DNA from: a virus
Virus record (IMG/VR): IMGVR_UViG_3300021425_003051
Location: 3,019 to 67,018 of that record
DNA: 64,000 nucleotides
Direction: 5' to 3' (one strand)
Position numbers and translations under genes: made by a program. How positions within the stretch are numbered: the stretch's first letter is position 1; the number at the start of each line of letters is the position of its first letter. Shown in pieces: positions 1 to 64,000 of the stretch. Under the pieces are notes generated by a model that did not search any database, was not told the DNA's origin, and saw only the letters and a list, made by a program, of their open reading frames with translations.

Positions 1-462
1 GCAGTAACAGTTACAAAGAAACTTCCTCCCAATCCTTTTGTTCATGAGATTTTGGAACTTGTTTCCAAACAGAGAACCATCAACAAAAAGATTGAAATTT
101 TAAAGGAATATAGAAACGATGCTCTGACTGCTGTCTTGATCTGGAACTTTGATGACAGTGTGATCTCACTCCTCCCACAGGGTGATGTGCCCTATGAGAG
201 GAATGAGGTCCCTGTAGGGACCGATCACACGTCTTTGAGGAAAGAGTGGAGGAACATGTATCACTTTGTTAAGGGTGGTAATGATAGTCTTTCTAAGACC
301 CGCAGAGAGACCATGTTCATTCAGATGTTAGAAGGTCTCCATCCTGAAGAGGCAGACCTGGTGTGTCTAGTCAAGGATAAAGGACTAACAACCAAGTATA
401 AGATTACAAAACAAGTAGTAGAACAAGCATTTCCAGATATTCGTTGGGGGGATCGAAGTTGA
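1..462 (+). CDS. conserved cyanophage hypothetical protein (5' truncated by window)
   Basis: Frame is open from base 1 (AVTVTKKLPPNPFVHEILELVSKQR...) to TGA at 460-462, so the true start lies upstream. Confidence 0.7.
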   Translation, partial: AVTVTKKLPPNPFVHEILELVSKQRTINKKIEILKEYRNDALTAVLIWNFDDSVISLLPQGDVPYERNEVPVGTDHTSLRKEWRNMYHFVKGGNDSLSKTRRETMFIQMLEGLHPEEADLVCLVKDKGLTTKYKITKQVVEQAFPDIRWGDRS

Positions 463-716
463 AGATTACTATCCTACACGAAGACTGTGATAAGGAACTA
501 GCGAACGATACAACTCTCCCATATACAACCTATCTCGTCGAGTATAGGTTAGACGGAACAGTTCGTTATGATATAGTGAACTGTAAGAAGATGATTGACA
601 TCTTTGATCATTACTGGGATCACTATCGTCACGACTTTATCAACATGACACAAACAGAAGGTAGGTGTAATCCTAAACTCTGGAATGATCCAAACAAACC
701 TAGTAAAAAGAAATGA
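444..716 (+). CDS. hypothetical protein
   Basis: ORF coupled to neighbours; start may be TTG at 459. Confidence 0.6.
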   Translation: MGGSKLKITILHEDCDKELANDTTLPYTTYLVEYRLDGTVRYDIVNCKKMIDIFDHYWDHYRHDFINMTQTEGRCNPKLWNDPNKPSKKK

Positions 717-907
717 GTAACGGTTTTGATATCAACTTTGAAGGTATAGATATGAATCCTGATCATGTTCAGGATCTTCTTAAAAAGTACAAGAAGATTA
801 AGAAATATCAGAAGTCTAATCTATTTGCCATCAAAACAATGGATGGAACTGAAGAAATCGTTTCCAAAATGATTGAAGAAGCCAGTGAGGCAGGATTTGA
901 CAGTTGA
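713..907 (+). CDS. hypothetical protein
   Basis: ATGA overlap with upstream ORF. Confidence 0.6.
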   Translation: MSNGFDINFEGIDMNPDHVQDLLKKYKKIKKYQKSNLFAIKTMDGTEEIVSKMIEEASEAGFDS

Positions 908-932
908 CATTCTTGGTAAATAAGAGTATGAT
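904..932 (+). promoter_or_regulatory. sigma70-type promoter TTGACA-N17-TATGAT
   Basis: Near-consensus boxes with 17-nt spacer; spacer also contains TAAATA (late-promoter-like). Confidence 0.7.
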
Positions 933-955
933 CCTTAGCATATATTACCCTCATC

Positions 956-1147
956 ATGTATAAACCATACTCACCTGAGTGGCACAGGTACAGATACTTA
1001 AAAGAAGCAATTGATAAGTATTTGGATGACTATATTGACAATGAAGTAATTGTTAATGACATTCTGGACATTGTATGTGCCCGTCAAGAACGAGCACATG
1101 CAGAGTATCATAAATTAGAAGACCTCGAATTAAAACTGCGGGACTAA
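956..1147 (+). CDS. hypothetical protein
   Basis: 63-aa ORF downstream of promoter. Confidence 0.65.
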   Translation: MYKPYSPEWHRYRYLKEAIDKYLDDYIDNEVIVNDILDIVCARQERAHAEYHKLEDLELKLRD

Positions 1148-1148
1148 T

Positions 1149-1463
1149 ATGCTATCTACTCAATACAGACTCCGACTGGAGTTCATCTGTAAGAAGATCG
1201 CTAACAAAGAAGAAGTAAAACTAGAGGATATGATTTGGGCAGAGAAACTTGCCAAACGTCATACCACAGCAAGAGACTGGCTAAACAAAGCACGTCGTCA
1301 AGCTGCCCAAGACATTGAGGAGGGCAGTATTGATGATTTTATGAATAAGATGGGACTAGGAGACCCCGACCCATCTAATTATAAAACGGGGTTTAGTGGT
1401 GCTGATGAAATTATAGATTGGTTCGCTAGAGATAAACCTGATGACTGGAGACAGAGAGACTAA
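1149..1463 (+). CDS. conserved cyanophage hypothetical protein
   Basis: MLSTQYRLRLEFIC...DDWRQRD, coupled to neighbours. Confidence 0.7.
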   Translation: MLSTQYRLRLEFICKKIANKEEVKLEDMIWAEKLAKRHTTARDWLNKARRQAAQDIEEGSIDDFMNKMGLGDPDPSNYKTGFSGADEIIDWFARDKPDDWRQRD

Positions 1464-1702
1464 TGAAAGCAATCATCTACAGTAACAGAAATCAAGAGTG
1501 TGAAAGAGCTCAGTCTTTCTTAGAGTCTTGTCATCTTGATGAGACTATTGTTTATTATTTGGACAAGGATTTCACTATTCAACAGTTCACAGATGAGTTT
1601 GGTGAGGGATCAGAGTTTCCACAGATTGCCATTGGAATTAAACATATTGGTAGTTTGAAAGACACTCTACATTACATGAACGAGAAGGGAATGTTCATTT
1701 AG
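1463..1702 (+). CDS. glutaredoxin-like protein with degenerate active site
   Basis: IIYS..NQEC.RA, FPQI.IG.KHIG motifs; only one Cys at the CxxC position. Confidence 0.6.
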   Translation: MKAIIYSNRNQECERAQSFLESCHLDETIVYYLDKDFTIQQFTDEFGEGSEFPQIAIGIKHIGSLKDTLHYMNEKGMFI

Positions 1703-1739
1703 TTCGGAGTGTAACAACTTATACACTTTGAACTGAGAC

Positions 1740-1769
1740 TTGACATATATAGTATATGTGGTCTACAAT
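1740..1769 (+). promoter_or_regulatory. sigma70-type promoter TTGACA-N18-TACAAT
   Basis: -35 at 1740-1745, -10 at 1764-1769; predicted start near 1776, immediately before the riboswitch-like CGTTCATCC. Confidence 0.65.
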
Positions 1770-1787
1770 AGACCTGTCGTTCATCCG

Positions 1788-1988
1788 ATGCTATCACTCC
1801 TGTTGGCATTGACCTTAGCCCATCATCAAGACGGTTCCCCCTACGGGTGGCACATGTCATGTGAAAGGTTCCTACAAAGACGAACAGAGATCCAGGCAGA
1901 TCCAAACCTTGACCTTAGGTCGAAGATGAATCTAATAGGGTATCTTAAGACTAAAGTAGAAGGTAAATGTGAAGGAGTGTATACATAG
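1788..1988 (+). CDS. small two-Cys protein inside aptamer 1 loop (66 aa)
   Basis: MLSLLLALTLAHHQDGSPYGWHMSC...GKCEGVYT; hydrophobic N-terminus; ATG at 1788. Confidence 0.7.
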   Translation: MLSLLLALTLAHHQDGSPYGWHMSCERFLQRRTEIQADPNLDLRSKMNLIGYLKTKVEGKCEGVYT

Positions 1989-2023
1989 GACGCAAGTAAG
2001 TCGCGGAACGGAGCGTTCATCCC

Positions 2024-2185
2024 ATGTTTGAATTATTACTTTACGCTTCTATCAATTGCAAAGATGCTTCTGATATGATCAGTCGTATCCGAGCAAATGA
2101 CAGTGTAAATAAAATCATTCAAACCGAGGTGATTGAAACCTTAAAGGAAGCAACACCTGAATGTAAGTGGGACGCACACGACTGA
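2024..2185 (+). CDS. small two-Cys protein inside aptamer 2 loop (53 aa), paralogue of 1788-1988
   Basis: Hand-translated MFELLLYASINCKDASDMISRIRANDSVNKIIQTEVIETLKEATPECKWDAHD; below ORF-track cutoff. Confidence 0.7.
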   Translation: MFELLLYASINCKDASDMISRIRANDSVNKIIQTEVIETLKEATPECKWDAHD

Positions 2186-2251
2186 AGGAACGGGAAAACG
2201 GATCCAGCGCAAGCTGAGAAGGTTAACTTTCCATTCTTTTAGGAGTCAATC

Positions 2252-2416
2252 ATGAACACACTTAATCTCATCAAAAAGCAGATCGATAAGGCAGCCGCCC
2301 TTCATGACGCACAAATCAACATCACTAAGTATCGTGGTGTAGATTGTAAAGTTCATGAGGTATCTGAGGAAACTCACGGCACCTACTGCTATCGTGGTCG
2401 TACTTACGTCAAGTGA
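2252..2416 (+). CDS. DUF4278-like 'downstream peptide' (54 aa)
   Basis: MNTLNLIKKQIDKAAALHDAQINITKYRGVDC...YCYRGRTYVK with two YRG motifs; AGGAG Shine-Dalgarno at 2241-2245. Confidence 0.75.
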   Translation: MNTLNLIKKQIDKAAALHDAQINITKYRGVDCKVHEVSEETHGTYCYRGRTYVK

Positions 2417-2420
2417 TATC

Positions 2421-2513
2421 ATGGAAGCAATTCAAGTCGCTGGAATCGTATCCCTTGGGTCTTTTGCTTTTATTTCCTTGATCTATAGTGAGTTAAGACT
2501 ACTGTACAGATAA
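2421..2513 (+). CDS. 30-aa single-pass membrane peptide
   Basis: MEAIQVAGIVSLGSFAFISLIYSELRLLYR, between DUF4278-like ORF and terminator. Confidence 0.5.
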   Translation: MEAIQVAGIVSLGSFAFISLIYSELRLLYR

Positions 2514-2522
2514 GATAGAAGG

Positions 2523-2549
2523 AGAACCTGCTTGACAGGTTCTTTTTTT
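2523..2549 (+). terminator. intrinsic terminator overlapping next promoter
   Basis: AGAACCTG-cttga-CAGGTTCT followed by T-run. Confidence 0.75.
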
Positions 2550-2560
2550 ATGCCTAAAAT
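2532..2560 (+). promoter_or_regulatory. sigma70-type promoter TTGACA-N17-TAAAAT
   Basis: -35 lies in terminator loop/3' arm; -10 at 2555-2560. Confidence 0.6.
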
Positions 2561-2580
2561 AGTATACCTGATGTCATATT

Positions 2581-2742
2581 ATGGAAAGAGACAAACTCAA
2601 ACTTATAGTTAGAAACCTCAAACTCCTAGTAGATGCATTAGAATCTGAGGTTTATTCTGATGTCAAGTCTTATACTGATAGACTTGAACAGACACTGCCA
2701 CCACTGGCTGATTATGATGAGGTATTTGAAGATGACGAGTAA
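2581..2742 (+). CDS. conserved cyanophage hypothetical protein (53 aa)
   Basis: Hand-translated MERDKLKLIVRNLKLLVDALESEVYSDV...DYDEVFEDDE. Confidence 0.7.
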   Translation: MERDKLKLIVRNLKLLVDALESEVYSDVKSYTDRLEQTLPPLADYDEVFEDDE

Positions 2743-2950
2743 TCAGGACTGGAGATACGATGAGAATCGTCTTAAATTGAGAGCTCAATGTATCAGAACA
2801 CTTCTTGCAAAATTTGGTACTGTTAAGATTGACGAAGCATCTTATAGTACAAAGAGCATCTATGAATGTGCAGACACTTGGGTTTCTCAAGGTAATGCAT
2901 CCACAAGTGGTCTTGTAGCTTATTTCAACGCTTACTTTAATGAAAAATAA
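2732..2950 (+). CDS. hypothetical protein
   Basis: Likely start ATG 2732 (MTSNQDWRYDE...), overlapping upstream stop. Confidence 0.6.
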   Translation: MTSNQDWRYDENRLKLRAQCIRTLLAKFGTVKIDEASYSTKSIYECADTWVSQGNASTSGLVAYFNAYFNEK

Positions 2951-3126
2951 TGGGCATGTACGAAGATTTAGATACGTTCGAGAAAGCACTTCAACACTTT
3001 GGAACAAGAGTTGAGGTCTATACTTCCATGGAGATGGGTGGTAAGATATCAGCTGAAGATGCCTATCAATTCATCAAAGCAGAACTAAAGGAACTCAAGA
3101 AAGTGAGAAAACAGGAGAGAAAATGA
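2950..3126 (+). CDS. hypothetical protein (58 aa)
   Basis: MGMYEDLDTFEKALQHFGTRVEV...KQERK; TAATG and ATGA coupling on both sides. Confidence 0.65.
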   Translation: MGMYEDLDTFEKALQHFGTRVEVYTSMEMGGKISAEDAYQFIKAELKELKKVRKQERK

Positions 3127-3761
3127 ACGATTGTAAATTGATTTCAGTGACACCCGACGCTGAGAAACACATTGCTTATTGTGCTCGTGTGAGCAATCCC
3201 TCTAATCAGGATAGTGAAAAGTTCTCTGGTTTGATTAAATACTGTATCAAACATCAACACTGGAGTATCTTTGAACAAGCTTTCATGACCCTGGAGATCT
3301 CAACTACCAGAGGACTAGCCGCTCAAGTCTTGCGCCATCGCTCGTTCACATATCAAGAGTTTTCTCAACGCTATGCTGATTCTTCCTTACTCTCAGAGAC
3401 GATCCCTTTACCTGAACTACGGAGTCAAGACACCAAGAATCGCCAGAATAGTATAGATGATGTTGATCCGTTCGTGGTTCAGAAATATGAGATGTTGATG
3501 CAGGATTATTTCAAGAAAGGAATGGAACTGTATCAAAAAATGTTGGACGAGGGAATTGCAAAAGAGTGTGCTCGCTTTGTACTTCCCCTCGCCGTACCAA
3601 CCAAAATGTACATGTCTGGCTCAATTCGTAGTTGGATCCATTACATCGATTTGAGATCCGCACATGGAACTCAGAAAGAACATATGGATATCGCTAACTC
3701 AGCAAAGAGTATCTTTATTGAACAGTTTCCATCCATTGCTGAAGCTTTGGAGTGGAACTAA
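3123..3761 (+). CDS. thyX: flavin-dependent thymidylate synthase
   Basis: HWSIFEQ, RHRSFTYQEFSQRY signature, ECARFVLP. Confidence 0.95.
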   Translation: MNDCKLISVTPDAEKHIAYCARVSNPSNQDSEKFSGLIKYCIKHQHWSIFEQAFMTLEISTTRGLAAQVLRHRSFTYQEFSQRYADSSLLSETIPLPELRSQDTKNRQNSIDDVDPFVVQKYEMLMQDYFKKGMELYQKMLDEGIAKECARFVLPLAVPTKMYMSGSIRSWIHYIDLRSAHGTQKEHMDIANSAKSIFIEQFPSIAEALEWN

Positions 3762-3785
3762 ATACAACACATGATGAGGTAAATT

Positions 3786-4037
3786 GTGGCGACATACCCT
3801 GTTAAACATAAGGAAACTGGTGAAACCAAAGAAGTCGTGATGAGTATCCATGACTGGGATCAGTGGAGAAATGATAACCCCGATTGGGAAAGGTATTATA
3901 CTCCAGACAATGCTCCTAAACTGGGTATTGAGATGGGTGAACCCTTCTCGAAACTTTACACTAAACATCCAGGTTGGAAAGATGTAATAGGACAAGCGAA
4001 GAAACAACCTGGAGCAACCATCAAACACTACGACTAA
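3786..4037 (+). CDS. conserved T4-like cyanophage hypothetical protein
   Basis: GTG start, SD GAGG; usual position between thyX and phoH. Confidence 0.7.
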   Translation: MATYPVKHKETGETKEVVMSIHDWDQWRNDNPDWERYYTPDNAPKLGIEMGEPFSKLYTKHPGWKDVIGQAKKQPGATIKHYD

Positions 4038-4041
4038 TTTT

Positions 4042-4806
4042 ATGCCAAGAAAGAGTAAGTCAGGTATCGGTAGTACCAATCCAGTCCCCTTCGGTATGAG
4101 TAATAGAGTGATGAAACGAAAGAAACCGATCAACCTTGATTATATTAAAAAGGTTGAACCACTGACTGAGAATCAAGAGACGTTCTTTGAATCTTACGCA
4201 GAAGATAAGAACCTGGTGGCATATGGTGTAGCTGGTACAGGAAAGACCTTTATTACCCTCTACAACGCTCTTCTTGATGTTTTAGATACGAAGACACCCT
4301 ACGAGAAGATTTACATCGTTAGGTCCCTTGTACCCACCAGAGAGATTGGTTTCCTCCCTGGTGATCATGAGGACAAATCTGATATCTATCAGATTCCATA
4401 TAAGAACATGGTGAAATACATGTTCGAGATGCCTGATGACAATTCTTTTGAGATGCTCTATGCAAATCTCAAGGCTCAGGGTACAATTAGTTTCTGGAGT
4501 ACATCTTTTATTAGAGGTACAACTTTTGATAATGCTATCCTCATCATTGACGAGTTTCAGAATCTGAACTTCCATGAACTTGACTCAATCATTACTAGGG
4601 TAGGTGAGAACAGCAAGATTCACTTCTGTGGAGACGCAACACAGACTGACCTGGTGAAGACTCATGAGAGGAATGGTATTGTTGATTTCATGAGAATCAT
4701 CAATCAAATGCCATCCTTCGATACCATTGAGTTCCAACCAGAGGACATCTGTAGAAGTGGTCTTGTTAAAGAATACATCGTCGCTAAACATGAATTGGGT
4801 CTATGA
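4042..4806 (+). CDS. phoH: PhoH-family ATPase
   Basis: GVAGTGKT Walker A, IGFLPG, RGTTFDNAILIIDEFQN, GDATQTD. Confidence 0.95.
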   Translation: MPRKSKSGIGSTNPVPFGMSNRVMKRKKPINLDYIKKVEPLTENQETFFESYAEDKNLVAYGVAGTGKTFITLYNALLDVLDTKTPYEKIYIVRSLVPTREIGFLPGDHEDKSDIYQIPYKNMVKYMFEMPDDNSFEMLYANLKAQGTISFWSTSFIRGTTFDNAILIIDEFQNLNFHELDSIITRVGENSKIHFCGDATQTDLVKTHERNGIVDFMRIINQMPSFDTIEFQPEDICRSGLVKEYIVAKHELGL

Positions 4807-5477
4807 CTTTTAACCATATTGAAATTGATTATCCGTCTCTCTCACGGGAGACGGTTGATGGAGTTAGATATTATGATACCCCAAATGGTAAAAAGTTAGT
4901 ATCCATCACATCTGTTATCAGTCATTACAATCGTGAGATCTTCCGTGAGTGGAGAGCAAAGGTAGGAGAAAAAGAAGCCAACAAAGTTACCAAACAGGCA
5001 ACTTCAAGAGGCACAGATATGCACACTCTCGCCGAGTATTATCTGAAAAATTCTAAACTACCTTCTGTCCAACCACTGTCTGAGATGTTATTCAAGCAGG
5101 CTATTCCTACCTTGAATAAGATTGATAACATTCATGCACAAGAACAATCACTATTCAGTTATGAGTTGGGTGTGGCTGGTAGTGTTGATTGTATCGCCGA
5201 GTATGAAGGTGAATTAGCTATCATTGATTTTAAGACAGCTAAGAAACCTAAACCCAAGAAGTGGGTTGACCATCACTTCGTCCAGTGTGCGGCATACGCA
5301 TGTATGTTGTATGAGATGACTGGAATTATGGTCAAGAAATTTGTAATCATTATGTCTTGTGAAGATGGAGAAGTAGTAGTCTATGAAGAATACGACAAGA
5401 GAAAGTACATCAACCTTCTCTCCGAATATATTAGAGAGTTTGTTGAATTCAAATTACAGGAATATGGCAAAACCTGA
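4803..5477 (+). CDS. PD-(D/E)XK exonuclease
   Basis: RGTDMH, AGSVDC...IIDFKT, QCAAYA motifs. Confidence 0.85.
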   Translation: MTFNHIEIDYPSLSRETVDGVRYYDTPNGKKLVSITSVISHYNREIFREWRAKVGEKEANKVTKQATSRGTDMHTLAEYYLKNSKLPSVQPLSEMLFKQAIPTLNKIDNIHAQEQSLFSYELGVAGSVDCIAEYEGELAIIDFKTAKKPKPKKWVDHHFVQCAAYACMLYEMTGIMVKKFVIIMSCEDGEVVVYEEYDKRKYINLLSEYIREFVEFKLQEYGKT

Positions 5478-5727
5478 AGACATCAATAAACTTATTGAGA
5501 ACAAGTTTTATTGTTCTCGTAAGTTCACAGAAGAAATCGAAACAATTGCCAAGGAAGGTAGTGGCATGAAGTACATTGATGCCATCGTTCACTTCTGTGA
5601 AGAAAATAATGTTGACATTGAGTCTGTTCCTAAGTTATTATCTAAACCTCTGAAAGAGAAGTTGAAGTACGAAGCTATGGAACTCAACTTACTCAAGAGA
5701 ACTTCACACGCGAAACTTCCTATATGA
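5464..5727 (+). CDS. gp33: late transcription co-activator gp33
   Basis: YIDAIVHFCEENNVDIESVPKLLSKPLKEKL..EA..LN; synteny with gp59/gp32; start ATG 5464. Confidence 0.85.
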   Translation: MAKPEDINKLIENKFYCSRKFTEEIETIAKEGSGMKYIDAIVHFCEENNVDIESVPKLLSKPLKEKLKYEAMELNLLKRTSHAKLPI

Positions 5728-6332
5728 TTCCTAAGGTGACTCCCTTTGACGCCTATAAGTCTTATCTTGGACTGAAGAACCACTTTACCAAACCCAAGTA
5801 TGACTACCATAAGTATTGTGGAAAGTCAAGAGCTTCTTTACAAAGTTTCTATAAACGCCGAGACAGGTTTTTCTTTGAGAAACTGAGTAGGCAAAAAGAT
5901 GATGCAGAAGTAATTGAATTCTTCGTCTCTAACTTTGTTGCATGTGATGATCCACAGTCTTTATGGATTGGTGAGATCATGCAGAATGGAGAGAAGAGTT
6001 ATACTGATTGGAAGAAGAGAACTCAATCATTATCTTATGTTTTTAAGGAAGAGGTAGAAACCGTATTTACAGGAAAGAAGTTTGATGATATGTTTGAACT
6101 CAAGGGGTTGAGTCATCCACAGATTATCAAAGAACATCTAGCCAAGAACATCTCTCTAGAGACAATTATCATTCTTGATAGGATTTTGGGTTTCAAGAAA
6201 ACCTTTGATAAGAAACTGGATGATCCTGTTTGGAAATTCCTCTCTATGAGGATGGATAAATATAACACCTTCCTGAAGATTGACATCTTCAAATACAAAA
6301 AGATTCTTAAGGACGTAGTAGTAGGACAATGA
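5724..6332 (+). CDS. gp59: helicase loader gp59
   Basis: YLGLKNHF..KYDYHKYCGK..FYKRRDRFFFEKL. Confidence 0.88.
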   Translation: MIPKVTPFDAYKSYLGLKNHFTKPKYDYHKYCGKSRASLQSFYKRRDRFFFEKLSRQKDDAEVIEFFVSNFVACDDPQSLWIGEIMQNGEKSYTDWKKRTQSLSYVFKEEVETVFTGKKFDDMFELKGLSHPQIIKEHLAKNISLETIIILDRILGFKKTFDKKLDDPVWKFLSMRMDKYNTFLKIDIFKYKKILKDVVVGQ

Positions 6333-6664
6333 GTTTCTTCGATTCCGAAATCGTACAACAGGAGATGAAAGAAATTTCAGAACTCCAAGATGAAATCTAT
6401 GCGAAGGTCTTCAGTTTCTCTTCAATGGATTCTGATGATAAACTAGAACACGTTGAAATGCTTGAGAACTTACTCAAGAAACAGAAAATTCTCTATACGA
6501 GACTCTCTCTGTCTGATGATCCAGAAGCAAAACTAATGAAGGAAAACATTCTTAAGTCTGCTAAGCAACTTGGTTTTCCATCCGATGTTGATTTGGGATA
6601 TGTCTTTTCAAATATGTCCGCCATCATCGATACTATGAAAAAATCAATACGAGAAGGGTCTTGA
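6329..6664 (+). CDS. conserved hypothetical (DUF1825-like) protein
   Basis: MSFFDSEIVQQEM...RLSLSDDPEA. Confidence 0.7.
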   Translation: MSFFDSEIVQQEMKEISELQDEIYAKVFSFSSMDSDDKLEHVEMLENLLKKQKILYTRLSLSDDPEAKLMKENILKSAKQLGFPSDVDLGYVFSNMSAIIDTMKKSIREGS

Positions 6665-6689
6665 CACTGGGTTCACTAGGATCTACACT
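6661..6689 (+). promoter_or_regulatory. sigma70-type promoter TTGACA-N17-TACACT for gp32
   Basis: Consensus -35 with 17-nt spacer. Confidence 0.65.
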
Positions 6690-6760
6690 AGACCAGGGGC
6701 TACCCAATCCCCTTTAAGCTACGGGACAAAAGCCAAATACGTTCAATACGAGGTAACACA

Positions 6761-7693
6761 ATGGGATTCAATGATCTCAAGAAGCAGTCTTCTCTTGGCA
6801 ACCTTACAGCCAAGCTTGTAAAAGAAGTTGAGAAGCAAAGCAACACTGGTGGAGGAGCAGACGATCGTCTGTGGAAGCCAGAGATGGATAAGACTGGCAA
6901 TGGATATGCAGTCATCCGATTCCTCCCCGCACCCGATGGAGAAGATCTCCCTTGGGTCAAACTGTTCTCCCATGCCTTCCAAGGTCCTGGTGGTTGGTAC
7001 ATCGAAAACTCCTTGACCACCATCGGTGGTAAGGACCCTGTCGGTGAACTGAACCGTGAACTGTGGAACAGTGGTCATGACGCAGACAAAGAGACTGTCC
7101 GTAAACAGAAGCGTAAGCTCTCCTTCTATGCGAACATCTATGTTGTTCAGGACAAAGCCAATCCTCAGAATGAAGGTAAGGTCTTCCTGTACAAGTTCGG
7201 TAAGAAGATCTTCGATAAGATCATGGAAGCAATGCAACCTGAGTTTGAAGACGAAACCCCCATCAATCCTTTCGATTTCTGGCAGGGTGCTAACTTTAAA
7301 CTGAAACTGAAGAAAGTTGCTGGTTACTGGAACTACGATAGTTCTGAATTTGATCGTCCTGGACCTCTATTGGATGACGACGATGCTCTGGAAGCTATCT
7401 GGAAGAAAGAGTATTCACTCGCAGCTCTAGTTGCACCTGATCAGTTCAAGTCCTATGATGAACTGAAGAAGCGTATGGACTATGTTCTGGGAACCAAGAA
7501 ACGTTCCTCTTCTGTTCAGGAAGAGACTGAGTATGATGATTATGCTCAGGTTGAATCCAAGAAAGTATCTGAAGAAGAAGTTCTGAAGAAACTTGAGGAC
7601 TCTTACCAGGCATCAAAGACTACGGAACCCTCTTCGTCCTCTGATGACGATGATGATCCGATGAGCTATTTTGCTAAACTAGCTGACAGCTGA
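6761..7693 (+). CDS. gp32: single-stranded DNA-binding protein gp32
   Basis: GNGYAVIRFLP, WYIENSLTT, YKFGKKIFDKI, acidic C-terminal tail. Confidence 0.95.
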   Translation: MGFNDLKKQSSLGNLTAKLVKEVEKQSNTGGGADDRLWKPEMDKTGNGYAVIRFLPAPDGEDLPWVKLFSHAFQGPGGWYIENSLTTIGGKDPVGELNRELWNSGHDADKETVRKQKRKLSFYANIYVVQDKANPQNEGKVFLYKFGKKIFDKIMEAMQPEFEDETPINPFDFWQGANFKLKLKKVAGYWNYDSSEFDRPGPLLDDDDALEAIWKKEYSLAALVAPDQFKSYDELKKRMDYVLGTKKRSSSVQEETEYDDYAQVESKKVSEEEVLKKLEDSYQASKTTEPSSSSDDDDDPMSYFAKLADS

Positions 7694-7720
7694 TTTCAAA
7701 ATCGACTTTTGATTTCATTT

Positions 7721-7750
7721 TACCTGGGAAAATTTTTCCCAGGTATTTTT
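7721..7750 (+). terminator. intrinsic terminator after gp32
   Basis: TACCTGGGAAAA/TTTTCCCAGGTA inverted repeat then T5, between convergent genes. Confidence 0.7.
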
Positions 7751-7764
7751 ACGCGTATTACTTT

Positions 7765-8430
7765 TTATGTGTACAGTCTGATGTTATCACCCTGTACCAA
7801 ACTATCATTTACATACTGTGTGGAACCTGGTTTCACTGGCATTAGTGTATCAATGCCCTGAATGACTAAGTTGAGATACTCTGGTCTGATTAGATAGATA
7901 TTTCTTATTTCATCCTGAATAATAGTTTCATATTCATAGTTTGTTACGGCTACTGTGGTATCTGTTGCTGTGATTTGTTCTCCAGAATCATAATAACTTA
8001 TTGAATAATTACTAGGGACTTCTAGACCAGCACGAACAATAATTCTACCGATACTATCTGTTATTTCTTTTGTTTCATAATGATGGACCGTATAGAATTT
8101 ATCTTCTGATCCATATTTTTCAAGCATGTATTTGTCAAATGCTTCATTTGACAGAGGCCATTCTGACTGAACATTTAAAATATTATTACTCAGAAGTACA
8201 ATCCAATCATAATCTTGTGTTCCATAGATCTTGTAAGCAACTTGATCTGGTCGTTCATCACCTATGATCTTATATTTCGTGAAGTAAGAAAGTTCATTGA
8301 ACAAATCTTCACTTATTTTTACTCTTTTGAAGAGATTTTTGACTCTGGTATAATCAGAGATATTTTTTTGTCCTTCCAGTCTGCTAACATAGTTAAAGTC
8401 TGGAACGTTTCTGAAGTAAGTTTTAGCCAT
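7765..8430 (-). CDS. gp53: baseplate wedge protein gp53
   Basis: ERPDQVAYKIYG...WIVLLSNNI...EWPLS, HHYET motif. Confidence 0.85.
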   Translation of the reverse strand: MAKTYFRNVPDFNYVSRLEGQKNISDYTRVKNLFKRVKISEDLFNELSYFTKYKIIGDERPDQVAYKIYGTQDYDWIVLLSNNILNVQSEWPLSNEAFDKYMLEKYGSEDKFYTVHHYETKEITDSIGRIIVRAGLEVPSNYSISYYDSGEQITATDTTVAVTNYEYETIIQDEIRNIYLIRPEYLNLVIQGIDTLMPVKPGSTQYVNDSLVQGDNIRLYT

Positions 8431-9977
8431 TAGTAACCCATGTTGTCTCGTTTGTACTCTGCCTCTTGATCACTCCTATAGATTGGTTCGATCTCTTGGA
8501 ATGTGAGGTTTAAATCATAACCAACCATAGATCCATTAGTTTCATAAGTCATGTATGAACCATCAGGTGTGTAATTCACATTGATTGATGTAAGGGCACA
8601 AGGTTTAATCATATTCAAGAAAGGATGTTGTGTATATGAAGGAAGAACACCATCCTGTGCCTGATACATGTATTCAATTAGGAATACATTTGGTGTATCA
8701 AGGAAGAGATTTGTTGCGGTTGTCTTTGGTGCCGAGTCTCTCTTCAGTGATTTGATGATGTTTCTGCAGAGAACTGATTCACTTTCAGTTCTTGGTCTTA
8801 ATTTAAAACTGAAGTTGAAAATCCTCAATTGAGGACCATTGAATAACAACTCCATGTTGTTATTGATGATCTTACCAGTGGCTCTCTGGACGAAGTTGGG
8901 AGCTGATGCTGCTTGTCCTGCGAAGTAAGCTGATATTTGTTGTTTTACAACAGGATCTTGAATAGCTTCTTGACCAGTTTTCAATACTTCCATAGCCGCA
9001 TTAGCCATAGCAGAAAGAGGATCTGCTCCTCTAGTTATATTATTGTATGCAATATTAGCAGCTATCATATTCAATTCACTCAGAGTATCTGAACTCCACT
9101 GAACAGATGATGTTTCTGAAAGACCACCAGTCATTGGGAGTTGAATTGTATTCTCTGGTGTTTGATTTAAAATTTGACTCGATCTAGTTGCTCTTCTATT
9201 TGTGTTTAAATAACTTCCTGATGAGGTTCCAGAAGCACCAATAGTATTGAGATTCAATCCAGGAACATACTTATATGATGTGATTTGAATATAATCATAT
9301 CCAAGATTTGGTATTCTGCCCTCTGGATATCTGAAGTATTGTGATCCTGTTGATTGATCTTTGGAGGCATCATTATTTGATACAACTGTTTTTAAACTGA
9401 AGTCAAATGAACTTAGTGTACCCATATCAATGGGTCGAATTTGATTATTAGTAGATTTAACTGCACTTTTTGATATTGATGAACTCTTTGTAGTTGAATT
9501 GTTTTGTGGTCCTGCTGTGATTGTTTGTGGGGGTGTTTGGACTACATTAGCCGCTGATTTATATCCATCAACATTCTTTAGTCTAATATAGTTATTACGT
9601 TCAGTTGTCGTATTTGAACTACTCTTTGCAATAGAAAGTATATCTATTTTTGTTTGTGTATTTAATTTTTTGAAGACATCATTTCTACCACCAGTCCCCT
9701 TAAACATATTATTAAAATACTTTTCATTAAGGACAAGTATTTTATCATTGACAGCATCGAAACTGAAGATGGGGATGTCTTCCCCAAGGGGAAACCCCTC
9801 AAGACCACCTAATTTTACATCAGTTGCAAAAACAGAGTAGTCACCTGTTGTTTTATTTCCATTAATATGAATATTTTGATATTTCTTATTGGCAGGATCA
9901 CCAAAACGATGCCTTTCCTTTTTCTGGAAGACATCCTTTTCCGATAATTCAGACCAGTTGGATAGATCCGTTGCCAT
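8430..9977 (-). CDS. gp48: baseplate tail-tube cap gp48-like (N-terminally extended)
   Basis: NNMELLFNGPQLR.FNFSFKLRP, CALTSINVNYTPDG. Confidence 0.8.
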   Translation of the reverse strand: MATDLSNWSELSEKDVFQKKERHRFGDPANKKYQNIHINGNKTTGDYSVFATDVKLGGLEGFPLGEDIPIFSFDAVNDKILVLNEKYFNNMFKGTGGRNDVFKKLNTQTKIDILSIAKSSSNTTTERNNYIRLKNVDGYKSAANVVQTPPQTITAGPQNNSTTKSSSISKSAVKSTNNQIRPIDMGTLSSFDFSLKTVVSNNDASKDQSTGSQYFRYPEGRIPNLGYDYIQITSYKYVPGLNLNTIGASGTSSGSYLNTNRRATRSSQILNQTPENTIQLPMTGGLSETSSVQWSSDTLSELNMIAANIAYNNITRGADPLSAMANAAMEVLKTGQEAIQDPVVKQQISAYFAGQAASAPNFVQRATGKIINNNMELLFNGPQLRIFNFSFKLRPRTESESVLCRNIIKSLKRDSAPKTTATNLFLDTPNVFLIEYMYQAQDGVLPSYTQHPFLNMIKPCALTSINVNYTPDGSYMTYETNGSMVGYDLNLTFQEIEPIYRSDQEAEYKRDNMGY

Positions 9978-9987
9978 TTATCTCTTT

Positions 9988-10371
9988 TTAAATATTTAGT
10001 TCAAACTTTTGATATTCTATAGACCTTAGGTCTTCCAATTCTCTTGGGTAAATCACATGAAGGTTACTCTGTACCTCTTCCCATGTGTAGTTTCTGAACT
10101 TACCCCAATGATAATTTATACCTCTGAAACCCCATCGATTGACTTCAGTACAAGCGATGAGTGGATATTCATCATAACGAATACGAGGAGTCTTGGGTCT
10201 GTAGATAAATGTATAGTATCTACCCACATCAGGAACAACTTCAACTTCAGACAACCTTTCAAGAACTTCTGTCATCTTGTCATCAGGATCAGTCAGACCT
10301 GCACAAACATCAATTAGATTTTCTGTTCTTAGGGTGTCGTTTTCTAGATACTGTTCCTGTTCCTCGTCCAT
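9988..10371 (-). CDS. gp2: DNA end protector gp2-like protein
   Basis: YTFIYRPKT..YDEYPLI...GINYHW; adjacent to gp4. Confidence 0.6.
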   Translation of the reverse strand: MDEEQEQYLENDTLRTENLIDVCAGLTDPDDKMTEVLERLSEVEVVPDVGRYYTFIYRPKTPRIRYDEYPLIACTEVNRWGFRGINYHWGKFRNYTWEEVQSNLHVIYPRELEDLRSIEYQKFELNI

Positions 10372-10816
10372 GCTGTTTGATACCTAACTCATCTTCTGTT
10401 ATAATTTTGAATTCAATACCATTGTCTTTGGCAAACTCGCTGACCGCCCTCCACTTTGCCATGTTGATTTCATAGGTGGCTGCCTCATACAGATATGATT
10501 TAGTTATTCTTCCCTTCTTTTCAGGAGGTTTGGTTTGTCGTTTGGGTTTCACCTCAATGATTTGTCTCTTGGTTTTACCATTGGCTTCCCTAAATTCAAC
10601 TAAGAAGTCAGGGAAATATCTATGGACTTTACCATCAGCTGGTGATACATAGGGGATACTGAATTCTTCAGATGCCCATTTCAATACATTCGGTTGTTTA
10701 TCACACCAGTTGCAGAACCTACGCTCCCATGATGAACGACAAATAATATTGTTCGGGTCACCCATGTATTTGTCTGGATTCGATGGTTTGAACTTTGACT
10801 TAATACTTTTCCCCAA
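10310..10816 (-). CDS. gp4: head completion nuclease gp4
   Basis: RSSWERRFC.WCD, WASEE..IPY, RYFPDF, IEVKP; TTG start. Confidence 0.9.
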   Translation of the reverse strand: MGKSIKSKFKPSNPDKYMGDPNNIICRSSWERRFCNWCDKQPNVLKWASEEFSIPYVSPADGKVHRYFPDFLVEFREANGKTKRQIIEVKPKRQTKPPEKKGRITKSYLYEAATYEINMAKWRAVSEFAKDNGIEFKIITEDELGIKQHGRGTGTVSRKRHPKNRKSN

Positions 10817-10847
10817 AACTCACATACATAGTAATAGTAGTCAAGTG

Positions 10848-10855
10848 TATTTATA
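10848..10855 (-). promoter_or_regulatory. T4-type late promoter TATAAATA
   Basis: Exact consensus on the minus strand upstream of gp4. Confidence 0.75.
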
Positions 10856-10856
10856 G

Positions 10857-11549
10857 ATGGCTGGGGCATCGCCAAATGCTTTTAAGACAGGAGCTCTGAA
10901 GAGTAAGATAATGAATCTTGCTCAGACTTCTGTCTATCAAGTAAAAATTCAACCACCACCAAGTGTTCTTAACTTTTTGAGAACTGAGAGGTCACTTGAT
11001 TATACTCAGAGAGGAGAGAACATAGAACTACTTTGTCATCAAACCACTCTTCCTGGTACTTCATTCTCTACTACGGAAGCCACCAATAACTATACTGGTG
11101 TCACTGAAAGAATGGTCTATCGTAGAATGTATGACTCTACGATTGATATGACTTTCTATGTTGATAAAGCATATGATGTCATCGAATTCTTTGAGGGTTG
11201 GGTTGATTACATGAGTGGTATGAATATCACCAACCCCAATGGTGGTGATGCAAGGGAGATGTATAGGAGTAGTGCAGCCACATATAGAATGAATTATCCC
11301 TCGACTTATAGAACTCCAATTCATGTCACAAAGTTTGAGAAGAATCTCACAGATGCTCAATTGACATATGAATTTGTAGATGCATTCCCACTTAATGTCA
11401 TCTCAATACCAGTCTCATATGAACAGAGTGATGTCTTAAAATTAAGTGTATCATTCGCATATACTAGATATGTTAGATTCAGATCTAAACAAGGATTACT
11501 CAACAATTATGGTGAGTTCTTTAATCCAAAAGGACCTAATGCATCATAA
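10857..11549 (+). CDS. tail tube / baseplate tube initiator (gp19/gp54-like)
   Basis: LLC..TTLPG, MTFYVD, FFEGW, AFPLNVISIPVSY. Confidence 0.7.
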   Translation: MAGASPNAFKTGALKSKIMNLAQTSVYQVKIQPPPSVLNFLRTERSLDYTQRGENIELLCHQTTLPGTSFSTTEATNNYTGVTERMVYRRMYDSTIDMTFYVDKAYDVIEFFEGWVDYMSGMNITNPNGGDAREMYRSSAATYRMNYPSTYRTPIHVTKFEKNLTDAQLTYEFVDAFPLNVISIPVSYEQSDVLKLSVSFAYTRYVRFRSKQGLLNNYGEFFNPKGPNAS

Positions 11550-11584
11550 TAAATAAATCACTGACTATCTCGTTATAGGATATT

Positions 11585-12301
11585 ATGCCTTTACCAAAAA
11601 TTGCTACACCAACATATGAGTTGGAATTGCCTTCGACAAAAAAGACAATCAAGTATAGACCCTTCCTAGTGAAGGAAGAAAAACTTCTGGTTCTTGCACT
11701 TGAAACCGAAGATCAGAAAGAGATTACAAATGCTGTTAAGTCTGTTATCAAGAATTGTATTCAGACTAGAGGTGTCAAAGTAGAAACACTTCCTACCTTT
11801 GACATTGAATATCTTTTCTTGAACATTCGTGGTAAGTCTGTTGGTGAAGAGGTTGAAGTCAATATCATTGCACCTGATGATGGTGTGACACAAATCCCTG
11901 TAACCATTGACATCGATGATATCAAGGTTACTGAGAATCCAGAACACAACAAACAGATCAAACTTAATGATGAGTTGATGATGGAGATGAGGTATCCATC
12001 ACTGGATCAGTTCATCAAGAATAACTTTGACATCAATGATTCAAACTTTGACCAGTCATTTGAATTGATTGCTAGTTGTGTTGATAAGATTTTCAATGAA
12101 GAAGAGGTTTGGTCTACTGATGATGTCAGTAAGAAAGAGGTGTTGGAATTTCTTGAACAGATGAACTCCATTCAGTTCAAAGAGATTGAGAAGTTCTTTG
12201 AGACGATGCCCAAGTTGTCTCATACATTGAAGGTTACCAATCCTAAAACTAAGGTTGAGAGTGAAGTTGTTCTTGAGGGGTTGTCTAGTTTTTTCGCGTA
12301 G
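11585..12301 (+). CDS. gp26: baseplate hub assembly chaperone gp26
   Basis: MPLPKIATPTYELELPS..IKYRPFLVKEEK, FLNIRGKSVGE, FFETMPKL. Confidence 0.9.
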   Translation: MPLPKIATPTYELELPSTKKTIKYRPFLVKEEKLLVLALETEDQKEITNAVKSVIKNCIQTRGVKVETLPTFDIEYLFLNIRGKSVGEEVEVNIIAPDDGVTQIPVTIDIDDIKVTENPEHNKQIKLNDELMMEMRYPSLDQFIKNNFDINDSNFDQSFELIASCVDKIFNEEEVWSTDDVSKKEVLEFLEQMNSIQFKEIEKFFETMPKLSHTLKVTNPKTKVESEVVLEGLSSFFA

Positions 12302-12303
12302 GT

Positions 12304-12477
12304 ATGGCTCACATGAGTCTTGAGTCATACTTTAGACTAAATTTTGCCTTAATGCAGTACCATAAATATTCATTGACTGAGATTGAAAACATGATGCCTT
12401 GGGAGCGTGATGTTTATGTATCACTTCTTCAGAACCACATTAAAGAGGAAGAGGAAAAGGCAAAAGCTAACCGATGA
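12304..12477 (+). CDS. gp51: baseplate hub assembly catalyst gp51 (57 aa)
   Basis: Hand-translated MAHMSLESYFRLNFALMQYHKYSLTEIENMMPWERDVYVSLL... Confidence 0.85.
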   Translation: MAHMSLESYFRLNFALMQYHKYSLTEIENMMPWERDVYVSLLQNHIKEEEEKAKANR

Positions 12478-14747
12478 TTAATCCAGAGTCCGATGATCAA
12501 AATATCCCAGAGGGGCTTGATGACTTGCTTAACTCCATTAGGGGGGAGTCTGAGCGACAGGACTCATCTGCATTGGCTGTTTATGTTCCAGATCAAAGAG
12601 AAGAAGATCTGGTCTCTGAACAAATTGATGAAAGAATCCTAGCCCTTCTGGGTTTAGAAGACGTTGTCGATATTGATTACTCAACCTACAAGACTCTTCT
12701 CAGAGAGAAGTTGATGGAAGGTAGGATGGATGGTAGTAAGATGCCATCCGATGAAGTTGAGATATTGACTGATGAATTCAAGAGAGTAAAGAAAAATACA
12801 GGTAGATTCAAAGTTAAGAAAGAGAAAATTAAATTTGAGTCTTTTGTTGATAATGTAAAGACATCACAAAGGTCAAGACCTCAATCATCTTTACTTGCTC
12901 TTCCAGGAACTGCAGAACCTGATGTTGAGGTTGGTCAAGATCCTGGAGTGGAGGGAATAGAGAAGTTCCTTGGTGGTATGTCAGAGAGATTAGAAAAGAT
13001 TGAGAAGAACCTTAGTGACATGTTAGACATAGAAGCTAAGGTTGCATCTGATGAGAAGAAAGAAGCAGAGGCAGAAAGAATTACTGGTGAGAAAACCAAG
13101 AAGAGAAAAAGAGAGAGTGCCTTAGAGAAAGGTATCAAGGGATTTGGTAAATCAATTGCCGATAAAGTAACCAAACCAGTCAAAGGATTCTTTGAAACAC
13201 TTCTGAACTTCTTTATACAGATCTTCTTAGGGTCTGCTGTATTGGGATTGATTAAACTTCTTGAAAATCCAATGATGATTTTCAATCCACTCATCAATTT
13301 GGTGAATGGTATCATTGGTATGATCAATAACATATTGAACTTTATGTTTGGCGGTCTTTTTGAACCTGTCAATAACCTGGTTGGTCTTTTGAATGGTGGT
13401 ATCACAAACCTTGAGAATACCATCAATGGCATCATGGGTCTATTTGGTGAGCAGGAAGAAGAAGATAAGACGAAATTGCCTAAGATTCCTGAGGTAAAGG
13501 TTCCACAAATACCAACGATACCTTTATTTGAACCGAAGGAAGAGAAACCAAAGGAAGAACCAATCAAGGGTATGGCTGGTGGTGGATTAGTTATTAATGA
13601 AGGACCAACCTTTAATGTGAAACAAGAGGTTGGTGGATACTCTGAGGGTGGTCAAGTTACCAACCTGAATATGGGAAGTATTGGTGGATGGAAAGGTGGT
13701 AACATGACCATCTCTCCTAAGGTGAGTGGGTTTAAAGGTGGTGGTGAGATTAAACCAACCTATAACTTCTTATCACCTATTACTAATCTTGGTTACACTG
13801 GTGGCGGTCCTATCACTAGTAGTTCTGGTCAAACCATCACAGGGATGGGACCTGACACTCAACTGATTGCGGCTCAACCAGGTGAGATTGTGATGAGTAA
13901 GAAGGCAGTTCAAGCCTATGGTGCAAACAACCTTCTGGCTATGAACAAGAATGCTGGTGGAACTAATATCCCAACCATGGGTGCTATTCAAGGTTTCTCA
14001 GGTGGTGGAGTTGTTCAACCAGTCCCATCAGGATCTTATAAAGGACAATCTGGTCAAAAATATGGTGATCCAAGAAGTTATGGTGGACATGCTGGTATTG
14101 ATATAACAGAGGATCCACCATATGGTAATGATCCTAAAGTTCCTGTTGTTTCTATGGCAGATGGTAAAGTCGTGGCAAGTAGTCCAAACTATCCATATCA
14201 GACTTCTGGATATACATCAAATTTAACTGTCAATCATGGTAATGGATTGATGGCAACATACCTTCATATGACACCATCTAAGAAAGTGGGAACTCCCGTG
14301 AAGAGAGGCGAGAGAATTGGAAAATTAATTCCTCTAGGTTCGGCATCTAATAATTATGCTCAAACACATTTACATCTTCAAACATATAAGGATGGAAAGG
14401 TAGTTAATCCTCTTAATGTTTTGAGTGGATCAATTAGACCTGGAAGTGGAACTGATGTGGCTGAGGTGGAACCTTCACCACAAGAAGGTGCTCCTGCATT
14501 TAAAACCAACAGAAGAGGAAGACGTATTGCTACGGTGAAACCATCATCAAAATCAACACCAACTATTTCACCACCACCTCAAAGGGGTGGACAAACATCT
14601 GTCCTACCTGTTCCTGGATCCAATCAACAACAACCACCAAGTAGTTCAGTATCAGCTGGACAAAAAGAAGTCCCATTTTTCTCGTCAAGAGACATGGGTA
14701 ACACTGAGTTTATTGTTATCAAATCCATCTATAACATCGTAGGATAA
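12474..14747 (+). CDS. tail-associated tape-measure-like protein with M23 peptidase domain
   Basis: Coiled-coil and hydrophobic segments; HAGID...YLHM...HLH M23 motifs. Confidence 0.7.
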   Translation: MINPESDDQNIPEGLDDLLNSIRGESERQDSSALAVYVPDQREEDLVSEQIDERILALLGLEDVVDIDYSTYKTLLREKLMEGRMDGSKMPSDEVEILTDEFKRVKKNTGRFKVKKEKIKFESFVDNVKTSQRSRPQSSLLALPGTAEPDVEVGQDPGVEGIEKFLGGMSERLEKIEKNLSDMLDIEAKVASDEKKEAEAERITGEKTKKRKRESALEKGIKGFGKSIADKVTKPVKGFFETLLNFFIQIFLGSAVLGLIKLLENPMMIFNPLINLVNGIIGMINNILNFMFGGLFEPVNNLVGLLNGGITNLENTINGIMGLFGEQEEEDKTKLPKIPEVKVPQIPTIPLFEPKEEKPKEEPIKGMAGGGLVINEGPTFNVKQEVGGYSEGGQVTNLNMGSIGGWKGGNMTISPKVSGFKGGGEIKPTYNFLSPITNLGYTGGGPITSSSGQTITGMGPDTQLIAAQPGEIVMSKKAVQAYGANNLLAMNKNAGGTNIPTMGAIQGFSGGGVVQPVPSGSYKGQSGQKYGDPRSYGGHAGIDITEDPPYGNDPKVPVVSMADGKVVASSPNYPYQTSGYTSNLTVNHGNGLMATYLHMTPSKKVGTPVKRGERIGKLIPLGSASNNYAQTHLHLQTYKDGKVVNPLNVLSGSIRPGSGTDVAEVEPSPQEGAPAFKTNRRGRRIATVKPSSKSTPTISPPPQRGGQTSVLPVPGSNQQQPPSSSVSAGQKEVPFFSSRDMGNTEFIVIKSIYNIVG

Positions 14748-17659
14748 TGCCAGCACCCTTAGCACTCATCGGACCAGCACTAAAAATGTTAGCCACTCAA
14801 GGGGTGAAACAAGCTGCGATCCAGACTGCCAAGGGTGCTGCTAAGAATGCTGTTAAGGATAAGGCGAAGAACTTTGTTACTGGTAAGGGAAGAAAGAAGA
14901 AAGGTAAGAGGGGGAAGGGTGGTGCCCTAGTTAAATCTGAGGGTGGACAGGAAGAAGAAAGTCAAGAAGGTGGTGGTGCGATTGTTCCAACTACACCGAT
15001 AGTTGGTAAGTATAGAGTAGAGACACCACCACAAAAACCAGACGAGGTAGGGAAACCATCTAAGATTAGTTACGAAGCTATCAACAATCAACTTGATAGT
15101 ATTGTTGGACTGACTGAAGCCTTGAAGAAGACTTCAATGGCTAAGATGAAGACAGCCACTAATAGGAGAAAGGCTGAGAGAAAAGCATCAGAGAAAGCCA
15201 AACAGAGAGATAGAGAAAGTCTTTTAGAGAGAGGTGCCGTTGGGGCAATTGGTGCTGTAGGTGGTGCGGTATCTAAAGCCGTTCCGTTTGACCCACTCAA
15301 GTTCTTCACTATGATTTTCCTTGGGTCATTACTCACCTGGATAATGACTCATGGTAGTAAGATTACTGCCTTCTTGAAGATGACTCTCGCTTTGATGAAC
15401 AACTTTGGTAAGTTGGTCAAGGCTGGATTCACTGCACTGAAGAATGTATTTAAGTTAGGATTTAATACCATTGGTAAACTTGCCTCACCACTTCTCAAGG
15501 TTGGTGGGGGTCTTAAGACTGGTATTAAAGCAGTAGGTAATAAGTTAGCTAAAGCCTTTGGTCGAGTAGGTAATGGACTGAAGAATCTAGCTAAGGGTGT
15601 AATCAATAAGATAAAGGCTGCTGGTAAGATTCTTGCCTCACCACTTAAGGCTCTTCAAGGATTGACTGGACCTGAGAAGAAGGCTGTAAAGACAAATAAG
15701 GGTCTTAATAATCTTCTTAAAAATGCAGGAACAGGATCTCAGAATCTTGGAACTGCAACGAGAGCACCTGGTGCATTGTCTAATGCCACCAGGGCAATGA
15801 GACTAAAACATGGTGATGAAGCAGCCCGAATGTATCAGGGTCTAGTTGATAATGGAATGAAACCAGGTAGAGCATCAAGGTATGTTAATGATGCAATTGC
15901 TAAAGGTAAGTTGACTTCGGCTCCATTGGAAGGAACTCTTGCTGGTGGAAAGAAAGGTAGTCAGTTATTCAAGGGCGGTATCGGACGTTCTACTAACAGA
16001 ATAATTGCTAAAGTTGGTGGTAAGAAAGCTCTCAAAGTTACTAAGGCACTTAAGAAAGCTCTTGGTAGAATACCTATTGTTGGTGGTCTTATCACCCTGG
16101 TTGTCTCTCTGTTGGGTGGTGATCCAGTAACTCAAGCATTGTTTAAGGCTGGTGGTGCAGTTCTTGGTGGATTCCTCGGTTCATTTATTCCCATTCCAGT
16201 AGTCGGAACACTATTTGGTGAGATTGTTGGTGAGTATGTCGGTGACTTGATGTATGTTCTCCTCGCAAAGGGTGAGGGTGGTGGAGCAGAAGGAGTTGGT
16301 CAGAAACTTAAGGATGACCTTACTGCTGCTTTGAGTGTTGGTCAGAAAGCCATGGATTGGGTTGGTAATGGTTTCGGTAGAATGTATGAGGGAATCCCGA
16401 AGATTAATATTCCATGGCCTATTAACAAAAAGTTTCCCGATCCACGTTGGATGTTGAGTCTTACTAATATACCAGAGAAACTTGGAATATTCCATAAGGC
16501 TTTCTTCACTGACAAACCAATGGAGAAAGGTAAGGAGGAAGAAGAAACTTCGGGTAATGTCACTAATATGAACACCAGCAGAGCTTATACTGTTAGACAG
16601 GGGGATCGAGCTGGTGACTTTGTTAATCTACCAGACGGAAGTCTGAGAGTGAATACTGGTCAAGGGACAAGAGCTCTTACACCTGAAGAAAAGGCACTCT
16701 ATGATAGTGGTGCTACTAATATTGATGGATCCAAACCATCATCCACATCAGTAGCAACGACATCTAATGCTGGTTACTGGGCTCCTCTGTTGGAAACCAT
16801 TGCTAAGAAGGAATCAGTTGGTGGATCTTATGATTCAATCTACCCAGGAACAACAAAACAAAAAAGATATGGTGGAAAGGCACTAACTGAAATGACAATA
16901 GCTGAAGCAGATGCATGGCAATCATCAACTTATAGAGAGAGGGGATCATCTGCAGCTGGTAGATATCAGTTTATGAACATTCTAAGTCAAGCAAAAGCTG
17001 CTGGACTGAAGGGGACTGATATGTTCTCCCCTGAAAACCAGGATAAGATGGCCATCAGTTTGATTGTAGATAAAAGGAAGATTACTCCCCAGATGATTAA
17101 AGACAATCCAAATGAAGCAATGATTCGTTTGGGTATGGAATGGGCAGCCTTCCCAATGCCTGTAGACATGCAGGGTCATAAACAGTTTGTAAAGGCTGGT
17201 CAATCGTATTATGCAGGAGATGGAAGAAACGCATCTGGTGCAACTGTTGCGGAAATGAGAGCAGCTTTGAACAAACTTGGAGCTCCACCATTACAGGGAG
17301 ATTCAACGGCACCCAGTCTCCAGAATCAGAGTGAAGGAGAACCAGTAATCACATCACAGGAGACTGATTCTTCAGAGAGTGTGGAGACACCTATGACTAC
17401 TCCAACAGCTACACCAGCTCAGGTATCACCATCAACTCAATCTCAATCACAAATGTCAAGTGGGATTACTGGTTTGTCACAACAACTTTCATACGAACAA
17501 ACTGGTAATACAGTGGTCATGATGCAGGGTTCTGGTGGTCAACAATCACCTATGGGATCTGGTGGTGGCAAGGGAACTCCTATAATAATGGGTTCTGGTG
17601 ACGTGGTAAATAGTTACTATAAGTCACAGGTACTGGGCTTCTTATATAAACAGGGTTAA
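14747..17659 (+). CDS. tape-measure-like protein with lysozyme-like domain
   Basis: Long Ala/Gly/Lys-rich helical region; LLETIAKKES...SAAGRYQF...FSPENQD...EWAAFP muramidase motifs. Confidence 0.7.
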   Translation: MPAPLALIGPALKMLATQGVKQAAIQTAKGAAKNAVKDKAKNFVTGKGRKKKGKRGKGGALVKSEGGQEEESQEGGGAIVPTTPIVGKYRVETPPQKPDEVGKPSKISYEAINNQLDSIVGLTEALKKTSMAKMKTATNRRKAERKASEKAKQRDRESLLERGAVGAIGAVGGAVSKAVPFDPLKFFTMIFLGSLLTWIMTHGSKITAFLKMTLALMNNFGKLVKAGFTALKNVFKLGFNTIGKLASPLLKVGGGLKTGIKAVGNKLAKAFGRVGNGLKNLAKGVINKIKAAGKILASPLKALQGLTGPEKKAVKTNKGLNNLLKNAGTGSQNLGTATRAPGALSNATRAMRLKHGDEAARMYQGLVDNGMKPGRASRYVNDAIAKGKLTSAPLEGTLAGGKKGSQLFKGGIGRSTNRIIAKVGGKKALKVTKALKKALGRIPIVGGLITLVVSLLGGDPVTQALFKAGGAVLGGFLGSFIPIPVVGTLFGEIVGEYVGDLMYVLLAKGEGGGAEGVGQKLKDDLTAALSVGQKAMDWVGNGFGRMYEGIPKINIPWPINKKFPDPRWMLSLTNIPEKLGIFHKAFFTDKPMEKGKEEEETSGNVTNMNTSRAYTVRQGDRAGDFVNLPDGSLRVNTGQGTRALTPEEKALYDSGATNIDGSKPSSTSVATTSNAGYWAPLLETIAKKESVGGSYDSIYPGTTKQKRYGGKALTEMTIAEADAWQSSTYRERGSSAAGRYQFMNILSQAKAAGLKGTDMFSPENQDKMAISLIVDKRKITPQMIKDNPNEAMIRLGMEWAAFPMPVDMQGHKQFVKAGQSYYAGDGRNASGATVAEMRAALNKLGAPPLQGDSTAPSLQNQSEGEPVITSQETDSSESVETPMTTPTATPAQVSPSTQSQSQMSSGITGLSQQLSYEQTGNTVVMMQGSGGQQSPMGSGGGKGTPIIMGSGDVVNSYYKSQVLGFLYKQG

Positions 17660-19005
17660 TGGCAAATTCACCAGGACAAGCAGCTAATATTAAGAAACTT
17701 CTGATCTCTTCAAATCAGAATAGTTCTAGTGCGGATGTTTCTGTTATTACTCCTGACTTTAGATATTACGAGAGTGTATTGTCTAATGTCACTACTTGTT
17801 CAATGGTATTGACTGAGAGTGGTTACGAGATGAATGGTAATCAAAATATTGCATCTGAAGGTCTTCTTGATGGTCTTCCCATTAGAGGTGGTGAGAGAGT
17901 TGATATCACCATCGAAGATAACTATGGTAATACTCTAGACCTGAAGAATGGTCTTTATGTTAACAGAGTGAGGAATGCTCAACCAGGGACACAAAATGAT
18001 GTGTACATGTTAGATCTGTGTTCTAAAGAGTATTTTGCAAACGAACAGACCAGAGTAGTACAAAGGTATGAGGGAAAGATATCTGACAATGTGACAAAGA
18101 TTTTGAAGGAAGTCTTAAAAACTGATGTGACAACATTCAATATTGATTCAACAGCAATTGAATATAACTTCATTGGTAATGATAGGAAACCTCTGTATGT
18201 TTGTACTTGGTTAGCATCTAAGGCTGTACCACTAGGAACAAGTAATGGTACAGGTAATAGTGTGGGTGGTGCGGCAGGATACTTATTCTATCAGACCAGA
18301 GATGGATTTAATTTCAAATCAATTGATAAAATATTTGAACAGTCACCAACTAAGAAGTTCTTATATAACAACATATCTGAGGCCCCATCTGGTGGATATG
18401 ATGCAAAGATTCTATCTTATAGTATTGATAGAGATGTAGATACGAAAGAGAGTATGTCTCTCGGGACATATAACAACAGGTCAATCTTCTTTGATTTCTA
18501 TTCAATGAACTACAAGGTTGTTAACTTTGATATTGGAGAACAGAAGAGTAAGTTATCAACTGCTGGTAAGAAGTTTGCACCAGATCAGGTGTCAAGGGAA
18601 TTCACCCAGTCACCCACTAGATTATTCAGTCATGTTCTGGACGTTGGAACTATTCCTAGAGGAACTACATCTGATGCTCAGTTAAAGAACTGGAAAGATA
18701 ATCCAACAGTGTCTAACTATGATGCTGAGAGAAGTATGGTTCAGTCTGTGATGAGATACAATCAGTTATTCTCTATTCAGACAAATATTACTATCGCACT
18801 TGATCTGAGTATCAAGGCAGGTGATTTGATTTATTGTGATTTTCCACAACTCAAGGGAGGGTCTAATAAAGATTCAAATGCTGAGAGTGGTGGCATATAT
18901 ATGGTAGCACATGTTTGTCACCGTGTGACACCAGAGGACTCTTTCAGTAGCCTCTCACTTGTCAGAGATTCATTCGGTAAAAACACAGGGTTCACGAATC
19001 CATGA
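17659..19005 (+). CDS. baseplate hub gp27-like protein
   Basis: YYESV, PIRGGE, FYQTRDGFNFKSID, SGGIYMV..VCH; lies before gp5. Confidence 0.6.
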   Translation: MANSPGQAANIKKLLISSNQNSSSADVSVITPDFRYYESVLSNVTTCSMVLTESGYEMNGNQNIASEGLLDGLPIRGGERVDITIEDNYGNTLDLKNGLYVNRVRNAQPGTQNDVYMLDLCSKEYFANEQTRVVQRYEGKISDNVTKILKEVLKTDVTTFNIDSTAIEYNFIGNDRKPLYVCTWLASKAVPLGTSNGTGNSVGGAAGYLFYQTRDGFNFKSIDKIFEQSPTKKFLYNNISEAPSGGYDAKILSYSIDRDVDTKESMSLGTYNNRSIFFDFYSMNYKVVNFDIGEQKSKLSTAGKKFAPDQVSREFTQSPTRLFSHVLDVGTIPRGTTSDAQLKNWKDNPTVSNYDAERSMVQSVMRYNQLFSIQTNITIALDLSIKAGDLIYCDFPQLKGGSNKDSNAESGGIYMVAHVCHRVTPEDSFSSLSLVRDSFGKNTGFTNP

Positions 19006-22000
19006 TAGATCAAGGACTATTTAAAAAATATTTTGTAGGTAGAGACGGATTCTACTGGTGGATAGGACAGATTGCAGAAGAATCTTCATGGGTAGATAAT
19101 TTATCAGGTACTCCAACCGAAACTAACGAAGGTACTCCTGGTTTCGGTCAAAGATATAAAGTCCGTATTATGGGTTACCATACTGCGGTTCCATCAGAAC
19201 TACCTGATGACCACTTACCATGGGCGACGGTCATGTATCCCGTCACAGCAGGTGGTGGAACTGCTTCGACATCTGAGACTGCAAACCTGAGACAGGGTAT
19301 GTTTGTCTTTGGTTTCTTCTTAGATGGAGAAGATGGACAACAACCAGTCATCATGGGTGTGATTGGATATAATCAATATACTGCCATCATGGCAGAGGTT
19401 CCTGATGCTAAGTTCGTTCCTTTCAATGGTCTGAATCCATCAAGAGGACAGAATGTCGCAACTTATGCAAGAACAGTTACACCTAATGCTGGCAAAGTAG
19501 CTCCAACTCCATCGATAACAGCAGTAACAACACCACAAGGACAAACAGAAGATTCTAGTACAGATCAGTCGGGTACATTGAATGCTACCACCAACAATGG
19601 TGTTGAGTCTGCCATGGAGACAACAGAAGTAGCTTCTGTGGATGAGGCAGAAGAGACAACAGTAGATAATGTAGTACCAAAACCATCCAAGTGTGACCCA
19701 ATCCCTTTGGGTGGTTTAGCAACTACCATTTCTAATTTCATCAAAGACATTGAAAAAACAAGGAAGACTGTATCAGATTGGAAGTATACTGCAACAAAAG
19801 GTGTAATTGACCAAAAGGCAGAAATTGATAGGAAGAAAGAACAAATTATGAAAGATATCATGAAATATATAAAGGATTACATGATTGAAGCTGAGAAATG
19901 GGCTGAGAAGAAGATGAATGATATCATCAAAGCAATAAATGCTCTGTTACAACCAAATGAATCTCATGCTTTGTCAACATCATTTAATGCCACAGTTGAA
20001 AATATTATTTGTATACTTAAAAAAGTATACAATGCTATTGCAACTTATATTTCTCAATTATTGGACAACATTATCAATAAAGTAATTAATGTAGCGAAAT
20101 GTTTTGTCAATAATTTTGTTTCTGCTGTCTTGGGAACCATCAATGGATTAATCAATTCACTTGTCGATCATTTCACTAATACTATTACAAATCTTATAAA
20201 TGGTGTTTTTGGAATTGTAGATACAGGTTTATCACTAGCATCAGGAACATTTAATATCATTTTAGATGTTATTTCTTTCCTAACTTGTAGTTCTGACAAA
20301 GAGTGTGAAGCATATTATGCTGACCAGTGGAATATCCTAACAGGTGGAAACCAAGACACTCAAAGTATTGATGACCTTCTCCAAGGAGTCACAGATATAA
20401 CTAGTGCTGTTAGTAATGTTGTTTATGATTTTACAGACATTGTCAATGGTGTTGGGGGTATAGTCACTACCTTTGCAAACACTCTCCAACAACAACTGAG
20501 TAATGTCTTTGATATTTCCACTTGTAATGTTGGACCTATCCTTTGTGGTCCTCCTTCCATTGCACTCTTCGGTGGAACTGGTGCTGGATTTGCAGCTAAC
20601 CCTGTACTTGATGCAAATGGTTCAATTATTGCTGTTGATATTATTTCTATGGGTAGGGGTTATGGGCAAGGTGGTTCACTCGCTGCAAAGGTTGTTGATG
20701 CCTGCGGTAATGGAAATGGTGGTGTCATTCTTCCAATCCTAGGAACAAATTTGAGTGATATTCTTGGTTTTGGTAATGGTATTAATCGAAAAGGTGTTTA
20801 TGATGATAATCTTCTCGGCGATGGTCAGAGAGGTGTAATAGATTCTTATTGGCAAGACAGAAGATCTGAATTGTTTGGAGGGACAGAAGTTGATGCGGCA
20901 TCAAATATTGCACAAATTGATGGGACAGGATTTAGTGGTCTCATCAGAGGAGACAGACTTATTCCTACGCCATCAGTTGGAACTACATCAAACACAGGTG
21001 TTGGTGATACTACTATTGTCCTTGATTCTGATTCATTGGCTAATTTGATTATTCCACCTTTCTCAGGTTTAATTGTAGATGAAAGACTTGGGGGATTATT
21101 AGGAACAGGATCTACCACTATATCCTTGTCAACCAGTCTTGTTGGAGCCTCAGGTGATCCAGTTAATATAGGAATTGCAGCTGGAGTCGAAGTGAATAAT
21201 ATCGATTACACTCAACTTGTATCTAACACTAGTAATATTGATAGATTGATATCTGAAACTCCCACTCCTGCAACTGATACAATTGCTACAGGAATTAATA
21301 CTGAAGTTACCGATGGAACTCTTGGTGTTTCTGGATTTATTATTCTTGATGGTGGTGCTGGATATCTAAAAAGACCAGATGGCTCATCTGGTGGTATGAA
21401 TAGAGTTTGGTCCACAGCCGATCAGACTACACTTAAAAAAAGTGATGGAACCTATAAACTTCCAATGAATCCTGGTATCTTATCAATAATTGAAAAAGGT
21501 GATACTGTCACTTTACCTGTTGGAACTAAGGTTATTAGTGAACCACTTGGTGATGGTACAGGTGGTGGCGAAACAATTCTTGGTGGAAAACCTTATGTAG
21601 TAACTAAGTCTGGTGTAATTACTGCACCAAAGAAATCCGAAAGTTCTAACGATGAGGGGGGTGATTACCCATCAAGCACTAGTGGAACTTATCCAGTAAT
21701 AACTTATCTTTCGACCATCTATGTCCAAGACCCAGGTGTTGGATACTCAGCATCAGATGAAGTTGTACTTACTCCTAGTGAAGGAGCAGAAGCCTCAATT
21801 ACTGTCAATGAACAGGGAGCTATCACATCCATTAGAGTGACAAAGAGGGGGGAAGGATTTAAAGTCAAACCAACTGCTTATATCAAATCGAAAGGCGGTA
21901 TTGGTGCCATATTATCTCCTCAACTTGGCATAGATAAAGTTAATGGAGAACGTTTAAATGAACCAGGTATCAGTGATAAAGTCATTCAAGTTAACGATGT

Positions 22001-22016
22001 TGTGGGAGCATACTAA
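19002..22016 (+). CDS. gp5: baseplate hub/spike gp5-like protein (N-terminal OB fold)
   Basis: GFYWWIGQI..RYKVRIMGYH..LPWA..VFGFFLDGEDGQQPVIMG. Confidence 0.8.
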   Translation: MIDQGLFKKYFVGRDGFYWWIGQIAEESSWVDNLSGTPTETNEGTPGFGQRYKVRIMGYHTAVPSELPDDHLPWATVMYPVTAGGGTASTSETANLRQGMFVFGFFLDGEDGQQPVIMGVIGYNQYTAIMAEVPDAKFVPFNGLNPSRGQNVATYARTVTPNAGKVAPTPSITAVTTPQGQTEDSSTDQSGTLNATTNNGVESAMETTEVASVDEAEETTVDNVVPKPSKCDPIPLGGLATTISNFIKDIEKTRKTVSDWKYTATKGVIDQKAEIDRKKEQIMKDIMKYIKDYMIEAEKWAEKKMNDIIKAINALLQPNESHALSTSFNATVENIICILKKVYNAIATYISQLLDNIINKVINVAKCFVNNFVSAVLGTINGLINSLVDHFTNTITNLINGVFGIVDTGLSLASGTFNIILDVISFLTCSSDKECEAYYADQWNILTGGNQDTQSIDDLLQGVTDITSAVSNVVYDFTDIVNGVGGIVTTFANTLQQQLSNVFDISTCNVGPILCGPPSIALFGGTGAGFAANPVLDANGSIIAVDIISMGRGYGQGGSLAAKVVDACGNGNGGVILPILGTNLSDILGFGNGINRKGVYDDNLLGDGQRGVIDSYWQDRRSELFGGTEVDAASNIAQIDGTGFSGLIRGDRLIPTPSVGTTSNTGVGDTTIVLDSDSLANLIIPPFSGLIVDERLGGLLGTGSTTISLSTSLVGASGDPVNIGIAAGVEVNNIDYTQLVSNTSNIDRLISETPTPATDTIATGINTEVTDGTLGVSGFIILDGGAGYLKRPDGSSGGMNRVWSTADQTTLKKSDGTYKLPMNPGILSIIEKGDTVTLPVGTKVISEPLGDGTGGGETILGGKPYVVTKSGVITAPKKSESSNDEGGDYPSSTSGTYPVITYLSTIYVQDPGVGYSASDEVVLTPSEGAEASITVNEQGAITSIRVTKRGEGFKVKPTAYIKSKGGIGAILSPQLGIDKVNGERLNEPGISDKVIQVNDVVGAY

Positions 22017-22726
22017 TGTCAGTTAAAAAGAATCCGTACACTTATCGAAAGCAAACATCTGATGCTGAGATTAAGTTTGGACATATTACAGCTGATAATG
22101 AAATTGATGCTGTCCATTTAAGAAGTGGTTATTTTTTTGACCACTACATGTCTTTTGGTGCGACAGGAGATAGTCATAGAAGGGGCGGAACAATCTTTAA
22201 GTCACCAGGTTCTTTTCAAGTAAAAGCTGGAACGAAAGTACAAGGTTCAGATACTGGTGTCTTTATTAAAGCTGAGAATGGTAACATTCATATTTCCGCA
22301 CCAAGTGGAAACCTCATCCTTGATGCTAGAAATATTTTAATTAAGGCTACTGGTGATAATGATGAATCTGGTCATGTCACTGTAGAAGGTAATAATACTG
22401 TTCAAATAAAGGGCAAAGGTGGTGGTGTAGATATCAATGGTAATCCTTCTGTAAAGATTGCTTCTGATAAACAAGTTGATATAATTGGAAAAACAATTTT
22501 AAATCTTTATGGAAACGTCCTTGATTGTGCTGATGGTAGTTCTTCAACTGTAACACCAGGGAACCCTCTGGACCGTGCTGGCAGTAAAACAGGTCTTCCA
22601 AAGTCAGCTGGTGGATCGTTAGCATCTACAGCTTTATCTGGTTTGGGTGCGTTAACAGGACAAAATAATGAGTTCAACAACTCATTATTAGGTAGCCTAA
22701 CTAGTATATTCGGAATTACTCCATAA
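22016..22726 (+). CDS. gp5 C-terminal beta-helix-like spike protein
   Basis: Repetitive I.A.NGNIHI.A..GNL.L.A.NI.I beta pattern. Confidence 0.55.
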   Translation: MSVKKNPYTYRKQTSDAEIKFGHITADNEIDAVHLRSGYFFDHYMSFGATGDSHRRGGTIFKSPGSFQVKAGTKVQGSDTGVFIKAENGNIHISAPSGNLILDARNILIKATGDNDESGHVTVEGNNTVQIKGKGGGVDINGNPSVKIASDKQVDIIGKTILNLYGNVLDCADGSSSTVTPGNPLDRAGSKTGLPKSAGGSLASTALSGLGALTGQNNEFNNSLLGSLTSIFGITP

Positions 22727-22989
22727 TGAAAACTTTTAAAAACGGATTAGAAAATATCGTCTTCTATGGAGGAAGACTTCAGAATCAAAAACATATTGAA
22801 TTGCCATCAGAGTGGACAAAATTTGTAGATGCGAATACAATTACAATATCATTGACTCCTATCGGCAGTCATCAAGAACTTGTTGTAAGAGGTATTCAAG
22901 GAAATAAGATTACCATTCAATCAAAGTCAGTCATCCCGATTGATTGTTATTATCATGTATTTGCAGAAAGAAAAGACGTAGAATCATGA
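22726..22989 (+). CDS. small protein paralogous to C-terminal domain of next gene
   Basis: IELPSEWTKFVDANTITISLTPIG...VFAERKDVE. Confidence 0.65.
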   Translation: MKTFKNGLENIVFYGGRLQNQKHIELPSEWTKFVDANTITISLTPIGSHQELVVRGIQGNKITIQSKSVIPIDCYYHVFAERKDVES

Positions 22990-23975
22990 GTAAAGTAGGA
23001 GATTTATTTGTAGGAAAACAATTAATCGTTGGTGATCCTACTTTAGCCCTGACGGGTATTGGTAGACCACCAGCAAATCTTAGAGGTGCTGCTTATATTG
23101 AAGCACCAATGATTGTTGGTGATGACACTAAATTCCCACTTCCTGAAGCCACCATGATGATTGGTAGATGTACCAATCTTGATGCTGCAGCTGCCATCCC
23201 TGGTCTCTTTAGAATCAGAAATCTTATTCCTGGAACTGAGACACCTCAGGATGTTGTCATCGGTGACCCATCAGGACCTGTTGGTGTAACCGTGTTCTGT
23301 GGAACATCATTCTTTACAGTTGAAGCTTCAACTATCAATTTAGTTACGATTGTTAAAACTGAACTTTCTGCTATTGTTGATGAAATTGCAGCTCTTAAGA
23401 GTGACGTTGGGGCTAAAGTTTTTGCAGGAGCAAAGTGTGAACTTGGTGTTGATGCAAATCTATCAGCTGCATTTAATGCGGCTCCTCTGAGTGGTTTTAC
23501 TTTCGCAAGTTATGTTGATTATGAAGTACCAGGTCTTACTAGTCTCATCAAGACTGACAAAAAGGCTGAAGCTGCTTTAGCCAAAAACTTTGATATTAAA
23601 CATCCCATCAAAGAGGGACATAGACTGAGACATAGTTGTGTGGAGGCGCCACAAAATGATGTTTATATTAGAGGTAAGTTGAAGGATAGTAATATAATTA
23701 AACTTCCTGACTATTGGAAGGGTCTTGTGGACCCCGAATCTATCACGGTACAATTGACACCTATTGGATGTGCTCAGAAACTTTACTATGAGGAGGTAGA
23801 GTGGTGTAGGACCATCAAGGTACTTAACGCTGACTGTGGACCCGTCTGGTGTTCTTACACAGTGTTTGCTGAGAGAAAGGATGTGGAGAAACTCATCCCA
23901 GAGTATGAGGGTGAGACACCAGAGAGTTATCCAGGAAATAATGATGTTTATGATGTCAGTGGATGGAATAAATAA
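22986..23975 (+). CDS. virion/spike-associated protein with chaperone-like C-terminal domain
   Basis: Start ATG 22986; KNFDIKHP..RLRHSCVEAP..IKLPDYWKGLVD..VFAERKDVE. Confidence 0.65.
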   Translation: MSKVGDLFVGKQLIVGDPTLALTGIGRPPANLRGAAYIEAPMIVGDDTKFPLPEATMMIGRCTNLDAAAAIPGLFRIRNLIPGTETPQDVVIGDPSGPVGVTVFCGTSFFTVEASTINLVTIVKTELSAIVDEIAALKSDVGAKVFAGAKCELGVDANLSAAFNAAPLSGFTFASYVDYEVPGLTSLIKTDKKAEAALAKNFDIKHPIKEGHRLRHSCVEAPQNDVYIRGKLKDSNIIKLPDYWKGLVDPESITVQLTPIGCAQKLYYEEVEWCRTIKVLNADCGPVWCSYTVFAERKDVEKLIPEYEGETPESYPGNNDVYDVSGWNK

Positions 23976-23992
23976 TCAAAAAGTTTGACAAG

Positions 23993-25519
23993 ATGTCCAA
24001 TACTTCTGATATGGTTGATGTTTTTAACAACATTGACAGTGAGACAAAAAACGTTGTAGATGAATCTAAGGCCAAGATATCAGTTTTAGATCAAGCTAAA
24101 ACTCCATATGTAAAAGCCGCTACAAATGTAGATAGATCTCTTCATAATCAAATAACTTCAGTCAATGACACTCTTTATGCAACAAGAGATGCATATGACG
24201 AAAGAATAGATGTTCAGGAATGTCGAAGTGATTTGTTCTGGAGATTGACTGGTCTTACTAGTGTTACGGTTGGTCCTGGTCCTTCTACTCAAAATCAATA
24301 TACTTTTACTTGTACTAAACTCAATACTGTCTACGAAAAATCAGCTTCTGGTGTATCAACTTATTCTGTTGGATTTGGTGCCACTGTTGGATTTTCAACC
24401 AATAGAGTTGTAAGACTTGAAAATGATGGTAGTTTTTATTCATATGAGGTGGAAGTAGAAGGTGATAAACTGATTGGTATTGGTAGTAGTCTTGACACTT
24501 ATTATGAACCAGACAATTTACATGGTCTCAAACTTTATAATGAACCATATGCCAGAGATTTAATAGATACATTCCGTGCATCGGGAATTGGAACTGTTGG
24601 TGTTGGAGTTGCGGCAACTACGAATCGAATTACGATTCTATCTCCAAGTAATGAAACTCCGATTAAGGTTGGTCAACTTATGACTCCTTCTAAGACAGGG
24701 TACTTTGCTACTCAGTATGTCACAGTGACTGCAGTCGGAACTACTGCCGTTGACCTAAGTACATATCCATTTTCTGGTATTACTACTTCTACTCCAGTTA
24801 CTGTTCCTTATATCACTGTCGATTCACTTCCTGTCGCTAAAATTGATGCTCCTCTAGATGATGGATCATATGTAAATATGGTATTTACTCAGGATCCAAA
24901 TACAATTGATGATAGTTATGCTGTTGGGATAACAGATAATCCATATGTAGATCAGTCAATAACATTAATGAGTTATAGTCAGGCTGGAACTGGTGTCAAA
25001 ATTCAATATGATAACAGTGGTATTTCTAGTGGGACGAGAACATGGAATAAATTTATGGATGGTTTTTCAGATCCTAATAGTGATGATATCGATGCAGTAA
25101 TATCAGAACCACCTCTTGGTGCTGATAAAATTTATTATAGAGTTGGATTTACCGAGAAACCTGTTTCTAGTGGTGTTGATGCAATTGAAGGTGATACACT
25201 TGTATTGACACAACAACAAGTAGATACAATACCATCTATCATCACAGTATATTCAACACTACCCGCTTGTAATGATACAGAATTAAACTCAGCAATTTCA
25301 GCTAGAGACACAGCTGAAAGTGATTTAGCGAGTGACAGTACCCTTCAACAAAAAATAACCTTATCAAATTCAATTAAAGAGAAGATTAATGATGAATTTA
25401 ACTTGAGAACATGGGCATATCGAATTCAAATTGGTCAAGCTCAAGAAAGAAAAGCTGGTATTGACACATTTAGAAATTTAATTGAAGGATCTGACTTTCA
25501 GGACCTTATGAACGGTTGA
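23993..25519 (+). CDS. hypothetical virion structural protein
   Basis: 508-aa Thr/Ser-rich ORF in structural operon. Confidence 0.6.
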   Translation: MSNTSDMVDVFNNIDSETKNVVDESKAKISVLDQAKTPYVKAATNVDRSLHNQITSVNDTLYATRDAYDERIDVQECRSDLFWRLTGLTSVTVGPGPSTQNQYTFTCTKLNTVYEKSASGVSTYSVGFGATVGFSTNRVVRLENDGSFYSYEVEVEGDKLIGIGSSLDTYYEPDNLHGLKLYNEPYARDLIDTFRASGIGTVGVGVAATTNRITILSPSNETPIKVGQLMTPSKTGYFATQYVTVTAVGTTAVDLSTYPFSGITTSTPVTVPYITVDSLPVAKIDAPLDDGSYVNMVFTQDPNTIDDSYAVGITDNPYVDQSITLMSYSQAGTGVKIQYDNSGISSGTRTWNKFMDGFSDPNSDDIDAVISEPPLGADKIYYRVGFTEKPVSSGVDAIEGDTLVLTQQQVDTIPSIITVYSTLPACNDTELNSAISARDTAESDLASDSTLQQKITLSNSIKEKINDEFNLRTWAYRIQIGQAQERKAGIDTFRNLIEGSDFQDLMNG

Positions 25520-25538
25520 ACAAGTGTCACATCCCCTC

Positions 25539-25567
25539 TTGACTAGACATCTCTGATACCCTATTAT
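25539..25567 (+). promoter_or_regulatory. sigma70-type promoter TTGACT-N17-TATTAT
   Basis: Preceded by the repeated upstream motif at 25509-25530. Confidence 0.65.
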
Positions 25568-25591
25568 AAGAGAGTCCAAGAAAGACCACCC

Positions 25592-25825
25592 ATGAGTTCT
25601 CAGTACGACCCCTCTGACTATACTATCGACAACGAAGACGACGAGTATCTAACTCGTGTCGTCGTCGATACCTGTTCTCGTACCTTTTACATGTACTCTA
25701 GTGAGGGTGACACTAAAACTGTACCAACAGAGACCACCGAACAGTTCATGGATGTCCTAGAGGTCATTCGTTGTGTATGTGATGAAGACATGGTATACTA
25801 CTCCGAACCAGTGGTCGCAGGTTGA
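25592..25825 (+). CDS. hypothetical protein
   Basis: 77-aa acidic ORF after promoter. Confidence 0.65.
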   Translation: MSSQYDPSDYTIDNEDDEYLTRVVVDTCSRTFYMYSSEGDTKTVPTETTEQFMDVLEVIRCVCDEDMVYYSEPVVAG

Positions 25826-25952
25826 CCCCCGTATATTATTTCGACTTTCATTTGCAAAAAGGTCGGGAAAAAAATCTGGGGTATTTTTTACCCCTATTAC
25901 TTTTTTATGATTACCTATTCACCCTTTTTTTACAACGAAATCCTGGAGTGTT

Positions 25953-26111
25953 ATGAGTATGAGACCAGAAACTCGTCGATCTATGGAAATGTTATTCGCG
26001 GCGAAATGGAATTTGCCCAAAGCAGCGAAGAATGCGGGTCTGACCAACAAGGAGATGAAAATCACCTTTAACGAATATTGTGCCTTTCACCCTCCTACTT
26101 GGGAGGAGTGA
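25953..26111 (+). CDS. small hypothetical protein (52 aa)
   Basis: MSMRPETRRSMEMLFAAKWNLPKAAKNAGLTNKEMKITFNEYC...; GGAG SD upstream. Confidence 0.55.
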   Translation: MSMRPETRRSMEMLFAAKWNLPKAAKNAGLTNKEMKITFNEYCAFHPPTWEE

Positions 26112-26117
26112 TTCCTT

Positions 26118-26201
26118 GGGAATGTGGTGGAATCGGTAGACACACCAGACTTAAAATCTGTTGACCTTAAGGTCGTGGGGGTTCAAGTCCCCCCATTCCT
26201 A
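26118..26201 (+). tRNA. trnL: tRNA-Leu (anticodon TAA)
   Basis: GGGAATG/CATTCCT acceptor, CAGA-CTTAAAA-TCTG anticodon arm, long variable arm, GGTTCAAGTCC T-arm; no encoded CCA. Confidence 0.93.
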
Positions 26202-26244
26202 TGCATTGATAAATAAGTCATAATAGATATAGTGTGCGAAGAAG

Positions 26245-29200
26245 ATGCCATTATCGAGACTTGATAACTTCCTCAAGAACGTTCGTGGAAACATCATATA
26301 TGTAAATCCCAACGACTTAGATGCCACTGATAGTGTAACGAATCAGGGTAACTCGATGGGTCGCCCTTTTATTACTATTCAAAGGGCACTGATCGAAGCA
26401 GCTAGATTTTCATATCAGACTGGATTAGATAATGATAGATTTGGCAAAACAACGATTCTTCTGTCACCAGGCGAACACGTTATTGACAACCGACCAGGTT
26501 GGATTCCTGATGGTACTGGTAATTTCAGATTGAGAGATGGAACCACATCTTCAAATTATACTGCTTTTAGTAGCAGTTCAAACTTTGATTTAACATCATC
26601 TGTAAACGATCTTTATAAGTTAAACTCAATTTATGGTGGTGTTATTGTTCCCCGTGGTGTTTCGATTGTTGGTCAAGATTTAAGAAAAACAACAATTCGA
26701 CCCCTATACGTTCCAGATCCAGAAAACGATAATATTGAAAGGTCCGCAATTTTTAGAATTACGGGTGGAACTTACTTTTTCCAATTCACGATTTTTGACG
26801 GAAATCCTAATGGAAATGTTTATAAGAACTATACCACTGGATCATCAGTAGCTAACTTTTCACACCATAAACTGACTTGTTTTGAATATGCTGATGGAAC
26901 TAATAATGTAGAAATAAACGATACTTTTATTCCAAATTTCAAGACAGAAAGAACTGATCTTGACATGTATTATGAGAAAGTTGGTCTTGCTTACGGAACA
27001 TCGTCTGGTAGAGAGATTCAACCAGATTACCCCGATTCGGGAATCGACATTCAACCTAAGATTGATGAATTCCGTATCGTCGGACCAACTGGTGGTGGTG
27101 TAGAGATTTCGACCATCGAAGCTGGTGATGGCACAACTCTTGGTGCTACTGAGATCATCACTGTTACTCTTACGGAACCATTATTTGGTCTTGAGGTTGA
27201 TACAGCTTTCCAGGTCAATGGTATCACTGATTCCGATTATAATGGTTCTTTTGTTGTCAATGAAGTTTTAACTAGAACATCAGAAGGTGTAACATCATTT
27301 AAATATCTGAATTCAGTCATTCCAGTTGACGCTTCACCAACAGCCACAGGCGGAACAGTTGCACTTGATACTGACACGGTTACATCTGCATCACCATATG
27401 TCTTCAATATCTCATTGAGATCTGTTTATGGTTTGTGTGGTATGCATGCCGATGGTTCTAAGGCAAGTGGATTTAAGTCCATGGTTGTCGCTCAGTTTAC
27501 TGGTGTATCTCTCCAGAAGGACGACAATGCATTCTGTAAGTTTGACCAGTCAACAGGTGATTTTAGATTTGCATCTACTGTAGATAATATTCATAGTGAT
27601 CCAGACGCCAAATATAGACCAGAATACTATAACTTCCATATCAAGGCATCAAATAACTCAATTATTCAGTTGGTGTCTATCTTTGCTATTGGATATGCAC
27701 AACACTTTGTAACTGAAAGTGGTGGTGACTTCTCGGTTACTAATTCCAACTCTAACTTTGGTCAAATAGCTTTAGTATCAAAGGGATATAGAGATGTTGC
27801 TTTCTCTAGAGATGATGTTGGATATGTCACGAATATCATTCCACCAAAACTCTTAGATACGAACACTGTCAACCTTGAATATGGTGCTATTGATGTATCT
27901 ACTACTGTTAGTGCAGCTACTACGTCTAGACTTTATTTGCATAATGAGACAAATGAATCTGCACCACCAAAATCTGTAATTCAAGGATATAGAATTGGTT
28001 CTGCTTCAGAAGATGAATTGAGTCTTCTTATTACTGAAAATGGAATACCTGCGACCTATTCCTCTCGCATCGTAATGCCAGACGGAACTTCTGGTTCCAC
28101 TACAAAATATAGCTCTACCAAACGATTTAAAGTTGGTAGAGTGGGTGTAGCAAATAGTATCAGTTCTAATACTTTAACATTTAATGAGAACCATAGGTTC
28201 CTCAACGGTGAGACAATTAGAATCCTCAGTGACAATGCTAGACTTCCTGATGGATTGGATGAAAATAGAGTTTATTATGCGATTGTTGGTGGAACTCTCA
28301 ATGATGATCAGATTAAGATCGCTGTAAGTCCCAATGATGCTTCAAATGGTACAGCTATTGATATCAACAGTCTCGGTGGAACTATTTCAGTAGAAAGTAG
28401 AGTTAGTGATAAGGTAGCTGGTGATATCGGACACCCAATTCAATATGATACCAGTCAAAGTAAGTGGTATGTTAATGTTTCTGGTTCTTCCACAGACAAT
28501 GGAATTTATAGTAAGATTGTATCACTTGGAACTGGTGTTCTTGGTGAAGCTACTTCTAGATCTTTCATCAACAGACAACCAGATAATAGAGCTCTGAGGG
28601 ATAGAATCTACAGATACAGATACGTCATTCCATCTGATGTAGGTATTCAATCTGCTAGACCACCTAGAGATGGTTATATCTTACAAAATTCTAGTGATGT
28701 AACTGGTGCTAATAATACTGAGGTAGGTCTTCAGTTCAATCCTGGCACTGTTACCATGTCAAATGTTGGTGAGATGAGAAACTTTAGTTTCATCCGCACA
28801 GCTAATTATGACGGTTCAAACACTAATTACACATCTGAACTTCCACACAATTTGACCGTTGGTTCTAAGGTCAAAATCAGTAATGTAACAAGTACAAATA
28901 ATCCAACAGGTATCGCTAACTCTGATTTTAACGGTACATTCACAGTTGCTGGCATCTCAAGTGCCAACACGTTCTATACTACTGATATTACTACTGATCC
29001 TGGAACATTTACTAATAATACATCTACAAGAACAACATCTCTCCCAACATTCCAACGTGTAAGAGCTGATAAGACTTTCTACATTTATGATGTTGAACAG
29101 ATTAAAGAGTATAAATCTGGAGAACAGGATGGTATCTATTATTTGACCGTCATTGATTCTTCTAACAAACCATCTGTTGCACCATTTAATAGTTCTGATG

Positions 29201-32136
29201 ATTTTTCATTCTCACAACCAATCTTAAATCTTTATCCTCAACTTGATAGAGATAATCCTGTATCCGAAGCACCTGTTGCTAAGTCTTATGCACTTCCTGA
29301 TAAACTAGGTAAGGTTGTAATTGATGATCCCAAGAGTAGTATCACTAAAAAATCACTTGAGAGAGTCAATAGAAGTTTCCAAATTGGTATTGGTATCACT
29401 GACATTAAGACGATGTATGATTCGACAGCTGGTGCTGGTTCGACACATACTATCTTCTTGGATCGTGAACATAGATACAACTCTATTGCAGATGTAATAG
29501 TTACCTCACCTGGTACTGGATATGGTAACGGAACTGGATCTCCAGAAAATCTCTATAATGCCCGTCTTGCTTTAACTACAGGTGAAGGTAATGGTGCTAC
29601 AGCTAGAATTACAGTAAATGCCTCTGGAGAATTGACTGATGTCAAGATTATGGATGGTGGTTGTAACTACACAGTCGGTGATGTTCTGACAGTTACAGGA
29701 ACAGCTACAACAACTGGTTTCTCTGCTGGTACAGTTACTGTACAATATGTCAACAATAATATCGGTGATACTATTAGTATATCTGGTGTTTCTTCTGAAA
29801 GTCTTAACAGTTACAATCAACTCTATAGAATCACTGGTATCAGTACAACCAAAGAAGTTACTGTCGAATCGAGACTTCCTGTTACTGGATTCTCAACTAC
29901 TGGTATTGGACCCAATGTAGTATCTGAAGCTTATTTGATCGGTAATGGACCTAGACTCAACATCTCATCTTTACAGTACAACAGAGAAGTTGGAATTGGC
30001 ACAGTTGTTACCTCAGATACACATGGATTAGTAGCTGAAAATGCTATCGCAATTGGTGGAGCGACAGAGAACTTCTATAACAGAGTGTTTGCTATAACTG
30101 AAGTTGTAAGTCTCAATGAATTTAAAATTAACATTGGTATTTCGACAAATACTCCAACAATTTCTGGATCACTTCGTGGTTACTATGTTGGTCAGTCTCC
30201 ACAAGCTGGAACATTTACTCTTTATGATGAGAACTTTGGTGGAAGAACTAACAATTATTATGCTGGTATTAGTACGGTTCTGTCATCTGCTGTCACTACA
30301 TCCAATACAGATGAGGTCAGTATTGAGAATGTAGAAGAATTTAATCTCAATATTGGAGACTACCTCAGAGTTGATAATGAAATAATGAGAATCAAAACGA
30401 CAGTTGGTTCTAACCCTGTTAAAGTATTCAGAGGTGTTGCTGGAACTAGAAGCGACACCCATATCAGCGGTTCTTTGATTAAAAAAGTTAATATATTACC
30501 ATTTGAATTCAGAAGAACTTCAATTATCAGAGCTTCTGGACACACATTTGAATATCTTGGATATGGACCAGGTAATTATTCAACTTCACTTCCACAAAAA
30601 CAAGCAGCACAACCTGGTCTTACTGAACAGTTGTTGTCTCAATCATTTAGATCTAACGGTGGTGTAAATGTCTACACTGGTATGAATGACCGTGGAGACT
30701 TCTACATTGGTAATAAGAGAATCTCATCTAACACTGGTAAAGAAGAGGTGTTTGATACACCTGTACCAACAGTCACTGGTGAGGATGTGTTCATTCTTGG
30801 TACAGAGACTGGTGTTGATGTTATCAATCCATTGGAAGCCACCGTTTCTAGAAGTCTGAAGGTTGAAGGTGGAACACAGAACAATATTCTGTCAGAGTTT
30901 AATGGACCAGTTGTCTTTACTGAGAAGATTACTTCTACCTCCGATGATGGTATTGAGTCTAGCTCTCTGTTCCTTCAGGGAGATACTGTCGTATCGAGAA
31001 AATATACTGTAGGTCTCACACAACCTACATTAGCTGGTAACCCTGGTGATGTTGTTTATAACGCCAATCCAACCAAGGGTGGAACGATTGGATGGACATA
31101 TTCCACTGAAAATGGATGGTATCCATTCGGTTCAATCAGTATTGATGAAAATTCCAGTCAGATGACTTTTGACAAAGTTGGAATCGCTACTACTTCACCT
31201 GGCGAAAATACATTCCAAATTGGTTCTGGAACATCTATTTTCGCTATCGATGGAACAGGTGGTGTTGGTATTGGAACCACAGCTAATGGTTACCAACTGA
31301 ATGTTGAAGGTGATACTTACATTGGTGGAAATATTACAGTTGGTGTATTGACCGCATTATCATTTGTGGGTGATGGATCTGGTCTCACAGATCTTCAGAA
31401 TGATAGTCTATGGACTGGTGTTGCATCTGGTCTTGGAACTGGTATTTACGCTCTAAACACCCTTAATGTTGGTGTGGGTACAACTGTAGCGTCCTTCCCT
31501 CTCGACGCTGGAGCTCCTGGAACTGGAACAACCGATCTTAGAGTTAGAAATAGAGCTGTTATTGAGGGTCATCTTGATGTTGTAAATGTTGATGCAACTG
31601 GTATCGTTACGGCCGCAAATCACAGAATAAACAGTTCATCTGGTGAAATTCTAACTGGAATCATTACTGCAACTAATATCGTTGTTGGTACTGCTCTGTC
31701 TACATCTGGTGGACAAGTTGGTTTCGGAACAGGTTCACCAAGAGCAGACGCTGACTTTGAAGGATCTGTCAAATTCAAGACATACTCTGAAAATGTTCAA
31801 ACACTTGATATTTCAAGTGGAGTTGTTGTTGTTGACTTGTCACTAGCACAAACATTTGAACTGACAGTTGACGAAGCTGTGACTAGATTTACTTTATTGA
31901 GTCCACCAACTGGTTCAACAGCTTTCTCTATCAAAATTACACAAGATACCACTGGTTATGGTGTTGGTATAGATACTTTTAGAGATAGTGGTGGAACTAC
32001 TATTCCTGTTTATTGGCCAGGTGGGGTAGTACCTATCCCAACCACGACCGCGTCTAAGACCGATATCTATTCGTTCAAGACATTTGATGGTGGTTCATCC
32101 CTGTATGGTGTTGTTGGAGGACAAAACTTCGCATGA
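26245..32136 (+). CDS. large virion structural / tail fibre-baseplate protein (1963 aa)
   Basis: MPLSRLDNFLKN N-terminus typical of cyanomyovirus structural proteins; VGIATT fibre repeats; ATAAATA upstream. Confidence 0.75.
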   Translation: MPLSRLDNFLKNVRGNIIYVNPNDLDATDSVTNQGNSMGRPFITIQRALIEAARFSYQTGLDNDRFGKTTILLSPGEHVIDNRPGWIPDGTGNFRLRDGTTSSNYTAFSSSSNFDLTSSVNDLYKLNSIYGGVIVPRGVSIVGQDLRKTTIRPLYVPDPENDNIERSAIFRITGGTYFFQFTIFDGNPNGNVYKNYTTGSSVANFSHHKLTCFEYADGTNNVEINDTFIPNFKTERTDLDMYYEKVGLAYGTSSGREIQPDYPDSGIDIQPKIDEFRIVGPTGGGVEISTIEAGDGTTLGATEIITVTLTEPLFGLEVDTAFQVNGITDSDYNGSFVVNEVLTRTSEGVTSFKYLNSVIPVDASPTATGGTVALDTDTVTSASPYVFNISLRSVYGLCGMHADGSKASGFKSMVVAQFTGVSLQKDDNAFCKFDQSTGDFRFASTVDNIHSDPDAKYRPEYYNFHIKASNNSIIQLVSIFAIGYAQHFVTESGGDFSVTNSNSNFGQIALVSKGYRDVAFSRDDVGYVTNIIPPKLLDTNTVNLEYGAIDVSTTVSAATTSRLYLHNETNESAPPKSVIQGYRIGSASEDELSLLITENGIPATYSSRIVMPDGTSGSTTKYSSTKRFKVGRVGVANSISSNTLTFNENHRFLNGETIRILSDNARLPDGLDENRVYYAIVGGTLNDDQIKIAVSPNDASNGTAIDINSLGGTISVESRVSDKVAGDIGHPIQYDTSQSKWYVNVSGSSTDNGIYSKIVSLGTGVLGEATSRSFINRQPDNRALRDRIYRYRYVIPSDVGIQSARPPRDGYILQNSSDVTGANNTEVGLQFNPGTVTMSNVGEMRNFSFIRTANYDGSNTNYTSELPHNLTVGSKVKISNVTSTNNPTGIANSDFNGTFTVAGISSANTFYTTDITTDPGTFTNNTSTRTTSLPTFQRVRADKTFYIYDVEQIKEYKSGEQDGIYYLTVIDSSNKPSVAPFNSSDDFSFSQPILNLYPQLDRDNPVSEAPVAKSYALPDKLGKVVIDDPKSSITKKSLERVNRSFQIGIGITDIKTMYDSTAGAGSTHTIFLDREHRYNSIADVIVTSPGTGYGNGTGSPENLYNARLALTTGEGNGATARITVNASGELTDVKIMDGGCNYTVGDVLTVTGTATTTGFSAGTVTVQYVNNNIGDTISISGVSSESLNSYNQLYRITGISTTKEVTVESRLPVTGFSTTGIGPNVVSEAYLIGNGPRLNISSLQYNREVGIGTVVTSDTHGLVAENAIAIGGATENFYNRVFAITEVVSLNEFKINIGISTNTPTISGSLRGYYVGQSPQAGTFTLYDENFGGRTNNYYAGISTVLSSAVTTSNTDEVSIENVEEFNLNIGDYLRVDNEIMRIKTTVGSNPVKVFRGVAGTRSDTHISGSLIKKVNILPFEFRRTSIIRASGHTFEYLGYGPGNYSTSLPQKQAAQPGLTEQLLSQSFRSNGGVNVYTGMNDRGDFYIGNKRISSNTGKEEVFDTPVPTVTGEDVFILGTETGVDVINPLEATVSRSLKVEGGTQNNILSEFNGPVVFTEKITSTSDDGIESSSLFLQGDTVVSRKYTVGLTQPTLAGNPGDVVYNANPTKGGTIGWTYSTENGWYPFGSISIDENSSQMTFDKVGIATTSPGENTFQIGSGTSIFAIDGTGGVGIGTTANGYQLNVEGDTYIGGNITVGVLTALSFVGDGSGLTDLQNDSLWTGVASGLGTGIYALNTLNVGVGTTVASFPLDAGAPGTGTTDLRVRNRAVIEGHLDVVNVDATGIVTAANHRINSSSGEILTGIITATNIVVGTALSTSGGQVGFGTGSPRADADFEGSVKFKTYSENVQTLDISSGVVVVDLSLAQTFELTVDEAVTRFTLLSPPTGSTAFSIKITQDTTGYGVGIDTFRDSGGTTIPVYWPGGVVPIPTTTASKTDIYSFKTFDGGSSLYGVVGGQNFA

Positions 32137-33965
32137 TAGGACTAGGATTCTATAACGCAACGAATACAACCCTTGACCTCAATGGACCTTTCCTGAGGTA
32201 TACCACACAACCATCAGTAAGTGGAGAAGTTTCTAACGGTGGTAGTGTTACCTTAGTTGGTGTCGCTACCGCTGATTTTAAACATAATCCAACAATTCCT
32301 GGAGAGAGAGTAACAAATACAGGAAGTATTGAATATCAATGGTATATTGATGGTGCTCTTGCTGTGGATGGGAACAATATTAGTGGTGCTGGAACTTCTG
32401 AACTTACCCTTTCAAATCTCACCAATCCAGTTGATAATGGGAAGTCAGTAGTATTATACGCTTCATATGGTGCATCTGCATATCAATCAACATCTCCAGT
32501 AACTGCTGGAACTGCAAGATCAACAGGAAATGCTCCAAACGCACCTCTATTATCAAATAATATAACAATCAATGTTACTCCAGTTCTGTCAATTACTTTA
32601 CAACCAATTGATACTATTGGAATAGAAGACTCATTTTCTACCTTCAATATTGAGGCGACTACTACAGACCCATCTTTGAACTCTCAAATTACATATCAGT
32701 GGAGATTAAACGGAGTAAATCTATCTGATAGTTCAGTCGTTACAGGTTCAAAAACAAACCAATTACAAATCAAACAACCAGAGGGAACATACACAATTGA
32801 TTGTGTTGTCACACACCCAACAGCAGATGATTCACCACAAAATTCAAACGAAGTTACTTTCACTAGTGAGTCTATAAAAGAATTTGTCAATCTTGAAACT
32901 TGGGATAGTTTTAACGCAATTGAACCCTTTAGTACTATTCAACAAAATCTCAATGATGGTCCCTTGAATGTTATAGGAACTGCAAGATTCGCTCTAGCTA
33001 AATCTCCAGGGTCAAGAACTCCTTCTACTGTTCATTTTCTTTATGCACCAGAAGCTGATGTTGATGTTCTGATTGAAATGGCTGGAGCTGGTGGTGCTTC
33101 TTTCAGAGGAATTCAAGGAGGACAAGGTGGTTGGGGGTGTTTTAGAATGACTCTGAAGAAAAATGTAGAGTATGTCCTCAAACTTGGTTCAAATGAAGGT
33201 GAACTTCAACCACCTGGTGGTGGTGTAATAGGATCTCCAATTCGTGGAGGATTTGGTGGTGGAATGGCAACTTTCTACGAAAAGAATCAACTCATAGCTG
33301 TTCTTGGAGGTGGCGGTGGTGCAGGTGAGTCTGCTGCAGGTGGTGATGGTGGTGGATTAAATCAACCTGGTGAAAATGGATTTGGTAGAAGAGGTGGCAA
33401 TGGTGGTGGTCTTCATACTCCAGGTACAAGTTTTGACGATATTTTTCCGAATGAAGCACAACAGAGAGGTGGTACATTAGGTTCTTGTCCAAATCCTCCA
33501 GTTAGTGTTTTTAAGGATCAGGGATTATCTCAATGTGCGGACTATACAACTTCAGGTCATTTTATAGACGCAGGAACTGGAACTGAATATCCAACAAGCG
33601 CTTTATTGAATCGTGGATTTAGAACAGGACAAGCTGGTAGAATTAATGGTGGATTTGGAATTGATGGTGGAGGCGGTGGTGGCGGTGCTGGTGCCGCAGG
33701 TGGTAGTGGTGGTGAAGGAAATGGTGTTGGTGGTGGAGGAGGTTCAGGATGGGCTGATACTGGTAAAGTCAATGTATTAAGGACAACATCTGGTGTCAAT
33801 ACTGGAGACGCATATTTTAGAATTAGTTTGTTTGATCCTAATGCACCAATACCCAATCCCCCTGCTCCAAATCCTCCAAACTATGTGAAGATTGACTGGA
33901 GTGATTCAAGAAATCCAGGATACAAAGTTGGTGATGGAGACAACCAGACCAAGCCATGTGGTTAA
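32133..33965 (+). CDS. Ig-like-domain and glycine-rich fibre-associated protein
   Basis: Two ITxQP...YQW Ig-like repeats followed by GGG-rich domain. Confidence 0.7.
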   Translation: MIGLGFYNATNTTLDLNGPFLRYTTQPSVSGEVSNGGSVTLVGVATADFKHNPTIPGERVTNTGSIEYQWYIDGALAVDGNNISGAGTSELTLSNLTNPVDNGKSVVLYASYGASAYQSTSPVTAGTARSTGNAPNAPLLSNNITINVTPVLSITLQPIDTIGIEDSFSTFNIEATTTDPSLNSQITYQWRLNGVNLSDSSVVTGSKTNQLQIKQPEGTYTIDCVVTHPTADDSPQNSNEVTFTSESIKEFVNLETWDSFNAIEPFSTIQQNLNDGPLNVIGTARFALAKSPGSRTPSTVHFLYAPEADVDVLIEMAGAGGASFRGIQGGQGGWGCFRMTLKKNVEYVLKLGSNEGELQPPGGGVIGSPIRGGFGGGMATFYEKNQLIAVLGGGGGAGESAAGGDGGGLNQPGENGFGRRGGNGGGLHTPGTSFDDIFPNEAQQRGGTLGSCPNPPVSVFKDQGLSQCADYTTSGHFIDAGTGTEYPTSALLNRGFRTGQAGRINGGFGIDGGGGGGGAGAAGGSGGEGNGVGGGGGSGWADTGKVNVLRTTSGVNTGDAYFRISLFDPNAPIPNPPAPNPPNYVKIDWSDSRNPGYKVGDGDNQTKPCG

Positions 33966-33999
33966 TTAAAATAAATATCAATATCTAAGTGGTGCTCTG

Positions 34000-36582
34000 A
34001 TGGAAGCTAAAACCTATACTCTTTGTTTGATTGGAGATGATGTTAGAGACGAATTCCTAGCAGAAATTGGAGATAGTTATAATATTTTAAGTGTCTATAA
34101 GAATATCCCTAGTGTATTGAAGGTCAGTTTATCTGAGACTGAAAGGGAGGAGTTGCTGAATCATCCATATGTTATGGAAATTGAGGAGGAAAGAACACCA
34201 TATCCAGCATCATTATTTACTTTTGATGAAGAAAAAACAATCACTGTACAGGCACCAAATTCCTCAGAACCTGGTTCTAACTATATCAATGCCATTCATA
34301 AGTATTTTACGAATGGTGTTTCTTCATCAAATCCAAATGGAGTTAGAACTGTTGGTCTGAAGGGTGATTTCTTCCAACCAAGTATGCCAGATTGCAATTA
34401 CAGATCATATTTGACTGGAGAACACGTTGATATTGTAACAATTGAAGTTGGGGCTGCGCGAGCGTCTGACTGGGCACCACTTAATCATCACAAGAATCAT
34501 CCAGATTATTTTATGCCAGGGACAAGCACCACAAGGTGTGTCCCTATGAACTGGAAGAATTACAACTCTAATATAGAAAGCACTGATAATATTGATCAGA
34601 GTTCACAAATGCTTACGAATCATGGTGCTGGTGTCTTGAGTTGTGCTGGTGGTCAATTTGGTGGTTTAGCTAAGAAAGCCAGTCTTAGACAATTTAGTAT
34701 GACAAGTAGGGATAGTATGTTTGATGCTATTGATACTATTAAATCTTGGCACAGTAGCAAACCCACTAACTCTGTTACTGGAAAAAAGAATCCAACAATT
34801 GTAGTCGGAGAATGGCAGTACCTCCAAAGTAATGCTACCGCTATAAAGATAAAGGATATTGCTTCATTTACTGTTAGAGGAACAACAACAAATCGTCCTG
34901 GTAGTGATAGGAATCCAGAGTTAAATGGATGGAAATTGAGTGATTTTGTAGAAAAAAATATGCTTCCAAAATTGATTCCTGCAAAATATTCAACCACTCC
35001 CAATGACCCATATGAGTGGGCTATAACATTTGATAGTAGTGGTAGTTATTTTGCATTGAGAAATGCGATAGAAGGTATGATATCCGATGGGATTCATTGG
35101 ATTTGTGCTACTGGAAATGATTGTGGTGTATTTTCAAAATACGATTCCAGTGATTATGACAATAAGATAACAACCACGAGCACTTATGATCAACATTTTC
35201 TTTTATCATATTACAACCCAGTTCAATACACTAATGGACCACAAGATTTCTTTATTCATCGATCTTTTGGTCCTGCGGGAGCTCCAAATGCAATTGATGT
35301 TGGAGCACGCCAAAGATCAGAAGAAACTCCTGCTACTGATGGATATTCATCGAGAGGACCTGTAGTTGACATTTTTGGTCTTGGTAGAGGAACTTGGTCT
35401 TCATATCCTGTGAGTACATATGCTGATGGTAATAAGTATGGTATTTTCAGTGGAACAAGTGCAGCAACTCCTACTGTTGTTGGTGTAGCTGCATGTATTC
35501 TTGAATATCAATATCTGACAAGTGGTTCATATCCAAGTCCAGCTACTTTGAAGAACTTACTATTGGGTGCTGCTAAATCCAATGGAGTTCAAAATTATGA
35601 AACGCTTGATTGGGATGCTACTGTAAGTCCTGCAGCCGAGAACATATACAAAGCAACAAATTTGGTTGATGATTATGTACCTGCTGTAGTTATCCTCCCC
35701 AATACAAGTAGTTTCAATGGAGCTCCATTTGCAACTGATCTTGTAGGTGCCTCACCTAGGGCAGCATTTTTACCTGACTTCATGAGGACTTATAATCCCG
35801 ACACTGGTTCATCACTACCAGATCCAACTCCTCCTGCTGATGTTCCTGGAGCATGTATACATCCAACGATTAAAGGTCCAACAGGACTTGTCTCTTCTCC
35901 ACCATACAATTATGCTCAAGCTTTTGATAAGTACCGTTCTGGAAGTCGATCTCCAGATGGTATTTACTTTACCCCAAGTGGAGATAGCGGTAGTGCCACT
36001 GATCTCTCATATGTTGCTTATAGACTGAGATTTAGAGGTTTTGGTCCGAGAGGAGGTTCAGAATATTCTAATGGTGAAACCATTTACTTGACTTCCAATC
36101 GAGGAAATCGTGATCCTAACAAAGGAACTGTAAGAAAATGGTATACTCAACATCAGTCCGTAGTAGATCGTGAACCTGACAAATACACTACAAATAAAAA
36201 TGAAGCATTCGTTCCATTTAGGATTCACTTTAGATTAGGATTTATTTGTGAAGGTGATGGTGCTTATCGAATCTTGTATTCTGATCATTATCATGATTGG
36301 TATTCTTTTGAATACAAAGACATTGATTTCGATTCTACGGAGCTAGCACGTCAGAATAATATATCTAGAGATGGTGATAAATTAATTTTCCCTGATTTTA
36401 GCACTAAGACTTATAGTCAACCAAGAATCTTTGAGCTTAAGGCTGATATCTATAATCTTGATCTTAATCCTGGATTAGGTGAAGCAAAGAACAGAATCAA
36501 TATGTTTGCAGAGGCAACTCGGGATGATACTAAAGCCAGAGAAAGTAACTTCACAGAATTTGGCAAGTATATTATCACCTAA
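34000..36582 (+). CDS. subtilisin-like (S8) serine peptidase
   Basis: NHGAGVLSCAGG (His), ATGN oxyanion Asn, FSGTSAATP (Ser), YSSRGP.VDI; prodomain-like N-terminus. Confidence 0.8.
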   Translation: MEAKTYTLCLIGDDVRDEFLAEIGDSYNILSVYKNIPSVLKVSLSETEREELLNHPYVMEIEEERTPYPASLFTFDEEKTITVQAPNSSEPGSNYINAIHKYFTNGVSSSNPNGVRTVGLKGDFFQPSMPDCNYRSYLTGEHVDIVTIEVGAARASDWAPLNHHKNHPDYFMPGTSTTRCVPMNWKNYNSNIESTDNIDQSSQMLTNHGAGVLSCAGGQFGGLAKKASLRQFSMTSRDSMFDAIDTIKSWHSSKPTNSVTGKKNPTIVVGEWQYLQSNATAIKIKDIASFTVRGTTTNRPGSDRNPELNGWKLSDFVEKNMLPKLIPAKYSTTPNDPYEWAITFDSSGSYFALRNAIEGMISDGIHWICATGNDCGVFSKYDSSDYDNKITTTSTYDQHFLLSYYNPVQYTNGPQDFFIHRSFGPAGAPNAIDVGARQRSEETPATDGYSSRGPVVDIFGLGRGTWSSYPVSTYADGNKYGIFSGTSAATPTVVGVAACILEYQYLTSGSYPSPATLKNLLLGAAKSNGVQNYETLDWDATVSPAAENIYKATNLVDDYVPAVVILPNTSSFNGAPFATDLVGASPRAAFLPDFMRTYNPDTGSSLPDPTPPADVPGACIHPTIKGPTGLVSSPPYNYAQAFDKYRSGSRSPDGIYFTPSGDSGSATDLSYVAYRLRFRGFGPRGGSEYSNGETIYLTSNRGNRDPNKGTVRKWYTQHQSVVDREPDKYTTNKNEAFVPFRIHFRLGFICEGDGAYRILYSDHYHDWYSFEYKDIDFDSTELARQNNISRDGDKLIFPDFSTKTYSQPRIFELKADIYNLDLNPGLGEAKNRINMFAEATRDDTKARESNFTEFGKYIIT

Positions 36583-36622
36583 ATAATAAAAAAACTGAGG
36601 GGATAGTGAACCTCTACCGAAT

Positions 36623-38053
36623 ATGGCTGTAAACAAGAATTTTGTAGTCAAAAATGGAATAGAGGTCGCAACAGATCTGATCTTTGCGTCCTCTGACCTA
36701 GATAAAGTTGGTATTGGTTCCACCTTACCTACTGCCACCCTTGAAGTGGGTGGTGATGCCAAGGTAACTGGGAACTCAACAATAGTTGGGATTGCAACCT
36801 TTTCCAATAACATCGATGCCAATGGCAACTTAGATGTCGATGGACATACGGAGTTAGATGATCTTAATGTATCTGGAGTATCCACATTTGTTAGTGCCAT
36901 TGATGCTAATGGATCTTTAGATGTCGATGGACATACGGAGTTAGATGATCTTAATGTATCTGGAGTATCAACATTTGCTTCCAATTTAGATATTAATGCT
37001 TCTATTGATGTTGATGGACACACAGAACTTGATGATGTAAATGTATCTGGTGTTTCTACACTTGGAACAGTACAGATTTCTTCTGGTATTGTTACTGCAA
37101 CCTCAGGTGTCGTCACATATTATGGTGATGGTTCTAATTTAAGTGGTGTCACTGCAACAGCTGGCGGATCACTTGGTTTTTCGACAGCTAGTTCTGTTGG
37201 ATATGGTGTCACCTTCCTTAAATTCGTCGGAGCTGGTGTATCAACTCTCTCAGCACCACATAGTGGTATCGCAACACTCACGATCGTTGGTGGTGGTGGA
37301 GGGGGATCTGCCAGTATTGGTATTGGTACAACAGTTGGAGATGCTTTTCCTGATAGTCCAATTGCTGGTAATCTTTGGTATCACACCATTGAGGGTAGAT
37401 TATTCATCTATTATGATGATGGAACTTCTTCTCAGTGGGTTGATGCCGCTCCATTTAATATTGGTATCATTACCGCATCATTGGGAAGTCTAAGTCAAGG
37501 AACTGCTTTAGCTCCACCTTTAGCCTTTAGTGGTGATAGTTCTACTGGTTTATTCTCACCAACAAGTGGACAACAAACATTTGTCTCCGTTGGTTCATCT
37601 ATTCTGAACGTCAATCCTAGTGGTGTTGAAGTCACTGGTATTGTGACCTCAAGTGGTTTAAAGGTAGGTACTGGCATTTCCATAGTTGGCTCAGGAATTG
37701 CTGCCACGGCATTTTACGGTGATGGGTCAAATTTATCTGGACTTCCTCAACAGGGAGTTGGTATTAACTCTGGTGGAACAGTAATTGGTTCTGGTATCAC
37801 CACACTGAACTTCATCGGAACTGGAACTACGATTGAAGTTTCTGGATCCACAGCAAACATCAGCGCTGGTGGTGGAGGTGGAACTGGATTGTCAACAACT
37901 GGTATCAATACTGGTTTCATCTTCTCAAATCCAAATTCCATAGATAGTGAGCAGTTCCTTACAAATGCAGATCACAATTATGCAATGTTTGGACCAGTTG
38001 CACTAAATGCAACTGTTAATGTTGGTGTTGGTAACACCTTTACCATTGTATAA
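36623..38053 (+). CDS. tail fibre protein (cassette A anchor)
   Basis: MAVNKNFVVKNG start, 29-aa repeats, YYGDGSNL motifs, C-terminal NYAMFGP. Confidence 0.75.
   Translation: MAVNKNFVVKNGIEVATDLIFASSDLDKVGIGSTLPTATLEVGGDAKVTGNSTIVGIATFSNNIDANGNLDVDGHTELDDLNVSGVSTFVSAIDANGSLDVDGHTELDDLNVSGVSTFASNLDINASIDVDGHTELDDVNVSGVSTLGTVQISSGIVTATSGVVTYYGDGSNLSGVTATAGGSLGFSTASSVGYGVTFLKFVGAGVSTLSAPHSGIATLTIVGGGGGGSASIGIGTTVGDAFPDSPIAGNLWYHTIEGRLFIYYDDGTSSQWVDAAPFNIGIITASLGSLSQGTALAPPLAFSGDSSTGLFSPTSGQQTFVSVGSSILNVNPSGVEVTGIVTSSGLKVGTGISIVGSGIAATAFYGDGSNLSGLPQQGVGINSGGTVIGSGITTLNFIGTGTTIEVSGSTANISAGGGGGTGLSTTGINTGFIFSNPNSIDSEQFLTNADHNYAMFGPVALNATVNVGVGNTFTIV
36810..37060 (+). repeat. three 87-bp tandem coding repeats
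   Basis: IDANG.LDVDGHTELDDLNVSGVSTF x3; 53-bp exact match at 36830-36882 and 36917-36969. Confidence 0.85.
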
Positions 38054-38065
38054 GGAGTTTAGCAA

Positions 38066-38299
38066 ATGTCTTCTTTAAGAGTTAACAAAATTGTTAATTT
38101 AGCTGATGATGGTCCAGTTGAGTTTTCTAAGGGAGTTACAGTTCCCTCAGGACAACAAATTGATGGTGATATTGTAATTAATTCTGTTGGAGTTGTGACT
38201 GCATCATCCTTTAGCGGTGTTGGAGCAGGAATTACCACTTTTGGTGTTGAAAATGAAATCTCAAATGCTAAAGTAATTGCATACACAATAATAGGATAA
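38066..38299 (+). CDS. mini fibre-segment paralogue A1
   Basis: MSSLRVNKIVN..DDGP...GVVTA..F.G.G...KVIAYTIIG. Confidence 0.75.
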   Translation: MSSLRVNKIVNLADDGPVEFSKGVTVPSGQQIDGDIVINSVGVVTASSFSGVGAGITTFGVENEISNAKVIAYTIIG

Positions 38300-38303
38300 T
38301 AAA

Positions 38304-38537
38304 ATGTCAGTAGATTCCAAAATTCAAGTTAATAGTATTGAAGCATATGATCCTGTTGGACCTGTTAATGTTTCTTATGGAGCCTCCGTACCATCTGGAC
38401 AAACTTTTACGGTTGTGGGTGGTGTGAATATAAGTGGTGTCGTGACTGCATCAAATTTTGTTGGTGATGGTAGTAGTTTGACTGACTTAAATATTGCTAC
38501 TACATCAAAAACAATAGCATACACAATTATTGGGTAA
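38304..38537 (+). CDS. mini fibre-segment paralogue A2
   Basis: KIQVNSI...PSGQ...FVGDGSSLT...SKTIAYTIIG. Confidence 0.75.
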   Translation: MSVDSKIQVNSIEAYDPVGPVNVSYGASVPSGQTFTVVGGVNISGVVTASNFVGDGSSLTDLNIATTSKTIAYTIIG

Positions 38538-38543
38538 TTAACA

Positions 38544-38792
38544 ATGGCAAAAATAAAAGTCAATAGGGTTGTAAATTTCCAGGATGATGGAGCACCAGAA
38601 CTCACCCGTGGTGCAACAATTCCATCTGGGCAAACATTGGATGTTACTGGAGATGTAAATGTAACTGGTGTTGTAACTGCAACAAGTTTTGTTGGTGATG
38701 GTAGTGGTTTGACTCAATTGAATATTGCTACCGATTCCAAGGTATTTGCACTTAAGAAAATTTTTGGTTATGATGGGGAATATAAAGCTTGA
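38544..38792 (+). CDS. mini fibre-segment paralogue A3
   Basis: KIKVNRVVN..DDGAP...PSGQ...FVGDGSGLT...SKVFAL. Confidence 0.75.
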   Translation: MAKIKVNRVVNFQDDGAPELTRGATIPSGQTLDVTGDVNVTGVVTATSFVGDGSGLTQLNIATDSKVFALKKIFGYDGEYKA

Positions 38793-38800
38793 TATAAATA
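38793..38800 (+). promoter_or_regulatory. late promoter TATAAATA
   Basis: Exact consensus upstream of MAAPNIVG gene A. Confidence 0.7.
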
Positions 38801-38832
38801 AAACAAAAGAATGAAATTTTTAAAATAAAACT

Positions 38833-39207
38833 ATGGCTGCTCCAAATATTGTAGGTATAACAACCGTCACGGGTAAAACAACATACCTAAGTCTCGCAGA
38901 CACAAGTGCTACTGTTCTTTTAAGTAATGCAGCAAGCAGTGGAAAGGTACTTAAAGTAAATTCTATCATCGTTGCGAATGATGATGGAACTAGTAGTGCA
39001 GATATTACGGTTTCTATTAATGATGCCGCTGCTGGTGGAGGAACGGCATACAAGTTAGCACACACCATCGCAGTTGGTGCAGATACAACTCTTGTTATCG
39101 TTGACAAAGCTTCTTCAATCTATCTTGAAGAAGATAAGTCAATTGTGTGTACAGCATCTGCAGGTGGTGACTTGGATGTTGTGTGTTCTTATGAAGAAAT
39201 TCAGTGA
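38833..39207 (+). CDS. small beta-rich virion protein (MAAPNIVG family, copy A)
   Basis: Paralogous to 50366-50743. Confidence 0.75.
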   Translation: MAAPNIVGITTVTGKTTYLSLADTSATVLLSNAASSGKVLKVNSIIVANDDGTSSADITVSINDAAAGGGTAYKLAHTIAVGADTTLVIVDKASSIYLEEDKSIVCTASAGGDLDVVCSYEEIQ

Positions 39208-39222
39208 TAGGAGACAAATTAA

Positions 39223-39660
39223 ATGGCAGAGATTACTAATCTTTACTCCTATAAAGGAGCAGATCCACATCCACTTCCAGAAAAACTTCGTTTAAGTGAT
39301 GGTACGACTCGTACTGATCCATCTACTTTCACCGATGCAGAGATTGCAGATGCTGGATTTACTGGTCCATATACAAGACCAGATGTTGATGATCTAGATG
39401 GAATGATTGGTTGGGATAGTGAAAATCTTGAATATGTTGTGACTTTATTTGATAATCATCAGTGGATGGCTAGAAGAAAACAAGAGAGAAATCAAGCTTT
39501 AGCGGATACTGATTATACTCAAATGCCAGACAACCCAATGTCTGCAGAAGACAAACAAAGGTGGGCAAATTTTAGACAAGCGTTAAGAGATTGGCCAGCA
39601 AATACTTCAGATCCTAAGACCGATCCTCTTCCAGTACCTGCTGATTTTTTTGGGGAGTAA
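39223..39660 (+). CDS. tail fibre assembly chaperone-like protein (copy A)
   Basis: RNQALADTDYTQMPDNP...WANFRQALRDWP motif. Confidence 0.75.
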   Translation: MAEITNLYSYKGADPHPLPEKLRLSDGTTRTDPSTFTDAEIADAGFTGPYTRPDVDDLDGMIGWDSENLEYVVTLFDNHQWMARRKQERNQALADTDYTQMPDNPMSAEDKQRWANFRQALRDWPANTSDPKTDPLPVPADFFGE

Positions 39661-39666
39661 TGACTC

Positions 39667-40743
39667 ATGGGGATAAACAAAGCCTTCAATAGACCAGCGA
39701 GACCCAACATTATTACCAATAATGTCTTAGAATCCGCTGCGTCAACTTCTGCTACACAAATTACCTCCATGGGGTACACCTATTATGTGTATACTACACC
39801 AGCACCTGCTGATAGCTTTACTCCATCAGGATCATACACACAAGGTAGTCGCACGATTAAAGGTGGTTCAGTAGCTTCTGGTACTCCATTTGGAAATGCT
39901 GATATTTTTGTCGTCGCTGGAGGCGGTGCTGGAGGCGGTGGTGATGGTATGGGTCAAGGTGGTGGAGGTGGAGCAGGAGGGGTTAGATACTTCCCCAATG
40001 TTCCTGTTCCTGACGGTACGATAGCAGTGCAAGTTGGAGATGGGGGAGATAAGACTGGGGGTAATAGTAGTACAGTCCCTCAAGATGGAGATCCATCCTT
40101 TTTTGGAGAGACTTACATCGCCTATGGTGGTGGAGGAGGAGCAAGTGGAGATCGTTCACCCCCAGGATGGGGAAGTGGAAGAACAAAAGCAGGACAAGGT
40201 GGATCTGGTGGTGGAGCTGGAACCATGGGTAGACCTGGACCACCAAGTGGACCTGGACCTCAACCCGAATGGGGTCAAGAATATGGTCAAGGAAATACTC
40301 CACCGTTTTCCCCACCACAAGGTTTTCCTGGTCGTGGTGGATTTACTGATTCTCCTACTACGCTTGGAGGTGGCGGTGGTTCTGCTCAACAAGCAGGAAT
40401 TGCTTTTCCAGATGTTATCAATGCTTATGGTGGCGATGGTGGTCCAATTTCACAATTCCCTGCACCTCTTATTGCACCAGCAATTCCCGCACCAGTACAA
40501 CCTTTTTGGACTCCTGCTGTAGGTCCAACTGGATTGTTTGCTGGTGGAGGAGGTGGTGGAAGAGCACCAGGACCTAGTCCAGGTTCATTCTCCCCTGGGG
40601 GTCTTGGTGGCGGAGGTAATGGTGGAAAATTCCCTGGTAACACAGGCGGTGCTGGAGTTGACTTCACTGGATCAGGTGGTGGGGGTGGATACGGAGGTGC
40701 ACCAGGAGGAAATGGTATAGTTATTGTTAGAAAATCTACATAA
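39667..40743 (+). CDS. glycine/proline-rich fibre tip (adhesin-like) protein
   Basis: VVAGGGAGGGG...GGGGGAGG...GGNGIVIVR glycine-rich domain. Confidence 0.7.
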   Translation: MGINKAFNRPARPNIITNNVLESAASTSATQITSMGYTYYVYTTPAPADSFTPSGSYTQGSRTIKGGSVASGTPFGNADIFVVAGGGAGGGGDGMGQGGGGGAGGVRYFPNVPVPDGTIAVQVGDGGDKTGGNSSTVPQDGDPSFFGETYIAYGGGGGASGDRSPPGWGSGRTKAGQGGSGGGAGTMGRPGPPSGPGPQPEWGQEYGQGNTPPFSPPQGFPGRGGFTDSPTTLGGGGGSAQQAGIAFPDVINAYGGDGGPISQFPAPLIAPAIPAPVQPFWTPAVGPTGLFAGGGGGGRAPGPSPGSFSPGGLGGGGNGGKFPGNTGGAGVDFTGSGGGGGYGGAPGGNGIVIVRKST

Positions 40744-40754
40744 TTTTTTATTTT

Positions 40755-41276
40755 ATGTTAAGTGAAATTTTTGTCAAAAGAAAAATAAATTATTTGACCA
40801 CAATATATCCAAATCATGAAAATTTGAATCAAAAATTAGAATACGATATAAAATCAACAGGTGATGTTACCAATAGACAGACATATGCCAAAGCGTATAT
40901 GACTGATTGGAAAGAGACAAGATTTAAATCATTTGAAATCTTGTCTCAGTTTGTTATCAATTCTTATAATTCATACATGATGCATGATAATGTCTATTAC
41001 TCTACAAAAGACATTAGAGATATGTGGGGGTTAATATACAATAAAGGAGATTATGCTGAGGAACATCAGCATGAGATTAAAAACTTATATTCTTTCATTT
41101 ACTATGTGAAAGCAAGTAAGAAATCATCTCCATTGATTTTTACTGATGGATTTCCATTTCATAAAAAGGTACAACCAGAAAATGGAATGTTGATTATATT
41201 TCCTTCATATATGAAACATAAAGTTCCTGTGCAAAAATATGACGAAGAAAGAATATCAGTTGCTGGGAATTTTTAA
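40755..41276 (+). CDS. 2OG-Fe(II) oxygenase-like protein
   Basis: HQH, IIFPSYMKHKV, RISVAGN. Confidence 0.8.
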   Translation: MLSEIFVKRKINYLTTIYPNHENLNQKLEYDIKSTGDVTNRQTYAKAYMTDWKETRFKSFEILSQFVINSYNSYMMHDNVYYSTKDIRDMWGLIYNKGDYAEEHQHEIKNLYSFIYYVKASKKSSPLIFTDGFPFHKKVQPENGMLIIFPSYMKHKVPVQKYDEERISVAGNF

Positions 41277-41851
41277 TGAAAAAACTTATATTGAAAGATT
41301 ACATTTACCATCAAAAGGTAAAAGAACATTTTAATATAAAAAATTTTATATTAAATGAAATAGAGAAAAATAATAAAGAGTCTTTAAAGGTAACAGATAA
41401 TTATTATACTGACAGTATTGATAAATTAGACTGGAGTGAATCAGAATGTTTTGATAGAGATTGGGTAAAATTTTTTCTACCATATTTTTCAGATGTTCTT
41501 GATGAATTTTTAAAGAATTCTCTTTTTTGTGGAGTAAAGTTAAAAGATATCTGGTATCAACAATATTTAAATAATGATACTCATGGGTGGCATATTCATG
41601 GATCTCATTACACTGGAGTTTATTACTTAGAATTTCCAAACAAAAGTTCTAAAACTGAATTGATTTTCCCCTTTAACAATAAATTTCATGAAATAAATGT
41701 ATCTGAGGGGGATATTATAATATTTCCAAGTCATATCATACATAGAGGATTACCAAACAAAAGTAAAAGAAAAACAATAATATCTTTCAATTTTGACCTT
41801 TTGTGTGATAAGATAGATATAAACACAATAACTAATCTCTATAGAAAATAA
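41276..41851 (+). CDS. 2OG-Fe(II) oxygenase-like protein
   Basis: HGWHIH, IIIFPSHIIHRG, RKTIISFN. Confidence 0.8.
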   Translation: MKKLILKDYIYHQKVKEHFNIKNFILNEIEKNNKESLKVTDNYYTDSIDKLDWSESECFDRDWVKFFLPYFSDVLDEFLKNSLFCGVKLKDIWYQQYLNNDTHGWHIHGSHYTGVYYLEFPNKSSKTELIFPFNNKFHEINVSEGDIIIFPSHIIHRGLPNKSKRKTIISFNFDLLCDKIDINTITNLYRK

Positions 41852-41859
41852 ATTTAATC

Positions 41860-42480
41860 ATGGCATTTCAATCAATTTGGTATTTTACCGAACTACCCAA
41901 AGATGTTGTAGACATCATTGAGAGTGACTTATCTGAAAAGTTCGATGAACAAATGAGAGACTCCAGACTGCAAGGGGATGCTCTTAATAAAGATAAGCGT
42001 AACTCACAAAACGCATGGGTTCCTACCACGCACTGGGTTGGTGGTTTCCTGTGGCACTATATCGAACGTGCAAACCGTGAGAACTTCCTGTATGATCTGC
42101 GGTGTATTGATGGAGAATCTATGCAATACACCCGTTATGAAGAGGGTCAATTCTACGGATGGCACAATGACGCAGGACTTTCTACACAATACAAACCCGT
42201 AAGTGAGGGTAATCGTAATGATGGATTGGCACAGGACTTTGTGAATGAAAACGTTGAACTTGTCCGCAAACTGTCTTTTGTAATGCAACTCTCTGACCCC
42301 GATGACTATGAGGGTGGTAACCTGCAACTTCTTGATGAAGGAGGTCAATCTTACATTGCTCCACGACAGAGAGGATGTGTTATATTGTTTGACTCCCGCA
42401 CACAACATCGAGTTCTGAAAGTCACAAAAGGAACTCGTAAGTCCATTGTCGGATGGACTGTTGGACCCCGTTGGAAGTGA
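41860..42480 (+). CDS. 2OG-Fe(II) oxygenase (prolyl-4-hydroxylase-like)
   Basis: YGWHND, RKLS, YEGGNL, HRVLKVTKGTRKSIVGW. Confidence 0.88.
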   Translation: MAFQSIWYFTELPKDVVDIIESDLSEKFDEQMRDSRLQGDALNKDKRNSQNAWVPTTHWVGGFLWHYIERANRENFLYDLRCIDGESMQYTRYEEGQFYGWHNDAGLSTQYKPVSEGNRNDGLAQDFVNENVELVRKLSFVMQLSDPDDYEGGNLQLLDEGGQSYIAPRQRGCVILFDSRTQHRVLKVTKGTRKSIVGWTVGPRWK

Positions 42481-42488
42481 GGTAGAAC

Positions 42489-43217
42489 ATGGCAGAACTA
42501 ATGACAGAACATCATATTGCATACCAGGAGAGGAAAAACACTGGAAGTGCTTGGACTCATAATGATATTTTTGACAAGAATGGATACCTGGTGATTAAAG
42601 ACCTCTGGGATCCTGAAGAACTTTATCATCCAGTTCCTGAACAGAGGGGACAACTGAACTATTATGATAAGAATCCAGAACACTTCAACCATGACGAAGT
42701 AGAACTACAGGTAGAAGGTTCTATTGCACGTTATTGGCACCCACAATATCGTGTGATTCACACTGGTATTCGTCTAAAACTGGAAAAAATTATCGGTCGC
42801 AAGTTATATAATACCTACTATTATGATCGTTTTTATTTTCCTGGTCAGGAACTAAAACGACATGCTGATCGTAATGGATGTGAGATTTCAGTTTCTATTC
42901 ATGTCAGTACTAACCTAAAAGGTAAAGACGCTGATTGGCCTTTCTGGATCAAGACACCAGATACTTACACTGATGAGAACAAAACAACTGTTCTTGTTCC
43001 TGGTGAAAATCGTTCCTTGGTTCTGAAACCTGGTGATGGTTTACTCTATAAGGGTTGTGAGAGACCACACTGGCGTGATCCCATGCCAGGAGTCAGAAAG
43101 AGAGATAGAATTTCGTTCTTCAAGAACAGAAATCCTTATTACTATCATCAGATTTTCTTCCATTATGTTCTTCAAGATGGACAACGTGCCCACTGTGCAT
43201 GGGATAAATCAAGATAG
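42489..43217 (+). CDS. 2OG-Fe(II) oxygenase-like protein
   Basis: LKRHADRNGCEISVS, HWRDP, QIFFHYV. Confidence 0.75.
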   Translation: MAELMTEHHIAYQERKNTGSAWTHNDIFDKNGYLVIKDLWDPEELYHPVPEQRGQLNYYDKNPEHFNHDEVELQVEGSIARYWHPQYRVIHTGIRLKLEKIIGRKLYNTYYYDRFYFPGQELKRHADRNGCEISVSIHVSTNLKGKDADWPFWIKTPDTYTDENKTTVLVPGENRSLVLKPGDGLLYKGCERPHWRDPMPGVRKRDRISFFKNRNPYYYHQIFFHYVLQDGQRAHCAWDKSR

Positions 43218-43255
43218 AAAAAGTCTTGATAAATAACTAAAAAAGTGTACCGATA

Positions 43256-44134
43256 ATGGCTCAGACTAAAGCCCAATTATTAAATCCACTAAATGGAAGT
43301 ATAAATGTTAGTGGCATTGTAACCTCAGGTGGTTTTAAGGTAGGTACTGGTATCTCTATAGTTGGTACAGGAATTGCCGCCACGGCATTTTACGGTGATG
43401 GGTCACAACTGACTGGTATTACGGCAGGTGCTACACTCTCCGCTGGTTCTGGAGATCAAAGAGTTGTACTTACCAGTTTGACATCTGGTACAATGACATC
43501 TGCAGCAACAGATGCTGAACTGAGTTATAATTCTAGTACAAATACACTGAGTGCCACTACATTTAATGGTAGTTTAACTGGAGATGTCACAGGAAATGTA
43601 ACTGGAACAGCAGCCACATTCAGTGGGGATGTTTCTGTTGGTGGAACACTTACTTATCAGGATGTAACTAACGTAGATTCTGTTGGTCTGATTACAGCAA
43701 GATCTGGTATTAGAATCGGGACTGGTGGAACTGTAGGTCCTGTAGGATCAGGTATTGTTACTTATTATGGTGATGGATCACAACTGAGTGGTATTTCAGC
43801 TGGTATTAGTACCACAGCATTATCACCATCAGCGAACACAACAGTCATACTTAACCTGAGTACAGCACAACATCATGACCTCACATTATCAGCAGGTATT
43901 ACAACAATTACCTGTACTGGTGGTGTTTTTGGAGAGTCTCATTCGGTTGTAATTACTCAACCATCATCAGGTATTGCTACTATAGGATTCAGTACATACT
44001 TCTTATTCCCTTCTGGTTCTACACCATCAATGTCAGAGGGGGGTGGAAGCATTGACTTAATTTCCTTTGTGGTTAAGAGAGTCGGCACCGCAGGAACACA
44101 ATTACTGGCATCTGCTGGTCTCAACTATCAGTGA
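43256..44134 (+). CDS. tail fibre protein
   Basis: FYGDGSQLTG, VDSVGLITARSG repeats; C-terminal domain resembles that of 26245-32136; ATAAATA upstream. Confidence 0.75.
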   Translation: MAQTKAQLLNPLNGSINVSGIVTSGGFKVGTGISIVGTGIAATAFYGDGSQLTGITAGATLSAGSGDQRVVLTSLTSGTMTSAATDAELSYNSSTNTLSATTFNGSLTGDVTGNVTGTAATFSGDVSVGGTLTYQDVTNVDSVGLITARSGIRIGTGGTVGPVGSGIVTYYGDGSQLSGISAGISTTALSPSANTTVILNLSTAQHHDLTLSAGITTITCTGGVFGESHSVVITQPSSGIATIGFSTYFLFPSGSTPSMSEGGGSIDLISFVVKRVGTAGTQLLASAGLNYQ

Positions 44135-44146
44135 GGAGGTAGATAA

Positions 44147-47100
44147 ATGGCATTAAGAGCAGGATTTCATGGCACTGTAGGACAATCCAGTGCTCAGGTT
44201 GTTGATGGTAGTTTGAAGTTTGATGGATCTAAGAGTCAGTATCTCGCGAGAACTCCAAGTTCTGCAGGAAATCGTAGAACATGGACTTGGAGTGCTTGGT
44301 TGAAGAGATATAAATTTGCTGATGATAATACATATCATTATCTCTTTTCTACACGAACTAGTAGTTCTAATAGACATCACATATCATATAATGCTGATGT
44401 TGCTGATGAACTTTTCACTTATGACAATACAAATAGTAATAATAAAATAGCACAAACCAATGCCAAATATAGAGACACTGGTTGGTATCATGTAGTTGTT
44501 ATCTATGATACTACGAATGGTGATGGTGGAGAAAGATTAAAGTTTTTTATAAATGGTGTCGAAAACGACGACTGGGGTTCCTATCAAACCAACAGTGAAA
44601 ATTTTGAAGGATTGATAAACTCAGTTACTGAACATAGGTTAGGTGGTGAACCCAATGCACCTGGATATTTCTATGGCAGCATGTCACAAGTATATTTCAT
44701 AGACGGTCAAGCACTCGGACCTGGATATTTTGGATATACTGACCCACTCACAAATACTTGGAGACCTAAAAAATATACTGGTGGATTTAATAATCCAAAT
44801 AATGGAACGACTTGGAGTAGTGATATAACAGGTACTCCACTCAATAGTACTGTCGGTGAAGCATTTGATGGTTCATTAGCAACTGGGGCACAACCAGATT
44901 CTTTACTTACTTGGACACCATCATCCACAATTACTGCACAAAATCAAATAAGATTGTATATCTATCAAAATGGTTATACTTCTCAATATGGAACTTTTGA
45001 GCAAAATGGAACTAACTTAGCAACATCTATTGCATCACAGTTGGGGGATGGTGTTGCTGGATGGATTACATTACCATCAAATACCATTACCGAATTAAAG
45101 TGGAGTAGAGATACTGGTGTTGGTAGTTGGGCATTAAGAGCAGTTGAAGTTGATGGATATGTTCTTTTAGATGGTGCTGGTGATAATTCTTTCCACCTCC
45201 CCTTTGATGGAAACTCACCAATCGGTCAGGACAAATCTGGTAGAGGAAACAACTGGACACCAGTAAACTTTGGTGGTTCTAATTCTCTTGAGAAAGCAAC
45301 AGGAGCACTACCAATTCTGAATACTGATGGTGGTGGTAAGGTTGCAAGAGTTGGTACAAGAACTGATGAGAATGCAAGTAGTTTGGTATTAGCACTACCT
45401 TTGGTTGGTATTTCTTCTGATGTAAGTAACCAGATTAATAGTGGAAGTACAACAAAAACAGTTGCGGTCACAGGTGCAACGGCTTCGACCACTCGAAGTA
45501 ACTTATACGGTGGCAGTTACTACTTTAATGGACCAACAAATGGTGCCAGTGCTGCTACTCAATATGCTATAGTCTCAGATAGTAATAGTGAGTTTGCATT
45601 TGGAACAAATGATTTTACAATGGAATTTTGGGTATGGGGAACCGATTGGACTGGAGGATCTTCCAATCAAGATCAGGTAATTTTCGGTCATGATGGATCA
45701 GATTATGCTGGATTTTATATACCTGCAGGTGTTTTTTCATACTATACAAGTTCTGCTAACATTCCATCTTCAAATAAACCAACTTTACTGGATAACAAAT
45801 GGTATCATGTAGCAGTATCAAGAGAATCAGGAACATCTAGAGTTTTTCTTGATGGTGTATTAGTTGGATCGGCTTCAGATAATACTAATCACCCAACAGG
45901 TTCGATTATTCTTGCAAGAAATCCCAGTAACAATTTAAATCAATTTAATGGATATATTCAAGATGTCCGCATCTACAAAGGTGTCGCAAAATACACCAGT
46001 AACTTCATACCAGCATCAACCGACCCAGACATTCTCCCAGACACTCCATCAGGTGTGAGTGGTAGTTCTAAACTAACCAAGATTACTGAAGGTGCTGTTG
46101 CTTTTGATGGTAGTGGTGATTATTTAAGTATTACTGATAATGGAGATTTTACATTAGATGGCGATTTTACTGTAGAATGCTTCTTTAATTTGTCTACAAC
46201 TAGTGGCAATAATGCTATTTTTGGATTAGGTCCATTTGCTGGAGGCAATAACACAAAAGTTCTCTTTAGGTATGAATCAAGTGGCAACTTTAATTATTAC
46301 ATTGGAAGTGATGTTCTACGCAGTAGACCAATATCAAAAAATTCTTGGTATCATCTAGCTGTCGTAAGGAATAGTAATGTAGTAAAGATATTTTTAAATG
46401 GAACACAAGTAGGAGCAGACATTTCTCATAGTGCTACTATCAGTGGAAACGTTCATATAGGAAGCGGAAATAGTGGTGGATCAGAATATAATACTATGAC
46501 TGGATTTATATCCAACTTCCGTATTATCAAAGGAACCGCACTCTACACATCAGATTTCACACCACCAACCAGAGCACTCACAGATGTAACCAACACAACC
46601 CTTCTGTGTTGTAAGTCACCAACATCAGCAACAGCATTTGATGTCTCACCTGGAAGTATCACAGCAAACGGAAACGCAGCAGCAACCAACTTCAACCCAT
46701 TCAACACTGATATAAACACAGTTCGTGGACAAGAGAGTGGTTATTGTACTTGGAATCCACTGACCACGACAACTTCAATGTTATTTGATGGGAACCTTCT
46801 ATCAAGATACACTAGTGGAGCATGGAAGTCTGCCCTTGGGACAATTGGAATTTCTTCAGGTAAATGGTACTGGGAAAATCAACTAATAGATGCTGGCATT
46901 GGTCACATGTATGGAATTGCTTTGCCAACTGCTGCTGCTGACTCTCATAACACAGACATTTTTGGGGTGTACGCATATGATGGCACAACTTTTGCGGCAG
47001 GAGCGCAAGCTCAAAGTTACGCAAGTGCTTTTTCCCCTGGCGACATTATTGGCGTTGCTTTAGATCTTACTCCAGGAGGCACAAGTGGGACTCTAACTTA

Positions 47101-48352
47101 TTATAAAAATGGTGTTAGTCTAGGGGTTGCTTTTAGCGCCTTAGATTGTTCTAAAACTTATTTTCCTTGGGTATTAGAAAATGGTAATGCTAGCACTGGT
47201 GGAAGTATCTGCAACTTCGGACAAAAACCCTTCAAGTTCCCACCACCAGCAGGTTTCCAACCACTGAATGCTGCTAATGTTCGTCCTTCTACTGTGATTG
47301 CACGTCCTGATCAGTATGTTGGTGTGACGACTTATAGTGGCGATTCTTCTTCTAATCGAAAAATTAATCTAAATCTAAAACCAGATTTCGTATGGTTTAA
47401 ATCTAGAACAGCAGCTAACAGTCATGTATTAGTTGATTCTGTAAGAGGTGGTAATAAAGTTTTATATTCTGATCAGTCTGTCGGTGATGTAACTGCATCT
47501 GCTATTTCCTCTTTTGATATTGATGGTATGACCATAAACGACATTGTGGGAGATGGTCGTTCTGTTAACAATAGTGGTAGAGATATTGTTGCCTGGTGCT
47601 GGAAAGCAGGTGGAAACAAAAACACCTTTAATATTGATGATGTAGGTTATGCAACTGCTTCTGCTGCTGGATTAACTGCTGGAACAGAAACCATTGATGG
47701 TGCATCAATTAATACAAAATCTGGGTTTAGTATTATCAAATACACTGCATCTGGTGGAGGGTCTATAGATCACGGTTTAGGAAAAACTCCAGCATTTATA
47801 ATACAAAAAACAACAGGAACTGGTAATTGGAACATATGGCATAGTGCTCTTGGAGGAACTCAATATTTAAATTTCACCACGACAGATGTTCAAACAGATT
47901 CTGGAAATTTTAGTAGTGCTCCAACATCCACAGTTTTTAATATCGGTGGAAATGGTGGTGTTAATGGAACTTGTATTGCATATCTGTGGCACGATGTCCC
48001 TGGCCTACAGAAATTTGGAGAATACTCTGGAAATTTAAGTAGTAATGGTCCGACGATTATAACAGGATTTAGACCGTCAGTCGTAATAATTAAAAGATAC
48101 GATAGTTCTGGTGATCACTGGTTTATTCATGATGCAGAACGAAATAAAACAAATGTTGTTAACGCAAGATTATATCCAAGTTGGGATCAGTATGAATTTA
48201 CAAATGTTGATGCTTTGGATTTCTTGTCAAACGGATTCAAATTGCGAACTAGCGATACTTCATGGAATGCCTCTGGTGGTACATACATCTACGCAGCATG
48301 GGCAGAAGCACCAACATTTAACTTGTATGGTGGACAGTCCAACGCTCGCTAA
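44147..48352 (+). CDS. large fibre/receptor-binding protein with LamG-like and SPRY-like domains
   Basis: Repeated FTxExW/F..WYH.AV.R LamG motifs; GKWYWE...DIIGVALDL SPRY-like motif. Confidence 0.8.
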   Translation: MALRAGFHGTVGQSSAQVVDGSLKFDGSKSQYLARTPSSAGNRRTWTWSAWLKRYKFADDNTYHYLFSTRTSSSNRHHISYNADVADELFTYDNTNSNNKIAQTNAKYRDTGWYHVVVIYDTTNGDGGERLKFFINGVENDDWGSYQTNSENFEGLINSVTEHRLGGEPNAPGYFYGSMSQVYFIDGQALGPGYFGYTDPLTNTWRPKKYTGGFNNPNNGTTWSSDITGTPLNSTVGEAFDGSLATGAQPDSLLTWTPSSTITAQNQIRLYIYQNGYTSQYGTFEQNGTNLATSIASQLGDGVAGWITLPSNTITELKWSRDTGVGSWALRAVEVDGYVLLDGAGDNSFHLPFDGNSPIGQDKSGRGNNWTPVNFGGSNSLEKATGALPILNTDGGGKVARVGTRTDENASSLVLALPLVGISSDVSNQINSGSTTKTVAVTGATASTTRSNLYGGSYYFNGPTNGASAATQYAIVSDSNSEFAFGTNDFTMEFWVWGTDWTGGSSNQDQVIFGHDGSDYAGFYIPAGVFSYYTSSANIPSSNKPTLLDNKWYHVAVSRESGTSRVFLDGVLVGSASDNTNHPTGSIILARNPSNNLNQFNGYIQDVRIYKGVAKYTSNFIPASTDPDILPDTPSGVSGSSKLTKITEGAVAFDGSGDYLSITDNGDFTLDGDFTVECFFNLSTTSGNNAIFGLGPFAGGNNTKVLFRYESSGNFNYYIGSDVLRSRPISKNSWYHLAVVRNSNVVKIFLNGTQVGADISHSATISGNVHIGSGNSGGSEYNTMTGFISNFRIIKGTALYTSDFTPPTRALTDVTNTTLLCCKSPTSATAFDVSPGSITANGNAAATNFNPFNTDINTVRGQESGYCTWNPLTTTTSMLFDGNLLSRYTSGAWKSALGTIGISSGKWYWENQLIDAGIGHMYGIALPTAAADSHNTDIFGVYAYDGTTFAAGAQAQSYASAFSPGDIIGVALDLTPGGTSGTLTYYKNGVSLGVAFSALDCSKTYFPWVLENGNASTGGSICNFGQKPFKFPPPAGFQPLNAANVRPSTVIARPDQYVGVTTYSGDSSSNRKINLNLKPDFVWFKSRTAANSHVLVDSVRGGNKVLYSDQSVGDVTASAISSFDIDGMTINDIVGDGRSVNNSGRDIVAWCWKAGGNKNTFNIDDVGYATASAAGLTAGTETIDGASINTKSGFSIIKYTASGGGSIDHGLGKTPAFIIQKTTGTGNWNIWHSALGGTQYLNFTTTDVQTDSGNFSSAPTSTVFNIGGNGGVNGTCIAYLWHDVPGLQKFGEYSGNLSSNGPTIITGFRPSVVIIKRYDSSGDHWFIHDAERNKTNVVNARLYPSWDQYEFTNVDALDFLSNGFKLRTSDTSWNASGGTYIYAAWAEAPTFNLYGGQSNAR

Positions 48353-48392
48353 ATACTCAAGACTGGATAAATAGAAAAAAGTAGTATCGGTA

Positions 48393-49142
48393 ATGGCAAT
48401 TAATTTTCCCGATAGTCCTGGTATTGGAAGTGTATTTACAGATACAACTTCGGGGTTTTCTTATGAGTGGACTGGAACCTTATGGAAGAGTTACTCCGCA
48501 AATACAGTATCAAACATACAAATTCTTGATGACATTAGTGGGAGTTTTGATAGTATTGAAACCATTTTCAATCTGACGGTTTCTGGTTCTGCAGTAACAC
48601 CAGCCAGTGCTCAACAGATTGAAGTTATTCTTGGTGGTATTCAACAATCTCCAGGAGTTGATTATACAATTTCTGGAACAACTGTTGTATTCACGACAGC
48701 ACCCACCAATGGACTCACATTTTCTGGTAAATTATTAGGAACTGCATTATCGTTAAATACGATTGCTGATGGATCATCTGGATCTGGATTAATTGGTGTA
48801 AGTACCAACTTTGTTTCTGCAATTGGAATCCAATCTGGTGGAACAGCAATCGGTTCTGGTATTACCCAACTTAACTTTGTTGGAACTGGTAATACTTTTG
48901 CAGTTAATGGGACAACTGTTGATATCAGCATTCAAGGTGGTGGTGGAGGAGGTGCTGGTGTCTCATCTACTGGTATTTTAACTTGTAGAGGAATTGCAAA
49001 TGCTGATGACATCACCGAAAGTATAACACTTGATGATTTTTATGGTGCTGGAACCAACTATGCAATGGTTGGACCAATTACAGTTGTTGGTGGTGGAACC
49101 ACTGTGACTGTAGGATCTGGTGTTTCTTATGTAATCGTCTAA
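48393..49142 (+). CDS. fibre protein (cassette B anchor)
   Basis: MAINFPDSP start; GI.SGGT.IGSGIT.LNF.GTG and C-terminal NYAMVGP shared with 36623-38053. Confidence 0.75.
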   Translation: MAINFPDSPGIGSVFTDTTSGFSYEWTGTLWKSYSANTVSNIQILDDISGSFDSIETIFNLTVSGSAVTPASAQQIEVILGGIQQSPGVDYTISGTTVVFTTAPTNGLTFSGKLLGTALSLNTIADGSSGSGLIGVSTNFVSAIGIQSGGTAIGSGITQLNFVGTGNTFAVNGTTVDISIQGGGGGGAGVSSTGILTCRGIANADDITESITLDDFYGAGTNYAMVGPITVVGGGTTVTVGSGVSYVIV

Positions 49143-49156
49143 GGGAGATTAATCTA

Positions 49157-49444
49157 ATGTCATCACTAAGAGTTAACAAAATTATAAATGAAGCAGGAAC
49201 TGGACCTGTAGAATTTAGTAAAGGAGTTACGTTCCCAGCTGGAGCTCCTATTCCTGAGTCAAATATGACCATAAATACCACTGGTATCGTCACAACTTCT
49301 GATATTTTCATAAATGATAACATTAACGTTGTTGGCACAATGACTGCTAGAGATGGTGGTAAATTTATTGGTAATGGATTTAACATTACAAATCCTCCAG
49401 GAACTCCATCAGGAAAAGTCATTGGACTCTATCTAATCAGTTAA
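49157..49444 (+). CDS. mini fibre-segment paralogue B1
   Basis: MSSLRVNKIINEAGTGPVEFSKGVT, nearly the same N-terminus as A1. Confidence 0.75.
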   Translation: MSSLRVNKIINEAGTGPVEFSKGVTFPAGAPIPESNMTINTTGIVTTSDIFINDNINVVGTMTARDGGKFIGNGFNITNPPGTPSGKVIGLYLIS

Positions 49445-49452
49445 AAACTATT

Positions 49453-49728
49453 ATGGCATCTCAAGTTAGAGTAGATCAAATAACGAATCTCAATGGCGAT
49501 GGGGCTACGGAGTTAGTCCATGGAGCAACAATCCCATCGGGACAACCGTTTAACATAGGTGGAAACTTAAATATTACTGGAGTCACTACAGTTGGATTCC
49601 TAACAGCACAAAATGTCACTGTTGGTGTCATTACTGCAAACAAATTCGTTGGTGATGGTTCTGGTCTCACTGGACTTCAAGTTTTGGGCGAAGCTAAAGC
49701 GGTCGCATTCGCTTACTTACAGGGATAG
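49453..49728 (+). CDS. mini fibre-segment paralogue B2
   Basis: VRVDQITN..DGA..PSGQ..FVGDGSGLT..KAVAFAY. Confidence 0.75.
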   Translation: MASQVRVDQITNLNGDGATELVHGATIPSGQPFNIGGNLNITGVTTVGFLTAQNVTVGVITANKFVGDGSGLTGLQVLGEAKAVAFAYLQG

Positions 49729-49739
49729 GTATCTAATCA

Positions 49740-50030
49740 ATGGCAAGACTCAGAGTTGACTCTATTAGAAACAGAAATGATGATGGACCACCATCTCTAT
49801 TTAAAGGTGCTTCAATTCCATCAGGTGGGACTCTTGGTGTTAGTGGTGATATATCCGTAATTGGAGTCTCTACAGTTGGATTTTTGACAGCACAACATGT
49901 TACTGTTGGTGTTGTTACTGCAACCTCTTTTGTTGGTGACGGTTCTGCTTTAACGTCTTTACAAACTACAAGTGCATCAAAAGCTTATGCACTTAGAAGT
50001 CTCTTAGATCCTTTACCATTCCGATCATGA
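49740..50030 (+). CDS. mini fibre-segment paralogue B3
   Basis: LRVDSIRN.NDDGP..TVGFLTAQHVTVG..SKAYAL. Confidence 0.75.
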   Translation: MARLRVDSIRNRNDDGPPSLFKGASIPSGGTLGVSGDISVIGVSTVGFLTAQHVTVGVVTATSFVGDGSALTSLQTTSASKAYALRSLLDPLPFRS

Positions 50031-50317
50031 GTTTTAATGTTAGAGTAGACTCTCTTACAAATAAAGACAATAATGGTCCAATAGAAGTTCCTTCTGGACT
50101 TTCTGTGGATTCTGGTGAACTTGCTGCCAATGGAAAAATAGACATCACAGGATTCACTACAGTTGGATTTCTAACAGCACAACACGTCACAGTAGGTATC
50201 ATAACTGCAACAACACTTGTCGGTGACGGATCTGAACTGACAAATCTTCCTACAGTGACACCATCCAAATCAATCGCTCTAAAATTACTTCTTTCAGATC
50301 CTCCTCTCAGATCCTAA
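50027..50317 (+). CDS. mini fibre-segment paralogue B4
   Basis: VRVDSLTN..NGP..TVGFLTAQHVTVG..SKSIAL. Confidence 0.75.
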   Translation: MSFNVRVDSLTNKDNNGPIEVPSGLSVDSGELAANGKIDITGFTTVGFLTAQHVTVGIITATTLVGDGSELTNLPTVTPSKSIALKLLLSDPPLRS

Positions 50318-50327
50318 GACTAAAGAT

Positions 50328-50335
50328 TATAAATA
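50328..50335 (+). promoter_or_regulatory. late promoter TATAAATA
   Basis: Exact consensus at the position equivalent to 38793-38800. Confidence 0.7.
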
Positions 50336-50365
50336 AATATACTTAAGAACTCAACATTATAAAAA

Positions 50366-50743
50366 ATGGCTGCTCCGAACATTGTAGGTGTAACAACCAT
50401 TACTGGAATTACTACCTTTGTAAGTTTAACCACAACTGATGCTACTAACATCGTTAGTAATCCAGCAGATAGTGGTGCGGTTTATAAAATTAACACTATA
50501 ATCGCTGCCAATATTGATGGTACGTCCACTGCTAATATCACCGTCAAAATTCATGATGCAGCCGCTGGAGCTGGATCATCTGTTCCAATCGCAAACACCA
50601 TTGATGTAGTAGCAGATTCCACTTTGGTTGTTCTTGACAAAGCATCAGCAATTTATCTTGAAGAAAACAGATCAATCAGTGCGACAGCATCAGCTGCTGA
50701 TGATTTGGCAATAACATGTTCATATGAAGAAGTTTCTGACTGA
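50366..50743 (+). CDS. small beta-rich virion protein (MAAPNIVG family, copy B)
   Basis: Paralogous to 38833-39207 (DKAS.IYLEE...CSYEE). Confidence 0.75.
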   Translation: MAAPNIVGVTTITGITTFVSLTTTDATNIVSNPADSGAVYKINTIIAANIDGTSTANITVKIHDAAAGAGSSVPIANTIDVVADSTLVVLDKASAIYLEENRSISATASAADDLAITCSYEEVSD

Positions 50744-50760
50744 TAAGGAGTTTAACTAAA

Positions 50761-51363
50761 ATGGCAGATCCAACAGCATTATACTCCTATAAAGGAGATT
50801 CACCAACCACTCTTCCTCACAAAATTAGGTTGAGTGATGGAAGAGTTCGTACAGATGTTTCTTCTTTTTCTGATGAAGAAATTGCAGATGCGGGATACAC
50901 TGGACCTTATACAGTCCCCAGTTTTAACGAAGCAAGTCAGAGAGTTACTTGGAATTCTTCTGATTTAGAGTATGTTGTGGCAGACATTCCCGACTCGGAG
51001 TTGTGGGCTTCAATTCGTGCCAAAAGAAATCAACTTTTGAGTGAATGTGATTGGGTAATGTGTTCTGATACTCCAGGTGAGACATCAAAGAACAATATAA
51101 AAGAATGGGAGAAATATCGTCAGAGATTAAGAGATTTGACTAAGGATCAAACAGATCCTTCATCAATTTCATGGCCACTTTCACCAACTGCTGAAGGTGT
51201 GATATTTGATGCAACCCCTGTCGAAGAACTTAAACTGAGACATAGAGTTGAAGATTTGGAATCAAAAATAGTATCCTTACAGGAGGCTATAGAAGATGTT
51301 AGAGTACCAGTTAGTAGACTTGAAACAGTAGAGACAAAGGTCGCAGCTTTAGAAGCAAAGTAA
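50761..51363 (+). CDS. tail fibre assembly chaperone-like protein (copy B) with coiled-coil tail
   Basis: LYSYKG..LP.K.RLSDG..RTD shared with copy A; RNQLLSECDW...YRQRLRD. Confidence 0.75.
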   Translation: MADPTALYSYKGDSPTTLPHKIRLSDGRVRTDVSSFSDEEIADAGYTGPYTVPSFNEASQRVTWNSSDLEYVVADIPDSELWASIRAKRNQLLSECDWVMCSDTPGETSKNNIKEWEKYRQRLRDLTKDQTDPSSISWPLSPTAEGVIFDATPVEELKLRHRVEDLESKIVSLQEAIEDVRVPVSRLETVETKVAALEAK

Positions 51364-51384
51364 ATTTTAATTAAAGGGGTAAAC

Positions 51385-52095
51385 ATGGCACCTTTTAGAC
51401 CATCAAATTTAAATAAAAGAGCATATCCAGGCAATGCTAGTGTGATAGGTCCTACAGCCACAACAACTTGTTCTGCTACCACGACATGTTGCTGTGAAAC
51501 TAGAACTTGTAAGGATGCTTGTCAAGACTACCCCCTAAACTTAGGGTGTAGATGTTGTTGTTGTGGTTGCCCCTGTTGTCAAATCAATACATGTTGTGAG
51601 TGTACTGTTTGTACCAGAACCCAATCAAAGGGTATGTGGAAGACCTCTGAGGTTTATACAGCAAGAGAAGCTGATGAATGGGGAGATACTACATCTTCAA
51701 ATACTCCAGAGGGTATAGTCAATACAGTTGGAACTGGAGTAACTGACATTACTGTTCAGAAAGACTTTAAGGGTTTCTATATCAAATCCAATTGTTCCTT
51801 TGTTTCTCCAAATGCTTATCAGGTAAACTCAAACTGGCACGATAGAAACAACGCTGTTACCTGTTCTAATACTTTGGTCAACTGTAGTTGGTTTGTCGGT
51901 TCATGTGATTGGTACAAGCAGATCGGATCACCATGTAGGACTTACTGGGACCAATATTCTAGTTCATATTGGACAGATACAGAAGCAAATGGTCAATGGG
52001 CTTATGTTATCAACATGAATAATGCCACTGCCAACAATTATGCTAACTATAAGACTAGAGGTAAAACCGTAAGAGCTGCTAGAAGCACCAGATAA
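51385..52095 (+). CDS. cysteine-rich protein with C-terminal Lcl/DUF1566-like lectin motif
   Basis: CCCETRTC...GCRCCCCGCPCC...CCECTVC; YWTDTE...AYVINM...K...VRAAR. Confidence 0.7.
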   Translation: MAPFRPSNLNKRAYPGNASVIGPTATTTCSATTTCCCETRTCKDACQDYPLNLGCRCCCCGCPCCQINTCCECTVCTRTQSKGMWKTSEVYTAREADEWGDTTSSNTPEGIVNTVGTGVTDITVQKDFKGFYIKSNCSFVSPNAYQVNSNWHDRNNAVTCSNTLVNCSWFVGSCDWYKQIGSPCRTYWDQYSSSYWTDTEANGQWAYVINMNNATANNYANYKTRGKTVRAARSTR

Positions 52096-52132
52096 TTAAA
52101 CATATAGATATATAAAATTCTTTGTTATTTTT

Positions 52133-52741
52133 ATGAATCATATTGATATCTTTACAACTGCATTGTTTCAATCCACATATACTAATTTTGACTCTGATAA
52201 AGAAAAGATCTTAAAGTCAGTTGATGAATACCTGAAGGAAAATCCCACCTCGGTTTTAAAATCCAATACCCAGGGTTATGGATTTCATTCGGAAGAAAAT
52301 ATTCACTCTTGTCCTGATTTGCAAGATTTGTTCAATGAGATATGTGGACTGTGTGTTTCCTATGCAAAGTTATTAGACTTAGATGTTGAACATAAAATAC
52401 CAGCAATAACTAGTTCATGGGCTAATATTGCTGATAATAGAATGTCATCTCATGCTATTCATGTTCATGAAGGTGTCATAAGTGGAAGTGTATATCTAGA
52501 AGTTCCAGAAAATAGTGGTCAAATTGTATTTCATAATTATTCAATAAATCCTTTATGGATGGGAAATTATCTTGCAAAGAATAAAAATCAATACACTGGT
52601 CAGAGTCTCAAAGTAGATCCAAAAGAGGGTGAGATAGTCATGTGGCCTTCCTATCTTCCACATTCGGTTGAACAGAACAATCATGATGACAAAAGGATAA
52701 GTATATCATTTAATTGTATTTTCTTTGATAAACCAGAATGA
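52133..52741 (+). CDS. 2OG-Fe(II) oxygenase-like protein
   Basis: HVH, SGSVYL, WPSYLPHSV, RISISFN. Confidence 0.82.
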   Translation: MNHIDIFTTALFQSTYTNFDSDKEKILKSVDEYLKENPTSVLKSNTQGYGFHSEENIHSCPDLQDLFNEICGLCVSYAKLLDLDVEHKIPAITSSWANIADNRMSSHAIHVHEGVISGSVYLEVPENSGQIVFHNYSINPLWMGNYLAKNKNQYTGQSLKVDPKEGEIVMWPSYLPHSVEQNNHDDKRISISFNCIFFDKPE

Positions 52742-53283
52742 ATAAACCTGATAGTTTTTATAAGATAGGTAATCTTAGAGACAGCGAATTAACTGATCAA
52801 ATAAAATTTGTTGAAGGATTGTCTTTTGATGTTGATAATTATTATGATGAGTCCTATAATAGGACTGAACATTTCCCACAGTGTGTATCTCATGCGATTA
52901 TAGATCAATTCAATCCTGTGAGTGATGACTCCATGAAATTTACATTTTCCATTCCTTACCTGATTAAGGCACTGAGGGATGAATATGGACCAGGTAAATT
53001 TTGGAAAGCTTTTTATGCGAAACTACCTAGTGGGGGAAAGATACTAGAACACTATGATGGAGGTCTTGGGTTCACTTTGAGTCATAGAATTCATGTTCCA
53101 ATCAAAACAAATAAAAATGTTTTATTCTCTGTAGATGGCGAGAAGAGAGAATTAAACCAAGGGGAAATAATTGAAATTAATAATCTCAAAGATCATTTTG
53201 TTGAAAATGATGATCCAAACGAGGATAGAATACATTTGATTATGGATTTCGTCACTGTAGAGTATATGCACATGATACGATGA
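52738..53283 (+). CDS. aspartyl/asparaginyl beta-hydroxylase-like oxygenase
   Basis: HYD, RIHVPIKTN, EINN..H.V.N, RIHLIMD. Confidence 0.8.
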   Translation: MNKPDSFYKIGNLRDSELTDQIKFVEGLSFDVDNYYDESYNRTEHFPQCVSHAIIDQFNPVSDDSMKFTFSIPYLIKALRDEYGPGKFWKAFYAKLPSGGKILEHYDGGLGFTLSHRIHVPIKTNKNVLFSVDGEKRELNQGEIIEINNLKDHFVENDDPNEDRIHLIMDFVTVEYMHMIR

Positions 53284-53993
53284 AAAAGGCACTCGTTACC
53301 TTTGATATAGACTATGATAAAAGAATCACAGATATAACTATTCCTTTTATGGAAAGTTATTCCAAAAAGATTGGTGCAGAATTCATAGTCATAAAAGAGA
53401 AAAAAATAAATCAACCAGTGATCTGTGAAAAGTTTCAACTTTATGAACTATCAAAAGATTACGATTGGACAATTTGTATCGATTGTGACGCCATAATTCA
53501 CCCGAATTGCCCTGATTTTACTGAACTTGTTGGAAAAGAAACTGTCATATTCAATTCTATAGATTTCTATCCCATAAGATTCAAACACAATAATTACACT
53601 AGAAGAGATGGAAGAAACATAGGTGCCTCTCCCTGGTTGACAATTTTTAGTGATTGGAATAGACACTTATGGGAACCATATGATAATCCAGAACAATATG
53701 TAAGTGACATCAACCTAACTATGAGGGAGAAGAACTTTGGATATAGACCAGAACACATATTGTCAGATTATTTGGTTAGTAGAAATATTGCAAAGTATGG
53801 ATTAAAGGTTAAAACAATTTTTCAAGATCTCCTAAATGATTTCCCATCTCATCCCAATAGAGGAATTCCTCTCTTCTTTTTACATGAGTATTGTATAACA
53901 CAAGATCAAAAGGTAGATTTTCTAAATTTTTGGAAAGATAAGATAGAATCATCATCACACTTTTATGATAACCAAATCAACAAATTGACATGA
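53280..53993 (+). CDS. glycosyltransferase-like protein (GT-A, DxD)
   Basis: KIGAEFIVI, EKFQLYE, IDCDAII. Confidence 0.6.
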   Translation: MKKALVTFDIDYDKRITDITIPFMESYSKKIGAEFIVIKEKKINQPVICEKFQLYELSKDYDWTICIDCDAIIHPNCPDFTELVGKETVIFNSIDFYPIRFKHNNYTRRDGRNIGASPWLTIFSDWNRHLWEPYDNPEQYVSDINLTMREKNFGYRPEHILSDYLVSRNIAKYGLKVKTIFQDLLNDFPSHPNRGIPLFFLHEYCITQDQKVDFLNFWKDKIESSSHFYDNQINKLT

Positions 53994-54766
53994 AACAATA
54001 TTATTTTATTTCTGGTCTCCCAAGATCTGGTTCTACTCTACTATCATCAATATTAAGACAAAATCCAAAGTTTCATGCTGATATATCTTCATCATTGGAA
54101 CCTATCCTGTCGAATTGTGTGGAGACATTGAGTTGTACTGACAGTGATGGATTCATTGAAGTAGAACAAAGAAAAAATACATTAAAATTCATGGTTGATG
54201 GGTATTATCATCACATAAAAGAACCAATAATTTTTGATACCAATAGATCATGGACCAGTAAAACATTTTTTCTTAAAACAATTTTTCCTCAAACAAAAAT
54301 AATTTGTTGTGTCAGGGACATCGTTTCTATTTTGAATTCAATTGAATTAATTCAGGGGAAAAACAGTCTTTACAAAAATTGGATGGTTGATGACGAATCA
54401 AGTGTGAATGTGTTTACTAGGTGTGAGTCATTGATGAGAGACACTGGGCTTGTTGGTTCGGCTCTAAAGTTTTTGATGGAGGGTTATTGTTCCAATCCTG
54501 AGATGATATATATTTGTGATTACAAGACTTTTTGTGAAGATCCAGAAAAAATGATGAGAGGAATATATCAATTTTTAAATATTGAATATTATTCAAATCA
54601 TGATTTTGACAATGTAGAGTATTCTAAGAAGTCTTTTGATTCATTTGTTGGATTGTGTGATCTTCACAAAACCAGAAAGAAAGTCTCCTACGATCCACCA
54701 AAATGCATTTTACCTCCTATGTTGGTTGACAAATATAAAGAATTGGAGTTTTGGCAATGGAAATAA
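53990..54766 (+). CDS. sulfotransferase family protein
   Basis: ISGLPRSGSTLL PAPS-binding loop, KIICCVRD...S. Confidence 0.82.
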   Translation: MKQYYFISGLPRSGSTLLSSILRQNPKFHADISSSLEPILSNCVETLSCTDSDGFIEVEQRKNTLKFMVDGYYHHIKEPIIFDTNRSWTSKTFFLKTIFPQTKIICCVRDIVSILNSIELIQGKNSLYKNWMVDDESSVNVFTRCESLMRDTGLVGSALKFLMEGYCSNPEMIYICDYKTFCEDPEKMMRGIYQFLNIEYYSNHDFDNVEYSKKSFDSFVGLCDLHKTRKKVSYDPPKCILPPMLVDKYKELEFWQWK

Positions 54767-55299
54767 AATTATTCGTACATATTCCCAAGACGGCTGGACA
54801 ATCCGTATTTGACTGTATAGATGATAAATGGAATAGATCTTTTCCAATGAAACATGATCCATATTTCCATTTACAAAGAATAAATGAAATAGGTCCAGAG
54901 GTTTATAAGTTTTGTGTGATCAGAAATCCATATAGAAGAACTTTTAGTTACTTCAGACACTGGATAAGACAAGTCGGTGGTGGTGAACAACCTTTTGAAT
55001 ATTTCCTCGGACAAATTAAAAATAAAGTATTTTATGAGAGAACACCAATGTATTCATATCCCCAATCACTTTATGTTTTAGATACTGATGGTGAGATTGG
55101 AAGAGATTTGAATATCTTTAGATTTGAAAAGTTAGAAGAGTTAGAAGACAGAATAAAAATAAAATTACCACATAAAAATGTCGGTGATTACACAGATGAG
55201 GATTATTATAAGGCTTACACTGAAAAAAACATATCAATGGTACAAAAACTTTTCAAAGTCGATTTTGATAATTTTAATTATGAGATAGATTTTAAATGA
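54757..55299 (+). CDS. sulfotransferase family 2 protein
   Basis: FVHIPKTAGQS, IRNPY.R..SY. Confidence 0.8.
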   Translation: MEIKLFVHIPKTAGQSVFDCIDDKWNRSFPMKHDPYFHLQRINEIGPEVYKFCVIRNPYRRTFSYFRHWIRQVGGGEQPFEYFLGQIKNKVFYERTPMYSYPQSLYVLDTDGEIGRDLNIFRFEKLEELEDRIKIKLPHKNVGDYTDEDYYKAYTEKNISMVQKLFKVDFDNFNYEIDFK

Positions 55300-55931
55300 A
55301 AATTGTTTATGTAGAGGAACCCTTTTTTCATATCATAGTAGAAGAGACATTTTCTGGTCTAGATTCAATTTTTAATGAAGTAGACGTGGTGAAGGGCGAA
55401 TTAAAGGATCCACGACATACAGGTGGGGCTCTGTCTGTGACAGGGGAGAACAGAAAGAAAAGCAAAGGATTGTTTCTAAATGAACGTAAAGAATATCAGT
55501 ATTTGAAGCTAGTTTCTGGTATCAATGAAGCTTTACAAAGATTAAAACGTTCAATAGTATGGAAGAATCAAACCCTTTATCGATTGTATGAAAAAACTAT
55601 TTGGACGGGTTTCTTACTGAATCATTATGAGCGTGATGATTATTATCTACCACATACTGATGATGGATTGTTCACATTTATCACCTTTCTCTTTGATGAT
55701 TATGACAATCGTGTAGGTGGAGATTTATATTTTCCAGAGTACGATTACTTACACAAATGTAAAAACAATCAATCAATTTTATTTCTTTCTAGTGAAGTGC
55801 ATGGGGTAACAACTTTTGAATCTAAAAATAATAGATATAGCATTTCTACATTTTCAACTCTGTGGAGAAGATTCCAAGATCCTCCACTAAATAACAAAAA
55901 TATCGATCCTTTAAAAATAACTTATAATTAA
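55296..55931 (+). CDS. 2OG-Fe(II) oxygenase
   Basis: YYLPHTD, GGDLYF, HGVT, RYSIS. Confidence 0.8.
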   Translation: MKIVYVEEPFFHIIVEETFSGLDSIFNEVDVVKGELKDPRHTGGALSVTGENRKKSKGLFLNERKEYQYLKLVSGINEALQRLKRSIVWKNQTLYRLYEKTIWTGFLLNHYERDDYYLPHTDDGLFTFITFLFDDYDNRVGGDLYFPEYDYLHKCKNNQSILFLSSEVHGVTTFESKNNRYSISTFSTLWRRFQDPPLNNKNIDPLKITYN

Positions 55932-55932
55932 A

Positions 55933-56874
55933 ATGAAAATTATCAATGTTGACGGTGGAATTGGAAGAGTGATTACATCACTCCCATCATTGTTGAAGTA
56001 TCATAAAAATAATCCTGAAGAAGAATGGTATCTCTCAATTTCAGGATGGGATTATATTACTTTTGGTATTCCAGAACTTGATGAGAGAACTTTTAATCCA
56101 GAGACAAAGGGTGTTTGGGAAAATTATTATCTAAAGGCGGATGAAGTGGTTCATGCAGAACCATATCGTCTTCCCAATTTTTACAAAGGAAAGATTTCTC
56201 TTGCAGAGGCATTTGATGAAATCATTAATAAAACCGATGATCACAGTGATTTGGATTATGAATCTCTGAGTGTTTCAAATTCAGAAACTCGTAAAGGACA
56301 AGAAGTTATTTTTCATGCATATGAAAAATGGGAGAAACATCAAACTATTGTCATCAATCCGTATGGATCTACCGCACAGGTATCCCCTGTAGGGATCTAT
56401 GATGACTCCTTAAGATCGTTACCTGAAAGTATGTTCATCAAGCTTTCTAAACTCCTTGCAAAGGATTATAATGTCATTTACATGGGGTATCATCATTTAG
56501 CCCCACAAGATGATATTGAACATCTCTGTATTCCACAAAATGATTTACACATTCGTGAATGGATGGGAGTAATTTCTCAGGTGGATTATCTGGTTGGGTG
56601 TGACAGTGTGGGTCAACATATTGCAAGATCGGTAGGAACAAAGGGATGTGTAATTATGGGAGGAACTGATCCAGTGAATATGTCTTATCCCGATTACTTT
56701 AGAACTATTCAAAGAAAGAAACCAGTGTACTCTCCCATGAGAGTTTCAATGACACAATCAAATTTTGCAGAGAGATTGAATGAGGATTGTATGAATTATA
56801 CTGAGGAGGAAATTTTAGACATCTATGGAAAGATAAAATCTGATTTAGAAGAAATTCTCAGTGAACATGAATAA
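55933..56874 (+). CDS. GT9 (heptosyltransferase-like) glycosyltransferase
   Basis: GGIGRVI N-terminal motif; DYLVGCDSVGQHIARSVG. Confidence 0.65.
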   Translation: MKIINVDGGIGRVITSLPSLLKYHKNNPEEEWYLSISGWDYITFGIPELDERTFNPETKGVWENYYLKADEVVHAEPYRLPNFYKGKISLAEAFDEIINKTDDHSDLDYESLSVSNSETRKGQEVIFHAYEKWEKHQTIVINPYGSTAQVSPVGIYDDSLRSLPESMFIKLSKLLAKDYNVIYMGYHHLAPQDDIEHLCIPQNDLHIREWMGVISQVDYLVGCDSVGQHIARSVGTKGCVIMGGTDPVNMSYPDYFRTIQRKKPVYSPMRVSMTQSNFAERLNEDCMNYTEEEILDIYGKIKSDLEEILSEHE

Positions 56875-57589
56875 ATCAATGGAAGTGTATTCTTCTGTCT
56901 TTGATAATGCACTTAAAATTTCTAATGACATCAAAATTGAGAAAATAAATGATGACATAACTTTAGTGGATAATATTTTTGAAAATTATGATGATCTTCT
57001 TGAATTAGTTAATAATTTAACTTTTTGGGAGGGATGGTTCTTTTTAGATTCTAGACCTGTGCTCTCACACATCCTTCCACCTGGTTTTGGATGTGAATTG
57101 ATAACCAAAGTGTTTGATCACAAATTTGATCTATATTCTGTAGATTGTTCTGTGAACAAAAACAGTTCTAGTTCTACAGTTGGAACTAGAAAGTTAAGTC
57201 CCAGCTCTAATGCTCAAATTCCACATTTTGATGTGAACGAAAACCTACTCCAAGAGATAAATGCGGACAAGAGTATTGATTGTAGTATATTTCTCATGAA
57301 CTTCAATCGATTTGATGTTGAAACTAACTTTTGGTCATACAAAAATAAAATGTATGTTGAGGATGCGAGTGTTGTAGAGGATTTTAGAAGAGAAAATGGA
57401 AGTAAAGAACTATCAGAAAGGTTTTTGAATGATCTTTCTGAGGAATATTCCATAAAATATGGACCAAATCAAGGAATTCTATACTCTGCAAGAATGTTTC
57501 ATTCACCAAATCTTGAGTGTATGAGTAACAATGAAGATAGAATTTGTACCAGAGTTCAATACTTTAGAAAACTCAATTATGGAAAATAA
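56861..57589 (+). CDS. 2OG-Fe(II) oxygenase-like protein
   Basis: IPHFD, NQGILYSARMFHSP, DRI. Confidence 0.6.
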   Translation: MNMNKSMEVYSSVFDNALKISNDIKIEKINDDITLVDNIFENYDDLLELVNNLTFWEGWFFLDSRPVLSHILPPGFGCELITKVFDHKFDLYSVDCSVNKNSSSSTVGTRKLSPSSNAQIPHFDVNENLLQEINADKSIDCSIFLMNFNRFDVETNFWSYKNKMYVEDASVVEDFRRENGSKELSERFLNDLSEEYSIKYGPNQGILYSARMFHSPNLECMSNNEDRICTRVQYFRKLNYGK

Positions 57590-57716
57590 AGAACTAGAAG
57601 AAGTTAAAAAAGTTATCATGACTTTAAAAAGACTTGGATGGGAAATTGATGATATTCAAAGATTCATAAATCTTCCAAGAGAACAGATTGTTGCCATGAC
57701 ATATGGAATAGACTGA
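57579..57716 (+). CDS. small hypothetical protein
   Basis: MENKELEEVKK... overlapping upstream stop. Confidence 0.5.
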   Translation: MENKELEEVKKVIMTLKRLGWEIDDIQRFINLPREQIVAMTYGID

Positions 57717-57815
57717 GACAGTCCATAAACCGTCTACAATCCCCCGTGGTTCACCCCATGGGGGTTTATAGTATCTGGGTAGTTCAGAGACCTTACAAGT
57801 CCATTTGAGTGGGGC

Positions 57816-57844
57816 TTGACAGTCTCTCTCTTTTCCTATAGACT
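57816..57844 (+). promoter_or_regulatory. sigma70-type promoter TTGACA-N17-TAGACT
   Basis: Upstream of early-type small-gene cluster. Confidence 0.65.
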
Positions 57845-57890
57845 AGGTTTGTCCTGGAAGATAGGTACAGTCTAAGCAACCTTAAAGACC

Positions 57891-58085
57891 ATGAAACCCA
57901 AGTTCATCACAGTCCAACCAAAGTCATCAAAAGCAAAGAATCGATTTGCAAACTTGATGGATTCTCTACATTCGTGTAAAGTAGAACAAGAGGACCAAGA
58001 AAAGTGGTTCCTGTCATCTATCAGTGGTCGGTATCACTTCTGGATGAATAAAGAAAACGATCCCAACTGGAGTATCATCAAATGA
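57891..58085 (+). CDS. hypothetical protein
   Basis: V.PKSSKAKNRFANLM motif common in cyanomyoviruses. Confidence 0.65.
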   Translation: MKPKFITVQPKSSKAKNRFANLMDSLHSCKVEQEDQEKWFLSSISGRYHFWMNKENDPNWSIIK

Positions 58086-58414
58086 CTATCGAATATCAAA
58101 AGACTTGGGAAGTCATGAATCAACTTGAAGAATCATTCAATAAGATTGCTGCTGTAGAGTTCATGGTTGAAGAGTTAAATGATGCAGTCAATCAGAATGA
58201 AACTGATAGAATTGTAGACATCAGTCATGCACTTCTTGCTTATCTTCCTGTTTATATTTCTCACTATGAGAAGGCATCACGACGAGCATGGAACAATACT
58301 GTAGTGAAAGTTGCAGAAGATGATGTTCCTTATCGTTTTGATACAAAGAGTGAAGATAGTATCATGTTTAAATATAGTGATGAAGATCCCTCACTAGAAC
58401 TGGAAGCCCTATGA
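58082..58414 (+). CDS. hypothetical protein
   Basis: ATGA coupled. Confidence 0.65.
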   Translation: MTIEYQKTWEVMNQLEESFNKIAAVEFMVEELNDAVNQNETDRIVDISHALLAYLPVYISHYEKASRRAWNNTVVKVAEDDVPYRFDTKSEDSIMFKYSDEDPSLELEAL

Positions 58415-58554
58415 CTTTACCCAAAGACCGCAAACTGAAAACTCAAGACATAGAGTCAATTCGGAAAGCGGTTGAAGACTCTGACATCAGAGCTATTCAT
58501 CCTGATAAGATGGAGGAGTGGGCAGAACATCTTGTACGGAAACTTAAAAAATGA
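58411..58554 (+). CDS. small hypothetical protein (47 aa)
   Basis: MTLPKDRKLK...IRAIHPDKMEEWAEHLVRKLKK; ATGA coupled on both sides. Confidence 0.6.
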   Translation: MTLPKDRKLKTQDIESIRKAVEDSDIRAIHPDKMEEWAEHLVRKLKK

Positions 58555-58676
58555 GTATTGAACGCAAACTTGAACAAATTGAAGTCTCCGACATGGAAGA
58601 TTTCCTCGATGAGTGTCAGTCAAAAGCTGATGAACTAAATATCAACTTGGAATATTATCTTGAAGAGTTCATCTAA
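58551..58676 (+). CDS. small hypothetical protein (41 aa)
   Basis: MSIERKLEQ...LEYYLEEFI; coupled. Confidence 0.6.
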   Translation: MSIERKLEQIEVSDMEDFLDECQSKADELNINLEYYLEEFI

Positions 58677-58846
58677 TGTCTGACCGAGATAAGTTGGTTG
58701 CTGCACAGGCACATGTGGAGAGTTTAGTTGCTCTCCTAGAGGACAATCCATGGAAAAGTTATTTGTTTCGGAGTCTGTCAACCATCAAATGGGAATTACA
58801 ACGTCAGTTGACTAATCTTGATGCTACTGATAAGATTAAGGAGTAA
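58676..58846 (+). CDS. small hypothetical protein (56 aa)
   Basis: MSDRDKLVAAQAHVE...ELQRQLTNL; TAATG coupled. Confidence 0.6.
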   Translation: MSDRDKLVAAQAHVESLVALLEDNPWKSYLFRSLSTIKWELQRQLTNLDATDKIKE

Positions 58847-58855
58847 TTATAGGAA

Positions 58856-59092
58856 ATGATGAAGTATTTGTACGTCATTGACCATTTTGTTCCTTTTCCA
58901 CAATCAGAGTATGGTGGTGTATGGAATGTCATTGCAAAAGATGATGAGGAATGTTTTGATGTTGTAGTGTCAGAAGATGATGAATTAAATCTTGGTTGTT
59001 ACACCAAGCTACGGGAAAACATTAAGAAATCCACTAAATATGCATTGTTGGACGAAGAAACGTCTAAAGTAGTAACGTCATTTCTAACCTAA
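58856..59092 (+). CDS. hypothetical protein
   Basis: YVIDHFVPFPQSEYGG motif. Confidence 0.65.
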   Translation: MMKYLYVIDHFVPFPQSEYGGVWNVIAKDDEECFDVVVSEDDELNLGCYTKLRENIKKSTKYALLDEETSKVVTSFLT

Positions 59093-59095
59093 GAT

Positions 59096-59326
59096 ATGTC
59101 TGAACCACGAATGCGCAACCCATCGGATCCACTTTATGATCCCAATGATAAGTACAACGAATACAAAGTTGACTTTCATGCTAATGAAGAACATTCAGAA
59201 GATGAGTGGGATCCAGAGACCGAGGGTAACATTGCAAATCCAGAAAATCGTCATCGAGACAAAATTTTAGATGAGTTCTGCGACAACCACCCAGGTTCTC
59301 CCATGTGTAAAGTATTCGATGAATGA
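59096..59326 (+). CDS. CP12-like protein (C-terminal Cys pair only)
   Basis: LDEFCDNHPGSPMCKVFDE matches the CP12 C-terminal C-x8-C-x2-[YF]D motif. Confidence 0.6.
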   Translation: MSEPRMRNPSDPLYDPNDKYNEYKVDFHANEEHSEDEWDPETEGNIANPENRHRDKILDEFCDNHPGSPMCKVFDE

Positions 59327-59555
59327 ATCTCAGTCCCGTGCTCTTGATCTTATGATTGAGAGTGTCTATAAAGCAGATAGTAGACTTCGTGGTTGTGCAT
59401 ACAATCAAGGATGTTTCGATGAACTTATGGGTTGGAGACAACTCATAATTGATACTCTATATCATTATAAAGATTTGAATGAAGTTCCTGCTCAGGTATC
59501 AGAAGCCAAAGAAAAAACAGAATCATTGGTCTCACCAAGAAGCAATATTCTATGA
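59319..59555 (+). CDS. hypothetical protein
   Basis: Likely start ATG 59319 (MNESQSRALDLMIESV). Confidence 0.6.
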   Translation: MNESQSRALDLMIESVYKADSRLRGCAYNQGCFDELMGWRQLIIDTLYHYKDLNEVPAQVSEAKEKTESLVSPRSNIL

Positions 59556-59691
59556 CATCAGGGATGCAATGATGTTTGAAAGACATGTTAAGTCACAGGG
59601 AGCGATCAACACAGAGATCCGTCCCCTGTGACACTTGTTGTAGTGTCCATTTTTAGTTGAAATTAGTCAAAAATTAGTTTATATTAGAATC

Positions 59692-59982
59692 ATGGACAAC
59701 TTTATCATGGATTTTCCACACAAAGCACCCACAGGGTACGAATACTGGACTGATGACTTCAAAAAGACAATTAAACGGATATGGATTCGCAACCTTGGCG
59801 ATTTCGTTTACACTGGTGGGGAGCATCCTTCTAGTGTGTGGGGTTTCTATGATAGCAGAAAAAAATGTTACATCGCCCCAATCAACCACAAGAAACCAGG
59901 AAAACCAGTAAGAATTGAAGATACTACTCCATACACAGCAATGCAGTTGAATCTTAACCCGTTGATGCGCGCCTTTGGATAA
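59692..59982 (+). CDS. hypothetical protein
   Basis: DFPHKAP..VWGFY..APIN.KKPGK...YTAMQLNLNPL. Confidence 0.65.
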   Translation: MDNFIMDFPHKAPTGYEYWTDDFKKTIKRIWIRNLGDFVYTGGEHPSSVWGFYDSRKKCYIAPINHKKPGKPVRIEDTTPYTAMQLNLNPLMRAFG

Positions 59983-60643
59983 AATGAATATAGAACCATT
60001 TTACCATGTGAATCTTGTCTATGTAAAATCAAAAGTTCCTTCTTTTGTTTTGGAAGAACTTAAACAGGAGGCAAAAAACATACTTGAGAATCCAAATCAA
60101 TTTAAGAAAATCAATGATGATTTAGCAGGAAATATAGAACAAGAATATCAAACATCCAAAGGTAGAGAAATTTTACAACCTTATCTTATTTCTCTTGCGG
60201 ATGAATATTTCAAATGTTCTGAAAAACATAAACAAAATCTAGGATGTCCACATTGGCATATTGATGATGTATGGATAAATTTTCAAAAAAAGTATGAATA
60301 TAATCCACTACATAATCATACTGGGAATTTATCTTTTGTTCTCTGGGTTCAAATACCATATGAATTAAAAGATGAATTGTCACTTCCAAATTGTGTAAAT
60401 TCAAATACACCAACAAATTCTCTATTTCAATTTACATATACCAATTTGAAAGGAGAAGTGATAAGTGATCACTTAAATATAGATAAATGATGTGAGGGAA
60501 GTATAATTATGTTTCCTTCTTTTTTGAATCACCTGGTGTATCCATTCTATACCAGTGATGAATATCGTATTTCTATGTCAGGAAATATACTTAAGAAACC
60601 ACAATCTCCCACGAAAAATACTTCATCTTATGAGTATAGGTAG
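59975..60643 (+). pseudogene. 2OG-Fe(II) oxygenase interrupted by in-frame TGA at 60488-60490
   Basis: YNPLHNH before the stop; IIMFPSFLNHLVYPF..YRISMSGN continues in the same frame to TAG 60641-60643. Confidence 0.75.
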
Positions 60644-60651
60644 TAAATTCT

Positions 60652-60852
60652 ATGAACCCCATGGACCCAAACAGCATCACACTTAATACTCCATCTAAGT
60701 CCTTTGCATATGAAAAGATGTCTCGTGACATCGAAGAATGCAAAGATGTTAAAATCCTACAGAATGCTCTTCGTTGTTATGTCAAACTCTACTTTAAGCA
60801 ACAAGAAACAATGTCAATCATCGGAGTCCCAAACATCAATGGAGACTCGTAA
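60652..60852 (+). CDS. small helical protein, possibly NblA-like
   Basis: ITLNTPSKSFAYEKMSRDIEE...LRCYVKLYFKQQETM; resemblance to NblA judged by eye only. Confidence 0.55.
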   Translation: MNPMDPNSITLNTPSKSFAYEKMSRDIEECKDVKILQNALRCYVKLYFKQQETMSIIGVPNINGDS

Positions 60853-61117
60853 GGATAGAATGGCACATGAATATGTGCCGAAACTACATGATTATGTGAT
60901 TTGGCATCATAACAAAACCACAGAAGAGGGGTGGGTCTATTTTGCTGGGGATGAATATATATCTATTGAAGTTGGTGTTAAGGAGAAACCAATCTGTGAC
61001 CTGACATCACACCACAAACACCGAAAGAATCATACTTTAATTGTATGCCAAAAATGGTATTGGCATGAGTTAGAATATGTCAAATCCAGAAAAAATTTCT
61101 ATGATTGTGAAACATGA
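60839..61117 (+). CDS. hypothetical protein
   Basis: YVPKLHDYVIW..EGWVYF..YISIEVGVK; start 60839 or 60860. Confidence 0.6.
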   Translation: METRKDRMAHEYVPKLHDYVIWHHNKTTEEGWVYFAGDEYISIEVGVKEKPICDLTSHHKHRKNHTLIVCQKWYWHELEYVKSRKNFYDCET

Positions 61118-61659
61118 GTGAAATAAAAATATACGACAAATTCTTATCTCCTATTGAATATTCAATAATTCGAGATGAGATTATGAGTGAACAGTGGTCA
61201 TGGGAGTTTAGTGATAAAATTACTACTGTCCATGATCAGGGAGCAGATTATGGACAATTTGTCAAAGTTCTTTACATGTTCAATATTGGAAGAAGAAAAG
61301 AGTTTCAGATTATTGAACCAATCATCGCCAAAATACATGATGTTGGTGATTCTAATGAAATTGCAATACTCCGTGCAAAAATAAATTGCAATCCCAAATT
61401 GGAGAATGTGGTTCAACTTGGGGATTATCATAATGATTTTCAATTTGATTGTCATACAGCAATATATTACTTGACAGATAGTAATGGACCTACTAAATTT
61501 GCAAATGGAGAGGTGGTGGATTGTGTATCTAATAGATTGATAATTTTTCCATCACACATGAAACATTGTGGATTTTCTTGTTCTGACAGTTTGCGCAGAG
61601 TGGTAGTAAATATAAATTACCTTCCCCTATACCATGGATACAAAAAGGATGAAGATTGA
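61114..61659 (+). CDS. 2OG-Fe(II) oxygenase-like protein
   Basis: YHND, TAIYY, NRLIIFP..KH, RVVVNINY. Confidence 0.75.
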   Translation: MSEIKIYDKFLSPIEYSIIRDEIMSEQWSWEFSDKITTVHDQGADYGQFVKVLYMFNIGRRKEFQIIEPIIAKIHDVGDSNEIAILRAKINCNPKLENVVQLGDYHNDFQFDCHTAIYYLTDSNGPTKFANGEVVDCVSNRLIIFPSHMKHCGFSCSDSLRRVVVNINYLPLYHGYKKDED

Positions 61660-61662
61660 CCA

Positions 61663-62124
61663 ATGAAGGAATTTGATTATGACCTTGATTACGAGAATAT
61701 TGACTTCTCTAAACCTGAGAATCGACGACTATATCGAATTGGTCGCGGGGAACAGGGAGTATTATTATGCAAGCCTTATACTAACGATATATGCCAGCAT
61801 TGGCGATTCAGAACTGCTGATATTGCAGTGAAGTCTAGTAACAAGATCTATGCAATGTATCTTGATTACAGGGACAATAAGGACTTTATTGGTATGGATA
61901 TGTGCCGTAAGTTTCTAGAGATGGGATTTACGAGAGCGAGAAGATATGCTAACCATCATACTGGACAAAAGTATGATTCATGTGGTAAAATAAAGCCACA
62001 GGAGGACGATTGGGACACCTGTGAATATGCAGAATCTGCTCGTATCTTTAAGAAGGTGAGAGATCTTGCAACTTACAATGATACATATCAGAAGATGAGA
62101 AAAGATTGGAGAGCATCTGAATGA
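61663..62124 (+). CDS. DUF4385-like protein
   Basis: YRIGRGEQGVL..PY, GMDMCRKFLEMGFTRARRYANH. Confidence 0.75.
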   Translation: MKEFDYDLDYENIDFSKPENRRLYRIGRGEQGVLLCKPYTNDICQHWRFRTADIAVKSSNKIYAMYLDYRDNKDFIGMDMCRKFLEMGFTRARRYANHHTGQKYDSCGKIKPQEDDWDTCEYAESARIFKKVRDLATYNDTYQKMRKDWRASE

Positions 62125-62204
62125 CTTCCTTGTTTATATTCTCTTTTGTAACTCTTCTTGTCATTACATTAGAATTTACTTGGCCGATTAGGAAAACAAA
62201 ATGA
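62121..62204 (+). CDS. 27-aa hydrophobic peptide
   Basis: MTSLFIFSFVTLLVITLEFTWPIRKTK; ATGA overlaps at both ends. Confidence 0.45.
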   Translation: MTSLFIFSFVTLLVITLEFTWPIRKTK

Positions 62205-62923
62205 AAAGAAGACTTCTAGACTTAGCTGTAATTGCAGCAATGACAATTGCATCTGTGAATATCATTTCAGCTAAGGGATTTGCATATCCTGGTGAAAAGA
62301 CACATGATTTTCAATCAAATCCAATTAATTATCCTGACGATTACTACAGCAATCATTCAATGGGTTGTCTCATTCTTAGTGATTGTAAAGAGGGTGTTGT
62401 TGAAGTTAAATCCCTTCAAGATGTTGAGAAGTATTTTGGTAAAAGGTACAGCGATCGGAAGGAGTTTGATGCACTCGTCAGTGAATTAAACAAGGCAGGT
62501 AGTAAAGTTTACATTGCACCCACAGAATATTTTCCCGTAGGACATCGTGGTGTCTATCATACAGTTAGTAATAACTTCTATTTGAATGACCAACATGTTC
62601 ACAGATTTCATGTGTTGATGTCGGTGATGAGACATGAAGGATGGCATGCAGCACAAGATTGTATGGCAGGAACTATCAAGAATAATATGATTGCTATTAT
62701 CAAACCTGAGGAAGAAGTTCCTGAAATTTGGCAAGAGATGGTCAGAAGAACTTATCCCGTTTTTGCCCAACCTTGGGAGAAAGAAGCGACCTGGGCTGGT
62801 AAAACTGAAGGAATGACGTTGAAAGCACTCAAAGCATGTAATACTGGTGCAATGTGGGAAGTATTTCCTCCAACCCCATTGACTAAAAAATATCTTATCA
62901 AGGAAGGATACATTAAGGAGTAA
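62201..62923 (+). CDS. putative exported zinc metallopeptidase-like protein
   Basis: Signal-like N-terminus; RHEGWHAAQ (HExxH) and downstream EKEA. Confidence 0.65.
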   Translation: MKRRLLDLAVIAAMTIASVNIISAKGFAYPGEKTHDFQSNPINYPDDYYSNHSMGCLILSDCKEGVVEVKSLQDVEKYFGKRYSDRKEFDALVSELNKAGSKVYIAPTEYFPVGHRGVYHTVSNNFYLNDQHVHRFHVLMSVMRHEGWHAAQDCMAGTIKNNMIAIIKPEEEVPEIWQEMVRRTYPVFAQPWEKEATWAGKTEGMTLKALKACNTGAMWEVFPPTPLTKKYLIKEGYIKE

Positions 62924-63120
62924 TGTGGAGAGTCTGGGCTAAAGCTCTAGGACAAAAGGAGGGTAGAGATGATAAGGAGGCGGATACGATTGCAATTATC
63001 CGCACTCTCATTATGTTTCAGTTGATTATTACCAACTTCTTTATTATTGCTGGTAATGTTAAAAACTTATTTTTTGACACTACACCTGTGACAGTTGAAC
63101 AAGTGAACACTAAATCTTGA
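62923..63120 (+). CDS. small membrane protein
   Basis: MWRVWAKALG.K...AIIRTLI..LIITNFFIIAG. Confidence 0.65.
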   Translation: MWRVWAKALGQKEGRDDKEADTIAIIRTLIMFQLIITNFFIIAGNVKNLFFDTTPVTVEQVNTKS

Positions 63121-63145
63121 CTTTGATTGCTATATATCTTATAGT
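63117..63145 (+). promoter_or_regulatory. sigma70-type promoter TTGACT-N17-TATAGT
   Basis: Preceded by the repeated upstream motif at 63088-63110. Confidence 0.65.
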
Positions 63146-63175
63146 GTTTAAGTAAATCACTCAGGGGTCTGACTC

Positions 63176-63346
63176 ATGCCTTCTTTCTCTTACGCACAAA
63201 AAACTAAGTATCGTATCACGTTGGAGTTGGATGTTCTTGATGATTTCCAACCTCGTAACATTGACTGGGAAAAATTGTTGGATGTTCAAGGAACTGAGAG
63301 TGTAACTGCATACGTTGAAGATCTCTCTGCCCCTGATCGGTGGTAA
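63176..63346 (+). CDS. small hypothetical protein (56 aa)
   Basis: MPSFSYAQKTKYRITLELDV.DDFQPRNIDWEKL... Confidence 0.6.
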   Translation: MPSFSYAQKTKYRITLELDVLDDFQPRNIDWEKLLDVQGTESVTAYVEDLSAPDRW

Positions 63347-63398
63347 TTGAAGTTACTCACCTCCAAATTGCCTCATCCCTGTAATCAACTAACTCATC

Positions 63399-63608
63399 AT
63401 GGTCAACAATTCCGCAGTTCTTCGTTCTCTCACTGATATGAAGAAACTGTATAAAGATCAGAACTTCATGTTCACTAAAGAACAACAAGAAAAGTATGAT
63501 CTTTTGTTGGATCTTCGTCGTCAACGTGTACTTAAATTGTATGAAGAGGGTCGTGTTTGGGTTGGTCCATCTGATGCTGGTAAAGTAAAAGAAGAAGATA
63601 AGGATTGA
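63399..63608 (+). CDS. hypothetical protein
   Basis: 69-aa ORF. Confidence 0.6.
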   Translation: MVNNSAVLRSLTDMKKLYKDQNFMFTKEQQEKYDLLLDLRRQRVLKLYEEGRVWVGPSDAGKVKEEDKD

Positions 63609-63713
63609 TATACATTGGAGGGTCTATGTAATTGTGTCTCCTTCCGCGAGACCTCCCCTCCTTTTTTAGTCAAAAATTAGTCATAAATAGTATGACAAAA
63701 ACCTGACAGAACG

Positions 63714-63899
63714 ATGGCAGTTGTTATCAAGAAAACATCAAAATTAGCAGGTATTCTTGTTTACTTTGTTGGTGGTAATCGTTGGTCTGACGATAGATCC
63801 CAAGCACAAGAGATGACATCAGAAGAAGCAACTGCTTTGATGGATAATCCTGATGGAAAGAATGGTGGTTGGACAGGTGCAATAACGGAGACAGTCTGA
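63714..63899 (+). CDS. hypothetical late protein
   Basis: CATAAATA upstream; 61-aa ORF. Confidence 0.6.
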   Translation: MAVVIKKTSKLAGILVYFVGGNRWSDDRSQAQEMTSEEATALMDNPDGKNGGWTGAITETV

Positions 63900-64000
63900 T
63901 GAAAACATTCAAACAATTCATAACTGAAGCATCAATGCCTGATGAATTGGCAGGTCGTGCATCAGTAAGACAGTCAGGTGAAGGTGGTAGAGTATATCGT
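63899..64000 (+). CDS. partial ORF with capsid-targeting-like N-terminus
   Basis: MKTFKQFITEASM..., runs off the window. Confidence 0.6.
   Translation, partial: MKTFKQFITEASMPDELAGRASVRQSGEGGRVYR

Follow-up and report, generated by a model that had tools for sequence, protein, structure and literature searches.

A candidate composite glutamine riboswitch nested around two small genes in T4-like cyanophages

Introduction

Riboswitch aptamers are usually viewed as compact, noncoding domains that lie ahead of the genes they control. A locus in the genome of a T4-like cyanophage raises the question of whether such an aptamer can also be folded around genes and, if so, how its strands are connected. 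The window analyzed here is the whole 64,000-nt stretch corresponding to positions 3,019 to 67,018 of IMG/VR record IMGVR_UViG_3300021425_003051, with the element at positions 1778 to 2193 of that stretch; all features described below lie on the plus strand. An initial annotation had read the element as two glutamine riboswitches in tandem, each with a P1 helix of its own and a protein-coding gene in its P2 loop.

Two strands of earlier work frame the question. Klahn 2018 (PMC6212724) describes the Synechocystis gifB/IF17 leader as a type-1 glutamine riboswitch, an ON-switch with a DUF4278 link, and Sherlock et al. 2022 (PMC9481103) count 157 doublets and 4 triplets of glutamine riboswitches and describe them as pseudo-cooperative.

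Results

The four P1-type words of the annotation are all in place, CGTTC at 1778 to 1782 and 2014 to 2018 and GAACG at 2006 to 2010 and 2188 to 2192. The annotated sigma-70 promoter also stands as an early-type promoter at 1740 to 1769, with a −35 box TTGACA (1740 to 1745), an 18-nt spacer and a −10 box TACAAT (11 of 12 consensus matches), placing the transcript start at about 1776, and relatives carry a TTGAC..TATAAT pair at an equal distance upstream of the 5′ half. Sequence searches recovered the same layout in 426 phage records and hundreds of viral contigs. Its carriers are marine and freshwater cyanophages, amounting to hundreds of genomes and including the model phage Syn9 (gp196, gp197 and gp198); a literature search for Syn9 transcription starts gave unrelated papers only. 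Logan contigs from the marine metatranscriptomes of two studies cover positions 1797 to 2524, with none found on 1600 to 1784 or 2525 to 2700; such contigs are blind to starts, ends and strand, may include DNA carry-over, and show presence in RNA libraries only.

With respect to the nested genes, compensatory pairing in P2, codon statistics and protein-anchored searches agree that a gene fills each P2 loop. ORF1 (1788 to 1988) encodes a 66-aa two-cysteine microprotein in the P2a loop (phrog_6471, E = 2.7e-37) and shows a third-codon-position excess (3455/2519/6830), with 4624 of 8519 differing codons being synonymous. ORF2 (2024 to 2185), likewise supported by codon statistics, encodes a 53-aa two-cysteine microprotein in the P2b loop (phrog_504, E = 1.5e-22). 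Coding tests gave a synonymous excess and stops in the other frames for both ORFs, which, judged by these statistics, are under protein-level selection. Profile comparison of the two families (hhalign 95.2%, E = 2.5e-8) matches where BLASTP of ORF1 against ORF2 finds nothing, and on that ground we regard them as distant paralogues. Pfam returned nothing significant for either ORF, and the three-helix model predicted for ORF2 (pLDDT 84) gave no lead in a Foldseek search of the PDB (best E = 2.6).

The annotation had made its reading depend on conservation of the flanking motifs around homologous ORFs, and these motifs are indeed kept. The aptamer 5′ half lies directly upstream of ORF1 homologues in 80/80 loci found by protein-anchored search, and the 3′-half motif of these loci is full in 78, cut by a contig end in one and variant in one. 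Around ORF2 homologues both halves are present in 53/62 loci, with a CGUUG variant in 3 more and the remainder running off contigs.

The connection of the P1 strands differs from the annotated one. In the tandem arrangement, two independent aptamers, each with a gene in its P2 loop, would close P1 helices at 1778 to 1782/2006 to 2010 and 2014 to 2018/2188 to 2192. The window sequence alone permits this, the four strands being the same two words; the minimum free energy (MFE) fold of the full-length RNA pairs the first CGUUC with the middle GAACG (the annotated first P1; p = 0.93), and doublets are counted in the literature (PMC9481103). Across 343 distinct loci, 309 of them with all four strands, we observe instead that 5′-half 1 covaries with 3′-half 2, and 3′-half 1 with 5′-half 2 as a local hairpin. 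Outer CGUUC,GAACG (5′-half 1, 3′-half 2) occurs together with inner GAACG,CGUUC (3′-half 1, 5′-half 2) in 217 loci and with inner CAACG,CGUUG in 79, and outer CGUUU,AAACG occurs with inner CAACG,CGUUG in 13, giving outer totals of 296 and 13 among the four-strand loci. In the inner hairpin, GAACG is found only with CGUUC and CAACG only with CGUUG, without a single mixed case; seven seeming exceptions to the P1 covariation were regex artefacts. In the 92 distinct loci with CAACG/CGUUG as middle strands, the outer strands stay CGUUC/GAACG or become CGUUU/AAACG, so that the P1 pairs of the tandem arrangement would be C·C, G·G or U·C mismatches. Furthermore, the E-loop halves and P3 strands are divided between the two supposed units and covary across ORF2, and the compact first unit alone gives no gathering-score match in four loci (L003, L005, L009 and L023). 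Because of the strand covariation, tandem aptamers are contradicted as the conserved fold, and we consider them very improbable.

The outer P1 is thus formed by CGUUC (1778 to 1782) and GAACG (2188 to 2192, followed by G2193), in agreement with the consensus alignment, and the inner hairpin GAACG-GAG-CGUUC spans 2006 to 2018, with strands at 2006 to 2010 and 2014 to 2018 and the loop GAG. Neither core is complete with its own P1; the E-loop and P3 are single and common to both. In compact relatives, in which both hairpins are short, Infernal aligns the two units as one aptamer with 38 to 48 nt inserted in P3. The outer and inner P1 covariation, together with P3 pairing across ORF2, identifies the window element as a single type-1 aptamer of canonical form whose P3 houses a second, permuted core. 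G2010 and the inner hairpin loop also read GGAG ahead of ORF2, which is likely its Shine-Dalgarno sequence; GGAG is found in 233/308 ORF2-bearing loci, being missing in 75, versus 0/8 compact loci (Fisher P = 1.7e-5).

Both P2 helices hold a start codon in their 5′ strand, as had been annotated. The P2a 5′ strand UCCGAUG (1784 to 1790) contains the ORF1 start codon (1788 to 1790), and its 3′ strand CAUAGGA (1984 to 1990) overlaps the ORF1 stop UAG (1986 to 1988); 6/7 positions pair in the window, with G1787/A1987 unpaired. The P2b 5′ strand UCCCAU (2020 to 2025) overlaps the ORF2 start codon (2024 to 2026) and pairs with GUGGGA (2167 to 2172) in six pairs, one of them U-G; the inner junction CGCACA (2173 to 2178) follows. 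The coding nature of the aptamer 3′ half holds as well: the 3′ strands of P2b and P3, with the junction between them, supply the last codons of ORF2 (W-D-A-H-D-stop), and the stop UGA (2183 to 2185) overlaps the P3/E-loop boundary.

The covariation test that the annotation had suggested, on homologous cyanophage loci with and without loop ORFs, showed that the P2 helices covary. P2a is kept by compensatory changes both with and without the ORF (UCUCAUG/CAUGAGA, UCUUAUG/CAUAAGA, UCCUAUG/CAUAGGA and UCCAAUG/UAUUGGA), around a loop of 203 to 238 nt versus about 4 in RF01739, and which of UGA, UAA and UAG terminates ORF1 covaries with the P2a 5′ strand. Mean contiguous helix length in ORF1-bearing P2a is 5.07 for cognate versus 3.96 for shuffled partners (27 distinct strand pairs), and in ORF2-bearing P2b 5.26 versus 3.87 (35 distinct pairs), with 0/1000 shuffles reaching the cognate value in either case. 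When P2a and P2b partners are swapped, the means drop from 5.32 and 5.36 to 3.22 and 3.77, respectively. Co-evolution extends past the P2a core into the adjoining 30 nt (duplex energy −19.4 versus −15.3 ± 0.28 kcal/mol; 0/200 shuffles). In P2b, the first 4 bp are paired in 99.6% of cells among 121 distinct sequences, and 3/4 of these pairs are changed on both sides (CCCC/GGGG, UCUAUG/CAUAGA and GAUUAUG/CAUAAUC are compensatory examples), with the AUG positions being less constant (79%, 30% and 30% paired). A permuted compact aptamer made of 3′-half 1 and 5′-half 2 with a common P2 was rejected, its strands pairing at a mean of 3.22 versus 5.3 for cognate ones. RNA processing was also rejected as the source of contigs that join 2022/2023 to 2169/2170, since these joints carry 4 to 10 replacement letters; the contigs come from relatives whose P2b hairpin is short.

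Between P2a and P3 lie the junction CGCA and the E-loop 5′ strand AGUA (1995 to 1998), which together (1991 to 1998) align to CGGAAGUA of the RF01739 consensus. Their invariance is fixed or nearly fixed by the search motif in motif-anchored sets, and the 3′-half motif that contains them was also met in the 78 of 80 loci fetched by ORF1 protein. The P3 5′ strand AGUCG (1999 to 2003) pairs across ORF2 with CGACU (2179 to 2183), which is followed by the E-loop 3′ strand GAAG (2184 to 2187), as both alignment and covariation indicate. Over 133 loci the P3 strands are AGUCG/CGACU in 113, AAUCG/CGAUU in 14, AUUCG/CGAAU in 3 and wobble variants in 3, with no mismatch. P3 is 100% paired in the 121 distinct sequences, with 14 double changes; pair 2000:2182 is GC in 106, AU in 11, UA in 3 and GU in 1. 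Its covariation score is 0.083 versus 0.045 when shuffled (0/500), and only 26 to 50% of cells pair when the partners are slid; a scan for variants at U2001 found 0 contigs. Both strands of the E-loop, AGUA facing GAA, are present and are aligned by Infernal to the RF01739 consensus in compact relatives. Taken with the anti-Shine-Dalgarno (anti-SD) helix described below, this covariation indicates that the five helices and the anti-SD helix are real.

The annotated relationship to glutamine riboswitches is supported by the 5′ half, which fits the consensus of both RF01739 and RF01704, and by compact relatives, 4 of the 12 loci scanned scoring 38.4 to 43.6 bits on RF01739 (gathering cutoff, 35 bits; RF01704, 33); their core strands differ from those of the window at two positions. 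The window itself stays below the RF01739 gathering score. As the annotation had foreseen, the Rfam glutamine models find nothing in the window at gathering thresholds and nothing at E ≤ 10 on 1700 to 2300 (601 nt), and Rfam on 2150 to 2200 and a profile search of the window's own contig gave no glutamine-family match; the sole RF01739 trace is a match of 10 bits to the 5′ half, truncated at its 3′ end. This miss is due to the loop insertions and is not evidence against the family. As in type-1 aptamers, a covarying P1 CGUUC/GAACG surrounds the whole element, P2a follows straight after CGUUC-A, and the CG-N-AAGUA junction leads into an AGUA/GAA E-loop beside P3. Unlike in type-1 aptamers, P2 encloses a 66-codon gene and not a tetraloop, a second core of about 175 nt takes the place of the 4-nt loop on P3, and the bases after CG and after GAACG are C and G in the window but G and C in the Rfam consensus, two positions that we take to form a long-range pair. 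From these features the element is predicted to bind L-glutamine.

We also considered whether the second unit is a type-2 aptamer (Glutamine-II/Downstream-peptide), with a pseudoknot between CGUUC (2014 to 2018) and GAACG (2188 to 2192) in a Shine-Dalgarno-proximal hairpin loop. There are likenesses: C rather than G follows the post-P2 CG, the 3′ word is GGAACGG, CGCAAACGA is similar to CGCAGUUCGA of the RF01704 family, a YRG-repeat, weakly DUF4278-like peptide lies downstream, and the helix beside the ribosome site aligns to the RF01704 3′ hairpin; the compact second unit of one locus (L030) even reaches 34.0 bits on RF01704. The window element, unlike type 2, has an E-loop and P3, and the partner in the defining pseudoknot, 5′ CGUUC with GGAACG of the 3′ hairpin loop, does not covary: in 92 loci CGUUC has become CGUUG while the proposed partner in 3′-half 2 stays GAACG or AAACG. 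Because the partner is unchanged in these loci, it is the hairpin with the middle strand that is maintained and not the pseudoknot, and a type-2 second unit has very little probability in our assessment.

Downstream of the type-1 aptamer, the expression platform (2182 to 2245) pairs CUGAAG (2182 to 2187) with bases that lie immediately upstream of the Shine-Dalgarno sequence AGGAG (2241 to 2245) and run into it. In the MFE fold this anti-SD helix reaches 2196 (2182 to 2196 with 2228 to 2242), and it is incompatible with P3, the E-loop and the outer P1. Variants CUAAAG or AUAAAG face CUUUAG in 37/37 cases, A opposite C never occurs, and CUGAAG faces ..UUCAG or ..UUUAG. The gene that follows, ORF3 (2252 to 2416), encodes a 54-aa peptide with two YRG motifs (phrog_545, E = 1.1e-28) and scores 19.4 bits on DUF4278 (E = 0.0014), below the cutoff of 25.3; a YRG-repeat ORF lies downstream of the aptamer in every printed example (one per strand-pair class). 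Type-1 glutamine riboswitches lie upstream of nitrogen-related genes, typically of the DUF4278/IF17 kind; ORF3, weakly DUF4278/IF17-like, is the presumed conventional regulated gene. The annotation had held that the riboswitch contains rather than precedes its regulated genes; since the covarying anti-SD helix leads to ORF3, the switch also precedes one.

In energy calculations, the nested fold is the MFE structure of the aptamer-only RNA (1776 to 2195; −118.6 kcal/mol), with p of 0.87 for the outer P1, 0.87 for the inner hairpin and 0.5 for P3. When the platform is included (1776 to 2254), the MFE is −138.8 (z = −3.77) with the anti-SD helix formed, and the pairing of 1778 to 1782 with 2006 to 2010 may be present in the ligand-free state. 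A helix of 5 to 7 bp around a translated loop of 140 to 240 nt is thermodynamically marginal. Riboswitch P2 helices usually form without ligand, and therefore structure alone does not imply ligand-dependent masking of the nested AUGs.

Some relatives show how far the element tolerates change. A homing-endonuclease gene of about 570 nt fills the inner hairpin loop in some relatives, e.g., phage Sf-CH5 (Pfam found no match for the 192-aa loop ORF of locus L304), and in one lineage the E-loop strand has changed to CGACC-CAAG. Because of these two observations, some phages may not need the sensor or may be losing it. More broadly, ORF-bearing phages could have lost glutamine sensing, with real helices joining ORF ends for mRNA stability or ligand-independent control of translation and core motifs persisting partly as coding (W-D-A-N-D) or translation signals. 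The large insertions tolerated by three loops, that gene among them, the changed E-loop strand, and the end-to-end complementarity of ORF1, which goes past the aptamer core, fit such a loss. We nevertheless judge it unlikely: the noncoding core (CGCA, AGUA, the A after P1, and GAAG-GAACG beyond the ORF2 stop) is near-invariant in ORF-bearing loci, including protein-fetched ones, its near-invariant residues are those that define the RF01739 consensus, the P3 and outer-P1 compensations arise within ORF2-bearing lineages, and the competitor of the anti-SD helix is still precisely the aptamer 3′ strand.

Discussion

We consider it probable that the element is, as a whole, an early composite glutamine riboswitch nested around two genes and regulating ORF3. 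The early sigma-70-type promoter would give a single mRNA of about 750 nt, with the composite riboswitch as its 5′ part (1778 to 2193). An outer, type-1 (glnA-type) layer would be built from P1 (1778 to 1782/2188 to 2192), P2a (1784 to 1790/1984 to 1990) and P3 (1999 to 2003/2179 to 2183), with AGUA (1995 to 1998) facing GAA (2184 to 2186) in the E-loop, and P3 would enclose a circularly permuted core of the hairpin 2006 to 2010/2014 to 2018, A2019, P2b (2020 to 2025/2167 to 2172) and CGCACA. Each nested gene has its start codon in the 5′ strand of a helix and its 3′ end in or past the 3′ strand. CUGAAG and its flank can have two partners, either the aptamer (the end of P3, the E-loop and P1) or the sequence beside the ORF3 Shine-Dalgarno. 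By analogy with cyanobacterial gifB leaders, glutamine would stabilize the aptamer and leave the ORF3 ribosome site free, turning the IF17-like peptide on.

The same fold would hide both nested start codons and, for ORF2, part of the ribosome site as well, and ribosomes translating either gene would take the sensor apart by opening P2a, P2b and P3, which suggests reciprocal control of the nested genes by the fold. The inner core may, in addition, bind a second glutamine. A more tentative possibility is a two-way integrator, in which glutamine-driven folding turns ORF3 on and both microprotein genes off, ribosomes that move along those genes or terminate at the ORF2 stop reset the sensor or override it, and two cores with two glutamines act through one common helix.

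Group I and II introns offer a parallel; they are ribozymes that carry homing-endonuclease or maturase ORFs in peripheral loops, where the ORF serves mobility or splicing. The likeness lies in a conserved RNA fold with whole genes in terminal loops, extending to the homing-endonuclease gene of Sf-CH5. Unlike in introns, the window fold would be a metabolite sensor, and its genes start inside helix strands, so that translation and folding would be mutually exclusive. A further likeness to type-1 leaders (PMC6212724) is the competition between the aptamer 3′ strand and the ribosome site of the gene that follows, here a weakly DUF4278-like one. As in tandem doublets, there are two CGUUCA-P2-CGCA cores per leader; unlike in doublets, the cores are nested on a common P3, the E-loop and expression platform are single, and the P1-type strands pair outer to outer and inner to inner. 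The passages of PMC9481103 consulted mention no nested form, phage example or gene inside for its doublets. Neither genes inside a glutamine aptamer nor the nested topology was described in the literature searched, including passages of PMC2864571 (glnA section), PMC6212724, PMC9481103, PMC9004378, PMC9964418 and PMC9602691.

Compensatory changes have thus preserved a well-studied aptamer fold with two translated genes inside it and, in some phages, with a homing-endonuclease gene as well; riboswitches with large loop insertions are undercounted by family scans. For the cyanophage glutamine doublets analyzed in this work, at least, the two cores form a single nested structure with a common helix, which changes how their cooperativity is to be modeled. 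In one natural RNA, the mutual exclusion of translation and ligand sensing can be tested directly. Cyanophages probably sense host nitrogen at the onset of infection, thereby setting a glutamine-synthetase-inhibitor-like peptide and two microproteins. If the two-way integrator is true, the element would be the first riboswitch in nature with a translated aptamer, and it would let cyanophages choose between two gene sets early on, according to nitrogen.

Locus organization and family assignment

The window comes from a T4-like cyanophage (67-kb viral contig) whose relatives are Synechococcus and Prochlorococcus myoviruses, and its other ORFs include a glutaredoxin-like, a thyX-like and a phoH-like gene. 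A sequence check found all motifs of the initial annotation at their claimed positions within 1778-2192, on the plus strand: CGTTC (1778-1782 and 2014-2018), GAACG (2006-2010 and 2188-2192), the P2a strands TCCGATG (1784-1790) and CATAGGA (1984-1990; 6/7 positions paired), the P2b strands TCCCAT (2020-2025) and GTGGGA (2167-2172; 6 pairs), and the small reading frames in the P2a and P2b loops, ORF1 (1788-1988, 66 aa) and ORF2 (2024-2185, 53 aa). A plus-strand promoter-like element, TTGACA and TACAAT with an 18-nt spacer, ends at 1769 (11/12 consensus matches). The window also holds a tRNA gene with a long variable arm at 26118-26201 (Rfam tRNA, 58.5 bits), and a related contig, L012, carries a PhotoRC-II RNA (RF01717, 57.1 bits) at 1021-1116, ~7 kb upstream of its riboswitch.

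Standard scans miss the element, as had been predicted, with no Rfam match on the window element at gathering scores, nor at E ≤ 10 over the surrounding 601 nt, nor in a scan of the whole contig. In a 61-nt search piece, the second 5' half of the aptamer gives 3'-truncated 10-bit matches to both glutamine families. With the 21-nt motif of the first 3' half as query, we retrieved at least 120 viral contigs. Among the 141 loci surveyed for hairpins, 95 have a short first hairpin (GTTCA 16-51 nt upstream of the motif), with plentiful compensatory variation, and 42 have an ORF1 homologue inside it; for the second hairpin, 130 loci contain an ORF2 homologue and 7 have the short form. Four of the 12 Rfam-scanned loci, those with both hairpins short, pass the Glutamine-I model RF01739 (38.4-43.6 bits; cut-off 35), and their core strands differ from the window at two positions. 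The initial observation is confirmed, and by its sequence the element is a relative of glutamine riboswitches with genes nested in its P2 loops.

A nested aptamer

The locus had been read as two tandem units, with P1a pairing 1778-1782 with 2006-2010 and P1b pairing 2014-2018 with 2188-2192. The P1 strands appear invariant in the loci found by the RNA motif; the ORF2-protein search brought up loci with CAACG...CGUUG, and a scan for this variant added at least 120 further contigs. Across 343 distinct loci, 217 combine outer CGUUC/GAACG with middle GAACG/CGUUC, 79 combine outer CGUUC/GAACG with middle CAACG/CGUUG, and 13 combine outer CGUUU/AAACG with middle CAACG/CGUUG; 27 are incomplete, at least one of the four strands being missing, and 7 seeming exceptions are strand picks inside the ORF1 coding sequence. 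The middle strands thus pair mutually as an inner hairpin (2006-2010/2014-2018) and the outer strands pair mutually as an outer P1 (1778-1782/2188-2192), whereas P1a and P1b are mismatched in 92 loci. The tandem reading is therefore abandoned: the element is nested, one aptamer. The minimum free energy fold of 1776-2195 is likewise nested (-118.6 kcal/mol; tandem fold, -115.2), and its inner hairpin and outer P1 each have a probability of 0.87. The same P1 strand data rule out that the second unit forms a pseudoknot of the Glutamine-II type, although one compact relative scores 34 bits on RF01704, the Glutamine-II model.

In the Infernal alignment, the two compact units together make up a single type-1 aptamer, in the order first CGUUC, A, P2; CGCAAGUA; P3; GAAG; last GAACG, with P3 as AGU...ACU around an insert of 38-48 nt. 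The E-loop is split over both former units, AGUA (1995-1998) in the first and its partner GAA (2184-2186) in the second, and the inner core carries P1-A-P2-CGCA without an E-loop of its own. P3, which joins AGUCG (1999-2003) to CGACU (2179-2183), was tested by scanning for contigs changed at G2000; in the 18 contigs found, each G-to-A is matched by a C-to-U ~200 nt downstream and each G-to-U by a C-to-A. Among 133 loci, P3 is AGUCG/CGACU in 113, AAUCG/CGAUU in 14 and AUUCG/CGAAU in 3, with wobble pairs in 3 and no mismatches. It is 100% paired in the 121-sequence alignment, where pair 2000:2182 is GC in 106, AU in 11, UA in 3 and GU in 1.

Several lineages vary around this core. L176, L261, L262 and L273 show AGUCG-UAG-GAACG with CGCAGACG versus AGUCG-CG-GAACG with CGCAAACG, so that the inner junction sides co-vary, and this could be an extra pair lengthening P3. 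In a single lineage (L238-L240), the second 3' half reads CGACC-CAAG in place of CGACU-GAAG, which introduces an A.C mismatch into P3 and alters the first base of the E-loop; this lineage may have a decaying or retuned sensor. The inner-hairpin loop holds an annotated homing-endonuclease gene of ~570 nt in L403 (575-1175; Synechococcus phage Sf-CH5, PV340852.1), a phage in which three different riboswitch loops each contain a gene, and a 192-aa ORF at the same site in L304 (2256-2831). The insert boundaries are GGAACGGAG-CGTT on one side and TCTAAT-CGTTCATCC on the other, and remnants of 70-110 nt lie at this site in L073, L111, L239, L240 and L250-L254.

P2 helices close around protein-coding genes

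Codon statistics indicate that ORF1 and ORF2 are genes. Differences at codon positions 1/2/3 number 3455/2519/6830 among 22 distinct ORF1 sequences, with 4624/8519 differing codons synonymous; the other frames give about 950/9000, with 116-143 stops. The corresponding figures for 43 distinct ORF2 sequences are 19568/9802/24613 and 9381/32725. ORF1 is a full-length member of phrog_6471 and ORF2 of phrog_504. Profile-to-profile alignment of the two Cys...Cys cores (95.2%, E = 2.5e-8, 41 columns) identifies them as distant paralogues. The AlphaFold model of ORF2 is a three-helix bundle (mean pLDDT 84) with no significant structural match in the PDB.

The P2 helices covary across loops that contain these genes. 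Mean helix length in ORF1-bearing P2a (loop span 203-238 nt, 27 distinct strand pairs) is 5.07 versus 3.96 with partners shuffled, and in ORF2-bearing P2b (140-203 nt, 35 pairs) 5.26 versus 3.87, with 0/1000 shuffles as high in either case; swapped P2 partners average 3.22 and 3.77, cognate ones 5.32 and 5.36. Compensatory types include UCUCAUG/CAUGAGA, UCUUAUG/CAUAAGA, UCCUAUG/CAUAGGA and UCCAAUG/UAUUGGA in P2a, where the choice of ORF1 stop codon (UGA, UAA, UAG) covaries with start-codon context, and UCUAUG/CAUAGA, GAUUAUG/CAUAAUC and CCCC/GGGG in P2b, the last changing Asp to Gly in the encoded protein. The first four P2b pairs are 99.6% paired in the 121 sequences, with both-side changes in 3/4; its AUG part is paired in just 79%, 30% and 30%. 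Complementarity reaches past the 7-nt P2a core: the two terminal 30-nt stretches of ORF1 have also co-evolved in the direction of pairing (-19.4 vs -15.3 +/- 0.28 kcal/mol; 0/200 shuffles); the effect for the ORF2 ends is small (-8.29 vs -7.54 +/- 0.12).

Protein-based locus searches, independent of the RNA motif, point the same way. The 5' half lies at most 12 nt from the ATG in 80/80 of the best ORF1 homologues (of 288 relatives), and in 78/80 the 3' half is complete (of the other two, one is truncated where its contig stops and one carries a variant). Both halves occur in 53 of the 62 ORF2 loci, the others having a variant 5' half (3) or running off contigs (6). The flanking motifs are conserved around homologous ORFs, P2 strands co-vary in loci with and without loop ORFs, and P2 covariation, codon statistics and protein-first searches agree with the initial annotation in placing genes within the P2 loops.

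ORF1 is longer (67-68 aa) in a group of loci that includes L018, L074, L080, L089 and L129, where it reads past the P2a 3' strand and junction to a UAA within AAGUAA, which makes the E-loop strand coding (G-R-K-stop). In L123, L132, L134 and L139 the 5' half is doubled ~206-228 nt upstream of the motif (ACGTTCATCTTATG, 9 nt, AGTTCATCTTATG), providing two alternative P1/P2 5' strands ahead of ORF1.

Expression platform and ORF3

The proposal that the riboswitch contains rather than precedes regulated genes does not hold, since a covarying anti-Shine-Dalgarno (anti-SD) helix adjoins the downstream gene, ORF3. CU(G/A)AAG in the 3' part of the aptamer faces (C/U/A)UU(C/U)AG leading into the ORF3 Shine-Dalgarno AGGAG. 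CUAAAG or AUAAAG stands opposite CUUUAG in 37/37 loci and CUGAAG stands opposite C in ~50 and U in ~27, and A opposite C never occurs among the loci compared. Because this strand overlaps the E-loop and the last two P3 pairs, the anti-SD helix and the aptamer are mutually exclusive. The full-length minimum free energy fold (-138.8 kcal/mol, z = -3.77) pairs 2182-2196 with 2228-2242. As is usual for riboswitches, this one lies ahead of a regulated gene; its unusual part is what it contains. ORF3 (phrog_545) has two YRG motifs and weakly resembles DUF4278 (E = 0.0014, under the cut-off); cyanobacterial glutamine riboswitches are described as turning on DUF4278/IF17 genes upon glutamine binding (PMC6212724).

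At window positions 2197-2240, this clade carries an additional element that separates the aptamer from the ribosome site of ORF3: ACGGAUCC, a hairpin (CAGC-GCAA-GCUG, 2205-2216) and GAGAAGGUU. In many relatives just ~25 nt lie there. Directly after ORF3, a 30-aa hydrophobic ORF (2422-2513), whose ATG at 2422 overlaps the ORF3 end, probably belongs to the ORF3 operon; L002 and L020 have comparable small hydrophobic ORFs behind ORF3.

Proposed mechanism and published accounts

The comparisons establish the helices, the competition between the aptamer 3' strand and the ORF3 ribosome site, and the nested start and stop codons in helix strands. Glutamine would stabilize the outer P1, the E-loop and P3, leaving the ribosome site of ORF3 free. 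In this folded form P2a would hold the ORF1 start codon and P2b that of ORF2, and GGAG, present in 233/308 ORF2-bearing loci vs 0/8 compact loci (p = 1.7e-5), would be located at the 3-nt loop that caps the inner hairpin. Translation of ORF1 or ORF2 would in turn require ribosomes to open P2a, P2b and P3. The ORF2 stop UGA (2183-2185) lies on the P3/E-loop boundary, so that a terminating ribosome would cover the anti-SD strand too.

Genome papers on T4-like cyanophages mention glutamine riboswitches (PMC9964418, PMC9602691), and PMC9481103 treats tandem glutamine riboswitches (157 doublets, 4 triplets) as pseudo-cooperative. We found no description of genes inside a glutamine aptamer, or of a nested shared-P3 topology, in the main texts searched. 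The element is widespread and lends itself to experiment.
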